A stretch of DNA of 63,273 nucleotides, counting the filler, from Rhabdomonas costata (lineage: Eukaryota), in the NCBI GenBank assembly GCA_019059605.1. It is 38 parts of 38 records of this genome, joined end to end, with 100 filler letters (N's around TTAATTAATTAA, not from the genome) between each part and the next. Parts side by side here need not be neighbours in the genome. Positions count along the whole stretch, not along the records: positions 50,045 to 51,611 come from JAHMHO010012891.1; 37 more parts are not named here. One strand, written 5' to 3'. Both the position numbers and the translations under genes were made by a program. Numbering within the stretch: position 1 is the first letter of the stretch; the number at the start of each line of letters is the position of its first letter. The notes under the pieces were generated by a model. The model did not search any database and was not told the origin of the DNA. It worked only from the letters and a program-made list of their open reading frames with translations. Below, one piece after another: positions 1 through 63,273 of this stretch.

Positions 1-2
1 GT

Positions 3-1167
3 GGGGGTTTCTATCTGGACGAGCTCCTGGAGCGCCAGGACGCCACCCACAGCGTGCTGGTCGCTGAGGTGTCTGTTTTTGTATGTCGGGAGGTGTGGGG
101 GGATATTTTTCCCAGGGTTAAATCCCAGTGTTGCCTCACTGGGTTATTCGTGGACAGCTGGCCCCACACAGCCACTCATGGTGCTCAGAAGGTTGGGGGT
201 ACCTGCGCAGCCCCTTAATGTATGCCCTGCCATGATATCTTATGCGGTGCTATGACCGTGATGTGATTAACTAACTTTCAGGGAGGGGGCTGATACATGT
301 AACCTAGATTCTCTTACACTAAATAAAGTCATTTCTAGTGTGCTGGTGCATTTCACTTAATCCTTCGGAAGTTAATGATTGTAGATTTCACCACCATTTA
401 CCATTACCCCCTCCTGAAGCTTAGGTGGGAGCCATACACACTCATGCACTTGCGCTGTGGTTTTTTAGTCTGCACGGTAAAGCTTTGAAGTTGCCGTGGA
501 TGGTAGTTTACCCTCTTTACAACCGCACACTGCCGCAAATTTTACTTGCAGGTTGTTGTCTTCTGTGCTTGTGCATGGTTTGAAGGGAGGGAGCCCCACT
601 CCAGTCCGATCCAAGGTCCGCAGTCACCAGTGCTTCAATCGGTGTTCCTCTCTTGGTTATCTGCTTGCAGGATGGCGAGACGGGCCAGATTGTGGGTCTG
701 ATGTGCATGACCAGCGTGCCCGAGGACCAGCAGTACGTAGTGAAGCACTTCAGCTGCGAGCCCTTCCAGAAGCTGAAGCGGGTCCTCCCCGCCCCGGGAC
801 ACTCCGCCACTCCCACCGGCGGCACTACCGCGGCCGCCGCGGCGGCCTCGCTGAAGAACAGCTTCACCATCACCTTCTTCTACCTCAGCCCCGACTTCGA
901 GTGCCGCGCCGTGGACTTCGTGCGGGCGGGGTTCCGGGAGTTCCCTGCGGCGGAGTACGGGGTGGTGCGGCTGCCGCACAGCATCCCCGACCACCCCTTG
1001 CTGGCCACCGCGCAGTACGTCCCGCTGAAGCAGGGACTGACCCTCCGGCTGGGGTGCTTCCTGCTGTGCCGCTACGCCCTAGAGGAGCTCACGGTGCGGC
1101 CCGCGGGGCCGGAGGACGTGCAGGGCATCGCTCACCTCCTGGCCACACCGGGCGGGGACACTTCAAA
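3..1167 (+). CDS. CFAP61: Cilia- and flagella-associated protein 61, N-terminal region (2 exons, partial)
   Basis: Exons 3-68 (GGFYLDELLERQDATHSVLVAE) and 671-1167 (DGETGQIVGLMCM...NSFTITFFYLSPDFECRAVDFVRAGFREFPAAEYGVVRLPHSIPDHPLL...) join in phase 0 across a GT-AG intron 69-670. Motif order matches the CFAP61 N-terminal domain as I recall it. Confidence 0.85.
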
Positions 1168-1569
1168 GTTCGCCTCTGCCTCTCTCTCTCTCTTTGGGTG
1201 TGTAGATGTGCGTGTGTGATCTGGTTCACGGCCACGGTTGGCAGCAGAGGCTCCAGTTGAATCACAACCGGTGAGAATGAGCTTGGAAACATAGTCTGCG
1301 TTTTGAAACTTCGGTACGTACCCCAGCCAGTTCTGTGCATCCTCGAAACTGGAGAACAAGATGATTCAGCAGTTTGCCCCATCTTGCTGTGTGTGTATGT
1401 GTACAAACCTGCACTCCCGCACCGGCACCTCAAACTAAACAATTTGGGTTTATATCCGATTTTTTTACCTCGACGCCCTTCCGCAAAAGGCCCCCAATCC
1501 GAGCCCCGTGGCTAATCGCATTGCGCGAACTCACCCCGCGATGTGTGTGAAGCGGGACGGGGTGAAAAA

Positions 1570-1669
1570 NNNNNNNNNNNNNNNNNNNNNNNNNNNNNNN
1601 NNNNNNNNNNNNNTTAATTAATTAANNNNNNNNNNNNNNNNNNNNNNNNNNNNNNNNNNNNNNNNNNNN
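1570..1669. other. Artificial contig linker (first of 37): N44 + TTAATTAATTAA + N44
   Basis: Identical 100-nt spacer recurs about every 1668 nt; the 12-mer puts stops in all six frames. Confidence 0.99.
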
Positions 1670-3335
1670 ATCTAAGGGCAACAGCAGTGACACAGACGGG
1701 ACAGAGAGCAGGACACCGAACACCACACTTTTTTCGGATGAGATTATACAGAGGGGGGTGGGCACAGTCTTGCAAGAAACGCCCTGCACGCAAACGCGCG
1801 GGGTTTCCTGCAGCTCACCAGCTAGAGGGTTTGTTTTTCCTATTTTCCTATAACTCTCATTCCGGCTTTCCCCCATGCCCTGAGTTGTCTTCACCACATT
1901 CTCCTCCACGGTGTCTCCTTTGCACCTGCTGTGCGTGCCTGCGTGTCTCGTCTGTTTGTTTTGCCCCCGTTTTGGTGTACACTTGGCTCTTGAATGTACT
2001 TTGGTGCTGGTGGTGCCTGTTTTTTATCTTTTCCGTTCAAGCTTTGTGTGGCGAGCTAGCACTTTGCATTGGTTCGTGCTTTGTGTTCTGTACCTTGTGC
2101 CCACTCCCTCGCTACCCGATGTTTGCGTTGTTGCTTTTCAACCTGGCTTGCTGGAAATTTCAGTTCTGTTTGCTACCCTGCTACCATTCCTCTGTTTTCG
2201 TTGTCCGCCCTTTCTGCGAACACATTGCGATGAGGTTCATTTTGCGCCGAAGAACTCCAGGTTCGTGTTTCGCTGTGGGCATGTTGCTTCTTGGGTCTCC
2301 GCCGCTTCGGGTTGTGGCTCGTAACCATTCCGGCGCAAAACATCAAAAGCGTTCGCATCCCCCCACAAATTTTATACCGCGTAGCGCCCATTGTCTTTAA
2401 TTTTCGTTTGTTTCTCGCTGCGACGGCGTCCGAAGCTGATAGAAAACGACATTGTCTGACTCAGCCATTCTCAAGACTCCATCGCACGGCATCTCCGCAG
2501 CACCACCCCAGGCGTCCAGGAGCATCTTTGAGGGGCTCTTCGCGGGGAGCACCGCGAGAGACTCGCGAAAATACGGCTGCGCCCCGATAGAATCACGATC
2601 CATGTGCTACGTGATGCCCTTCGCGAAAGAAACGTAGGAGAACAATAAACACTGCCGAGTTCCAGTACAAGGGATTCCAACCCCGGCTCCGGCGCTTTCC
2701 CGCGTTCCCTCTCAAACCAGGTTGTGCTAAACCGTTTCAAAAATGGAGGTGGTGGCTCACGTTTTTCTTTGATTTGAATTGAAAGGTGCCGTACTCGAGA
2801 TGCCGCTCCCTCGCCCAAAAAGCAGTTGTCCACCGAGCAAACCTTCTCGAAAAGATCTACGGCTCGAAGCAGAACCGCCCGCTGGATCGGATCCCCGTGG
2901 TGCCCGTGGCACAAGAAACGGCCCGCACCAGGCGCTGTGAAAGCATGCGCCTAGCCGTGACCACTTTTGCTAATCTGGAAACCGGTACAAGTCGTTTTTG
3001 TGTACCGGGAATTTTTTTTTGGACTTGCTGGCTTTGCATGGGATTTTGTTCTTGGCTGTGAAGTTCAGGCACGCGATAGGCGGTGACCCACGTAGAAAAC
3101 AACACCCCACAAAGCACCACAAGCACTATTGCTTTCTGTCCCACCAAAGCTCCATGAAGTGAGTCAAGATTCCCATGAAAGCCCCATCCTTGAAATAGGT
3201 ATCGGGAGGGGGGGGGTGCTGGTGTTCAAAAAACCNNNNNNNNNNNNNNNNNNNNNNNNNNNNNNNNNNNNNNNNNNNNTTAATTAATTAANNNNNNNNN
3301 NNNNNNNNNNNNNNNNNNNNNNNNNNNNNNNNNNN

Positions 3336-4006
3336 TGTTTGTTGGTACTGCCGTTGCTGCTGCTGGAGTGGCTTGTGATGGGTGCCGGTGGAAGCCGCAG
3401 GCTGCTCAGCCGGCGGTGCGGCCGAGAAAGCCCGCAGCCCGCGAGGGCCGCAGAGGCTGAAGGAGAGACAGTGGCGGAGACTGGTGATGAAGACGAGGGG
3501 CTTCGCCGAAGCTCTCCGCTGCTCCGGGGGTTGGACTCCGGGCTGCTACCCGGCTCACGCAGCCCCCGCATGCAGACCGACGAGCCCCGGGTACGCTCTA
3601 GAGGGCCAAGGCTGAGGCTGTCCGAGGAGCTCGTCCCCTCTCCCAAGGTCAGAGTTGGGGAGCGGACACGGAGCTTGTATTGGCCGTCCTCCGCGGTTAC
3701 TGCAACGGCAGGTGGGCCCAGAACCAATGCAGAGGGGAAGACAAATCCCTCAGGCACTGCAGCCCTGTCGGGGGTCTTTGGGGTACTCCGCGGTAAGGGC
3801 TGGAGACGGCCCCGGGCGGGGCACCCCCCAGACGAGGGCGAGGGCTCAGTGTCAAAAGCAGCACCCATGGGAAGGTCCAAGGCTGTGGACCCACGGCGAG
3901 AATTCGGTGTGGAAACGCAGAGGCTCCGCCTCCCGGAGCCTGTGCACAGGTACACATCCCTTGACCCCATAACCACGTGGAACCGAGACGCCCCCCCCCC
4001 CACCAA
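3336..4006 (-). CDS. Hypothetical Ser/Pro/Arg-rich low-complexity exon
   Basis: Long GC-rich open frame running off the contig; no recognisable domain; the opposite strand is also open. Confidence 0.25.
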
Positions 4007-5150
4007 ACCACTATACCAGACGACTTGGTCGGTATGTGATCCTTCTCAGAGTGATGGAAGGAAAGTTCAAATCATGGGGACAGTGCTTCTTACCCCCGCA
4101 TGTGTCTCTCAACAGGCCGCAATGGTTCCCCTTACTAACGCCACCAGCAGCTCTTGCGCCTCACCTCCGCCGACACATGCGCACGGGGTGAAGGGGGGGG
4201 GGGGGTGAAAAGCAGTCGCTGTTTCAGCCACAACGATAATAACCATAAAGCATAGCATAAAAGGTGTCAGCAGGCATCTGAATGGAGTCAGATTTATTAC
4301 AATACGGCACCCAAAAGCAAAAGAAGAAAAACCTCGTCCTACCACCTCGAGTGTAATTAGCAAACCTGAGCTGCGGGCGGTGTTGGGGCATGCCAGCAGG
4401 GAGGCGGTGGACGAGGTCCTGGGGAACGTTCTGGGGGTCAGAAGGGGCTCATGGACCCTTTCCCATGCCGCCAGCTCCTGCATGGAAAACCCGCCACTCG
4501 GCCACGCCACAAGAACCCCACCTCGCAATAGATTTAGAGTCGGCTGCTCATCAACGGTCCTGCAGAGCTTACACCCCGCTGTGATGTGTGGTATCCTTCT
4601 CCAGAAATGGCTACCGAAGAGCACAAATCGGATGGAATCTGAATGCATGCTCACGGCACAGACCTGAAGAGATCCGTTCGCTGCGTGGGCATCCTTGATG
4701 ATATCTGGACATAATTAGTCAAGCCAAGGGTGTGAAATCACTACGCAACCAAATAAATGGTCAAGGCCCGCTGCTCCGCCACGAGGATCTGGCATCCAAA
4801 AATATATGATCAAAAAAAGAGTGGTCAAAAAGTCGTTGACAAAATGATTAACTGAATGATACTGATCAATTTTAAATCATTTCATCGTGACACAAACAAC
4901 AACNNNNNNNNNNNNNNNNNNNNNNNNNNNNNNNNNNNNNNNNNNNNTTAATTAATTAANNNNNNNNNNNNNNNNNNNNNNNNNNNNNNNNNNNNNNNNN
5001 NNNGGTGTTGGGTTTTCCCACGGTGATTATTCATGATTGTCTGTGATTTCAGGGGGTGCTGGGACCTGATTGTCTAACTTCCCGTGGTGGCGGAGGAACT
5101 TGCTTTGAAGTGCGGATTTGTGTCAGAGGGGGCGATATTGGGGTGTGCAG

Positions 5151-5282
5151 GGGGTTTTTGGGCAGCTGCAGGACTCCCTGATCACCAGCGTTCACTCCTC
5201 GCTGGAGGGCTTTGTGGAGAAGGGCGAGGCCGCGATGGACCAGGTTGTGTTCCATGTTCAGGCCACAGGGGTTCTCAGCCAG
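5151..5282 (+). CDS. Internal exon of unknown protein (GVFGQLQDSLITSVHSSLEGFVEKGEAAMDQVVFHVQATGVLSQ)
   Basis: tgcag acceptor, 44 GC3-rich codons, CAG|gtaatc donor. Confidence 0.55.
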
Positions 5283-5574
5283 GTAATCGCTGTCGGAGCC
5301 CCCCGTTGATTTCTGCTTTTGGGCGAAATTTTAGTGTAGGACAGGCTATTTTCGGACCGATCTTCGTCGCACCTTTTTCGTGTTGCAAGCTCTTTGCACC
5401 ATTTTTTGCACCATAGTTTGGCAGATAAAATCCCTCTGCCGTAGGAATTTTTGTGCACTCGGCGATATGTTCTTGTTTCTGGTTTACGCCCCTCATCGCA
5501 CGTTGTTGTGTGGTCTTAGGGTCGCTGCTTTTTGGATCGGTACATTTTTCCAGCACTGTTCATTTCTTTTTGTT

Positions 5575-5645
5575 GCCGAATGATGACCAACCATCAAATT
5601 GGCGTCTCTGAGAATGATGCGGACCAGTCCTCTGAAGAACTCGGC
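5575..5645 (+). ncRNA. Box C/D snoRNA candidate, copy 1
   Basis: Box C ATGATGA 5580-5586, D' CTGA 5608-5611, C' ATGATG 5614-5619, D CTGA 5632-5635; flanked by complementary gccga/tcggc; paralog at 6216. Confidence 0.75.
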
Positions 5646-6215
5646 GTTTTTTCGGGACAGTTTTTTCTTTCGAATGACGCAAGGAGAAAGCACTTGGAAA
5701 AAGGACCAGGTGACTGCTGTTGAGAAACCGTACCCTTTTTTCCTTTTCTGAAGAACAGAAGGAATGACACGAGATACTAAATGTTATGTTATGGTACATA
5801 CTTGTGTTTATGTAGAGTGGGACATTTTTTGAGCATCTTGGCATGCCAAACCGCTTGCAACGTTTTACTGATGAGATCTTAAGTCGCTGAGAGCTTGACT
5901 AATTGCGTTAATGTCCTGTTGGGTCGAATTTTTGCATGGAGTTTTTGGATGGTGATGAGCCGAAGTGCAAGCAACGCCATCTCACAGCACCATACAGTTC
6001 TGGGATTTACGAAATTTATACATCAGGTTGATTTCGTATGCTCATTTGGAGACTTTTCATTTTACTGGACCCTTGCTCAGGGCCTGCTGGTGGCAGGCCT
6101 GATTTTGTTTTGTGTAGTTCGCTTTGAGCCACGAGCTAGATCAGATCCCAAGGGTGGTCAGGTGGCTTCCAGCATTATCTGTATGGCCACTTCGGCAATG
6201 TTAATCGCAGCGTCA

Positions 6216-6284
6216 GCCGAATGATGACCACCCATCAAATTGGCGTCTCTGACAATGATGTGGATCGAACCGCTGATGGTCGGC
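6216..6284 (+). ncRNA. Box C/D snoRNA candidate, copy 2
   Basis: Box C 6221-6227, D' 6249-6252, C' 6255-6260, D 6273-6276; same D' guide (ccatcaaattggcgtct) as copy 1; gccga/tcggc flanks. Confidence 0.75.
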
Positions 6285-7056
6285 GATTGCTGTTTTCATT
6301 TTCTGGAGCTCTTTTGTGCGACTAGGGGCTTGAGTCTCCCATTCAACAAGAACGACTCACCCACCCCCACCCTCTTTGTCCATGGCTGCATCTTTGGGTG
6401 GCATAAATCCGCAAAGCCCTGCCTCCTTCGGGCCTATCCCCAGACTTTTACTCAATTGTGATCTGAACTTTTTTAACGCGGCGAACGCCTACTTTTGGAC
6501 ACCTTCAAGAGATATATTGATGGGACTTGTGTCTTCTTCTGTCTTACTTGGGACAAGGTCCCCCCCAACACNNNNNNNNNNNNNNNNNNNNNNNNNNNNN
6601 NNNNNNNNNNNNNNNTTAATTAATTAANNNNNNNNNNNNNNNNNNNNNNNNNNNNNNNNNNNNNNNNNNNNGTTGTTGGTGCGCCCTTTATCTGAGTGAG
6701 TGAGACCAATAACTGTGGTTTTGCAGGTTTTTTGGGGACATTGACTCGCGAATTGGGCGGTTTGATCGAAAATAAGGCCAAGCGAGTCGTTGCGGTCGAC
6801 TTTGGGCATTGAAGATTCACCTTTGTCTGCTCGGTGTAAGTTCGAGCGTGCTGTGCTCTGTCTCGCTCTCTCTCTGCCCCCGTTATCTTTGAAATGCTCT
6901 CTCCTCTTTCAGGTGTCTCTCCTCTTTACTATTCTTTTTGTTCTGGACATCAGCCGTTTGGGGACGGTGTACCTCAACCTGTAGTCGGGAAACTCCCTCA
7001 GCGAGCCCAACGTATTTTCGGCTCATCCTTGGCTGCCCTGCGCACCCTCCACGGCT

Positions 7057-8097
7057 GTGGGCAGGGTGCAGCTATATGCTGCCCTCGCAGCCGCCACATG
7101 CACCCTTCTCTGCCTTCTCCTCCTTCTTCCCTCCCCTCGGCCTCCCGCGGACTCCGTCCCTCTCCTGCGTCCACTCCCCCCCACTCCCCATGGCACACTG
7201 CGGCAGGACCTAAAGGATGAGCCACGCACTTTTCACGGACCTTCCCCCGCTGGGCCTGCGTTGCCGTCGGGTGATGTGGGGGCCACTTTGCCCTCTCTGA
7301 AGCGTTTTGACCTTCACCCTGGGCTCCAGCTTCCCAGGAGGCAGGCCATCGCTTTGGTTCTTCCTCGGTACTCTGTGCTAACGATGGCGGGCAACCTTAA
7401 CCTCACCGTGGTTTCTGGACTGGTTCCTGGAGTCTGGGCTGTTCCCCGGGCTCGAGAGGTGAAACGCAGCCCCAGGAAGTATATGGCGGCGAGGGTCGTG
7501 GTGCAGCTGATGATGGAGGTTTGGAGTCCCAGAATGGGTGGGTACATATACTTGGAGTTCTCGTGGTGCAGTGGGCCTGGGGGATTTTCGGGAATGGATT
7601 GATGTTTTCCACAACAGGACCGACCTTATTGCAAGTTCATCTAGACACCAACTCTTTACCAGCTCCATTGTGTGCTGGAATGTGCAATCATGGAGAAAGT
7701 ACAGTTTATGATGCAGCCTCAGTCGCAGCTTTGTCACCACCCCAGGAGCCCAACATGCTGCCCTTCTCGTTCAAGCCCGAGTTGAACACCTCCCTTGCAG
7801 TGCGGTCGTGGGTGGCCCAGCAGGAGCAGTGGTTCGACGTCGGCCTGACACTGTGCCCGTACACCGCAGCCTGGGTACAGAGCAAATGGGTGGGCGGGTG
7901 GATGAGTGGGGGTTGAGTAAACTGTGAGCTTCCTTGTGAACTCCGCTTGGTTCCCCCGCAATTCTCTTCGATGCTTTAGGTCAACCAGATCAGTGGGGTG
8001 GTGCGGCGCAGCGCGACTTTCTACCCAATCAACGCGGCACATATTCCGGAGCCCGGCCTGCCCGCCCATAAGCTGTACGACGTGGTTTACGTGGGGG
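7057..8097 (+). CDS. Type II membrane protein, putative glycosyltransferase (3 exons, partial)
   Basis: Hydrophobic anchor plus Pro-rich stem. Exons about 7057-7518, 7746-7874 and 7980-8097 join by GT-AG to give ...VVVQLMMEEPN...WFDVGLTLCPYTAAWVNQ...TFYPIN...KLYDVVYVG. True start uncertain. Confidence 0.55.
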
Positions 8098-8861
8098 GTC
8101 TGACCTGCGGCTCCCCTTGGCCCATGACGGCGGTGTGGGGGATGTGTAGCTCCGTCCTGCTCTCTCTCTTCTGTATTCTAGCAATCAGCTACAGAAAGGG
8201 AAAGGAGAGATGGTAAAGTTGGAGTTACACCCCAACAAANNNNNNNNNNNNNNNNNNNNNNNNNNNNNNNNNNNNNNNNNNNNTTAATTAATTAANNNNN
8301 NNNNNNNNNNNNNNNNNNNNNNNNNNNNNNNNNNNNNNNCCGAAATCATTCCATTCTCGGCCTGCGTTTCCCGCGTTGCCGTCATGCATCGGGTTGTTGT
8401 GCGTTCTCCACGCGACTCGAACATTTGGGGTTCACTGTTTCGGGTACTTCCGGTGCCCGGCTGTTGGATTGTTGCTGGTCTGCTTCCTGTCGAACTTCGT
8501 TCGTGGAAACAAGCACAACTGACATAGTCCATCGCCGGCGGTTATGCTGGTATGACTACCAGTGCTCCCAAAGAACGGAGACAGGGCCCAAGATAGAAGA
8601 AACTGATCGTGTTTGAAACGAGCGGAGGTTGGGTGTTTGGAAGATAAACACGAATGATGAATGATGAGTGAATTGGAGACATGAGATAAGGTACCAAATT
8701 GGGTGGAACCCCCCCCCTTTTTTTTCAATAAAGATGTTTTTTCTCTCTTCCTTCCTACCCATATTTTTACCGTTAGCTTTCTGGTTCCATTTTTGTTTTC
8801 TTCCGCTCCCAACTGTCCCAAGTTCAGATGACCCTCTCCATCTTTGGTGTCCCCTCTTCAG

Positions 8862-9609
8862 CCGTCCAACCGACGCCATCCCCCCGCCCCGTGGGCGTCG
8901 CTGTGATTCCCAGGGGCTCTTCGGATTTGGAGAAAGAATCCACAGGCACTGTGTATTCCGGATCCCGAAATCAGGAAAAATACTCCACTAGGCATAAGAA
9001 TAGCTCGGAATGGTGAATTCCAACTGAGCAGGGAGTCTTGCACTACAAGCTATTTGCTCACTTTGCTACAGTCGTTACCCCAAAACCTATAGGTGTGTCC
9101 AAGCTTTCATCTTGCAGATGTGGAGGGGTTTTGTGGCAGATAAAAGTTGCATTTAGGACAGTGGATAATGGTGAGTGTTTGGTGTTTCTTGCATATTACA
9201 AGCGAAATAAGGTCTTTCGTCGAATCCAAATGCCTGGATGTTTTTTTTGCACGCACACACAGGGCTATATCAGCAATCCCGCTCAGTGTGTATCTGTGCC
9301 TGTGTGTTGTATACCTCTATCTTCTTTCCTCTCACAGGGATGGTGCGCATCTCAGCACTCCAAGTCACCTTTGCCGCACAGCCTTTCGAGAAGCAGTGCG
9401 GGTGCCCCCTGCGAATCGTTCTGAGCCTGCGTGGCCGCCGGCTGCTCTCCCGGAAGCAACGCCCGGAGGTTGGTGGTGGGCTGGTAACCGCGAGCTGGGC
9501 CCAGGGCTGGGAGTTTCCCCTGCCCCCGAACCACAGCCAGGGCTCGGCCGTGCTGCGGCTAGAGCTGCAGGCTGTGGGGCTGTTCCGGAGCACCACGTTA
9601 GCCCTTATG
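8862..9609 (+). CDS. C2-domain-like protein fragment (exons 8862-8945, 9338-9609)
   Basis: Beta-rich pattern VRISALQV...IVLSL...ASWAQGWEFPL...LRLELQAVGLFRSTTLA. Phases match if the intron is GC-AG. Confidence 0.4.
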
Positions 9610-11043
9610 GTGCTTTTTTTCTTCGCCCTGAGCGCTTCGTTCGAGCCTTTCTTCCCGTTTCCAGAAAAAACGCCTAACGGTTGCCGGTATGTTCTCGCGG
9701 ATGCGAGATACAACCCCCACCCCGCTCCGAGACATGGTAACACTCACCCAAACACAGGTTTTGGGCTGCGCGATTGCACAATTGATATGATTGACTAAGA
9801 TTGATATGCAGTGACTAAGTCGCTTACATTTTTGTATCTGCGTTGCTCTGTGAAGAAAATAACCCTTGCCCGGCCGCTCCGACGTCGCCCCTAAACTAAT
9901 CCTGTCNNNNNNNNNNNNNNNNNNNNNNNNNNNNNNNNNNNNNNNNNNNNTTAATTAATTAANNNNNNNNNNNNNNNNNNNNNNNNNNNNNNNNNNNNNN
10001 NNNNNNGGCGGGGGTTGTGCTCTAGCAGGGTCAGGGCTTCGGTCGACGGCTGGGCAGGGTACGCGGGGACGTTGGGTGAAGTGGAGGGGCCCAGGAGCGC
10101 GACGACCTGGTTCCGGAGCTCCACAATGCTCTGGAACAGCTCTTGGGGAGCCGGCTGCCGAGACCACCCGGGTCTTTTGAGCCTGGTCAGAGGCTTCAGT
10201 CATAGGTGTAGTGCAGTGTTGGAAGGCAGAGTGTGGTGCACCACAAAGCACGAGAATGAAAGTGGGACTGTGCGCCGAGAGGGAAGAGGGGCGTGGGACA
10301 TGGGGGTTACCGCTAACAGTGGGCACTAGTGCTGCTCTTACTCGACTCTCGACTTGGCCGATTCTGTAAACTCCTGCTCGGTTCGCCACACCGTCCCTTC
10401 TTCTTGCCCTACGGGTTTGCTTGGCCGACTCTCGGCGAGCCGCGGCCTCCGCGAAACAGGAGGATGAGTTCAGGATGCACCACAGACACGTCGACAACCC
10501 GGGGAGCTTAGTCGCAGAACTCCTAGGTGCACATCCATCCTTAAAAAACCACCGTGCGGAACAGAACCTTCAAGTCTGGTTGTCCTTTCTCGGTGATGGA
10601 CGGGGTGCTACCACCCTAAGAAGATAATTTATGAAAAGTTTAGAAAGATTCAATGTCGCTCTTTGTATCTAGAATTAAAATACGATGCGGGAGACCGCCA
10701 GGGCGGGTTGAGTGTTGCTAGATCCCAGTTCAAGGGGCAGACGCCAATCTTGCGTGAAAAACTCTGTTACAGCTGTGGTGGGTTTGTTGACAGATGTCCT
10801 TTCGAAACTGGACTTTGGCATCCGTTCGTCCAAAGCGCCTTCTTGGTCATCTTACGCCACCCGCGCCTTCCACGCCAGCTAGCGTCTTATAGGCTGCAAA
10901 GCTCAACTGGCCCCCGCCAAAGTCGAGTTGTTAAGTCTTTACCTTCCTCAACCTTCCTTAATCTTTCGCCGCTTGCGTCATCAAAACACCGCAAACGTTG
11001 CAGCTATTTTTCAGCTTGTGGAGTTTCCCTCTCTTTTTGAATA

Positions 11044-11575
11044 ATGACCGTCAATGCCCTGCTGTTGTCCTTGAGCTCCAGAACCTACGATTTGTGCGTT
11101 CCTGAATTTCGCGAACTCAAGTCAACTGATGAACCCCTCCTCAGCTCCGAGATCCACCGTTATGTTTTGACACTGTCTGTCATCAACCCTCAAATCAGCC
11201 TCATTGCTGAGCTTGTCAGTGAACTTTCAAGCGATGAAAAAGGTCATTTTATTTGTTTTTCTGTGCTTACGTCTCACGTGCAAAAGTCACTCGGCATTCA
11301 CATAAGGCTGGTTCACATTCACTGAATCTCTTGCAAAATTTCACAGTGTAAGGTTTCACTTGTTTCCTACTTACATACAGGCCGAAAGCTTCGCAAGGAG
11401 ATTATCCATTGCTGCCAAGCGCACCTTCAGAGCTGCAGCCGGAAATTCTTCCGCTGCTGCGCCGCTAACGTGGTGTTCATTGCGGAGCTATTTAAAAGGG
11501 AGCTGCTTTCGGAGCGTGTAGCACTGGGCATCGCACACCGGCTGCTGTTCGGGTACCCTGCCTCGGCGGCCTACC
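11044..11575 (+). CDS. MIF4G (eIF4G middle) domain protein, partial
   Basis: Exons 11044-11242 and 11381-11575 join in phase 1: TVNALLLSLSSRTYDLCV...EKGRKLRKEIIHCCQAHL...ANVVFIAELFKRELLSERVALGIAHRLL, matching MIF4G helical motifs. Confidence 0.75.
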
Positions 11576-11675
11576 NNNNNNNNNNNNNNNNNNNNNNNNN
11601 NNNNNNNNNNNNNNNNNNNTTAATTAATTAANNNNNNNNNNNNNNNNNNNNNNNNNNNNNNNNNNNNNNNNNNNN

Positions 11676-13127
11676 GTTGTAAGTCGCGGTGGATCATCGG
11701 CCAGACTTTGTCAGGGAGGTAATGAGTGACCACCCTTTTGCTGGTCTCCTGGTGCAGCTTGGAGGTCTGAGGGTGGATCAGGTCACGCGTGATTAGGAAC
11801 GCAGAGCTCAAAAAATATTTGCGCAAATACTATGACATGAAATCTATGAAATAAGAATTCTATTGATGCTATGACTTTTGCGCATAACGCCAGCTGATGG
11901 CGCCTTGCGTGATGCGATGCTGACGGCAAGTGGCGTCGTACTGCGCGTATAAACGCAAAAAGTGAGTCAGAGTCAGTTGAGGATTTGCGGAGCAGACGCA
12001 TTGCGATTTTGGTACCTCTTTTCATCAAACTCACCCCGCGCACACTTTGCGACATGACAAATTTCAGAAGCGCATTGCGGATCTTCAAAGGGCAGCGATC
12101 AGCCACTCCAAAGCACGCACTCCAAAAACACAGCAGGGAAGGAGAAAGATCTTGTCCCAAATTTGCTGATGGGGAGTGGGACGATCTTAAGGCTTAATCC
12201 CAAGCGTAAGACTTTATCCTGGACACAACCCTCACTGGGGGTCGGGTGCGCATTTTTGAGACCACGCAGTGTCTTGCGAAGTCTGATTCCAGCTCCCATC
12301 AGAACATGATTTGTTTCGACCTGCATTACGAGTATGTGGTTTGTAACCAGAAGCGACCTTCAACGGCGTTCCGTTCTGAGTGTGGCTTACTTACGGAGGG
12401 ACACTTTATGGCAACCGTGTGGGGGGACCAATAAAACGCCAAATTCAGGGCGGTAAAATGCGAAGCTTAAACCTCTGCAAAAAAAGGAGGCAAGGAAACG
12501 GAAGCACGCGCGGCATTGCTGCGGTGAGGATACCCTAGACATAAACCGGGTGACATCTGCGGCGTGAACGTAGATCCACTCCTGGCCGGTCTTCGGATCC
12601 TTCACCAGCGACACCGCGTCATCGACCTCGAAGGTCTCCACCGAATCGATCGCCAGCGCCCGGGCCGTGAACTCCGAGCGAAAGTTCTCAAAGGGATCCT
12701 TCGCGTGCATCACCTCTCGGTCCACATTGGAGAGCTGAGGCTCCACAAAGATGCCCTCATGCCTCCGTCGGATATAGTCCGAGCACTCATCGAAGATCTG
12801 CACCGCCCAGCAGAACGTTCAATCCCCAAAAACCCCCAAATTTGGGCGGCATACAGAAGAAATACAACGGAGGGGAGGGGTGCCGTGCAAACAGTGCCGA
12901 TTGCCCACAACATCTTAGGATCCGGATAAACCCCTGACCAAAAACTCACCACTTCACTTCTCATCGTATTGGACAACAGCGACTTCTCATAGTTGCGTAA
13001 CAGCGAACGAATGAACACATTATCCTTGGCTTTCCACCAGGGAGGGGTCGGTTGCCCCTCCTCCCATGCCATAAAGTGATAATTCACAACATTCGAGGGC
13101 AAAGCCGAAGCAGGCCCGGGGTCTTTT
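11676..13127 (-). CDS. RNase II/RNB family 3'-5' exoribonuclease (Dss1/RNase R-like), partial
   Basis: Catalytic motif AIDSVETFEVDDAVS, IYVHAADVTR and KRVVTHYLPDKVWPMI. Exons 13127-12950, 12797-about 12540 and about 11790-11676. Confidence 0.9.
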
Positions 13128-13344
13128 CTATGTACAGTGGGCCTCCCGAAACGCTGCGTGGCCGGTCCTTGCACCCTCTGGCCGGTACCCACCCGTGCCC
13201 CTTTGGCGGCTCTTCCTTTTTTATCTTGTGCCGCTTGTATCCCTNNNNNNNNNNNNNNNNNNNNNNNNNNNNNNNNNNNNNNNNNNNNTTAATTAATTAA
13301 NNNNNNNNNNNNNNNNNNNNNNNNNNNNNNNNNNNNNNNNNNNN

Positions 13345-14678
13345 GTGTTGGATGTGTTTGGGTTGTGGGGGGTCAAGAAGACCTGCTCTTGGGGCCACGC
13401 CGAGGGAGGTGGGTTTGCCGCAGGTGGTCTGGAAGCTGAAGCTTCTTGCGACCGCAGGGCGAGCCCTCTCTGCTGCTGCTGGTGCTCAGAACTTGAGGAA
13501 TACTGCCCCGCAGAAGGTTGGCCCTGGTACTGAGCCTGATACGGCTGCTGCTGCTGCTGCTGATAAGGGGTCTGAGCGTAGTCTTGAGGCTGCTGCTGCG
13601 AAGAGTAGCCCTGTTGCTGCTGCTGCTGCTGCTGCTGTGGCTGCTGGGGGTGGTTGTACTGCTGCACTTGCTGGTAGTAATTCGGTTGCGACTGGGTTTG
13701 GGCTTGGGATTGCTGCTGTTGCTGCGACGGGTAGGCCTGCTGGGGTTGTTGCGAGGACTGATAATAAGACTGAGCTTGAGATGTTGTGGCCGCGGTGGGT
13801 CGAGACTGCTGTGTGGACCCCTGCTGTGAGTAGGCGGGCTGAGTCACGGAGTACTGTGAGCTCGGCTGGGAGGGGTACTGGCCCTTTTGTTCGCAGCACA
13901 ATACAGAAAAGTCCCGCGTCAAACCAAGTACCAGCATAAATGAAAAGAAGCAGAACAAAAGCAAAGAGGCGAAAGCGGCGGCATCGTTCGGGGTTAGATT
14001 GAAGAGGAGGGGAGACAAGAGAAGGGAAGGATGTCCGAGGTATAAGACAGAGACTGGCCTTTGGTGCATATGCCATGGTAGGGTTAAGAGTGATGCATGG
14101 GAACAGCGGAATCCAAAATAGCAAGATAGATTTTCGGGGTGGGGTTGGTGAACCTGGGCCTGCTGTGCAGTGGCGGCCTGGTACTGCGATTGTGACTGAA
14201 AAAAAGCAACAAACAAAAAATCAAGTACAGGAAAAAGATCCCTGTCAAAAATGGAGAGAAAGAGAGAACGAGGAGAACTGACGTTTTGGGGCCCGAGCAC
14301 CCCCCCCCCAAGAAGACAAAAGGAACAAACCGGAGCGGCAGAAGCCTGCGACTGATAGCTGTAGCCATACGAAGAGGCATCTCCACCACTTGCAGCGTAG
14401 TTCGTGGAACCAGCAGCGGAGTAGCCGTCGTAGGAGGTCGGCGTTGCTGCGACAGCGAACGTAACAAAGAAGACCAATCGTTCGTCCTGTTCGGATGCCT
14501 GTTTGCACATGGAAGCGAAAACAAACCAGAGGAGTAGTAACCATGGTTTTGGTTTGCCGCCGCTGCCGAGCTGGTTGCTGTCTCTGAGGCCGCCACGGCC
14601 ACCCCCGCCCCCGGCGAAACGCTGTATTGGGAATAGGCGGGGTTCTGCTGGGTGGAATACGACTGATCGTAAGAATAT
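13345..14678 (-). CDS. Gln/Tyr/Ser/Gly-rich prion-like low-complexity protein (4 exons, partial)
   Basis: Exons 14678-14527, 14446-14331, 14195-14154 and 13883-13345 join with phase-compatible GT-AG introns; poly-Q tracts. Confidence 0.8.
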
Positions 14679-15480
14679 CTATGGCGTGAAAAAAAGCACA
14701 TCGAAACTGGAACGTGATTTTGACAAAGGAAGCTGCAGGAAGGTGCAGGAGCACGTACGTTGCACTGCTGGCAGAGGAACCATATGCCTGGGAGGAGGTT
14801 GAAGAAGTGCTGGAAGCAGCCGAAGGATACCCACTATAACAAAATTACAGAATGCGACAATAGAACAGGTAAGGGCTGCCAAGTCACCACAAAACCCAAC
14901 CACACCCAACACNNNNNNNNNNNNNNNNNNNNNNNNNNNNNNNNNNNNNNNNNNNNTTAATTAATTAANNNNNNNNNNNNNNNNNNNNNNNNNNNNNNNN
15001 NNNNNNNNNNNNGGTGGTGGGGCGAGGGGAGCGATGGGGCTCTGGCTCAGTGCTGGTGTATGTCTCTGTGTAACCAAACAATTCGTACCGCATCGCCACT
15101 GACACTGTGATCGCGCAGACGGTTTGCAATCTGGGTGCTTGGTTTCCAAACCTTGCATACTCCACGACATAATGGCCAACATTTTGACTTAAATGGGATT
15201 CGACGTTGCTAAGTTCAGCTCATCTTTCTGGGATGCACGGATGTTTCCAACTGTGTGTGTGTGTGTGTGTGTGTGGATGGGCACGGCGCACACTCTCATC
15301 CCAATGCCCGTCGTGTTGTCCAGCACGAACAGCAGCACCGTGAACGTGCCAAAAAAACCAACAGGTGTGCAGAACAAGCAGCACAAGGACACGCCACAGC
15401 ACACCGCGCCAAGGCGCCCTGTGTGTGTGGACATCAGCTTGGTTTTTCGCTTCTGCCTTTTGATATGGCACGAGTACTAC

Positions 15481-16456
15481 CTGGGGAGGGTCCAGCTCAA
15501 AGAAGCCCCGGAGCCACGGCGCGGCCAGGCCCCACACCGCAGAGGTGCCCGCTACCGCACCGTCGCCCAGCACTTCCGCCCCCCACCGGACGGCCTCCGC
15601 AAGGACCTGCTGGTCATCATCCGCTACGGCAACCGGCTCCCCAACGGCCACGTCGAAGTGCTCCGCGGCAGAGCTGAGGTATCCACAACAAAAAACTTTT
15701 TACCGCTGGACACCTGCAAAACTGTCAGTGACGACGGAAAATGTTACCAAAAGCAATCGAAATTTGAAAAAAAATTCAATCTTCACGAGAGGGAACAGCC
15801 TTAACTGCAGTGAATAGGGGCCCTATGCGTCCGCAGCTGCGGCAATGCTAACGAATCAGTAAATGCTCTACGCAGCTGCAGACAGGCAGGAACGTCACAA
15901 TGCCCATGTGGGCTTGAGCAAGAGAATCGGCGAGCAATGAATGTCAAATCACAGCCCTTCCGGTTTATAAACAAAATGGGATGGCGGATGCGTGTTGTGC
16001 TCTATTGTCAGTGAAAGTCCCTGGAGTTGGTACATCCACAACACCAAAAAGCTGGTCGACGAACACGTTAGGGACAGTATTTCGATGCCTTCCTGCGCTC
16101 AAATGCAGAGTGTACCGGGCAGCGGCACAGCCTTGGCGGCTCGCGCACTGCAGCAGCACCCAGCACAGCTGCAGGGCCACAGCCGGGGGAACGCACGGCG
16201 GCACTGAAGCTGAGGATGAAGGGGCCCGACGCAGGCTCAGCAGGGCAGGGGTCACAGTGTGGCAAAAAAGGGCCCACAGGGCCTTGTTTCCGTCAGCGGC
16301 GGGATCTATTCCAGGCTGCGGCATGGTGAGCTCACAGAGCTCGGCCACAAGGCTGGTCGTACAGCTCAGGCAGGCCTGTGCGCAAATCAGATGATGAGTA
16401 CGATGGAAGGAAGAGGTTGCCAGCCACTCAAATACGTCAGACACAGAATTATCCAA
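15481..16456 (-). CDS. Hypothetical helical protein (exons about 16456-16116, 15673-15481)
   Basis: Phase-2 GT-AG join ...GCAAAR|SAAEHFDVAV...; GC3-rich; no domain recognised. Confidence 0.5.
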
Positions 16457-16853
16457 ATAGACTGGTTCACCAGGGGTACAGATTGAAAAATGTTACGGGC
16501 CTTCGTTATCCATTGTGTCGATGAAGAATTGGGGTTGCTGTTATCATGCTCATCCACCAGGAAAGCGGGTCTAAGCCCGGAGNNNNNNNNNNNNNNNNNN
16601 NNNNNNNNNNNNNNNNNNNNNNNNNNTTAATTAATTAANNNNNNNNNNNNNNNNNNNNNNNNNNNNNNNNNNNNNNNNNNNNAACACTGCAACCAAAGCC
16701 TAAAATGGGAATGGGGGGGGGGGCGCTAGAGATGTCGTCAGCGGTACAGGTATGTCCCTTCACGTTGATTTTTGCTCCTCACCTGATTGAGTCGCTGCCC
16801 TCCCAGTCCCCAGTTCAAATAGTTCGCATTGCTTTCTCTATTTCTCACTGCAG

Positions 16854-17488
16854 AACTCCGAAGGCGCTACCCCACTGCACGACGCAGCCTTCCATTGCCG
16901 TTCCCAGGCCTTTGCTGCGCTGCTGGCCGCCGGGGCCGATGTGAATGCTCAGGTCGGCCTTTGTGCGCTGTAGCGGTGGACGTGGCGCTGCCAACTCTCA
17001 ACAATGACAGCTGTGGCAGATATCAGCAGAGGCTGTGCGTGTCTGCGTGTGTATATATGTACTGGCCGCTCTTTTTTGCCCTTTTCTTGTTGCGGGTTCT
17101 CTCTTGTGGGCTATCATTGAGGTGGCCCTTCGGGCATCTCTGCCTGTGCACGTGTCGTCTCTGGTTCTCTATGGAATACGCCGTCTCTGTGACTTTTTTG
17201 CCCTTTTTCCGCATGTGCCTGTGCCCTGCACATGTTTCTCTGGTGCTTCTTTTGGCTTGCCTGCAGGATGGCAAGAGCCGCACAGTGGTGTACCGCGCGG
17301 TAGATGGTTCACACTGGGATATCCTGCCCCTTGTACTGGACAAGGCTACTGAGCTGCAGTTGGACCTCAGCGTGGCCAGCGACAGCACCTGCGGGGCCGA
17401 CACCGTTCTTCACCTCGCGATACAGAACGGCGCACCCTTAGCGATTGTGGAGAGGCTGATTTCTCTGGGAGCCCCCGTCTCTTCGAAG
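16854..17488 (+). CDS. Ankyrin repeat protein, partial
   Basis: Exon 16854-16952 is exactly one repeat (NSEGATPLHDAA...LLAAGADVNAQ); exon 17267-17488 contains DTVLHLAIQNG...LISLGAPVSSK. Confidence 0.9.
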
Positions 17489-18350
17489 GCACGGCCTGCC
17501 CCGTGCCCCTGCCTTCCCGCACTGTGTGGATGTTTGCCGTCCTGCCTCAAACACACGAAATCGGCCAAAAAAAAAGGCCTTACGAACCGACACAGCAGCG
17601 AGGGCGGTAGGGCCTGTGGGAAGACAGGGGGTTGGGGCCGCTGGTACCGCTTTGGGCGGCAGGTTGGTGACATTTGCTTACTGTACGAATGTCATTTGCC
17701 TTTCCTGAGCAGTCGGAGCAGCCCTTGTGAAAGCGGTGCATCCATGGGCATGAGTGTATCCCCTCCCCCCGAATAGGACTGAAAATCTACATTATGAAGG
17801 CTCCTTGTTTGTTAGAAACCAATGGAAATATAATAACTCATATTTGAGCTACAGCACACTTCGCGGATGGAAGCAGGGCGGCCTCTGGGCTACCGCTGGG
17901 CAATGCCTGTCCCGCACAGCAGCGACAGCGTCGGTGCTCTGCAAAATTCCATTAGCTGGTCTCCCAGCAGGCGGGGGAGGGGTACGGAACATCCTGCAGG
18001 GAGACGCTCAGGAGAACGGAGTAATGCTGCGATTGAAAATGGGCAGTGCCAGCAAACCACTGTAAGAGCATTCACCCCCACACGCACACCTACCTTTCTG
18101 AAGTGTGTGATTGTTTGATTGTTTTCGAGTTTCCACACACTGGGCTTTAGACGCTCCCGACCGCTGTGGTAGGCCGCTCTTTGCCCGATAAGGGAAAAAC
18201 ACATGCCGCCACCGACCTGCCTCGATTTTTTTCCATTTGCCCACAACACANNNNNNNNNNNNNNNNNNNNNNNNNNNNNNNNNNNNNNNNNNNNTTAATT
18301 AATTAANNNNNNNNNNNNNNNNNNNNNNNNNNNNNNNNNNNNNNNNNNNN

Positions 18351-19918
18351 TGTGGGTGGTTTTGAAGGAGACCTCAGCGTCCCACATTGTGGGAGACGAC
18401 CTCCTCTGTCCCTCCGAGGGCCGTGGCTCTGTTATGGTTGAGGATATGTGGAAGACTCACCCCAAGTATGGGTGGGCGCACTCTTTGTCTCCACACCCTC
18501 TCCTGGTGTTTCCGCATCAGCTGAGTCGAGTCAAGGAGCGTGTGGCCTTTGAGCTTGGGAACAATATGACTGCCGCCGCGGTCACTGTGCTGTTTCAGGT
18601 CCGTCGAACTGTTCTGAACAATGCTGACGACTGGGCAGGGTTTGCTACCCTAGTGGATGCGCCTTTGCTGCAAGGTTGGGGTTCGGACTACTTGGTCAGT
18701 GGAGCAGTGGGCTTCCTCACTCCCCGATGGGAAACGGGTGATTCCACCGGTTGAATGGCAGCACGCCGCGGTACCTGGGAATTTTGCCGCTGTTGCGCTG
18801 ACGATCTCCCGGAGGCAAGCTTCGGCCGATACTCCGCCCTCCTTCAGAAAGATTGGCACTCACCCTCCGGTCGCTGAGCTCCAGGCTAAGGCACGTGCGG
18901 GGCTGGCGCGTGTTATGGTGGAGATCGACCTGGCTCAACGCCCTCACCCTCAGCGGATGTCTCTTACCAGCTTTGGTCGTCGGGCGCTGGCCGATCTGCT
19001 GGCTCAGACCCCGGCCTTTGGTGGCCAACCCAGTCTTCCTCTCCAAGGTTTGCGACTCCAGGGGGACATGCTCTCGGGCTTCGCAGACATTCCGGATTCT
19101 CGGGCTGGCGCCTTGCTTCGCGTTTCGGGGTCGAGGTGTTCGAGGTGTCTTTCTGTTCGAGGTGTCTTTGCCCGGCATGGGTATCGGGCGGGGACGCCTT
19201 CCCCCCACCTTCGGGATTTTGTGCAACCTCCCATCGTGTAGTATGGGCTAAGGTCCATCGCTATAGTGACTTGATCTACGCCGCACTGAAGAACGATACG
19301 GTTTCGTTCGATGGGCTGGTTTGCCCCCGCCGCTGCGGCGAAGTGGGGGTACGGCTCCCTGCTAGACAGGATGTTGCTGCCATGGTCAAGTGTCTCACCG
19401 ATGGCTTCTCTGCAACGGTGAAGTCCGATGCTCTGCGCCGCGTTACCCTTCGGGCGGAGGAGGTCCCACTTTCCCTCCTTGAGAAGCTACCCATGGTGCT
19501 CTCTCGTTTGGGCGCCGACTTCCATTTGCTGGGTTCGCGGGTGATCCGTGCCTCCTCCTATTCCGCGGTGATCGAGTTGGAGGTTGCGTGCGCCACTCCC
19601 GTCCCTGCTGATTCATGCTGGCGACTTAACGACCTGGGTATTCGCCCGGTGGTAGTTCGTCGTCTTCCTCCTCGGGGGTTGAAACCTTCTGTGTCTCGGC
19701 TTTCCCCAGCTGATCCCCTTCCCCGACCCGGGAACCCACTGACCCAGGTTCAGCGGCACTCCTGGGCTGAGGTTGCGCGCGGTAATCTGCCGACCGTACC
19801 TTCTCCGCCCGAGGCTGCAAGCGGTGCCTCGCCGGCACCGCAACCTTCCCACGTGATGCTTTCCGAGGATGCAGAAATTCCCTCGCGATCTTCCAAGCGG
19901 AGGCCGAAGGCTGCAGCA
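18351..19918 (+). mobile_element. Decayed intronless ORF, probable non-LTR retrotransposon ORF1/gag-like
   Basis: About 1.5 kb intronless coding-like run broken by frameshifts and a local duplication (ttcgaggtgtcttt x2, about 19139-19169). ARVMVEIDL and SWAEVARG resemble LINE ORF1 motifs. Confidence 0.45.
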
Positions 19919-20026
19919 NNNNNNNNNNNNNNNNNNNNNNNNNNNNNNNNNNNNNNNNNNNNTTAATTAATTAANNNNNNNNNNNNNNNNNNNNNNNNNN
20001 NNNNNNNNNNNNNNNNNNGTTTTGTT

Positions 20027-20130
20027 GGAAGGAGGGTTTCTTGGTATACTATGGTCCAGCCGGGCCATGGGCCTGGCCTATAGAGCCCATGGCCCGGCTG
20101 GACCATAGTATACCAAGAAACCCTCCTTCC
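20027..20130. repeat. Contig-terminal inverted repeat, 46-bp perfect arms, 12-nt loop
   Basis: 20027-20072 is the reverse complement of 20085-20130. Confidence 0.95.
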
Positions 20131-20428
20131 TACAAATGCGCAAGCACCTCATCAGTCAGCGGTGCAGGCGAAAGCATCCTTCACCAGGTGTCCGGAGAAC
20201 CGTATGTGAAAATGATGGCAGTGAAGTTGACGGGGAGAGGATGAGAAAAGACTGAGGCCAATGAAAACCCTGTGCCATTAAGGCTGATTTCTCCAATGAC
20301 TGGCATTGCATACTAAAAAACCACTCTGACCACTTTGTGGACGGTGGGTTAAAAGGGAGTGGAGACGACCGGGAGTTTGTTTGTGTGCATGTGAGAGTGC
20401 CTCTCTTCGACCCTCGTATGACGCGCAC

Positions 20429-21571
20429 CGGAAGAAGCATCGCAACTGCGTGTACGTCAGTGCGGTGTCGCGACCGCGGAAGATCTTCGCGACGAATGTC
20501 CCGCCCTCCTTCAGCACAAACGTGGTGATCGTCAGGGCGGACAGCAGTAGCTGCGCCTGCATGTACTCGTCAATGTCGTGCATCCCCGTGACGTCGGGAG
20601 CGCCGTCGCACACCACCAAATCCTGGGGGGGAAGGGGGGAAGGGCACCCTTACTGCCACACCTTTCTCAAACTCACCATTACTCAACAGTACATCACGTT
20701 CTGTAAACCCGAGCCCCCACCATTTGGCTGTGTGGGTGTGTCTGTCGCCAACAATTACGGGCTGTTGCTAGTATTGGTAATTTCGCTTTTTTTTTGGCAC
20801 GCATGGTCAGCTTGACCCGGACGTCAATCGGATTAGATATCTCGCAGAACAAAGCAGACTCTTAGGGTGCTGCTGGAGGAAAGGAAAATGTGCTTTGATC
20901 ACCCAGGGTGCGGGCTGCGCAAAGGGGGGGCACTTCAGAAAATGCACCATTGAAGAGCGGCACACCAACATCCAAACAGACTGACGCAGAGAAAGTGAGA
21001 AAGCTTGGGAGGAGACCGCCTTGTGCCCTCCACAGAGCTCAATGATCCGCTCGGCGGTCTCCGTGGAGGTGATGTCGCCCTGCAACAGGTGTACTCCTGC
21101 GCGTCACAATCCCAACCCTCATCTCTCCCATCACTTGGGTGTCAGACGTCACCCCCACCTGCGACGGATGCACTCTGCAAATTAAGCACCAAGATGGGAT
21201 GACGGATACTTTTCAAATCGCTTTCCAATGAATGGCAAAGAAAAGGGTGGGAACTGGCGTCGCTATTGGGGATATATCATTTGCTTGGAATATTCAACAC
21301 TTTGTGCCATTGTGTGAAGGCTCAAACTCCTACCAACCTAACTAGAAGTGCAGCACTGCCCAGCGAGGTGCGCGCATGTGAATGTGCGGATTAGGTCCTC
21401 ACTCAGTTCCCCTTGCATACACTAGCCTGGGATGGGGGCCATCTCCTGCAAGTCGACAGCGACGATGCTGACTCCATCGTCTGGGGACGATGCCGTACTC
21501 TCGCCGATTGAGTGCGCGCCACTCGCGGAGGCCTCCGTCCCCGATCCGCGGCGAAGCTCGCGAGAGAGCAC
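20429..21571 (-). CDS. TRM7: tRNA (cytidine32/guanosine34-2'-O)-methyltransferase, FtsJ family, partial
   Basis: Exons 21571-21427, 21096-21017 and 20622-20429 give VLSREL...[24 protein letters not shown]...[27 protein letters not shown]...[11 protein letters not shown]. Confidence 0.93.
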
Positions 21572-23354
21572 CTGTAACCCCCCACANNNNNNNNNNNNNN
21601 NNNNNNNNNNNNNNNNNNNNNNNNNNNNNNTTAATTAATTAANNNNNNNNNNNNNNNNNNNNNNNNNNNNNNNNNNNNNNNNNNNNCTTGTCTGCATCTC
21701 TATCACGGGGAGAATGGATTAATAAGTGAGCGAGTGAGTATGCAAATGATCAGCGCGGTGCTTGGGGGACAACTTTTTTCCGCTGCTCAACCTCTCAACG
21801 GGAGTATAACAGAAATTTAACTCGGAAATGTCTAACATCTCACTTGAGAACGAGAAGTTGACATTCGAAGGGTGTTGTGCGGGGATGGGGTCGTGCCGAA
21901 TCGGATCAAATAACAGAGAATATTCAAGAGAGAGAGTGTGTGAGTTAGCGGCGTGGGTGAGAGGCATACGCAGTTGCCAAGGCGAACTTGTCATACAACT
22001 CCGTGGTGGTGATGCGGCACATCCGGGGCGGGGGGGGGTGGGAACGGCTATGCTGTCCTTCGGAAGGCTGCCCCCCAGTCGCCACGGTGAGGTCAGCCTC
22101 GCTAACCACAGTAAGCCTGAAGCATCACGATTATCGATGCAACTGTCAAAGTTCGAAGCCCCAATCGTTGCTGTGCGCAGCACTGCACTCAACAACATTT
22201 GATGCAACCCGGATTCTCGGAATTCCCAAACAACGAGCAACACCAGTCGGAATCATCAGGCCGTGTCCTTCAGCTAAAGTGAAGATCCCTTTTCCTCTTC
22301 CCTTTTCATTAGCATTGAAACCCAAAGGAAAATGTAAGGAATGTTCCACTTATGGGTGCGCTCATTAAGGAGTTATGAGAAAAAGCGGAGAGAGAATGAC
22401 ATTGGGCACAGCGGAATGATGGAAAAAATGCAGAGAGCACGCATGTCCCAAAGACGCAAAGACACAAACCATCCCGCCGAGTCGGTTGGGCGGGACAGCC
22501 CCTCGGGGGGCTCTTCGTCATACAGGCCATGGGCCTGCTCGCCATCACCTTGCATCGCTGGGAGGAATGTCAGCTGTATCATTCCATCACAGACATAACG
22601 TAGTAGAGTGTATGAAAATAACCGAAACAGGGCACACGCGTACCAAGGAGTCGTTATGTGGCAACCAGTTCCTAGATTTCCCACCCCATCCCAATGACAG
22701 GCAATGTCCTAAAAAGACAAGCCCCACAAAGCACCCGGATGCAGATGCAACGGGAAAGGGCAATGCGGATTTGTGGATAAATGAAACTTGGGCATTGCCG
22801 AGGTGCCCGTGTGGTAGGGGCGAGAAGAAAAGGTAGAAAGATACCTCATCCTCAGCGCCGTGGACAGATGGAAGCTCCCATGCATTCACAACATACAAAA
22901 CAACAGGCAAGGCGCTGGATCAACCTGCTCCAACAAGGCTGCACAGCAAAGCACACCCGAACTGCAAACTGCCAACTTCCAGTTGAGTGATGCTGGGATG
23001 CCGTTGCCTCCAGCTTAATCAGCTCCATCAGAAAGGCCAAAATTTAATATACACGTCAACATTTACCGTCCGGGGACGTCCATCAGAAAGTCCAAAATTT
23101 AATATACATGGCCCCAGAAAATTTTTTCTCTTCAATCACTGCAAATCAATGATGAAGAGTGATAACATTGGATACGAATCACCAACGAAAACCAGGATTA
23201 CAAGCGTTGCATTCGGAAGAACGCAGCTTTGCGTCTGAAATATCACCACAAACCNNNNNNNNNNNNNNNNNNNNNNNNNNNNNNNNNNNNNNNNNNNNTT
23301 AATTAATTAANNNNNNNNNNNNNNNNNNNNNNNNNNNNNNNNNNNNNNNNNNNN

Positions 23355-23589
23355 CAATGCCTTCCACGGCCTTCACCAGCTGTACACTTGCTAGTTTGCG
23401 CTTCATTCACGGGAAAAGGGAGAGGGGCCGTGAATCAGCGAAGTCGCGTAGCGGAAGAGGTAAAGAAGAAACAGAGATAGAGACAGAAAGAGAGAGCACA
23501 ATCACCAATGGTGAAAAGGACTGCACCGCTCGAGCCTGCACGGAGGAAATCACGTTTGAGACGGCATGCGACCCAGAGCCCTCAAGCAT
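23355..23589 (-). CDS. Possible DRB0094/Rnl5-family RNA ligase, N-terminal fragment
   Basis: 23400-23355 encodes RKLASVQLVKAVEGI, resembling the family start (RKLASIQ.I..I.PI). It either starts at ATG 23406 or is spliced to exon 23589-23506. Only 15 diagnostic residues precede the contig end. Confidence 0.45.
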
Positions 23590-25022
23590 ACCGCTCACGA
23601 TACAAACCCATGAGCCTTGAGTTGTAGGCTACGTGGTCCACCGCACCATTTCTTTTCCATCTTCAGCCAACGGCTTGAACACAAACAGTGAAGATCGCGC
23701 CATCCCAGTTGGTAATGGTGCAATTGAGCCGCCCTATCACCCTTCGAACTTTTCATCTTGAGGTGGGGTGTCAAGAGAAGGGGTGGGGAGGTAAAGGTTT
23801 TCTTCGACCCATTGATTCACAGATCTTTTGTGGCGGACAGGACCACTAGTGACAGGAAACCCCCCCCCCTGTATACATCACGAGCGCTCCCATCCCCATT
23901 CACCATTATTGACGGTTACCCACTTCACAAATCCCTGCTGTCTATCCTTGTAAAACCCTTCATTCATTCATTTGTGAAGTACACCACACTTCGCCTCTGC
24001 GCTATCACCACGATTGCTGTACTCAACACTGCTGCCTAAGTGTCTAAGTATCGCATCTTAAAACTCCCCCAAAGGGGATGGAGTTAACTGAGGTCCATGA
24101 GAAATCATGCTTTTCCTCCAAACCAGGCACCTCAAGCTGCAACAATGCCACAGAGATGGAGAGTTAGAGGGAGAGTAAAGCATGCGGCAGGGTTGGCCGC
24201 CTTTCTGAGCGCGTTGGAGGGAACGCAACGTTGCCTATGGTGTGTGTGAGAGAGAGAGAGCGTGTGTATGTCTGTATGTGGGCTGCCACACCCCCCGACA
24301 CACATCAGGACAGAACGAGCGGAGGGGTGGGGGTGGGTGGAGACACCAGTGGTCTCTGTAAGGCAAACGGAGTCCACGTCTGTTTGTGAAGCAGAGAGGC
24401 AGATGGAAAGACGGCATAAAAACATCTGGGAGAGATTCCCTTTCACATTTCTACAGTGCTTATCTTCAAAGAGATCAGAAGGAGAAATCTGAGAAAGACG
24501 GAAAGCTCACAAAAAACGAAAGCACAAACCGAGGGAGCGGTCAGAAACGATTACAAATACACAAAAAAGAAAGCACACAAAAAGAAAGCTGGCGGGCCAT
24601 TAATTACTGAGCGTCTGAGTGCCTGTGGAGTGTGTCTGCAGTGACATTTTGGGGTGGAGGGGAGCGGCGTGGGATGGGCACAGGGGCGGTCGGTTGGGTC
24701 CTCCCGGCCTGTGCGAAGGTTGCACACCCTGACATCACCCTCCATTCCACTTTTAGTGTTTCGTCTCAAAGAGCATTGAAACCCTTTCGCAGCCGCACCT
24801 CCTCCGCATTTCTTGTCTCCCTCCTTTCCCTCACTCACTCAAGCATGCAACGAGCGAAAAGTCACACCTCACCCACACAACGCTACACGGAGCGAGGGGT
24901 CCGTTCTCGTGCCACACCCCCCNNNNNNNNNNNNNNNNNNNNNNNNNNNNNNNNNNNNNNNNNNNNTTAATTAATTAANNNNNNNNNNNNNNNNNNNNNN
25001 NNNNNNNNNNNNNNNNNNNNNN

Positions 25023-26219
25023 GGTGGTGGGGGAGCCAAGCCCAGGGCCTTCAGGGTGGAGGTCTCGTCAGAGGAGGCGAAGGTCCGCGAGGGAAAGGTC
25101 GTCTTGAAGCCAAAGTTGCGCGGCAGGGAGGGTCCCGCGGTGCGCATGAAGGCCCTCACCGCACCCAGCGTGTCGGTCTCCACAAAGACGTGCTGTTTTC
25201 AGAAAGAAAACCCTTTTGGGCCCTCGTGGTTGCATCGCGCTCTTTCTCCGCCGTTCCGAGTTCGGTTCATCTTCCACTTGCAATCACGTTTCTGAGCATC
25301 CAATATATCTTCCTTTTCCCCAAGGTTGATCTACGCCAAAAAGAAAAAGAGGGGGGGTTACTCGACCCCTACCCCACCCCAATAGCCAAGGGGTTGAACG
25401 AAACGGTAACTTTCTACCCACCCTGACGAGCGAAAAACTCAGAGTGTTTTCTGCATGCTAGTAGGTTACGATGTGGGGCGGGAAAGGAGTGACCAGTGTC
25501 TGAACAGTTCTTGTGCGTGGACAGGGAACAGAAACCAACTGCCCATGACGCACGTTGCTGCTGTTGTAACGTGTACGTTTGCTTTGACTGACAACGTCCC
25601 TTTTGCTCTCTTCTTTTTTCACTTGCGCGCGAGAGAGTAACCACTACTCTAAGTAGCAAAGCTTCGTCAGGATACCAAAGGATATTCCCCTAGAGCGAAA
25701 AGTGCTTGCAAAGCAGCCCCACTGTTTAAGTCTACCCAAAACAGGGAGCTAGAAGGAAACCTATGTATCCATGAGCAGATTCGGACAGCCAATCGGCTAC
25801 AGCATGTGTTTGTATTCTGTCGGCTTTCGGGAAGGCACCTTCCGGATTGTCGCATTACTTCAACCAGTGAGATGGTTTCACCAAATCGGCTGGATTCTCT
25901 CTCTCTCGGCAACAAGTCACTGGGAGACCCAGAACATAGAGAGATGCTGAACCACACCTTCACTGTCTCCCCCGATGGAAGTCGCACCGCCACACTAGCC
26001 TTGCCTGGGGTGTAGTCCGGCGCAGTGGGGTCACGGTCCTTGCCCTTTTCCTCCTCTGCCTTCGTCCCAGCGGCAGGCTTTGGGGTCGCATTAGGCTTCG
26101 CAGCTGCTTCGGGCTTCGCAGCAGCTTCGGGTTTCGCCGCACTGGGCTTCGACGCATTTGGCTTAGGCTCCGGCTTGGAAGCAGTGGAGGGCACAAGATC
26201 CCATTTGCCACCAAACCAC
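25023..26219 (-). CDS. UBX domain protein (p97/Cdc48 cofactor), partial
   Basis: Exons 26219-25958 and 25192-25023: ASVAVRLPSGETVK|HVFVETDTLGAVRAF...TTFPSRTF...TLKALGLAP. Confidence 0.88.
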
Positions 26220-26688
26220 CTGCCCTCCTCGAAAACTGAGTGACTGAGATATCAATTCTGTAAGATAAGGTGTACGGTGTGTCAGCGGTACACCAGGTGT
26301 CTTATGTGGGACTGACCGAAAACACTTACGTGCGAAGACACAAATGAAGAAGAAGAAACGGATTAATTATACACACATAGTATTCGTCAATATCCCAACT
26401 CAACCTTGCGCTATCTTTTGTATTTTTAAATGCTGTCTACACACAAAGTGCACATAAGCACATGCGACCAGCACGGGCGCCAAATATATAACACTCTGTG
26501 GTAATCTGTGGTATCACATAATATGGCTGGAAATTCTGGAAGAAAAAATCGCGCCTGCGGCGCAAAATGTTTACCAGTACCAACCACCNNNNNNNNNNNN
26601 NNNNNNNNNNNNNNNNNNNNNNNNNNNNNNNNTTAATTAATTAANNNNNNNNNNNNNNNNNNNNNNNNNNNNNNNNNNNNNNNNNNNN

Positions 26689-27840
26689 GTGGTGTTGGGA
26701 AAAGGATGGCGAACTTCGGTGGAAGCATGACGCTGGTTCGTTCCATCCCATTGATGCGGCCAAGCCGCGCCCCCTGCAGAGCTACAAGTTGAGCTCGAAG
26801 CACCTTGAGCACCACAGCGGGGAGGAGGACTGCACCGTCTTTCGGAGGTTCGATGAGTGGGCGGGAAAAAACTCGCTTATCACACTGTGCCCAGTGGGCT
26901 GAGTAATGGGTGAATGGGGTGTTTCAAACACCCTTCGTTGTTTGGTGTGGTGTTTTGTTTCAAACCCATGAGTTACGGTGGGTGGTTGTCAGGCCCAGGT
27001 TGGCAGGGGGACGGACATCCGTATTGGTATGCACGCCGCTGCCGCCTATCCGCAATAAACATTTGGATGATAAGTTGAGCATTGTTTGGTTTTTGTGCGG
27101 TCTGATTTCCAGATGTCAGCCTACGCGCCTGCATGGCGGTGGTGCAATTTCCGTGGTAACCTCTCAATTGGACGCTCTTCTCTGGAGGCAGAAGTAGATG
27201 AGATGAGATGATTTTGTAGTAGATGAGTGGATGAGATGGTTTTGTTGGATGCTGGCTCAGGTCCATCTTGGCGGCCTTTCCGCACTCTCACTCCCACCCC
27301 CATGACACCAAACTCCGAGTGCACCACTTCCGCCGCAAGCTCCGCACTTCTGAGGTACCTGGGCCCATGTAGCACCTCTCACGCTCATTTCGTTTGAGTA
27401 TGACAAAATGCCGTATGCAGAAGATGCTGTGTTAACACCCTCTTAACCTCTTGGGTCACCAGCACAAACAACCGATTACAGTAGGTTCTTTTTCGAGCTG
27501 CTTGTGGGAGAAGGCACCAGGGGCCAGAGTTGGAGAGATCTGCAGGAAACAGCTTTTCAGAATGTTACATAAAAAAGCTGCGCCGTGGTGGTGTACATGT
27601 GGGAGGATTTCAGATGAAGAGGTGGATGGAAGTCTCCGGTTGTACGTCATAGGAGTGTCCGAGTTGTCCGCCATAGGTGCCCACCGCGGGAGCCACTGTG
27701 AAGGCGGTGAAGGCGGGCCCCACCGCTTCTCTGAAGCGAACCACTGTGGTCGTCCCACAGCGTAGCAAGCCCCCATCCCCGGACCCGAAGTTCGTCCACA
27801 GGGTTCCCCGGAGCTCGGATGATTCCTACGGAGAGCTGGG
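26689..27840 (+). CDS. FG-GAP repeat-containing protein, partial
   Basis: Exons 26689-26847, 27261-27354 and 27677-27840 join in phase: GELRWKH...QSYKLSSKHLEHHSGEEDCTVFRRSILAAFPHSHSHPHDTKLRVHHFRRK, like the conserved block of plant/protist FG-GAP proteins. Confidence 0.7.
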
Positions 27841-29096
27841 GTGTGCTGCGCTCCCTTTGGCCTTTTGTGAGTGTGCGTCGCCGGGAAGTCACGAACCGGG
27901 GGTTGTGCAGGCCGAAGCACGCATCCCGTGGTGGCACCCCGGAAACAATCGTCTTCCCAGTTTTTGAATTGAACACACAAAACGTTGAATTGAGTGATAT
28001 GTTTGTGTGGCGCTGTCCTCGAACGTTAAGGTGTTAGGTGTAAATTCAACGCATTTCCAGAAGGCAAGGCGGGTGAGGATTCAAGTTTGATGTGGTAAAA
28101 GTGTGCACCCGATGCAAATTTGTAGGAGTGGGCGAGCGCAGAAGCTTGGGTGCCTCTAGGACCAGTCTTACCAGGCCAGTTAGATTTCCCAAAAGACCTC
28201 CCAGCAAAAGAAGAGATAACGAGATGTAATGATAAAGAGATGTATTCCCAAAACCCNNNNNNNNNNNNNNNNNNNNNNNNNNNNNNNNNNNNNNNNNNNN
28301 TTAATTAATTAANNNNNNNNNNNNNNNNNNNNNNNNNNNNNNNNNNNNNNNNNNNNGGGTGGTGGTGGCGGCGATTCCCTCAGGGAGTGGAAATGGATTC
28401 TGCGCCACGATGGGATGGAAGGGCGCTGTCGAGGTCTCTCCAGTGCTCTCTTCATTTCGGTACTGTGAATATATAAATAGTCATGATCAGGAGACACTCT
28501 AATCCGTCATATCAAAAAAGGTATAAGTCATCCGTGTAAGGTATCCGACAGCCTAATTTTTTGCTTGTTTTTTGGACGCACACTGATACGCTAAAGATAT
28601 GCTCAACGGACACTGGACAATGTTGTAGCCTGTATGATTAAAAGTGACTCCGTACTTTTTAATAAAGAAAAATAGCTCATAGTCAAAAAATGGATGGATG
28701 GGTGAGCCACCTTGGGTCTATAAAAGAAGATGCCCTTCATCAGTCATTGGGGTTGCATGAGATGCAGAGGGTGCGACCCAAATCAAAAGACAAATGAACT
28801 CAATTGACGACATTCTAAGCCATCCACTTGGACGAAATGCACATCCTGAATGCTATCCCTGAGCTCCTTTTCAAAAAAACAAAACAGCGAACCCACGTGT
28901 CCACCCGCTAGGAATCCCATTCGCTGATGACCCTTTGCGAGCTTTGATTGGTGCCAGGATGCCCATCAGTAGCTCATTCTGTTTTCAACTGACAGTGCCG
29001 TTTTAGCAACCACCTGCGGAGTCCCACGTAGTTTCAGTGATCTGAGTCCGATGATGCCAGTTGTGTTTCGTCCTCGATGCGTCTGCGCACCGTAAG

Positions 29097-29240
29097 GCCT
29101 GTGCCGCCGTCACGGAGGGGATCACTCGCCCGGTGGACCTGATGAGGGTGACTCAGTTCGAGGGCCAGCCCCCCTCGCTGCGGCGGCTGGATCCCGTGTA
29201 CAGCTTCCTCGCCGTCACTTGGGGCATGATGGCTGACGTG
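29097..29240 (+). CDS. Sphingosine/long-chain-base kinase (DAGK superfamily) exon
   Basis: ACAAVTEGITRPVDLMRV...YSFLAVTWGMMADV; AG and GT borders, 48 codons. Confidence 0.8.
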
Positions 29241-30109
29241 GTACGCCAGTGCACAAGAATGCATGTTTTTGAGCATCGGGGGGGGGACGTGTGGGTACAT
29301 AATAAATACTTGCATTTGTATGGCCCCGCGTTAAAAGGAAGACGGAACCTCGTAGGCAAGCGTTTAGTGACCCTCAAAAAAAGTGGTTTCAATGCAAACT
29401 GAACAATTCTCCCACCACCCCGACAACCGCCGAGATGCACACACTCAAGAAACGAAAGACATGTCATTATTTCGCCTTGTCGGTGCGCTTTGCGCGTGTG
29501 GCGACCAAGCTTTTTAAATTCAGGTTTTTCAACTGTGTCAGGTGTTAACGCCTCGCGTCCGATTGGAAACTTTCGTTTCAGAGAGATGCTCACAGCAACA
29601 GTGCAGGGCAGTCAAGGGGTAGTATGGTATGTGTGCGCAGGAGGAAATATGAAGGGACTTGCACGTGGCGAGGAAAGCGCTGAGCATGGGTCGCAAGACC
29701 ACCGTTTTTCCAAACAAACAAGGTGACGAGCAATATCATGTCAAGCAATATCAATATCATGTCGAGCAATTGCATGTCAAGGACCCATGCTCATGCTCTC
29801 CATTTAGCAGTTGGCGGTTAGCAAGCACTCCTCAACCCTGATATGATATGTGCGATGGAGAACCTACGGAGAAGAAGACGGGGTGGGTGAAGAGCACACT
29901 GAGCCCCCGTCCGACAGAATACGGNNNNNNNNNNNNNNNNNNNNNNNNNNNNNNNNNNNNNNNNNNNNTTAATTAATTAANNNNNNNNNNNNNNNNNNNN
30001 NNNNNNNNNNNNNNNNNNNNNNNNGGGGGGTTTGTTGCCTCTCTGATTTTGGGTGACTGCGACCGCAAGCAACAAATTTCGTTTTTTTTCACGGTTTATT
30101 TTACTTCAG

Positions 30110-31470
30110 GCCGGCGGTGGGTTTGGACTGGGACTGCACGGGCGAGGTTCTGGCGGTGATGCAGATGGTGCGCAGAATCATTTGTTTCTGGCTTTAATAG
30201 CTCACGTTTTCCTTTTGCCAATCGTCTGAATATCGAGGGTGTTTCCTTTCACCTTTCACCTTTCCTTGCCGCAGTAAAGAAAAAGAAAAAAAAGAATTAT
30301 ACAGGCCCACAACCTGCAAAGTGTAAATAGCAGTATATGGTGTTTGGTTCAGTTTTTTCCTTACACCCACGGCAAACGAAAAAAGCGGACGGAGGGGGGA
30401 TTGCTTCGTCCAGTTTGGCTTTTTTTCAACATTTGGGAAAAATTGCATCTTCCCCCAAATCCATGGTAAGATTATACGCCACCTCAACTTTGTTTTTGTC
30501 GAGTCTTTGTCACTCGCCGCAGCTGCGCTTTACCACTTTCACGTGATTTCCTTTTTGTGGCCTGTGATGTACGTAGGGCTTTGGATTGCAACTATTCGCA
30601 CCAAATTGCACCGAAAAATGCGAGTTGATGAAAAATTCCCATTTGCATGAGAGAATCTGTGTGTGTGTGCTTCGTTTATCCGGTCCATGCTACTCAGATT
30701 ACAAGTGGAAATCTTAGGTCTTAGGACGTCTTTGGAACCTTCTTGGGGAACCATGACTTCTGAATTCGGTTAGGAAGGTTGTCCGATGGTTTTGGTTGTT
30801 TTATCTCTTTCCTGAAGGTGAAATGCTCTGAGTTGCTTTTCCTACAGAACTCTTCCGTGATCTCTCTGTGGAACATGAGCACCAAAAAGCTGGAGAGCCT
30901 CAACACAAAGCTGAAAGATCCCAGCTTTATGAAGTGGTTATGGACTGGCCCTCAGGTTGGTCCGCTTCTCTCAGGACGATTCGTCTCAAGTGTTTCTCAG
31001 TTCGTGACATATAGAGTGGGTGGGTCCTCTCCACAGGGCTTGCACTCTATGCACGAGGAAGGGCCGATGTTTAGTTTCATATTGTCTGCCTTTCCTTCCA
31101 GCCACCAAGCTGTGTTATTGACATTCCTTTTTGCCATATTTATGTCCCGCAGCGCCTGCGAGTTATACAAGGCCGAAAATAAAGATGGATGCCAGTCCAT
31201 CTACACAAATCCGTTTGTGAGGAGGGTTCTGTCCGAGGCTCGATTCCCCTAGGGACCGGTACGGAAGCCTCTAGAAGCCCTATTCTGCGCAGTGGGTGGT
31301 TCATACACCACAAACAACTTCATTCAGACTGCGTAACGGACACCGCCCAGTCGCTTTCTGCTCGTGGAACCACAGCCTGTGCAGTCTACCAGTATGAGCT
31401 GGTGTGTGTCCACCGAGAGACCAAAAAGATTCCTCCTTTGTGTTTCCAGTTGGCCGTGGGCACGGCGGAG
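30110..31470 (+). CDS. WDR19: Intraflagellar transport protein IFT144/WDR19, N-terminal WD region
   Basis: Exons 30110-30167, 30848-30955 and 31450-31470: GLDWDCTGEVLAVMQMNSSVISLWNMSTKKLESLNTKLKDPSFMKW...GPQLAVGT. Confidence 0.85.
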
Positions 31471-32722
31471 GTTGGACTTGTCATCTGTTTTCTTCAATTG
31501 CATTGCCTCAAAAGCTATCAAAAATGTGGGGAATTCTCGGAAGCATAGGTGCTTTTAGTATACACAACGGCATCCAATTCACCAAAACACCANNNNNNNN
31601 NNNNNNNNNNNNNNNNNNNNNNNNNNNNNNNNNNNNTTAATTAATTAANNNNNNNNNNNNNNNNNNNNNNNNNNNNNNNNNNNNNNNNNNNNTGTTGTTG
31701 GGTGTGTTGGGGGGTTTGTGAAGCACCCACCAGCTTGGCAGATGGAGCTTGAGCATGGGTTCCTGAGACATGTATTCCTGAGATGTGTTCCCTGATCCTC
31801 TTTCATTGAAATCGAATCCAAAGAAACTCTATAAAAATCAAATGCGAACCTGTCTCCTGCATTTCAACTTGGCGCACAACCTGGTTCTCTCAGCGGCCGA
31901 GAAAAATGCGAACAATAAATCGAAAAGCCGAGTAAGGCTGTGCAAACAGGAAAGGCTTCGAAAAAAGCACACAGTGCAATTTGCAAGGTTTGCATTAATA
32001 CATACCGTGGTGGTATGCTGGTAGGGTAGCAGAAGCATAAGTTCGCTGTGATTTCGAGATTTTAACTCTGGTCGGACTACTTCAAAAATCCAAATTATCT
32101 GAAACGTATTTCGATTACCGATTGTCAACTTTGCTTGGTCTAGTCCTCTCCATTGGACCCTTGGCCTGACAATCGAAGAAGTAAAAAACAAAATGTTCGC
32201 CGAAAACATTGATTGTTCTATAATGACGTGCGCCTACCGACTTCGATCAATCGATTGGTCGATAGCAAAGACCAGCTGCATGCTAGTCTAGGAAAGTTGA
32301 GAAGCACTTCTGAGGGGAAATTATCTGCACGTTTACTCGGAATCACCTGAAAGATGGGTATTTTACACTTCAGACTTGAACGACGGATTAATGTTCGCAG
32401 GGAATGCTAAAACCCCCATCTCTCGAAATGTCGTTTCTCTTCAGAGAGCGGAGTGAGAAGACACCGCATGCACAGCATCTCCACATGTACTCAGTGATGA
32501 CCTAAAAAAAATGGACACAACCTGCGGGAAACGAGACAAAAAATGGGGGGGGGGGCTACGCTAGCCTTATGTGGCCGCTAACCTTGCACTGTCCACTAAG
32601 AATTTCCCCCCGATCAAAAAAGGAGAAAGTTGGCCCGTTATGCACAGCATTATATAGACGATGCCTGGGATAGCTTGCCGAGATTGCTGTTCCCCCATGT
32701 TTGTTTGTTTTTTGTTTCTCAG

Positions 32723-32876
32723 GTTTTCCTTCTACTATTATCCGTTGTCTACATTTGCTGCGGTGACTGTAGTCGCCTTTGTCTGGCTGGCCACGTCTGC
32801 CGCGGTTCTGGCTGTGGCTGCAGGCTACTTGCACAAGCGATATCAGCTGGCCCACCAACCTTCGCCTCGGTCCAAG
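32723..32876 (+). CDS. Transmembrane exon, possibly seipin C-terminal helix
   Basis: AG/GT-bounded exon RFSFYYYPLSTFAAVTVVAFVWLATSAAVLAVAAGYL; resemblance to seipin LRY.MY..P is weak. Confidence 0.35.
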
Positions 32877-33430
32877 GTATTCCTTGGGAGAGAATCAACT
32901 GTTGGGAAGGGCCGCACATCGCTGTGCCGTTGCGTTGAAGCCGCAGTAGTACTCATTCGAACACCTGTTTGCCGTTTCTTGAGTAGGTAGGGTAGGAAGG
33001 GCGAGGTGCTTCTGAGCGACTCTCGGTAATGGGACAACGGTTATCGAAGGGTTGGTTAACGGTTATGGGTACTTTGATCCCGAACAGCGATCGACACTCA
33101 CCCCTTTATGTGTTGCCTTTGTAAGCCCCAGTGAGCCACCAAAGCGAGCGGCCACCTCAACTTGTGAAGTTGTGTCAGCTTTTCTAACCAGAATACCAGT
33201 TCCATGTGCCAGGGGAGCATGGGTTATATTTAGCCGAGCTATGTTTAGATTGTAGCGGTCNNNNNNNNNNNNNNNNNNNNNNNNNNNNNNNNNNNNNNNN
33301 NNNNTTAATTAATTAANNNNNNNNNNNNNNNNNNNNNNNNNNNNNNNNNNNNNNNNNNNNTGTGTGTGGTGTGTGATTCTCGACCTCTGCCACAGGCCAC
33401 GCGGAGGGAGCAAAGCCGCTCCATTTTTAG

Positions 33431-34486
33431 CTTCGCGTGGAGCGACTCCATGAAGGTCATTGCGGCATGCGGAGGAGACCGTGGCGTCCAGCTCTGGTGT
33501 GCTGCACCTCGACTGTGAAAAAAGGCAGCGTGCGAATTTTTCGGTTGCGTCGATCGGGCCTTCCTCCGGTTGTTGGGTTCCATTCCTCGGTGTCGAGAGG
33601 ACACTTTTTGGACCGTTTGCAATTTTCTGGGCTGCGCAGCATGCCCAAGGGTTGGATGTAGTTGACCGGAATGCTTTGGCTTTGTAGTTGCTCTCTTGAG
33701 CTCCCAATTTTTATTTTTGTCTTAGTGTTTTTTCTTCTTTTTTTTTTGCTGTTTTTTCAGTCGCAGACAGAATGGTGAGCGATTGAAACCTTTTTACTCG
33801 TCTGCGATTTTGATTCTGATATCCTGGTATTTTGCATTTGTTTCTCAATCATATCAGTCCACTTTATGTTCCTTTTTCTTCACAGGAACCCTTGGATGCC
33901 TGATCCTATCCTCAGCCTGCACGGGCACAACGCGAACGTCGTTGCATGCGCGTTCAACGACACTGACGAACAACTCATCAGCCTTTCGGTTGACAACACC
34001 GTTGTCGTGTGGGACATGAGAACATACAAGGTTGAACCACACCCTCGGCTTTTTTCTTGGGTCTATTTTGCTTCCGCTCTCTTTTTTCATCGGCCAGTGG
34101 AATATGGACACCTGCAACTTCAGAAGGGCTTGGTTTTGCTTTTTTGTGGAATTTTTTTGAAGAAAAAACTCTTTGCTTCTTTCAGATCTTTCAGCAGTGG
34201 ACGGACACCACCTCCTCGGCGCTGCGCTCCGCACATCACATCGACGACGGGCACGTCTCTGCTCTGACCTTCGACGAGAGCCATGGGCGGCTGGTGCTTG
34301 CTTCGACCTTCCCACAGACCCACTGCGTGTTCCGGCACATGACCAACTTTGTGCAGGGCTACAGCGGCCACACCGAGCCCGTGCTGGCTGCGCTGTACAA
34401 CACAACCTTCAACCAGATCATCACGGTGGACCAGGCCACGGCCCACATTTGGCACCCCGACACAGGAGAGAAGGTCTTTCGGCAGG
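33431..34486 (+). CDS. WD40 protein, WDR49/WDR64-like, partial
   Basis: Exons 33431-33496, 33886-34030 and 34186-34486: LWNPWMPDPILSLHGHNANVV...QLISLSVDNTVVVWD...GHTEPVLAALYNTTFNQIITVD...IWHPDTGEKVF. Confidence 0.8.
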
Positions 34487-34767
34487 GTGACGGGGATCTC
34501 CCCAATGAATTTTTAGAATCCCTTTTATGAATCCTTGCCCCATTGCCCTCCCTAATCGTGCTGTTGTAAAGTGAGATGTTTATCCAATATTATCTTTGCG
34601 AAATTCTTGTGAAATAGAATCCTTTCTCGTGTGATGATGACAGTGGCTCCCACGAACTTGATTGGCTCTTTCATGTGGCCGCAGTTTTTTAAATTGGCAT
34701 GGCTTGTGAGCCCGCGTTAAAATAAATGAGTGATTCCTGCGCTAACTCCGCAGTCATCGGATGGTGC

Positions 34768-34923
34768 TGGTTTTTGCGGTGCCGTCTTTTTCGGAAAACA
34801 TTCTTGTTTCGCAATTCCCACGATCTAAGGACATTTTTTCCCGAGACCATCTCGAGACCATTTAGGAGTGAGGGAGTTGCGAAACAAGAATGTTTTCCGA
34901 AAAAGACGGCACCGCAAAAACCA
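34768..34923. repeat. Contig-terminal inverted repeat, 52-bp arms (1 mismatch), 52-nt spacer
   Basis: 34768-34819 vs 34872-34923. Confidence 0.95.
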
Positions 34924-35073
34924 ACCCCNNNNNNNNNNNNNNNNNNNNNNNNNNNNNNNNNNNNNNNNNNNNTTAATTAATTAANNNNNNNNNNNNNNNN
35001 NNNNNNNNNNNNNNNNNNNNNNNNNNNNTGTTGGTTGGGATTTCAGCTGCTTTTTCTCTTGCCCACAAAAAGA

Positions 35074-36346
35074 ATGTCGGCGTCCCCAAAGAAGGGGAGG
35101 GGCGTTTTTCCGTACCTTGCGAAGTACGAAGGCTACGGTGAGTTCCTGTGCGTTTTCAACTCCGTCTTCCTCCGCTCTCGGGCGTATTTTGCAAATTTTG
35201 GGCCCTATGCCGCAAATGATTCCCAAAAAGCCTGCTGTCTCATGCTGAGAGCTGGTGCAGTCCGGTTGCTTGGATTGAGCCATTGTCTGTAGAAAGGACA
35301 CTTGTGTTTTTACGTTTTTGTGAATGTTCCTGGGCTTTGGTGAACCAAAGTGACAAGGGGACAGATGTAGGTGCAGTGCTTGCGGCTGGAGCGGGCGGCT
35401 GGGTTGGGTCGTATCCTGGAGTGGGCGATTCTCCGCTTTGCAGTGCCTAAGGACCGAAATGTAGACAGTCGGGATTTAATTGAAGGTGGGTTTGTTGAAT
35501 TTGTTGAATTACGACCGCTTAGGGGTGCTACAAGTTTACACAGAAAGGACACCTCCTGAAACACTGAAGACGAATTTTGGCCCCATTGTAGATCGTCGTT
35601 TTCCTTCTTTTTCTGGTTCTCTTCCGTAAAAAGGGATTCTGTGGAACATCTGCGACAAGTGTGGGCAGTCCAGCTCCGTGGAGGCGGGATACACCCCGGC
35701 CCAAGAGAGTCAGAGGTGGGAGTGTTCCATGAACACTTGGAACCCCGCCATGGCGAAGAGCTGCAGCCTCCAGGAGTTTCGCCGCATGTACGCCGCATTC
35801 TGGGGCTCCCGTGCGCGGCAGCGCGGGTACCCCACACCGAAGGTGCTGCGTAGACCCGTGGACCTGTGGTGGTTGTACAACTTTGTCACCCAGATGGGAG
35901 GTGCTTTTGCTTGTTTTCTTGCGGATAGGAGGGTTTGGGGGGGGGTCAGGAATAGGGGCTCGGTTTTGGACGAGATATGTCTTTCTTCGGCTGCTTGTTG
36001 TTCTAACATTACCGGTTTATGCTGTCCAGGAACACCATCCACTGCATCATCAAAATTGTGTTCGTGACGGGGCAGAGAGACCGACTCTCTAAAACTCCAG
36101 GGCGATGCGTGTTTGTGTTTGTTCGGTGCCAAGAATTATAGCGCGCCCTCACCCTCCGTGACGACCCTCCGAAAACGTTTTCCATTTTCCATGTGTCAAT
36201 GCGAAAAGCAACGGGTGCCCTGCTGAAGGCGTGACCCACGCTCTGTACGTTTCGTTTCGTCGTCAAATGGCCTCCTATTCTTTTTCCTCTCTCTCCCACA
36301 GGATGGCACACTGTTCGGCGAAACCGGTGGACAATTCTAATTCGCG
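35074..36346 (+). CDS. zf-CW-like zinc finger plus ARID domain protein, partial
   Basis: Exons 35074-35137 (less certain), 35634-35900 and 36302-36346: WNICDKC...WECSMNTWNPAMAKSCS, then FRRMYAAFW...PKVLRRPVDLWWLYNFVTQMGGWHTV...RW. Confidence 0.75.
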
Positions 36347-36696
36347 GTGTCTGTGTGTGCGGATGCGACTCCATTGGCGTGGAATGATGTAGCAGTAAGT
36401 GGCGTATTGTCGTTGGGCAATAATTCCCCTGCTCGAACCCACCCCTCCATTCAACACTTGCAAACAGAAGCCGTAACATTAGTTTCGGTTGCCTTGCCCT
36501 TCATAAGACGTTCATAACCGTCCTTCAACACATTCTACTCGAACCATCTATCCGGAACTTCAACCCCCAAAAGAAAATAGCTCTCCCACCAAAAACNNNN
36601 NNNNNNNNNNNNNNNNNNNNNNNNNNNNNNNNNNNNNNNNTTAATTAATTAANNNNNNNNNNNNNNNNNNNNNNNNNNNNNNNNNNNNNNNNNNNN

Positions 36697-37082
36697 GGAG
36701 GGGGGGGGGCGCGGGATGCAGTCAACTCCAAGCAAGTGTTGGGTCACCGCCCGTGCCACGAAGTGAGAGAAGAGCCGGGAGTAGGCAGGGAGACTCTCCG
36801 CGAGAGGGACATCGGTGGCAAGGCTCACCTGCTTGGCCCATTTACGCACAAAACTGCATGTGGAGCTGCTCCACGCTCCCGTTGTTTCCACAACAACGGG
36901 CGAAAAATCCCACCCAACCCCTCGGCACACCTCCCAAGACTCACCAATGAAGCGTTAGAATGCAGATGGTGAACGACTGGGATGTCGAGTGGAAGGGACC
37001 GGGTGGGACCGAAAGTCTTGAGAAGTAGGGCCGCACGAAATCTTTTTCCTTTAATGTTGGCGTCGCCAGAATCTCTCCCCAC
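36697..37082 (-). mobile_element. Decayed RLE-type (CRE/R2-like) non-LTR retrotransposon endonuclease C-terminus
   Basis: RAALLLKTF...LPLDIPVVHHL (degenerate RPAD...LDV.V.HP), then a frameshift to CRGVGWDFSPVVVETTGAWS. Confidence 0.7.
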
Positions 37083-37219
37083 GGACGGCTGACTGTCACC
37101 GTAGCTGTTGGTTGTCCAAAGGCTTTCCCTGGTGATCGACTGGGAAGGAGAGGGTGCTGGCTTTTCGTTAGGGTTGCTGTTTTTTGTGTGTGTGATTACC
37201 CCAGGCCTTTGTCGTGCAG

Positions 37220-37405
37220 CCCCGGGGGGAGATCCAGGTCAAAGGGAAGGGCCAGATGCAGACCTTCTGGCTGACCGGGTACAGCGGGAACCCCTTACCC
37301 CCGGCCAAGCTGGACCCCATGTCGCGGGCCTCGCCCCTCCTGGAGGGGTTTCCGACGGACGTCACGGCAGCCCCAATAATCGTGGCCCCTGTCTCCCGAA
37401 ACTAA
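37220..37405 (+). CDS. Class III adenylyl/guanylyl cyclase, last exon
   Basis: cag|PRGEIQVKGKGQMQTFWL...stop. Confidence 0.9.
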   Translation, partial: PRGEIQVKGKGQMQTFWLTGYSGNPLPPAKLDPMSRASPLLEGFPTDVTAAPIIVAPVSRN

Positions 37406-38364
37406 ACCTCCCTCTCTCAACCCCAAGACGTTGTTTTTTCTTGTTCGTGTGTGTGCGGTTGGGGTAAGGTCTGTGGACGTGCATGTGAATGCTTGCGGTG
37501 TTTTTTCCATCTGCAGTTATATACGCAGAGATACTGTGATATGATGGGAATGGCCAGCACAGTGGCCACGACGTTCCAGGAGGTCAATAATTCCGTGTTT
37601 TCTGACGCGGAGCGGAGGCTCTTGTCGGTCTGGTGTCTGTTGTCCTTCGGTTGTCCATTCAGCTTTTCCCTCTCAGTGCAAAAGGGTGATCCCATTTCCA
37701 TCTAGTCACTGGTTGCTGCCGTGTGCCCAAAACTCTGTATGCTGTGTGCACTGCGCACAATCGTGTACCCGCGCGCTCTCACCCTAGTACTACTTTTCAC
37801 ATCCTGGATCTGCGCCATTTGCTGGGCCACACAGTATGTCCATGATTTTTCACGTTGGGCTCAGCCGAGGAGGTGACCTGCCCTCTCATCGGCTTTTTCC
37901 TCGGTTGCTTTTTCATCAGAGCGCGTGAGATGATGGCACCGTGCGAAGCCGTGCCGATGGGTTTCAAAGTAGAGAGAGAGGGACTTGATGGTTGCTATTT
38001 ATCCTGCGGGTGCGGTGTCACTGACCTAAATCATCTGCTTTTCTGATGTTGCTGGTGTCAGTGGGTCGTGACTTTTAGTCTTCGTATTGGTCGGGTTCTG
38101 GAAGTAGAACTCATATGAACACCCTGCAGACCCGTAAATAGGGTCACTGTATTAGAATGAGCTTCATGTCTTTCCGGTTCTTTCCGTTTCCGTTTCCGTT
38201 CTTTGAGATCTGGTAGAGGTGGAGTGCAACTGAACGATCACCAGAACGACACTGATGAAGAGGTNNNNNNNNNNNNNNNNNNNNNNNNNNNNNNNNNNNN
38301 NNNNNNNNTTAATTAATTAANNNNNNNNNNNNNNNNNNNNNNNNNNNNNNNNNNNNNNNNNNNN

Positions 38365-39400
38365 GTTGGTATTGTTCAGATCAATTCTGTTATTCTTATT
38401 CCATTCTAGCGGAAAACCGCATGGAATTTTCTCTTGAAGGACATCTGTGAACTCTCTATTCAACTGCTTAATCTCTGGTGGTTTAGTAACTGCCGCACCT
38501 GGTGGGATGTACATCTTTTGATCATATTATTTACACATTTCCTAGGGGAATTCAGCAAAGTTCTTCTCGTCTTCAACTTCGCACATTTTGACATTATTAC
38601 GGCTCAATTCCAGACGTCATTCAATTCATTTTCTGTTGCTCATTTGTTTATAATCAGTGGAACTGAAAGTTTGTAATTTGGGTCACTCACATATAGTTCA
38701 ACAGTATCCATACCATAGTGTAAACCGTTTGATCTTAGCGTAAATAATCCCATGCTAACCTGCTAACCTGATTATGGTGGTCTTCAATTTACACGTGTGC
38801 AACACAACCTCAGTAGCAATCCTCAGACGTTTGCTTTTAAATGCCATCTTCCGCCATCTTCAAACTCTGCTTCCAACATTCCAGTTCTTGGCAATGCAAT
38901 AGTCTTTGGCTGGAAGCTCCTGGATCTCGTAAACACTCAACAACATCTTACACAACTCAGTGTGCAGCTGCAATACTTCAAGAAACGGGTACCTCATTAC
39001 CACTGTGGTTGCCGTCGCGATTAATAGTAGGTGTCACTTTACTGGCATCTGCCCCAACCTGTGCTGAAAAAAGTGTCCCATTGTCAAACCCCTTCAATTG
39101 GATACTTCACTGGAAACTTCTGCTGCATAATGTTTACATTTAGTCTTAACTCGCCAAGTACAATTGACTTACGAAATATTTGGACACCTGAGTCAAGCAA
39201 TTATAGCACTTGTTTAGTACCAACAACAAGTGTGGAAACAAAAATGGCTGATGTGTGTCGGGTATGGCATATTATCCAGCAAGTCACTCCATTGCAGTTC
39301 TGTTCGCTGAAACGGCAATACAAACAAATATACTGAGTAGCTATTTTCACGACCACAAATGCTGGAAACAGCTTTCAAAAAATAATTAATCAATGCTAAA
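38365..39400 (-). mobile_element. Degenerate Ty3/gypsy gag-pol remnant
   Basis: EFTDVLQEKIPCGFPLEWNKNNRIDL (pre-RT motif) at 38365-38480; AT-rich with many stops; upstream limit approximate. Confidence 0.65.
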
Positions 39401-40917
39401 TCATAATCCAATTAGCATTTCCCAACACGTTTGCTCACCAAAAGTGTCGAAAGTGTACCGGAGCTCCGGGATAACCACACCAAGTATATACAAAGATCTC
39501 TTGGCTCACAGCTAAGCTGCTACACGTCTCATGCAAAACATAGAGTCAAAGCGCCTTCAGCTACACAGCTATCACATTCTTTGGAAAGTCTGATTGAGAC
39601 TAGAATTAAACTTAAGATTAACGCTTCGTGCTGAGTTACCACCTGCACTTCCGACTGCAAAGATCCCTTTCACACAATCACATAGACTATACTAAGTTTT
39701 GAACTGGGTTTATCACTTTTCACAAAGTAATCATTAGTGTGCTCAACGCCGAACTCAAATCGAAAGCCTCTGAATGAAGTTCAGGTGGTAAAGCACTTTC
39801 GACCTTACTGCCTCTTGCAAATACTCTGCAGTAATCAAATACGGGAATCTCTATGAGCGCTCCTCGGATCTCAGGTGGTGTGTCACTACATGTGGTAAAA
39901 TTGCTCTCGGAGTAAATGCACTGACCAAACAANNNNNNNNNNNNNNNNNNNNNNNNNNNNNNNNNNNNNNNNNNNNTTAATTAATTAANNNNNNNNNNNN
40001 NNNNNNNNNNNNNNNNNNNNNNNNNNNNNNNNGGTGTAGTGAAGGTTTGGGCGGTGGAGCTGTGTATCGTAAGTCGTGCGGTGTTTGGCTGGACTAGCCT
40101 TGTTCGTACTGTTTGGCTGTTGCTGTGCTCGCCTTGCTTCTACGCACAAGCCGGGAATAAGGGAAAGCTGTGAAAGGCCAAAGGGCACACTCACACCCCC
40201 TGAAGTGCGCGTGTTAGTTAGAAGGGGCGAAGCCAAATCACACCACAGACATCAGGCAGTCGAAAGCACACCCTCCACGCGGAAGGGCAGCCCACTCGCA
40301 GGCAGTTTGCCAAGAGGTTTGGGTTTTGGAGTTGAAGCTTGCGCACCCTCGCACCCTCGTAACCCCGCCACCCCAGCAGGAAGAGAAAGCACCACAACCG
40401 TCAGGTCACCGAAGAAAATCGGGAGTCGCGAAGGACCCCGCCCCGCGCCGCGAAAGGCGGCTGAGTGTAATCAAAGCCAGTTACTTGGTGTATACCAAGG
40501 TAAGCCACGGCAGCGCCCAACGCGCGTCACAGGCGTTCGGGCAGCGGTGAGCCCCAAGCCGGGTCCGCAGTCCTGTGAACCCAACGGGACAGGTAAGTGG
40601 CCAGGCAGAAGGCTGGGCCGTCACAGTGACGCCTAGCGTGGCTCGTTTGCCCCCGCGGCCCTCGTAGAAATTGGCGGGAATGTTTCCTCTTGGTTTTTGT
40701 GTTTCTAAAAATGAGACGAACGGGACGGTTTGCCGGCAGTAAAGCTGAAGGGGCAGCTGAATGGAAATGGGCAGAGGAATGTTACGGACCCCGCTCCGCA
40801 CGGGAATCCGCGGGGGCTGCTCCGCACGGCCCCCGGCCCTATCCGCATGAGCTTCACACCGGCGGCGGACGGGAACCAGGAGCCAAGACGGGCTACTCGT
40901 CTTGGCGTGGCCGCCCC

Positions 40918-40994
40918 GGCCTGGTCCGGGAATCGAATCCGCTACCTTGCAGTCACGAGCCCGGCCCCCAGACCACTCAGACATAAGACCGGCC
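40918..40994 (-). repeat. tRNA-like sequence (pseudo-tRNA or SINE head)
   Basis: A-box-like TGTCTGAGTGG, B-box-like GATTCGATTCC, imperfect acceptor stem ggccggt/accaggcc; anticodon arm does not fold cleanly. Confidence 0.5.
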
Positions 40995-41227
40995 ATGTCT
41001 GATTCCTGGCTTATGTTCGGCCCTTTTGTGCTTCTATGCGACCGCAGCGGCGTACTGCCTTGAACCCAAGCAAACGGCCGGTATAAGCAGAAGAACGCGG
41101 TATTCAAGGAAAGGAGATTTTTTTGGTGGCGTTTCCGGCGAATAGGGTATTGGTCCGATTGGCGCGCTAGGGAAACAGCAGAAGCATTACGTTGTGGACG
41201 CGGGAAGAATGGAAAGCCACAGGACAC

Positions 41228-41255
41228 GCCCAATATCCAAGCGAAAAGCGTCAAA
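41228..41255 (+). repeat. Interspersed repeat core shared with 53958-53985
   Basis: gcccaatatccaagc[g/a]aaaagcgtcaaa (27/28); ggaagcggcagg recurs downstream in both contigs. Confidence 0.7.
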
Positions 41256-44200
41256 TGCCAAAAGCGGATCGGGAAAGACGCGATTCTATGAGACGCACTT
41301 TCCGAAAACTTCTCGGAGAGGCGCGCTGGAAAAGGAAGGAAACAAGAAACAAGAGGATTGCAAGAAGTGTGTGTGTGTGGGGGGGGGAAATAGTGGGGCA
41401 CAGGGTCCTGTGGAAGCGGCAGGAGGCACAGGGAAGGGAAGGAAAAGTCGAAAAAGCAGGTGGCACGGCAGGAGAGCAGAAAGAAAACATAAAGCGCACC
41501 CGAGATATGAGAAGAGAGGCGCTCAAATAGACGGGAAAGGCTTGAGGCAAGACAATGGCTAAAACCAGAAGGCCAAGCTAAAGGATGATTATAGATATGG
41601 AGATAAAGNNNNNNNNNNNNNNNNNNNNNNNNNNNNNNNNNNNNNNNNNNNNTTAATTAATTAANNNNNNNNNNNNNNNNNNNNNNNNNNNNNNNNNNNN
41701 NNNNNNNNGTGGTGTTGTGGTCACATTGGCAGCAACCAGAGCCCCAAGGAGGACAAGCCAAACGATCAAAAATGAAGAAAACCAGACCAGCTGAGCGAGC
41801 GACAGGAAACTCTTGGGACAGAAAGCACCACAATCGCTCGCAGATGCCGCGGTGGAGCTCTAGTACCCACTCACCAATGCATATCACGGGAACAAAATGC
41901 AAACCCTGTCACTGGAAGACCCAGCAGTGGACGAGCATCCTGTGCTGGTGGGTCAGCCCTTCTTCGTCAAAAAGCACGCTCTGAAAACGTCCATAAACCG
42001 CAGGATTATCTTCGAGCAAATAGAGAATGAAAATCAAAGGTTGCACGAAGGTGTGCCGGCGGTATCACAAAACCAAAAAACCTGGAGAAGCATGAGCGAG
42101 CTTGCAAGGGTGCGATAAGCGCCAGCCACTACACATCCAGGGCACAGTCCGTCAAGGGAGGGGGAAATACCAGGGGTGTACTAAACGAGGAAAATTCGGT
42201 GTACGTTTGGTATGAAAAAGGCTAACAAAAATTGTGTGAAAAAGTAGTCTGGTTCCCTTAGAGCCTACGGGCAGCCTCACCGCCGCCACCACAGCCGCAG
42301 CGATCGGACAGCGTAATATGCCGACGAGACACCCACGGAGACCAGCATCACGAATGAGGCAGTGAGCATTTGCCCGCCGGCAGCCAGTGCGCTGCAGGGT
42401 GTGTAGCTGCGGCGCGCTGGGGACACGAAAAGAGACATCCTGGGAACGCACTGCTCAGCGGGAGACAAGAAGCGAAAGCTGAAGCCACAGAAAAAAAAAA
42501 GAGGATCACCGAAGAGCGTCGACGGCATGCCATCACTGGGAACCGGTCACGCTTCAGAGCAAGGGAGAAATTCAGGTTCATGTCGCGACCCTTTTCGAGG
42601 TTTGATGCCAATACCCGGAACCATGACATAAGGAGAACACAGTTAGCAGTCCAAAATTGTCAAAGCTCCATGGGAAGACGCTCCACCAAAGAGCGCCCGA
42701 CTGTCCTATTGCCTGGAAGATCACGAAGGAAGTTGCCCGATTCGAATGAATACCGCGAGGGAAGCAAACAGGCGCGCGTGCGCGGAGGCGATAACACCAC
42801 CGTTTTGTGCTTCGGAAATTATTTCCATTTCTTGCTTCAACGAGAGACGAGTAGATTCCAACCTATTCTATCTTTTGAAAAAGACCAAAGGTTCCGGCCA
42901 ACAGAAGACATCGCACAAAACGTCACAAATAACCGCAATCCACCCGAGCGCAAGACGCCGGGGCCACAGCGGAAAGCAAGTCTCACCGTACTACTACTTC
43001 ACGCCCTTGCTGCACCCCCGCCTGTCCCTGAGCAGAAGGAGCCGGGCCCACCGAATCACGAAGTACACCGAGATTGCCGCGGCTGAAAAAAGCACGACCA
43101 TTCCATTGACAATCCGCTGGGCAAGCGTTTTGCCTTGGGGTGAAGTGGCCATGTGCGGGATAAGTCCCCTTGAAATACCTCGTACTCCTTGCAGCGGATC
43201 TTCAGGACGTCTTGACGCAAGAAGCGCGCAAGAAAAAGACTCAAAAATGAAAGCTGGAAAACCCAACAACCAACCNNNNNNNNNNNNNNNNNNNNNNNNN
43301 NNNNNNNNNNNNNNNNNNNTTAATTAATTAANNNNNNNNNNNNNNNNNNNNNNNNNNNNNNNNNNNNNNNNNNNNGGTTTGTGGTGAATAAACTTTGCAA
43401 CAACGGAAACGCGGAATGTGAGAGAAAAGAAAACCCACAAAATGGCGAGAAAGATGCGGCCAGGCTTAGGCCTCTTGCCGCATTTGCTTGATCATATAAA
43501 GCATAACGGGAATATATAAAAGCAACAAACAAAAATAAAGGCATGAAGACCTGATTTCATGTGCTGCGATGGTAATGTCTTGCGCCACAAAAAAACAGCA
43601 TCCTGATATTTCCCGGGTCGTGAAAATAGTGCGTTGCACTTGGCAATATCTATCTCGGTTTTTTATTACATGAAATTCGTACTTCCAGAGGTGCTGGAAA
43701 ATACCAAGAAAGTGCAGTTTTTATTTTTGTTGGTTTTCACTTCTTGCTGACAGGGTTTATTGGGTAAGAAACTTTTATTACACAAAATATATGTATCTCT
43801 ATATTGCTTTTGCGTTTCAAGAAACCCCAAGGCGGTATCAATTTATTTGGCTAGAGTCATAGAAAGTTACAAGCTGAGTACAAGTCGTTACATTCCCAAA
43901 ACAACCACTAAAATCCACACGTTTTCTCACGATTTGGGCTACTTTCAAACTAGAAGAATGAAATCATGTTGCTGTGTGAACATGGTGGTAAAATTTATGC
44001 GGTCTCTAATTTGGATCCGCTTGCTGACTATACATTCTTCGCATCTCCCCCTTTTGCAGTGCAAGCACAGTAGTGTTAACAACGACAGGAACAGCTAAAA
44101 CTGATGTTCTTCGAAACTTCCTCTTTACAGCGTTCATTACCATGAAACATCAATAGATTAGAGCTGGGTTTATCTGGAGCTGTGCACAATAAGAAAGCAA

Positions 44201-45211
44201 ACGCCAGCTCAAGGCTTGCGGGGTTATCTAACATGTGCTGCACAAAGATGCACACCGAAGCTTCATGGACAAGTGTGATAACGTAGTAGAAGAACGGAGG
44301 AACGGAGGAGAAGGGCGGAAGAAGAAAGAAGGATGCTTGCACATGCGGGGATTCCGGCAGTTGAAAGATGCAAGAACCATACGCAGCAAAGCAGATGCAA
44401 GGAAGTAAGCAGGTGTGGAAGTGGGGTGGGGATACAGGAGTTGCCTTGACTCAACTTGCAATGCTCTGCTCACAAAAGCAGATCAGGGACAACAACGTGG
44501 GACTTTAAGAATGCCAAAAAAAACAAGGAATGCCAGTAGAGCTCCATAGTCAGCGCCCAGACTGTTGATTTCAACGATTGTCCAATTTTTAGTCTTCGCC
44601 ATAATAAGACACAGCTGTGAATGACATTAAACAGCGCGTGCATCGCCCTCTAACCCCATGCAAATCTTCTATTGGAATTCTGGTACACTTTTAGAGTTGA
44701 GCCAAACCCACGGGCGATGGCGGATCAGCAACATTGACGCAACATGTGACATAAACATGTTAGCGTATGCGCCAGTGTACCGAGAGACGCGCAAGAACAT
44801 CTTTTTAATGCATGCTGTGATAAGAGTGTCCGCGCTCTTTATGAAAAGAAACATGGACACAGAGAACGTGGTGTACACAGTTGCTCTAGTGGCTACAACT
44901 GGAATTATAGGCCTAACATTGAGAAGATGTTGCAATCCAAAAANNNNNNNNNNNNNNNNNNNNNNNNNNNNNNNNNNNNNNNNNNNNTTAATTAATTAAN
45001 NNNNNNNNNNNNNNNNNNNNNNNNNNNNNNNNNNNNNNNNNNNTGTTGGGGGTTACATCACCGTTAGCTGGGTAGGTGTGTGTGTATGTGGGAATGCAGG
45101 TCGTTAGGGGCACCGTTCGGATATATCAGAGGCAGCTTCGGGGGCACGTTTCGGGAGGAAGGAGAGAGAAGAACCAGAGGTGCAAGAAGGAGGAAGGCCC
45201 CCTGGGGAGAC

Positions 45212-46001
45212 CCGCAAGCCGACCCTACCCCGGGGAGGGCCGCTGGCCTGCACCAGCTCTGCCAGGACCTCGAGCTCCTGCAGGTTGTCCACGTTGAGGC
45301 TCACCCCGGCAGTCAGGGCGAACGCCAGCTCGGGCTGCGTTCCGAGAGGGTGCGCTTCTGTGTGTGCGTGCCGCACAGCGCGCTGGTTGTTACCGCTGTG
45401 GACTGCGCCGTTGGCCAGGGGTTCTGGAGAGAGGAAATTCGGAGGAACAGTGCCGCGGGGTACCGGGGCTTCAGGTGCGGGATAACCTCCCTTCTGTCAT
45501 AGTAGCGAAGTTACTTTTTCCCCACCGGCTACGGCGCTGCGCCATTGTTGCTCGCTTGCCCGCGTCTCTAAGGCGCGTCTCTGCGTTTGTGTGCGTGTGG
45601 GTGTGGGTGTGTTTGAGCGGAAAATCGAGAGTAACCACTTTTTAAAAGAGAGCGTGTGTGGTGTTCTGCACGTCAGTGTGTATACATGTGCATAAATAGA
45701 CTGCGGGGCGGCTGACTTGACTCCCAGGAATTCCTTTGAATACCGACTAATGATAGCTGTGGGGCTCCTGTGATGTCCTCGGGTCTCTTGTGGTGGGTTT
45801 ATGGTTCGTGCACGGGGGAGGGGGACGGGTGAGGTGTAATGCACTCTGGCACAGCGGACAAGAATCGGAGCACCTCCGTCTTGCAAGGCGAGTCGAAGAC
45901 CACAGAGCTGGGGGCGAACCCCACGCGCAGGGCCTGCTGCAACTCCGCCAGGCTGGCCGCCTCGGCGCCCATCCCGCAGGCCAGCATTACCCGCAGAAAC
46001 C
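45212..46001 (-). CDS. Fold-type III PLP decarboxylase, diaminopimelate decarboxylase (LysA)-like, partial
   Basis: Exons 46001-45874 and 45334-45212: GMGAEAASLAELQQALRVGF...VVFDSPCKTEPELAFALTAGVSLNVDNLQEL...RVGLR. Confidence 0.85.
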
Positions 46002-48411
46002 CTGCGCACCAAAACGCACAATAGCCACTCAGGCATAAGTGCATTTATGCTCCCTCCCCTACACCACTGCAACCCGCACATACGTGTCCAACAAATGAAA
46101 GCACCTACGATCTGGGGCAGCGGAGCGGCCCAAAACATCCTGGAAAGAGTGTAGGGGACGCGCGCATCGCCTCCTACCCCCCTGCAAATTCCTATGGTAT
46201 TATCCCAAGGGACCCTCTCCAGAAGGGGCCCATAAAAGCACTAGTCCACAGCCCAAACAGAGTGGACCCACCCTACGGAGGGGGGGGAGGCATAAATGCA
46301 CTTGACAGTGGGGGGGGGGTCCATGAATGCACTAGCGCCGCCACTCACTTCACACACCGTATGAAAAATAAAGAATAGCATAGAAAAACATAGTCCCGCA
46401 CGATCGGCGGACTTACAAGGGAGGGATTTATGCCACCCAATACTGAGAAAAACATGGGAAACAACAATACAAAAAAGTGAGGAAGGCACATACGTCCTGA
46501 TTTCAGTCAAAATTCCATTTTCGGTTATTTTTTAGAGTGATGCCTGAAAACAAAACACACAAAAGGAAAAAGAAAACGTACAACAAAAAACAATAGCCGA
46601 CCACAAAACANNNNNNNNNNNNNNNNNNNNNNNNNNNNNNNNNNNNNNNNNNNNTTAATTAATTAANNNNNNNNNNNNNNNNNNNNNNNNNNNNNNNNNN
46701 NNNNNNNNNNCAGGACCCTGGTTCAGCGCGGCAGGAAGTTCAGGCTGGAAGGCGACATGGAAGACGTCTTCCTGAGCCTGCGCAAAAGCTCTTGAGGACC
46801 CAACAACACAACCTCCGAACCCAAAACGCGAAAAATTCAAAGATGCCCAGATCACCACCCCTACCTCCGCACCTACAACCTGAGCACCCTCCAGCATACC
46901 CTGAGATGAAGAAGGCCAAGATGCACCACACTATCACCAACATCCACGCATCCTTTCACCCAACCACGAATGCAGGACTCACATCCCAAGATACACCCTA
47001 AGCCTCCACCTCCAACGCTCACCCTCACACTCCAGCACCGTACACACAGACCCAGACGCAAGGCACCCTGACACCCTCAGATTCCAACTACCATACACTC
47101 AGAACCCAAAAACCCAAAGACCCAAAGTAAATTCAAACCCCAACTCAGAATCCTGACCACGAACTCAGAAGCCGAAAACCAGAGACCCAATACCGAACGC
47201 GAAAACGAAACCCAACCTCGAACTCAGACCATATCACCTTCAAAATTTGCCTCCATTGGATGGGCATATGGTTTAGCTGGCTGCGTGGAGATGGGTTACT
47301 TGAAAAATTTAACTGTATGCTGAAATAAATCACAAGGCCAAATATATCCACGTACATCTCAGCAACCAACAATAAGAGTTTTTGAGTAAATTAGTTGGCG
47401 CACACATAAAGGAGTTTTTCTTTATGTGTCTAAACACGCTCCTCTAAATTATTTGCACAGGATGTGTGGCCCGTATTTTTAGACTTATTTACATCAACTG
47501 CTATATTTCTCTTGCTTTGCTACCACGTAACAACAACAGAAGCAATGCCTCTTGCTTTCTCTTCTAGCAATAGAGCTCTGAATCTGGGCATGAATTCTCT
47601 GCAACTGGTGGTAACTCTGGTATCTGTTGGGTTTTTCTACAATCTAATATCACTTGTCACTAAGTGGCAGGTGGTGCTGCTCACCACACCAGCTGCTCTG
47701 ATACCACATGTCATATGCCTTTTTCTAGGCGAGCCTCTTATGTGCCTCCAACCTGAGTGTGTGGTAGTGTATATGGCTCTACGCTTCTGAAAGTATGCAA
47801 AGTCTGAAAGCCTTTGAATGTGTGTGAACCCGAGTCACACTCACCAAATTATAGTGCCACCCATTTAAACAGGACTGCAGATGCTGATGTTTTTAGTGGA
47901 TTGCTGTGTGTGAAATCGGCTTTTGAACAGCACGGCTTCAGCACAAACAAGGGATAGCACTTGAGAGAGCTCAGCTGGACTATCGTAAAAACCTGGTTAT
48001 CCAAGTACAAAGCTGCGCGAGATTAGTACAAATATGACACGAGCTCCAATATGCCTTGTGATTAGCTAAGTATATTTGCAGTGCGTCGTTAATTGTCCAC
48101 TCGTTTGTGCCATGATGTACATGGATTGCCAGAAAGGGCCGAATTTCACCATTCTTCTTGTTTAAGTTGGTAAATATTTCACCACAGAACCATAGATCCA
48201 GTTAAGCATGTACAAACACATCAAGAGATTTTTGTAAAATGAAAGAACTCTTGGGCAAAATCTTTACCCCACAAAACNNNNNNNNNNNNNNNNNNNNNNN
48301 NNNNNNNNNNNNNNNNNNNNNTTAATTAATTAANNNNNNNNNNNNNNNNNNNNNNNNNNNNNNNNNNNNNNNNNNNNCAAAAACTAACTTGGCACATTTG
48401 CCAACCAGGTT

Positions 48412-49150
48412 ATGCAGTTCGTACTCTGCAATGTTTTGCTAGTGGGGGTTGTAGCCCGAAATCAGCAAGCTTTTATTTTGATCAAGTCTCGCCTTCTCCA
48501 AGCACCAGTTTTAATTCACTCTGATAATAGGAATTTTTGCTTACGTAGAAGTCATTGGTTGTCATTGGTGCCGCAATATTGCAAGTTATATTTGTAGGGC
48601 GTGCAAGCACTGGTAGCTTGCCACTCGAGTGATATGAACAAGGCACAAAAAATACACCCAGTGCATGATATTGATGTCGAGATACTAGCCTTGGTTGACG
48701 CGATGATTGGAGCAACAATTTACTAGTTATAGTTCCACATCTGCACAGGTAACTAATACATTGTATACATCCAAACTCAGCTGGTCACTCATAGCGTGAT
48801 GTGTGATTGTTGAAAAAGCTTCAGTTGTACATTCCGCTGCATATTTCTCACATGGGGCGGGTTCAGGTCCTGTGGTAATGCGTGCAAATAAATAAGGACA
48901 CCTTGAGTGGCTACTCCGTCCGAGGCTTATGATTTACCAGCTTATGTACATACTAAAACACTGATTGGTTCATCCTCTTCCCATTAGTTGGTGACTTTTC
49001 TTGCGACAAAATTGAAGCCTGATGCCACATAACTTAGTCCTAGAAGAAGTATCATGGTGGTTACCATAAATGTGATGCCGATACTCTACAATTGGTTTCC
49101 AGAAAGACCATTGGAACATCAGTGGGAGTTTCAAAGCCGGCCGCTACTCA
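48412..49150 (+). mobile_element. Degenerate LTR-retrotransposon pol (RT connection/RNase H) remnant
   Basis: QQAFILIKSRLLQAPVLIHSD and EILALVDAM motifs among stops and frameshifts; right limit approximate. Confidence 0.6.
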
Positions 49151-50044
49151 GATTACCAGAAAACATTTTTTCAGCAATTCCTTGCAGCAACATTGTTTTA
49201 GAAACAGTTAATGATTTGAGGAAGTACTACCTAAATGACCAATTGGTCAGGAATAAGTAATTCCTGGATGACACTGAAACTTTTATTGACTTGTTTCCAC
49301 CATTACCGCATTTGTGAACATAATCTGATTTTTGTACCATAATTGTGGTCCAAGGAGATCATTTTTTTGATGACGCCGGGAGCTGCAAGAAACGGCAATG
49401 CAAGAGATGCCGGTGGGCAAGGTGTGGTGGTACCAAATGTGCTTCCAAAAAAGCCACGCAGCAATCCAAACTCCTTCCTTTCTGTACATAATGATTAGTC
49501 TAAATTGTTCCGCTTTCGCCGCATACGCGGTGTTTCTCTAGTTTCGCCACCAAGACTGGTAACCGACTACCGGGATACTCGTTGCGTCTGATGACCAGAA
49601 AACAGAGACATGTGAATCCTGATCGAGATAAAATTCCACACAGCAGCTCCAATGTGATAAAGCAGCTCTTCAATTACGGGCGCAGCTGAACACAATGCAG
49701 GCAGTAAATTGCCGTAGTAATAAAGTAGGGCGCAAGGTTCCATACATGTTAAATCATTTTGTGCAAAGGATTCACAAAAACCGTGGTGTGATGGGACTTG
49801 AGCGTCAACAAAAAGCTGTTCCTACTGTTGTCTTTCCATGCTTTACCGTGGATTTGTAGTATTTGAATGCCGTACTTTTCAAGGCCCTTTCGGGCCACAA
49901 ATGAGCTAGGGAGAAATAGAACAACGGGAGAAGCCCAATAAAACNNNNNNNNNNNNNNNNNNNNNNNNNNNNNNNNNNNNNNNNNNNNTTAATTAATTAA
50001 NNNNNNNNNNNNNNNNNNNNNNNNNNNNNNNNNNNNNNNNNNNN

Positions 50045-51385
50045 AGCAAACACCATCAGCGCAGAGGTCAGCTTAGAGAGCTCCCGGTCGCCCATCCACC
50101 TCAGAGTGGCCTGAGGGACGTACACCTTCACCGTTTGCACCCCAGAGCTCTGGCCAAGGTCGGCCAGGGCCCACAGGGCAGCCGCGGTGATTCCTGGGTG
50201 CTGCCCTAAGTCCACGGTGAGGTGCCGCAGCCTGGAGCCCTCCCTGGCCAAGGGCAGCAGGGCTTGGGTGGCACGGTCGGTGAGCCGGGGGTTTCCACTG
50301 AGGGCGAGCCTTAGTGAGCGAAGAGTGGAGAGCCCAGCCAGGAAACTCAACCCAGCGTCGGATATTTTGCACTTGCGGAGGTTGAGCTCCAAGTTAGTCA
50401 GTGCAGGGCACTGGATAAGCCCCGAGACCACTTCCGCACCGGTGTCCCCAAGCGGGCTGCCAGTGAGGTTCAGGGTTCCCGGGTTCGGATTCGGGGCGAG
50501 CGGTCCCCAGAACATTCTAGTCTTATGCCCCAAAATGCACGACCTTCCGTGGACGAACATCGGATGTCTTTTTCCGATTTCATTTCGAAGTGCGAGATTA
50601 CGACGATACACCCACCTAGATATTCTACCACTGGCGAAGCGCTAGGCTTTACCCCCACCTCCAATGTAGCTGGTGCCCTGTTCTTCGGGCCGGACGTTCC
50701 CCGAAACCCGAACCCATTTCAACACCACTTTGGACACCATGGGCATGGAGGTCAGAGCTTGCACAAGGCAGCGGACGGCACCTGCAGATACCCCAGCGGA
50801 CTTCACCGAGAGGCTTCGCACCGCACTGAAGCACCCCAGGAACTCCGCGCCAGCAAAACTAGGCTGGCTTCTCACCCGCATCCCAGCATCACACAGATTC
50901 CCGCTCAACCGAAGGTCAGTGAGCGCCAACGACCCCTTCAGAGGGCTCAAGGCCCACCGCAGTGAATCCGGGGAGAGGGCGTCGTTGCCCTCCAGCTGCA
51001 AGCCAAGACTAACGATCCTGGAGTTCTGTGCTACCGAGGCCAGGTGGTGCACCCCTTGGGATGAGAGGTCATTCTCACGAAGATCCACGAGCAACGCTGT
51101 CAAAGCGGGGCTAGCCTTCACCCCGGCTGCGAGGGAAACCACAAAGGCGTCCCCCACCCCACACCGCGGCAAGTGCAAGGTGAGCTCCGACAGCCGAGGG
51201 GCCGTGAGGGCCCGAGCCAAAGGGCCAGCCGCTGGAAAGCCCCCCGTGGCGTACACATGGAGGCTCTTCAGAGAGACCGACTTCCCCAGCCGCCCAAGGG
51301 CGGCGTTCCAGATGGGATCGGGTCTGCCCGAAACGGAAACAAATCCGTAGCCCATGCAGCTGTTGCTGCCGCGGTTGCAGACCAC
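50045..51385 (-). CDS. RNI-like leucine-rich repeat protein, partial, interrupted by a 249-nt insertion
   Basis: Repeats LSELTLHLPRCGVGD, LTALLVDLRENDLSS, LTNLELNLRKCKISDAG and LRSLRLALSGNPRLTD; the two ORF-track ORFs are in the same frame. Confidence 0.85.
50472..50720 (-). other. Candidate nonconventional (non-GT/AG) intron or MITE-like insertion
   Basis: Removal gives VSKVVL|NLTGSPLGDTG in LRR register; contains an in-frame stop; ends are complementary; TGAA is repeated at both junctions. Confidence 0.7.
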
Positions 51386-51718
51386 AGGGGGTTGATGTGT
51401 AATTTACATGGCACTGGACCGATATGTGAGCAGTGGTTCCCCACAGCGCGAAAGTTCGTTCATGATAACATGACAAAACGGTACCAATTGGAAACGTTTT
51501 GCCTATTTCTCCGGTGGTGCAGGCTTGAATCTGAAATGCACCCACCGCTGCGATAGTGCCCTCGAAAGAGCGGAAAGAAAGAGCAGGAGGACACACGTAA
51601 GAGTTCCCAAANNNNNNNNNNNNNNNNNNNNNNNNNNNNNNNNNNNNNNNNNNNNTTAATTAATTAANNNNNNNNNNNNNNNNNNNNNNNNNNNNNNNNN
51701 NNNNNNNNNNNTGTTTGT

Positions 51719-51798
51719 GGGTGGTGTCTCGTTCCTTCCAACGCTGATCCTTCCACCGCGGTGGAAGGATCAGCGTTGGAAGGAACGAGACACCACCC
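51719..51798. repeat. Perfect 80-bp palindrome at contig start
   Basis: Centred on ccgcgg 51756-51761; no loop. Confidence 0.95.
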
Positions 51799-54700
51799 CA
51801 GAACATCATCACCCCAAATGGCAACCTCAAAGATCGTTTGGTGGCAGCTACTTTTCTACATCTTTACTTTTTTACTACTTTTCTAGTGCCTCATACTCGC
51901 CGGAAACCAGACTACAACCCGAGACGCAACTAGAAAAAAGAAAAAAAGCAGACCCATCCAGTTTTGTCAATGTTTGGGCACCAAATCACTGCGCACTAAA
52001 ATGTACCAGTGGGTGGTGTTCAAAGTTCCGGAGCATGCAAAAGCAGCAAAGGAAGAAATGGAGATGTGTAGAGGACAATACGGGTAGCATCAACGGAAAA
52101 AACAATGCGCAAGGAGTGGATCAGTATTGGAAGGGACCGATTAAGAGCGCATATGGATCTGGCACCAATGACCCCCCCCCCTCATAATGGTGACTGCTGA
52201 CAACGGTTCCCACTGAATAGGAGCGATGGAGGAGTGGGCGAAGACTTGCATCATCTTCCCTGTCCTCGGGGGTTACTTATCACACAGGATCTGAGTGAGG
52301 AGGAGAGGTCTGCGTGGGAAGGAGGGAAGGAAGGCAAAAGAATTGCACCGGGCAGTTGGGGTCGTAGTGCGGGTTCCATGATGGCGGCGGGGGCGCCGTC
52401 CGGGTAATCTTTCGCACCTGTGCGATGGGAGATAGGGTGGAGTAGGTCACAGCTCAGCCCTCAGCAGCACCAAAGACAGGCATAGGCATAGGCTCACTCA
52501 CTCACTCACTCTTATGTTCTTACAGTTGACCCACGATCAAAGTAGCTCAAAGACGAAACAAGCAAATAGATTCATTACTGCTGCCGCGAATTCGACAACC
52601 CACTTCCCTTGACTCAATGCAAGCACAAGCTTATTCCAGCTGTCAACCTACGCGAAGTGTAAGCGCCCATCCAGGCTCAAGAGCGTCGCATTTGCTCGAT
52701 TTGCTTCGGAGAACGGTGCATGACATGGGGAAGAAAGGAGGATGACACAGAGATATTTTGCATACGAGCGGGGGGTTAGCAGTTACTAGCGGTAATAAAA
52801 AAGTGACTTAAGCGAATTGAAGTTTAACAAGTGAATTAATGTTTAATAAGCCGAACTGTGCCACCGACCCGTAAACGGGGTTGATCAGATGTTTGGGGAG
52901 TTAACAAAGGTGTAGAGCATCGATCGGGTCGACTGGCAAACGTTGTCATCAATACAGCCTCGGAGAGGCGAGACACACGCAGTGATAGAGAGAGAGGGTG
53001 CACCCGGTTTCACAGCCTGAAGACTCAACGAACGGAGTCCGCAAGCCACTGTTTTGCACAAGAAAGCAAGTCAAGAAGTGCCAACCGAAGCTCTCCGACG
53101 TCTGCTTCCCGAAATGGTTCCAAGAATGCCCGCGGAAAGAAGGGCAGGGTCCGACCACTCAGACAGGCCACACCCCCGCAAGGCAGCAGTGAGCCCCTCG
53201 CGGCAACCTAAGTAACCACCCGACAACGATCAACGATCGGCTGCTGTCTCCACCGCTAACGCGGCACCAAANNNNNNNNNNNNNNNNNNNNNNNNNNNNN
53301 NNNNNNNNNNNNNNNTTAATTAATTAANNNNNNNNNNNNNNNNNNNNNNNNNNNNNNNNNNNNNNNNNNNNACCTCTGCTACCAGATAAGGGGGCCAGGT
53401 CTCCCGAACCTCACGAAACAAATTAGAACAGACGTATTACAAATTGCACTTACATCGTTGATGTGGAACTGCTAATGGGAAACTCCCGCGGCCAATCCAG
53501 AAAAATGGTAGCTTCCAATTGCTTCAGGTTTCCGTTGGGGATGTAAGTTTCAGATCAAGTCTCTTGTGTATCCTTGGTTTGCCCACGCGCTTCTTTTAGA
53601 ATTTTACAATGTGTTCCTCTCTAATAATGAGCCCTAGATGTTTTTTCCTCCAGATTTAACCCAGTATGTTCAGGGTGCATTTACATCTTTCAAGTAATGA
53701 TGATGTGTTCGAGTGGTAGTTTTCGAGTGGCGGCAATCACGTCTCAATTTGGTCATGAGTGTGGCCACTTTTTTGAGCTGGAACCCGGTTTGGGGCGACG
53801 TCCAGTGTGGAATTCGTCCCGTCACTACTAGGTTCAACGCCGGCCGGCAGCAAACAAGCGCGAAAAAACCAGCGGTTGGTAGGTAACGGTAATAAAGCAT
53901 ATAGATCTGAATTACAGATTGATATGTACGAACAATCTTTTGCACACTGGCTGACAGGCCCAATATCCAAGCAAAAAGCGTCAAAAGTCGAAAGTAACCC
54001 GAACTTTACCTGGGCTCGATGGTCGTGTTTTCGGGTGAGGAAGCGGCAGGCACACGCAATAGCAATACCAGCAAGCGCGTCCCGGCAACGCACCATGTGG
54101 TTAGGGAAAGCTCGGAGGAGTGTGGGAAAAGCTGGGTCACAGACGTGATTCCACAAAACAGACAGGAAAGACATGTACCAGAGCAAAAAGAGTTGTTCGG
54201 ATGAAGGTTGCTATGCCGCGCGACAAACACTTTGACACAAAGCGGCAATACAAAGGAGGTCGCGGAAAGGTAGCGCAGAAAAACGTCCTGAATGACACGC
54301 GCATTATGAGGGGGCTCGGTGCCAAGTTTCCTACTTGCTTACTTTACAAAATACTTTCAGGATTTCGGCGGGAATTTAGTTTAAAGTCCCCTGCTTTCCA
54401 AATCCCAAAACGAAACTGTTCGAAGGAACCCAATCACACATTGTAACCTGGGTTCTTCAGATTGAAAATAAGACCTGTCTTGAGAGAATGGAGAACAATG
54501 TGTCAAAGCTTGGATAAGGAAGCCAAACGTGCACGAAAACATTAACAACAATTCATTGTCCTACGTTTTCGGGTCAAATCCGTTATTTTTGTGGGGATGT
54601 TAGCTGTGGTCTAGATTACCCTAAGTTTGGAATAAAACATAAAACATGAGTTGCGTCAATAAGCGTTTCGTGGAATGATCCTTGGCAGTGGGATAAGAAT

Positions 54701-55089
54701 TCGAGGTAAAAGGGGAAAGGACTTCATCAGCTTCCAGAAGTGGGCACGTTGGACACCCCGCGGCATTGCGCAGAAGCGGAAGCACAGAAGCAGCGGAAGC
54801 AAAGGAGCACAAAAGCGCCGAATTACTGATGGAAACATCATAAAAGCAGATAAATCTGTGAGAAGACTGTCAGATAAGAACGGTAGCGAGCTTCTATGGA
54901 ATTGTACAGATTCGGAAACTTTTGTTACGGACAAAAACCNNNNNNNNNNNNNNNNNNNNNNNNNNNNNNNNNNNNNNNNNNNNTTAATTAATTAANNNNN
55001 NNNNNNNNNNNNNNNNNNNNNNNNNNNNNNNNNNNNNNNTTGTGGGACCGTGTGCTCACGGTGGTGGTGGTGGGGCGCTTTTCTCCGAC

Positions 55090-55896
55090 CTCGCTGCAGG
55101 TCAGAGATGTAGGTGGAGCACTTCCCCAAGAGGGTCGAGCTAGGTTCCGTGGTGCGGACCTCCAGCTCGAGGTACTGCGTGGCCTCGTCCTGGACGGGTA
55201 CTATGAAGGTGTCGTTGAAGGTGGGCGCCCGGGTGAGGGGTTGCGGAGGGGAGCGTGCAGTGAAGTCTCCCATGGAAACCTGCGCGAAGGGATGGAAAAT
55301 AGTAGAGCGAATAGAAGAGCTTCGAGAGCACTGGTGTGCCCTTGCCAGCAGGTCGCGAAAAAAATGCGAAATGACATCAGCTCGCTGGAACAGAATCAGT
55401 TTGCTTAACCCTACCACACTCCAGCGCCGAGAAAGTTTTCTCTAAAACGCTGAAATATTTCGGTTGATGACGTTAAAGGTGTTACATCCACCCCACCCAG
55501 AATGCAACAGTGGCTACTTGGAATCAAGCGGAAAAGTAAAGCGCGAAAAAGGGCCATTGCTATTCAATTGAGATGTGGGGGAGGGACGCTGATAGGTGAC
55601 TCATTAAAATACATATCGGCTGCTGGGGTTATGAAACGAGGAGTCTCTGATCTCTCTCTCTCTGGCGATACGCACCGCAACGATGCACTCCCCAGTCTTC
55701 GTGGGGAGCCTGAGGTCGGTGGCCTTCAGCACGGCCACCACGAGCTTCTTGCGGTGGCCACTGAGGAACTTGTCCTCCGCGAGGGCCTCCTGGGGGCCCA
55801 GCGGGCCGGCAGGAGGGTGCCCAAAGTCCAGCGCCCGGATCCACACCAGCACCGCGCCCAGCCCCTGCACCCGGCACCACAGCTCCGATGTTCGGC
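55090..55896 (-). CDS. C2 domain protein, partial
   Basis: Exons 55896-55676 and 55279-about 55090: KLVVAVLKATDL...CIVA|VSMG...APTFNDTFIVPVQD...LELEV...LLGKCSTYISDL. Confidence 0.85.
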
Positions 55897-57303
55897 CTGC
55901 CACACCCCGCCCATCAGCCCATACCCAGCACACATACAAACACATTTGCACAATCGCTTAACGACACACAAGCGAAAGAAGCAACGCCCCAACAAGGCAT
56001 CGGTGAAGTGGACACAACCCACTCTATTGACAAGCACGACGATCAGACCTGCACTTGCCAAAGTTGCTCGGGTCACTGACACAATTGGAAATCACTGGGG
56101 AGATCCTTCATTTCCTCATTTCTTTTTTCACTCTCAGTTTGGAATCACAAAGATGGAGTGATTGGCGTGGCTGTCAGAAACACTCTACTTCTTCGATTTT
56201 ATCAATGACCTTCAGCCCTGCTTTTTCTCAGATTAAGTATCGGGTAGTCAAAAAAGTCGTTTTGGATGGTAGCAAGTTCAACTTCTGCCTTGGACGGCTC
56301 ATGCGGCCACGAAGAAATTCTATCTTTTGAACATGGAGATCCAAACGCAGCGAGCAGGAGCGGAGTCCCAGTTAACATTTGCTCGCGTTTGTGAGGGGTC
56401 TGCACGGTCTGAAATAATGTCTTGGGGGCCGGAACAACAAAACATAGAACACCTTCACAGATTCGACAGGGGAATTGATGCCATCTATGCTGGAGGGAAG
56501 CGAGAACAAGCAAGTGTTCAGCAGGACGCCTAGGGTATGCGTTGTGAAGAGGCCCACCTTGGAATGGTTGAAAATTTGAGAATTCGATCATGGTTAAAAA
56601 ACCNNNNNNNNNNNNNNNNNNNNNNNNNNNNNNNNNNNNNNNNNNNNTTAATTAATTAANNNNNNNNNNNNNNNNNNNNNNNNNNNNNNNNNNNNNNNNN
56701 NNNGGTGTGGTGGTAAAGGTATGCAAGAGTCCTGCGGTTCGCCATTTGTTGTGGAACTCGTCTCGCCTGTTTTCTCAGTGCCAACTTCGCCCCTATTAAA
56801 TTACCAATACATCGCCCCCCCGATTTCGGGGGTATGGGGCAGCTTGCGTTGATGCGGTTGTGCTTCGTGCTCTGTTAATATTGTTTGTGAAATGCACTGC
56901 GTGATGTTCTGTTTGGTTTCTTGAGATGCCACAAAAGTGACGCGCCGTTTGATTTCTTTGGGTATTGGTATGTGTGGGTGGGACAAAGGAAATGCTTATC
57001 CTTGGCTGCCGCATTCTATTTGCAATGCTCGAAGAACAATTCAGTGTCAACAAGAAGCTCGATGGAGTTCGATTTTTGCTCTTATTGTGATGCGGAAGAT
57101 CTTCATCACGTCTGTATGCATTGCAGGACTATCTGGGTCGGCCATTCGGTGGTTCTTTTGCCGTTATTTTATCATGTTGTCTTGTTATCATTGATGGGTT
57201 ATAGATTTGATATTTTATTATCCGAAACTAGGCTCACGTTTGCTCCTAATCCTTTGCTAGTGCCCAATCTTGAACAGTCTTTGAGGTTTGGGTTTCATTT
57301 CTA

Positions 57304-58162
57304 ATGGGCATTGCTGCGTCGGAGCTCGAGTGCGCCATGGGCCCGCATCCACGCGTTGTGAGCACTCCACACGAGCCGGCGATTCACGTCCGTGAGCTTC
57401 TCCAGACCGCCCGCACCGGTGACTTACTGATCATCTCTGGCACAAACCCCAAGCACAAGTTGATTCGGACGGTGTCGCTCTCCCGCTGGTCACACGTCGG
57501 GTTGATTATCCGGGACCCGGACCCGGAGCTGCTCCAGAAGTTTGGATGGACTGCACCTCACAGAGGACCGGGCATTTTGCCATACTGCCGGGCATATCTC
57601 AGCGAGAAAGTATGGTTACTGGACATTACTCCGGGTAAGTTCTCCCTTGCTCTTGGCCTTGCGCCTATTACGCTCTTCTTCAGGATATTTTTTGTCTTGC
57701 AGTCGACGGCAAAGGATATCCACGATAGCGGAGACGGCACAATGACCCCACACACACAACACGACACACTGCCTTCTCCATTTCTTATCTCTCCTTGCAT
57801 GTTCTGGTGCAACGTTCAACAGGCTCTTCACCACATGTGGTTGTAGGAGAGTCACAGAGTATTCTCTCTTTGGTTTGGTGCACGGCACTTCCTGGGGACA
57901 CTGCTGTTTTATTTCATTCGTTTCATAGCATCTGGCCGTCCTCAGCTGCGACCGCTCGTGGAGGCGTTTGCCGTATGGACCTCCATGGAATACCACGGTC
58001 CCGGCGTGCTCGTGGGATACCGGCGGCTGTCCGTCCCAGGAGGTGCCCTGGACCAGACACGGTGGCTCTTCTTGCGGCAGTGGTTGCTCGAGGTCGTGGG
58101 AAGGAAGTTTGTGTCATATCCAGAGCTTCTCATGGCAGTGCTCCCAGTCAACCAGGCGCTTC
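57304..58162 (+). CDS. Permuted papain-like NlpC/P60 (YiiX/YebB-like) protein, partial
   Basis: RTGDLLIISG...LIRTVSLSRWSHVGLII; exon 57304-57634 joins 57929 in phase 1; 3' end confounded by a fold-back. Confidence 0.7.
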
Positions 58163-58270
58163 AGACTCTCAGCCACCAGCTGGCTGCAGAACAACTTGCT
58201 GAGTTGGTCGCGGCGAAGCGCCTGGTTGACTGGGAGCACTGCCATGAGAAGCTCTGGGTATGACACAAAC
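58107..58270. repeat. Contig-terminal inverted repeat of coding sequence, 56-bp arms (1 mismatch), 52-nt spacer
   Basis: 58107-58162 vs 58215-58270. Confidence 0.95.
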
Positions 58271-58676
58271 CCNNNNNNNNNNNNNNNNNNNNNNNNNNNN
58301 NNNNNNNNNNNNNNNNTTAATTAATTAANNNNNNNNNNNNNNNNNNNNNNNNNNNNNNNNNNNNNNNNNNNNTGGTGTCCAGCTTCGCTTCCTCAACTCA
58401 AACAAGCTTCGGCCAGTCGTGCGGAAATTTCCTCCGGTTGTCCTGCGCATCATGAGCGAATGCCCTTTTGGCGCGTTGCAGGCTGTGCCTTCGTGAACGC
58501 GGTGGCTCAAATAAACGCCTCTCCAGAAGCTGACTAGGATTTCTATGGGGAGTGTTTGGGAGACCCTATCGCGAAGTCATCGTCCAACGTCCAACGTCCA
58601 TCGTCCATCGTCTTGCGAAAATTCTGGGGTTTTTACGCATGCTCTGCCGGACGCTGTCCTTTTGTTTGCTTGCCAG

Positions 58677-59655
58677 GAACTGACGATGAGGCCGCAACCG
58701 CGCTGGGACATGTGGCTCATGCTGTTGAATTGTTGAGCAAGATATGGGGGGTAAGTTTCACCAATTCCCCTTTCCGCGTCCTTGCTGAAATGCTTACATG
58801 GCCATTCCATGTGGTTTTTTATTATCTCTGCAGTGCAGCGTTTTGGACTGGGGGGTGATGCGTGCATTCCTGTACACTGCAATATAATTGCCCCCAACAA
58901 CCAACTCACGACGCTGCTGTGATGAAAAGTATGTATACATCATTTGGAACATCCGGAAAAGCGGTTTTGAGGAGGGGGGCGTTAAACGGCGATGAAGGGT
59001 TCCCAACAGAGGGCAATGCAAAAGGGTCAACTACCTCTAAATACAACTATGTTAGTGAAATGGTGTTTTTGTGACCTCTAGACGTGTATGTACATATTTT
59101 GCTTGTGTGGGGTTCGGAAATTTTTGACCGTTTAGCGGTGCTAAGCTTTTGACGCCCCCCCTCCTCCCAATACAAGAAGCCCAAAGTAGAGGGCTGCGGA
59201 TCAAAAGAAAATCATTTGCCTTTTTGCCCTTGTGTTCGACACAGATTCAGCTGAGATACCGGCTTTTCCCGATCTGCAGCCGATCATACGTCCAGGAGGA
59301 CTTCATTGATTGTTCTCCTGTGATGTGTGTCCTATTTTTGGGTTTTTTTTTGCCAAGAAAATTGAAAGAAATTAAGAGCTGTAGCAAGCAGGCCTACAGG
59401 TAGCCCGTCCAGAATGCACGCGCACGAGCGGGCGTTCGGGATACTTTGGTGTCATACATTCGATTCGTGGTTCCCAGCTGGAACCTGGGAACTTGTTTTA
59501 TTACCTTGCCATTGCTCCGCACCTCCACCTCCAGTTTCCCCTTACGTTTCCTTTTCCATTCCAGCCACCCACTGTTCTACCAGCGGGGCAATGACAAGAA
59601 CAGGTACTTCAAGTCTACATTCCTGCTCAACAAAGACCTCCACCAACTCATGCAA
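58677..59655 (+). CDS. UVRAG: UVRAG/Vps38 (Atg14-family) PI3K complex subunit, partial
   Basis: Exons 58677-58750, 59245-59324 and 59565-59655: ATALGHVAHAVELLSKIWGIQLRYRLFPICSRSYVQE...HPLFYQRG...FLLNKDLHQL. Confidence 0.8.
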
Positions 59656-61059
59656 GTTCGCGGACTCAGCACGCAGCGCAGGAAGTAGCGCTGCTTGATT
59701 CCCTCCCCGTTTCCTTTGCTCCTAATGAAATTGCCAGCGTGCATTCTCCCCCTTGCGCAGACACCAACGATGGACTCCTAAATCCATGCGATACTTGTGC
59801 TGGTGGCGCTCCTAGGCGCCAGTCATCTCAAAACTCCCACGAAGCCAACTGTGAAACTTTCGGGCTTGTCAGCGCTGAGGACTTTTCGGTTCTGGGAAAT
59901 AAAGTACCAGATGGTTAGATGTCCTGAGAAAAAAACAAANNNNNNNNNNNNNNNNNNNNNNNNNNNNNNNNNNNNNNNNNNNNTTAATTAATTAANNNNN
60001 NNNNNNNNNNNNNNNNNNNNNNNNNNNNNNNNNNNNNNNGTGTGGTGTGGTGCCGTTGAGGGAAGGGAAGGGTGGGAAGGGATGGGATGGGCACTGATTC
60101 AACAATCATTAGGAACATCCTTGATGACTGGATGTGTCCAATCAGAAGAAACACCAAGAACAGCTCAGTGGAAGCTGAGCACAGGAAGTCGAGAGAGAGA
60201 GAGAGAGAAACACAATGGGGCACAATTATCGCTGCTCGAAGATTTATTCTATTGCCCACACGAAACTGTTTGGCCGCCGCCCATGCAAAAATGCACACAC
60301 ACCCATCCAGAAAAAGGGTGGAAGTGTCAGTGATGCCGAGGCCGTCATTCAAATGAGTTCCCAACAGTTGTTCGAAATTTGATACCACAAAACATCCTGT
60401 CGGGAGGAAGTCTCCTGGACACCTGGGCACGTAGACACCCTATGATGCCCAGAACTGTTGGAGGGTATATTAATGCCAAAAAACAATCAGTATAACAACT
60501 TAGCTTTTCACTTAGTTTCGCCCCGAGTGAGAATGCACAGCCAGTCTGAAGCCTGTGGAAGGTCTGCAGAAAAGGAGAAAGATTCAACTCATGACCCCAA
60601 ACCATTCGCTTTTGCGTTGAAGCATGCCCTAACCGAGTCGGCACGTAGAATAAGGCTCCTTTCATTGCTCATGTTGACACTTTATGTTTTGTTGGAGCTC
60701 TGAATTGACGAAGCAAATCTCCGACAGTGGTTAATGGGCTATGGAGTTCTCCGAGGGCCGCCTTCAAAGTGCTTCAAATTTGGCTCTGAGTGTGCACAGT
60801 GGCAAGCAGGGCCTGGTGTGTACTGTCCAGAAGTGGCAGCTGTTATGGATGGTCCACTGCAGATCTCTAAGCTGATTGTATCCTTTATTGATATCTCATG
60901 GGGTTAGGAAGCGATGCGCGTGCCACCTAGATCAGTAAATTTCATCTCACATGTAGATATGAGGTTATGAAACGATGCAAGTGTCCACTAGATCAGTATA
61001 TTTTGTCTAGCATGTGGTAAGGAGGCGATGCACGTATCCCATAAAATTGTACACTTCTG

Positions 61060-61606
61060 AATGTATGTCAGATGTCATTCCAGAGAAGCTGCCACCAGTG
61101 TTACCACCACTTCGCATTGACTTCCCAGAGAAGTTTGGAATCTCAGATCCACGCATATACATACTTGCCCTCAGCAAAGATTCCAAGTTACAGCGTCAGC
61201 TGATTGACTTGATGGACCATCATTATATCAAGTAATTCACGTCCCCTAAGGCTTTTTGTCCAGAAATCCAACTTGAAACTACAGGTGGTTGTGGACTACA
61301 CACACATCAACAAGCTGACCATGGTAGAGAAGTACCACCTTCCGCGCATCAACGAGATACGTTATCAAGTTTATTTAGCTGGTTCTTCTCCAAGCTTGAC
61401 CTGCACTATGGCTTTTACCAGATCCTTGTCCATCCATACCTAGTGGAGCGCACAGAATTCAAAAAGAAGTACCGCACCTTTGCCTACCAGTTCATGCCGT
61501 TAGGAGTCTGCAATATACCTTCCACAATACAATAAAATTTATCTTCAAAAATATGAGAACGTTTTCAGGATCCTACATCGACGAAATCTTGAGCACCACA
61601 ACAACA
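61060..61606 (+). mobile_element. Ty3/gypsy reverse transcriptase pseudogene
   Basis: DVIPEKLPPVLPP, VVDYTHINKLT, YHLPRINE, FSKLDLHYGFYQI, MPLGVCNIPST and YIDE (mutated YIDD), with stops and frameshifts. Confidence 0.9.
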
Positions 61607-61878
61607 NNNNNNNNNNNNNNNNNNNNNNNNNNNNNNNNNNNNNNNNNNNNTTAATTAATTAANNNNNNNNNNNNNNNNNNNNNNNNNNNNNNNNNNNNNN
61701 NNNNNNGTGGTTGGTGGTATACCATTCACCTTTTTTTCCCTGAAAAAAAGGTGAATGGTATATCACCGCTCCAAACTTCGGTTGGCCTCAGGAAAAACAA
61801 CCTCCGGAGCGTGTCCCTCCTGTTTTTTCCTGTGCCTGTCCCCTTTTCCTTCCTTCCATGCGACTGCGCGTCCCGCAG

Positions 61879-62627
61879 GGGTTCACATCGGAACAACCAC
61901 GGACAGTACCGACGAGCGTGTGGCCTTGCCCGGCTCTCCCCCTGCCCAGCACCCGCCCGAAGTCCCTGTGCCACCGCTGCTCCCCGACTTGGTCAGCTTG
62001 GACCTCCCCATGGACGAAGAGCCCCAGGGGGTCATTCTGCAGGAATCGACCCTTTTCTGCGTGGCAGAATACCCTTGTGTACTATGGTCCACACTCTCAT
62101 TGCTCATGATCAACAGAGTTGAATGAAGAAAAGGAACCCTCCATGCCCCCGATGGGACTTCGCCCCCGCGTGCAGCGTGCAGAAGCAGTTCTGTGTCCTG
62201 ACCAGGTGCAAGCAAAAGGTCAGCACTGTACTGGAGGCAGGCGATGCGTTAACGAGTCACAAAGACAAACCCAAAGACAAAAAACAACAAACTGTTGGCG
62301 TCTGCCTCCACCTTTCCGCGGGCCGTTAGCCGTGATAGGGCTCGCGCAGGGTGCACCCTTGTCCGCAGCTGCTTTGCTTTTTTCAACTCTTGAAGGCTAC
62401 GTGGTACGTTTGTTCTCGCTCTCGCTCTCTCTCTCTCGCTCTCTTCTGCGCAGGGCATGGCAGTGGGTGGCTGTGGGGTTCTGCCTGGGCCCCCCTCGGG
62501 CACACCAAGCGCCGTGCAGGAGTTCTTGGCGGCTCGGGCGGTGGATGCGCAGGTGGGGCAGGTGATGCGGGCGATCCGGGACGAGGTGCTGCGGCAGTTC
62601 CACAACCACGGCAGCCAGGCATCCTGA
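61879..62627 (+). CDS. Hypothetical protein exons (from 61879; 62454-62627)
   Basis: Polypyrimidine-cag acceptors; GC3-rich frame ...AVQEFLAARAVDAQVGQVMRAIRDEVLRQFHNHGSQAS-stop. Confidence 0.45.
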
Positions 62628-62791
62628 GAAGGAAGGAGGGATGGGGGGCGGGAAACCCAGGCTCCTCCTTCCTCTGTTTGCTTTGCTCGCTGACTTTTCG
62701 CACCCAATTCTGCAGCGAATCTGCCCGTCCTTATTTCCTCCCACCGTCGGTTTCCCTCGAAGCTGGTGAATAGCCTGAATTATGTGTTGTA

Positions 62792-62854
62792 GTTCCCGTG
62801 ATGAGGGGTTCCGCATGTGAATCTTGCGCTGGTCCGCTTGAGAGTCTGAGGAAC
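62792..62854 (+). ncRNA. Box C/D snoRNA candidate
   Basis: GTGATGA 62798-62804 and CTGA 62846-62849, closed by a gttcc/ggaac stem in canonical kink-turn geometry; no clear C'/D' pair. Confidence 0.4.
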
Positions 62855-63273
62855 CGGATTCAAGCATCGGTGCAGCGGGAGCGGTCATGGGTGGAGCGCC
62901 ATGCTATTTTCTTGTTCTGGTTCGCAGGAAAGTGCGCAGCAACCTGTTGGCTTTCCTGGCGAAGGTGTGTATGTGTGTAGTGGCTCCTCCATAAGGGCAC
63001 TCCCACACATAGAGAGACAGCGACATCACGTAGCTCCGCACTGTCATCCGTTTTATTGGCGGGCACTCCCCACATTCCCATTAGAGCCCTCAAGAAACAA
63101 AAGAAAGCTGGACATGTCGAAGCGAAAGGCTTTGAGACTGCAGCTTGGATCACCCGAACATTCGGGAAACAGCTTGAACTGGTTTACACCATGAGGCCTT
63201 TCCCTTTCCTAATTCCCCTGCATGTTCGAACGGTAACACCCTTTCACCTCTAACTTTAGCATGGGCATACTGC

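Follow-up and report, generated by a model that had tools for sequence, protein, structure and literature searches.

A frame-restoring 249-nt segment in a leucine-rich repeat gene of Rhabdomonas costata as a candidate nonconventional intron with transposon-like ends

Is the segment that interrupts a leucine-rich repeat (LRR) gene of Rhabdomonas costata removed from the transcript as an intron, and, if so, where do its borders lie? The window, that is the whole stretch of DNA analysed here (63,273 nucleotides with filler, from assembly GCA_019059605.1), is made up of 38 contigs of 1560-1576 bp with linkers (N44-TTAATTAATTAA-N44) between them, and its 59,573 real bases have a GC content of 0.518. 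The insert is located in the contig at 50045-51611, on the minus strand of which two stop-to-stop ORFs (50642-51403 and 49997-50641) lie in one frame with a single TAG between them. An earlier note on this DNA had described two same-frame LRR ORFs split by a stop-containing segment, an observation that we reproduce, and had proposed that 249 nt at this position behave as an intron lacking GT/AG borders.

The interrupted gene encodes RNI-type LRRs, and its downstream part matches Pfam LRR_6 (E = 1.4e-6). A full HMMER scan with the read-through protein returned 612 proteins at E ≤ 0.001 and 29 at E ≤ 1e-10, with none at E ≤ 1e-30 and none above 50% identity; the matches are generic RNI-type LRR proteins only, and the best homologue in the representative library is 35% identical (E = 1.7e-29). 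A word-indexed protein search with the same query, covering near and longer lengths, gave no matches at E ≤ 0.001. The homologues cover residues 30-195 of the read-through protein, and the alignments of one of them, P0003, begin exactly at LNLTGSPLGDTGA, in the downstream exon part. The upstream exon part probably starts after a conventional acceptor, ...tttgtttccgtttcgggcag↓, with its AG at 51325-51324 (here and below, an arrow marks an exon border). The features of the locus are collected in Table 1.

Table 1 Features of the interrupted LRR gene and two further Pfam-matched genes in the window
Feature	Position	Strand	Basis
Upstream exon part, RNI-type LRR gene	50720..51323	-	Open frame; GC3 0.73; homologue alignments
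249-nt intervening segment (model a)	50472..50720	-	Frame restoration; no Pfam or Rfam family; GC3 0.57
In-frame TAG stop in the 249-nt segment	50642..50644	-	Only in-frame stop there
Direct repeat TGAA, 5' copy (TTCA on the plus strand)	50718..50721	-	Sequence
Direct repeat TGAA, 3' copy (TTCA on the plus strand)	50469..50472	-	Sequence
Terminal helix / inverted repeat, 5' arm UGGGUUCGGGUUUCGGGG	50699..50716	-	Repeat search and fold
Terminal helix / inverted repeat, 3' arm CCCCGAAUCCGAACCCG	50480..50496	-	Repeat search and fold
Alternative 234-nt excision (model b)	50480..50713	-	Euglena code and stacked pairs; disfavoured by homologues
Downstream exon part, LRR gene, to contig end	50045..50470	-	Pfam LRR_6; GC3 0.76
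FtsJ	20281-20649	-	Pfam
WD40	33779-34264	+	Pfam

Cutting out the 249 nt joins ...MPMVSKVVL↓NLTGSPLGDTG..., for which the predicted nucleotide junction is GTGTTGAACCTC (VVL↓NL). The LRR unit restored in this way has 29 residues, the other units having 26-34, and its spacing, P-x-L-x-x-L-x-L-x-L-(5)-L/I-x-D-x-G, equals that of the next unit, CPALTNLELNLRKCKISDAG, position for position, as the earlier note had proposed. In codon register the segment spans 50471-50719, which gives the same mRNA as 50472-50720. Because TGAA is present at both junctions, there are five placements of the cut (50473-50721 to 50469-50717) with one identical mRNA, and their terminal dinucleotides are TG..CC, GA..CT, AA..TG, AA..GA and AT..AA. 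The placement 50720/50472 has T↓G, a pyrimidine-purine step, at both ends. By our own calculation, about 1.6% of random junctions would by chance allow a slide of at least 4 nt. A CAG/CTG pair at +4..6 and -8..-6 is absent from all five placements, none of which has a C at +4. The duplicated TGAA, the single pyrimidine-purine placement and the missing CAG/CTG pair had all been pointed out before, and each of these observations holds.

Canonical alternatives (GT-AG, GC-AG and AT-AC) were enumerated by combining all donors between 50800 and 50640 with all acceptors between 50600 and 50400. None of the 76 in-frame, stop-free pairs restores the LRR unit; all add or delete residues, and the restoration of both frame and repeat unit by the 249-nt excision has no equivalent among them. 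If this excision is the real one, its borders are of neither GT/GC-AG nor AT-AC type. The earlier note had missed, however, that the in-frame GT-AG pair 50723/50457, whose donor hexamer is used elsewhere in the window, is a live rival.

No orthologue was found that could fix the junction directly, and we therefore used distant homologues to rank the junction models, taking the best 150 of the 612 and considering an alignment only if it runs across the junction. The 249-nt junction was preferred to the 234-nt model in 92 of 99 cases (6 for the 234-nt model, 1 tie), and in 89 of 92 in a second run. It was likewise preferred to the GT-AG pair 50723/50457 in 76 of 104 (27 against), to the AT-AC pair 50717/50475 in 73 of 99 (26 against), to 50713/50474 in 75 of 93 (16 against), to two further GT-AG pairs in 90 of 103 and 88 of 99, and to the pair 50683/50399, which fits the Euglena code discussed below, in 87 of 98. 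Since LRR loops tolerate insertions and deletions, this comparison ranks the models and proves none of them. Donors of U12-type AT-AC introns follow an ATATCC-like consensus. The nearest AT-AC pair, 50717/50475, starts with ATGGGT, lacks a U12-type donor and would add two residues to the protein. U2-type pairs that keep the frame exist (50723/50457 is an example), each of which alters the residue count and scores below the 249-nt junction.

The ends of the segment are inverted copies of one another. Aligned without gaps, the arms at 50481-50496 and 50700-50715 are complementary at 13 of 16 nt (81%), and folding of the RNA pairs 50716-50699 with 50480-50496 in a 17-bp helix that has a single bulged U and includes two G-U pairs; the four pairs that were checked have probabilities of 0.98-0.995. 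The terminal duplex amounts to -31.2 kcal/mol, a value reached by 22 of 25,080 virtual 249-nt segments tiled over all contigs on both strands, and these 22 include shifted copies of the target as well as contig-end palindromes. The arms begin 8 nt and 2 nt inside the direct-repeat copies. Folding of the segment as a whole is unexceptional (z = -1.42; 18 of 200 shuffles fold as well), so that the terminal helix alone stands out. Thus the fold suggested in the earlier note confirms the paired ends that it had seen on the minus strand, and its description of a structured insertion is right for the terminal helix but not for the entire segment. A G/A difference between the two arms still pairs as G-U in the RNA; in this single case, the preserved pairing is in keeping with selection that acts on the RNA and not on the DNA ends.

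In composition, the insert is non-coding-like, as judged from its in-frame GC3 relative to both exon parts (Table 1). The presence of one stop in its 83 codons is unremarkable (P = 0.10 on shuffles). We also considered read-through of the TAG, with the segment as a coding insert, and rejected it because the 83 residues belong to no Pfam family and the GC3 is that of non-coding sequence. Rfam returned no families in the window, nor in 50400-50800 at E ≤ 10, and a tRNA scan found none; there is accordingly no sign of a tRNA-derived SINE or of an intronic snoRNA.

The remainder of the window supplies the genomic background for this segment. Pfam matches occur in 6 of 234 stop-to-stop ORFs of at least 90 residues and represent eukaryotic exon fragments which, beyond those in Table 1, include RNB, zf-CW plus ARID, C2 and a WDR19-like piece. 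These genes characterise the source as a flagellated eukaryote with a fragmented draft assembly; no marker gene is among them, and a protein-atlas search with an FtsJ exon gave bacterial-looking fragment clusters that were uninformative about the host. A GT-AG intron at 34031-34185 has the donor GTTGAA, and a CAG acceptor lies before 33887. The RNB gene has an AG↓GTGAGT donor, the LRR gene itself has the upstream acceptor ...tttcgggcag↓, and the FtsJ gene contains a GC-AG and a GT-AG intron, the latter with the C-rich tract ...cccttccccccttcccccccag, which resembles the C-rich polypyrimidine tract described as typical of E. gracilis conventional introns (PMC11170887). A GC content of ~0.52, contigs of about 1.5 kb and a preponderance of GT-AG introns are all in keeping with the euglenid drafts published so far. 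Since all other introns that can be delimited in the window are conventional, nonconventional splicing receives no independent support from this genome, and this counts against the explanation that we favour.

Nonconventional introns of euglenids are described as having noncanonical junctions, often pyrimidine↓purine on both sides, inverted termini that draw the two intron ends together, and repeats resembling target-site duplications at the junctions; their insertion at new positions suggests an origin from MITEs, and they leave the transcript after the conventional introns, as full-length circles, by a mechanism that is unknown (PMC11282704). In E. agilis, 71.8% of the introns are nonconventional and 84.4% of all introns are slidable via short direct repeats (Nomura et al. 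2025, PMC12501133). The R. costata segment resembles the nonconventional introns of E. gracilis and E. agilis (Milanowski and co-workers; PMC12501133) in that its frame-restoring borders lack GT/AG, its ends pair, it is slidable via a direct repeat with a Y↓R placement available at both ends, and its host gene also has a conventional intron. Terminal inverted repeats and a target-site duplication, two features of a MITE, are likewise present. The anatomy on which the earlier note had based a euglenid-intron reading therefore corresponds to that in the published accounts (PMC11282704, PMC12501133); removal at the RNA level, the exact cut sites and a transposon origin are what we infer.

A genetically defined signature, 5'-N3CDG...CH'GN5-6↓R, is reported for 61.2% of the E. 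agilis nonconventional introns, and a CGG-CCG motif proved spliceable in knock-in assays (PMC12501133). Unlike Euglena introns that follow this code, the 249-nt placements lack CDG at +4..6 and CH'G at -8..-6 and have spacers of 1-5 and 5-9 nt, compared with 3 and 5-6 nt in the code; the predicted helix of the segment, at 17 bp, is far longer than the few pairs in the published Euglena logos. This mismatch counts against the 249-nt reading. However, because the signature is missing from 38.8% of E. agilis nonconventional introns (PMC12501133), the mismatch does not exclude membership of the nonconventional class, and the separate variant class that had been suggested for the segment is not needed. 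Around the segment, 174 placements are compatible with the signature, of which 51 are in frame and stop-free and 23 of these also have a purine at the exon start; only 50713/50480 and 50683/50399 among the 23 have at least 4 further stacked pairs. Across the window, a loose scan for the code plus a stem gave 3,967 hits, where 20 mononucleotide shuffles averaged 2,930, and a strict scan gave 50 against 35.4 ± 8.1 in 30 dinucleotide shuffles. The strict scan mostly caught perfect palindromes at contig ends and missed the 249-nt target on account of the bulge in its helix. The code plus stem is thus not clearly enriched, and the excess is too weak to show that this genome uses the Euglena code.

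A further published comparison is within R. costata itself, whose introns are mostly GT-AG (PMC8219788) and for which seven candidate nonconventional introns are listed (PMC8219788, Table S6). These start with ↓GC and mostly end with CC↓G, and, by our own reading of the published sequences, have stems of about 9 bp or more that lie 2-10 nt inside the borders. Like them, the insert has a displaced stem, a pyrimidine↓G 3' end and direct repeats at the borders (in the listed set, for example, the 5-nt GCACG), and one listed stem contains GTTCGG/CCGAAC, as does the insert. It differs in starting with ↓GA in the Y↓R placement, where 7 of 7 listed introns start with ↓GC, and shows no sequence similarity to those listed beyond the short stem motif; neither of its 17-nt end strings occurs in the supplement of PMC8219788. 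The Euglena code may not transfer to this species, as its spacers are not conserved in the introns listed for R. costata.

Comparable anatomy is also known from other lineages. Amoebophrya introner elements have inverted repeats of 8-20 nt, direct repeats of 3-5 nt over the borders and variable noncanonical sites, and, in the account of PMC7789003, carry no transposase gene and are read as MITE-like. The insert shares the combination of inverted repeat, direct repeat and noncanonical sites, but the Amoebophrya introners form repeated families in well-assembled genomes of dinoflagellate parasites, whereas the insert is known from one copy, and nothing besides anatomy suggests a link with Amoebophrya. 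In hemistasiid diplonemids, the noncanonical introns likewise have no conserved terminal dinucleotides and have paired G/C-rich ends, with exon flanks that are partly paired as well (PMC12621601). They make up ~97% of the introns there, with median lengths of 37-91 nt (PMC12621601), while the other delimitable introns in the window are conventional. In Micromonas and Aureococcus, too, small elements with inverted repeats and target-site duplications serve as genic introns, but these introners carry or create canonical sites and are removed by the spliceosome (PMC11282704), whereas no canonical pair restores the protein in the case of the insert.

Evidence for mobility of the element was sought in its copy number. 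No further copy was found in the 59,573 bases of the window, and this too counts against the favoured explanation. A metagenome scan for both ends separated by a 190-220-nt gap returned two loci, neither of which is a relative; both consist of GGGTTA/GGGTTC in inverted, telomere-like arrays, have an interior unrelated to that of the insert, and were rejected.

The borders of the segment could be drawn differently. Cut according to the Euglena code, a nonconventional intron of 234 nt, which the earlier note had overlooked, would be removed in frame and leave KWGTL in an LRR loop. Its ends, 5'-GTT-CGG...CCG-AACCCG↓G, fit N3-CDG...CH'G-N6↓R, the exon beginning with a purine, its CGG-CCG pair sits in the strong helix and is the motif proven spliceable by knock-in (PMC12501133), and it is one of the two purine-start placements with additional stacked pairs described above. 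Yet its product breaks the P-x-L-x-x-L-x-L-x-L spacing of the next unit, its borders, which can slide by a single G in either direction, are G↓G and not Y↓R, the homologues prefer the 249-nt junction in both runs, and the code was defined in Euglena, from whose spacers the R. costata introns depart (PMC8219788), so that we regard this excision, 15 nt shorter than the one given by the protein logic, as quite unlikely. We attach a similarly low probability to a conventional or 'intermediate' spliceosomal intron of 267 nt running from GT 50723 to AG 50457, in frame, with the product ...SKV↓VPLGDTG and a shortened repeat. Intermediate introns, which combine GT-AG with end pairing, have been described in euglenids (PMC4770533), the pair is among those that are in frame and stop-free, its donor GTTGAA is also the donor hexamer of the GT-AG intron at 34031, and its acceptor, ...cctcactggcag↓, has CAG like five other acceptors in the window; what speaks against it is the loss of the LNL strand of the unit, which leaves a 23-residue repeat, together with the preference of the homologues for the 249-nt junction.

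The segment might also be no intron. A small inverted-repeat transposon could lie unspliced in the exon, in which case the assembled copy would represent either a disrupted allele or a pseudogene of recent origin. Imperfect inverted ends of 16-17 bp between the copies of a 4-bp duplication are the hallmark of a cut-and-paste element, the in-frame TAG would truncate the protein, and the conventional character of all other introns delimited in the window agrees with such a reading. Against it, both exon parts keep long open frames and high GC3, although a recent insertion would look alike, no other copy was found within the window, and in lineages with genic elements of this type removal at the RNA level is reported (PMC11282704, PMC7789003); we judge an unspliced insertion to be unlikely. 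That a chimeric join during assembly or amplification placed foreign DNA inside the exon is extremely improbable. Artefacts do exist in this assembly, as perfect palindromes with stems of 10-40 bp at several contig ends indicate, but those palindromes are perfect and terminal, whereas the repeat of the insert is internal and imperfect, with a bulge and G-U pairs, and the insert lies between the copies of a 4-nt duplication and is of exactly the length needed to recover both the frame and the LRR unit.

On balance, we lean towards the reading that the 249-nt segment is a euglenid-type nonconventional intron which is removed as a 249-nt unit, and whose most likely ancestor is a small inverted-repeat DNA element that integrated at a TGAA site. 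Its predicted splicing is deduced from the logic of the protein, and its putative MITE origin from anatomy, namely the imperfect inverted ends and the 4-nt duplication. Within the pre-mRNA, pairing of the imperfect inverted ends would form the 17-bp helix, which would keep the TGAA copies at distances from its base of 1-5 nt on the 5' side and 5-9 nt on the 3' side. An activity independent of GT/AG could then cut at or beside the T↓G steps and join the exons, whereupon one TGAA would remain and the LRR unit VSKVVLNLTGSPLGDTG would be restored. Retention of the segment, by comparison, would end translation at the TAG.

A bolder version of this proposal, which we consider doubtful, is that the segment is an inverted-repeat transposon, young and still recognisable, whose duplication and inverted ends themselves act as the excision signal, such that cutting of the RNA would undo the insertion with single-base precision. 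If true, spacers of 1-5 and 5-9 nt without CDG/CH'G would constitute a second rule of nonconventional splicing beside the Euglena code, and would do so in a genome dominated by conventional introns.

Both the kind of intron and the idea of a MITE origin are already published, and the insert is a further example of them, not a new principle. Its interest stems from the fact that it is still unknown how nonconventional introns are removed, and that a transposon origin for them is a hypothesis. As a test substrate, the locus has the advantage that the cut sites predicted by the Euglena code (234 nt) and by the protein (249 nt) differ. The excised unit would amount to one copy of the 4-nt repeat and an element whose inverted ends are long, and the periodicity of the protein provides a check on the outcome; one clean case of this kind shows how a nonconventional intron could arise in a single step.

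The window (1-63273) comprises 38 unrelated contigs of 1560-1576 bp each, joined by N44-TTAATTAATTAA-N44 linkers; no feature may be taken to run from one contig over a linker into the next. A window scan picked up palindromes, perfect or nearly so, whose stems measure 10-40 bp and which lie at the ends of contigs or close to them; their appearance suggests artefacts of amplification or assembly, not a biological origin. The 444-residue open frame at 13347-14678 (-) is low-complexity, with a prion-like composition, and a Pfam search assigned it to no family.

Features located in the window
Feature	Position	Strand	Remark
Open frame	13347-14678	-	444 residues; Q-, S- and Y-rich
Palindrome	20051-20106		at/near contig end
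FtsJ-like gene, introns	20624-21022 and 21107-21435	-	
Conventional GT-AG intron, WD40 gene	34031-34185	+	donor hexamer GTTGAA
Palindrome	34787-34905		at/near contig end
Palindrome	51738-51779		at/near contig end
Palindrome	58115-58259		at/near contig end

Conventional introns occur elsewhere in the window. The FtsJ-like gene carries one GT-AG intron, whose polypyrimidine tract is strikingly C-rich, and one GC-AG intron, slidable by one G. The donor hexamer of the WD40-gene intron recurs at 50723-50718, adjoining the 249-nt segment.

Apart from this segment (50472-50720) itself, the pattern of its inverted ends was matched at just one place in the window, 1491-1506 (-), by GGGCTCGGATTGGGGG with two mismatches, and no partner arm was seen for that match. 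The two metagenome loci matched by the double pattern, L001:360-588 and L002:601-829, are contigs of different records that share a nearly identical inverted array of telomere-like GGGTTA/GGGTTC repeats, oriented oppositely in the two. The inverted ends of the segment resemble degenerate units of these repeats.

In the predicted fold, the exon flanks pair with each other (50724-50728 with 50465-50469), as do nucleotides at the borders (50721-50723 with 50475-50477), and the candidate cut sites therefore come to lie opposite each other across small internal loops. These loops, as modeled, are outside the main helix.
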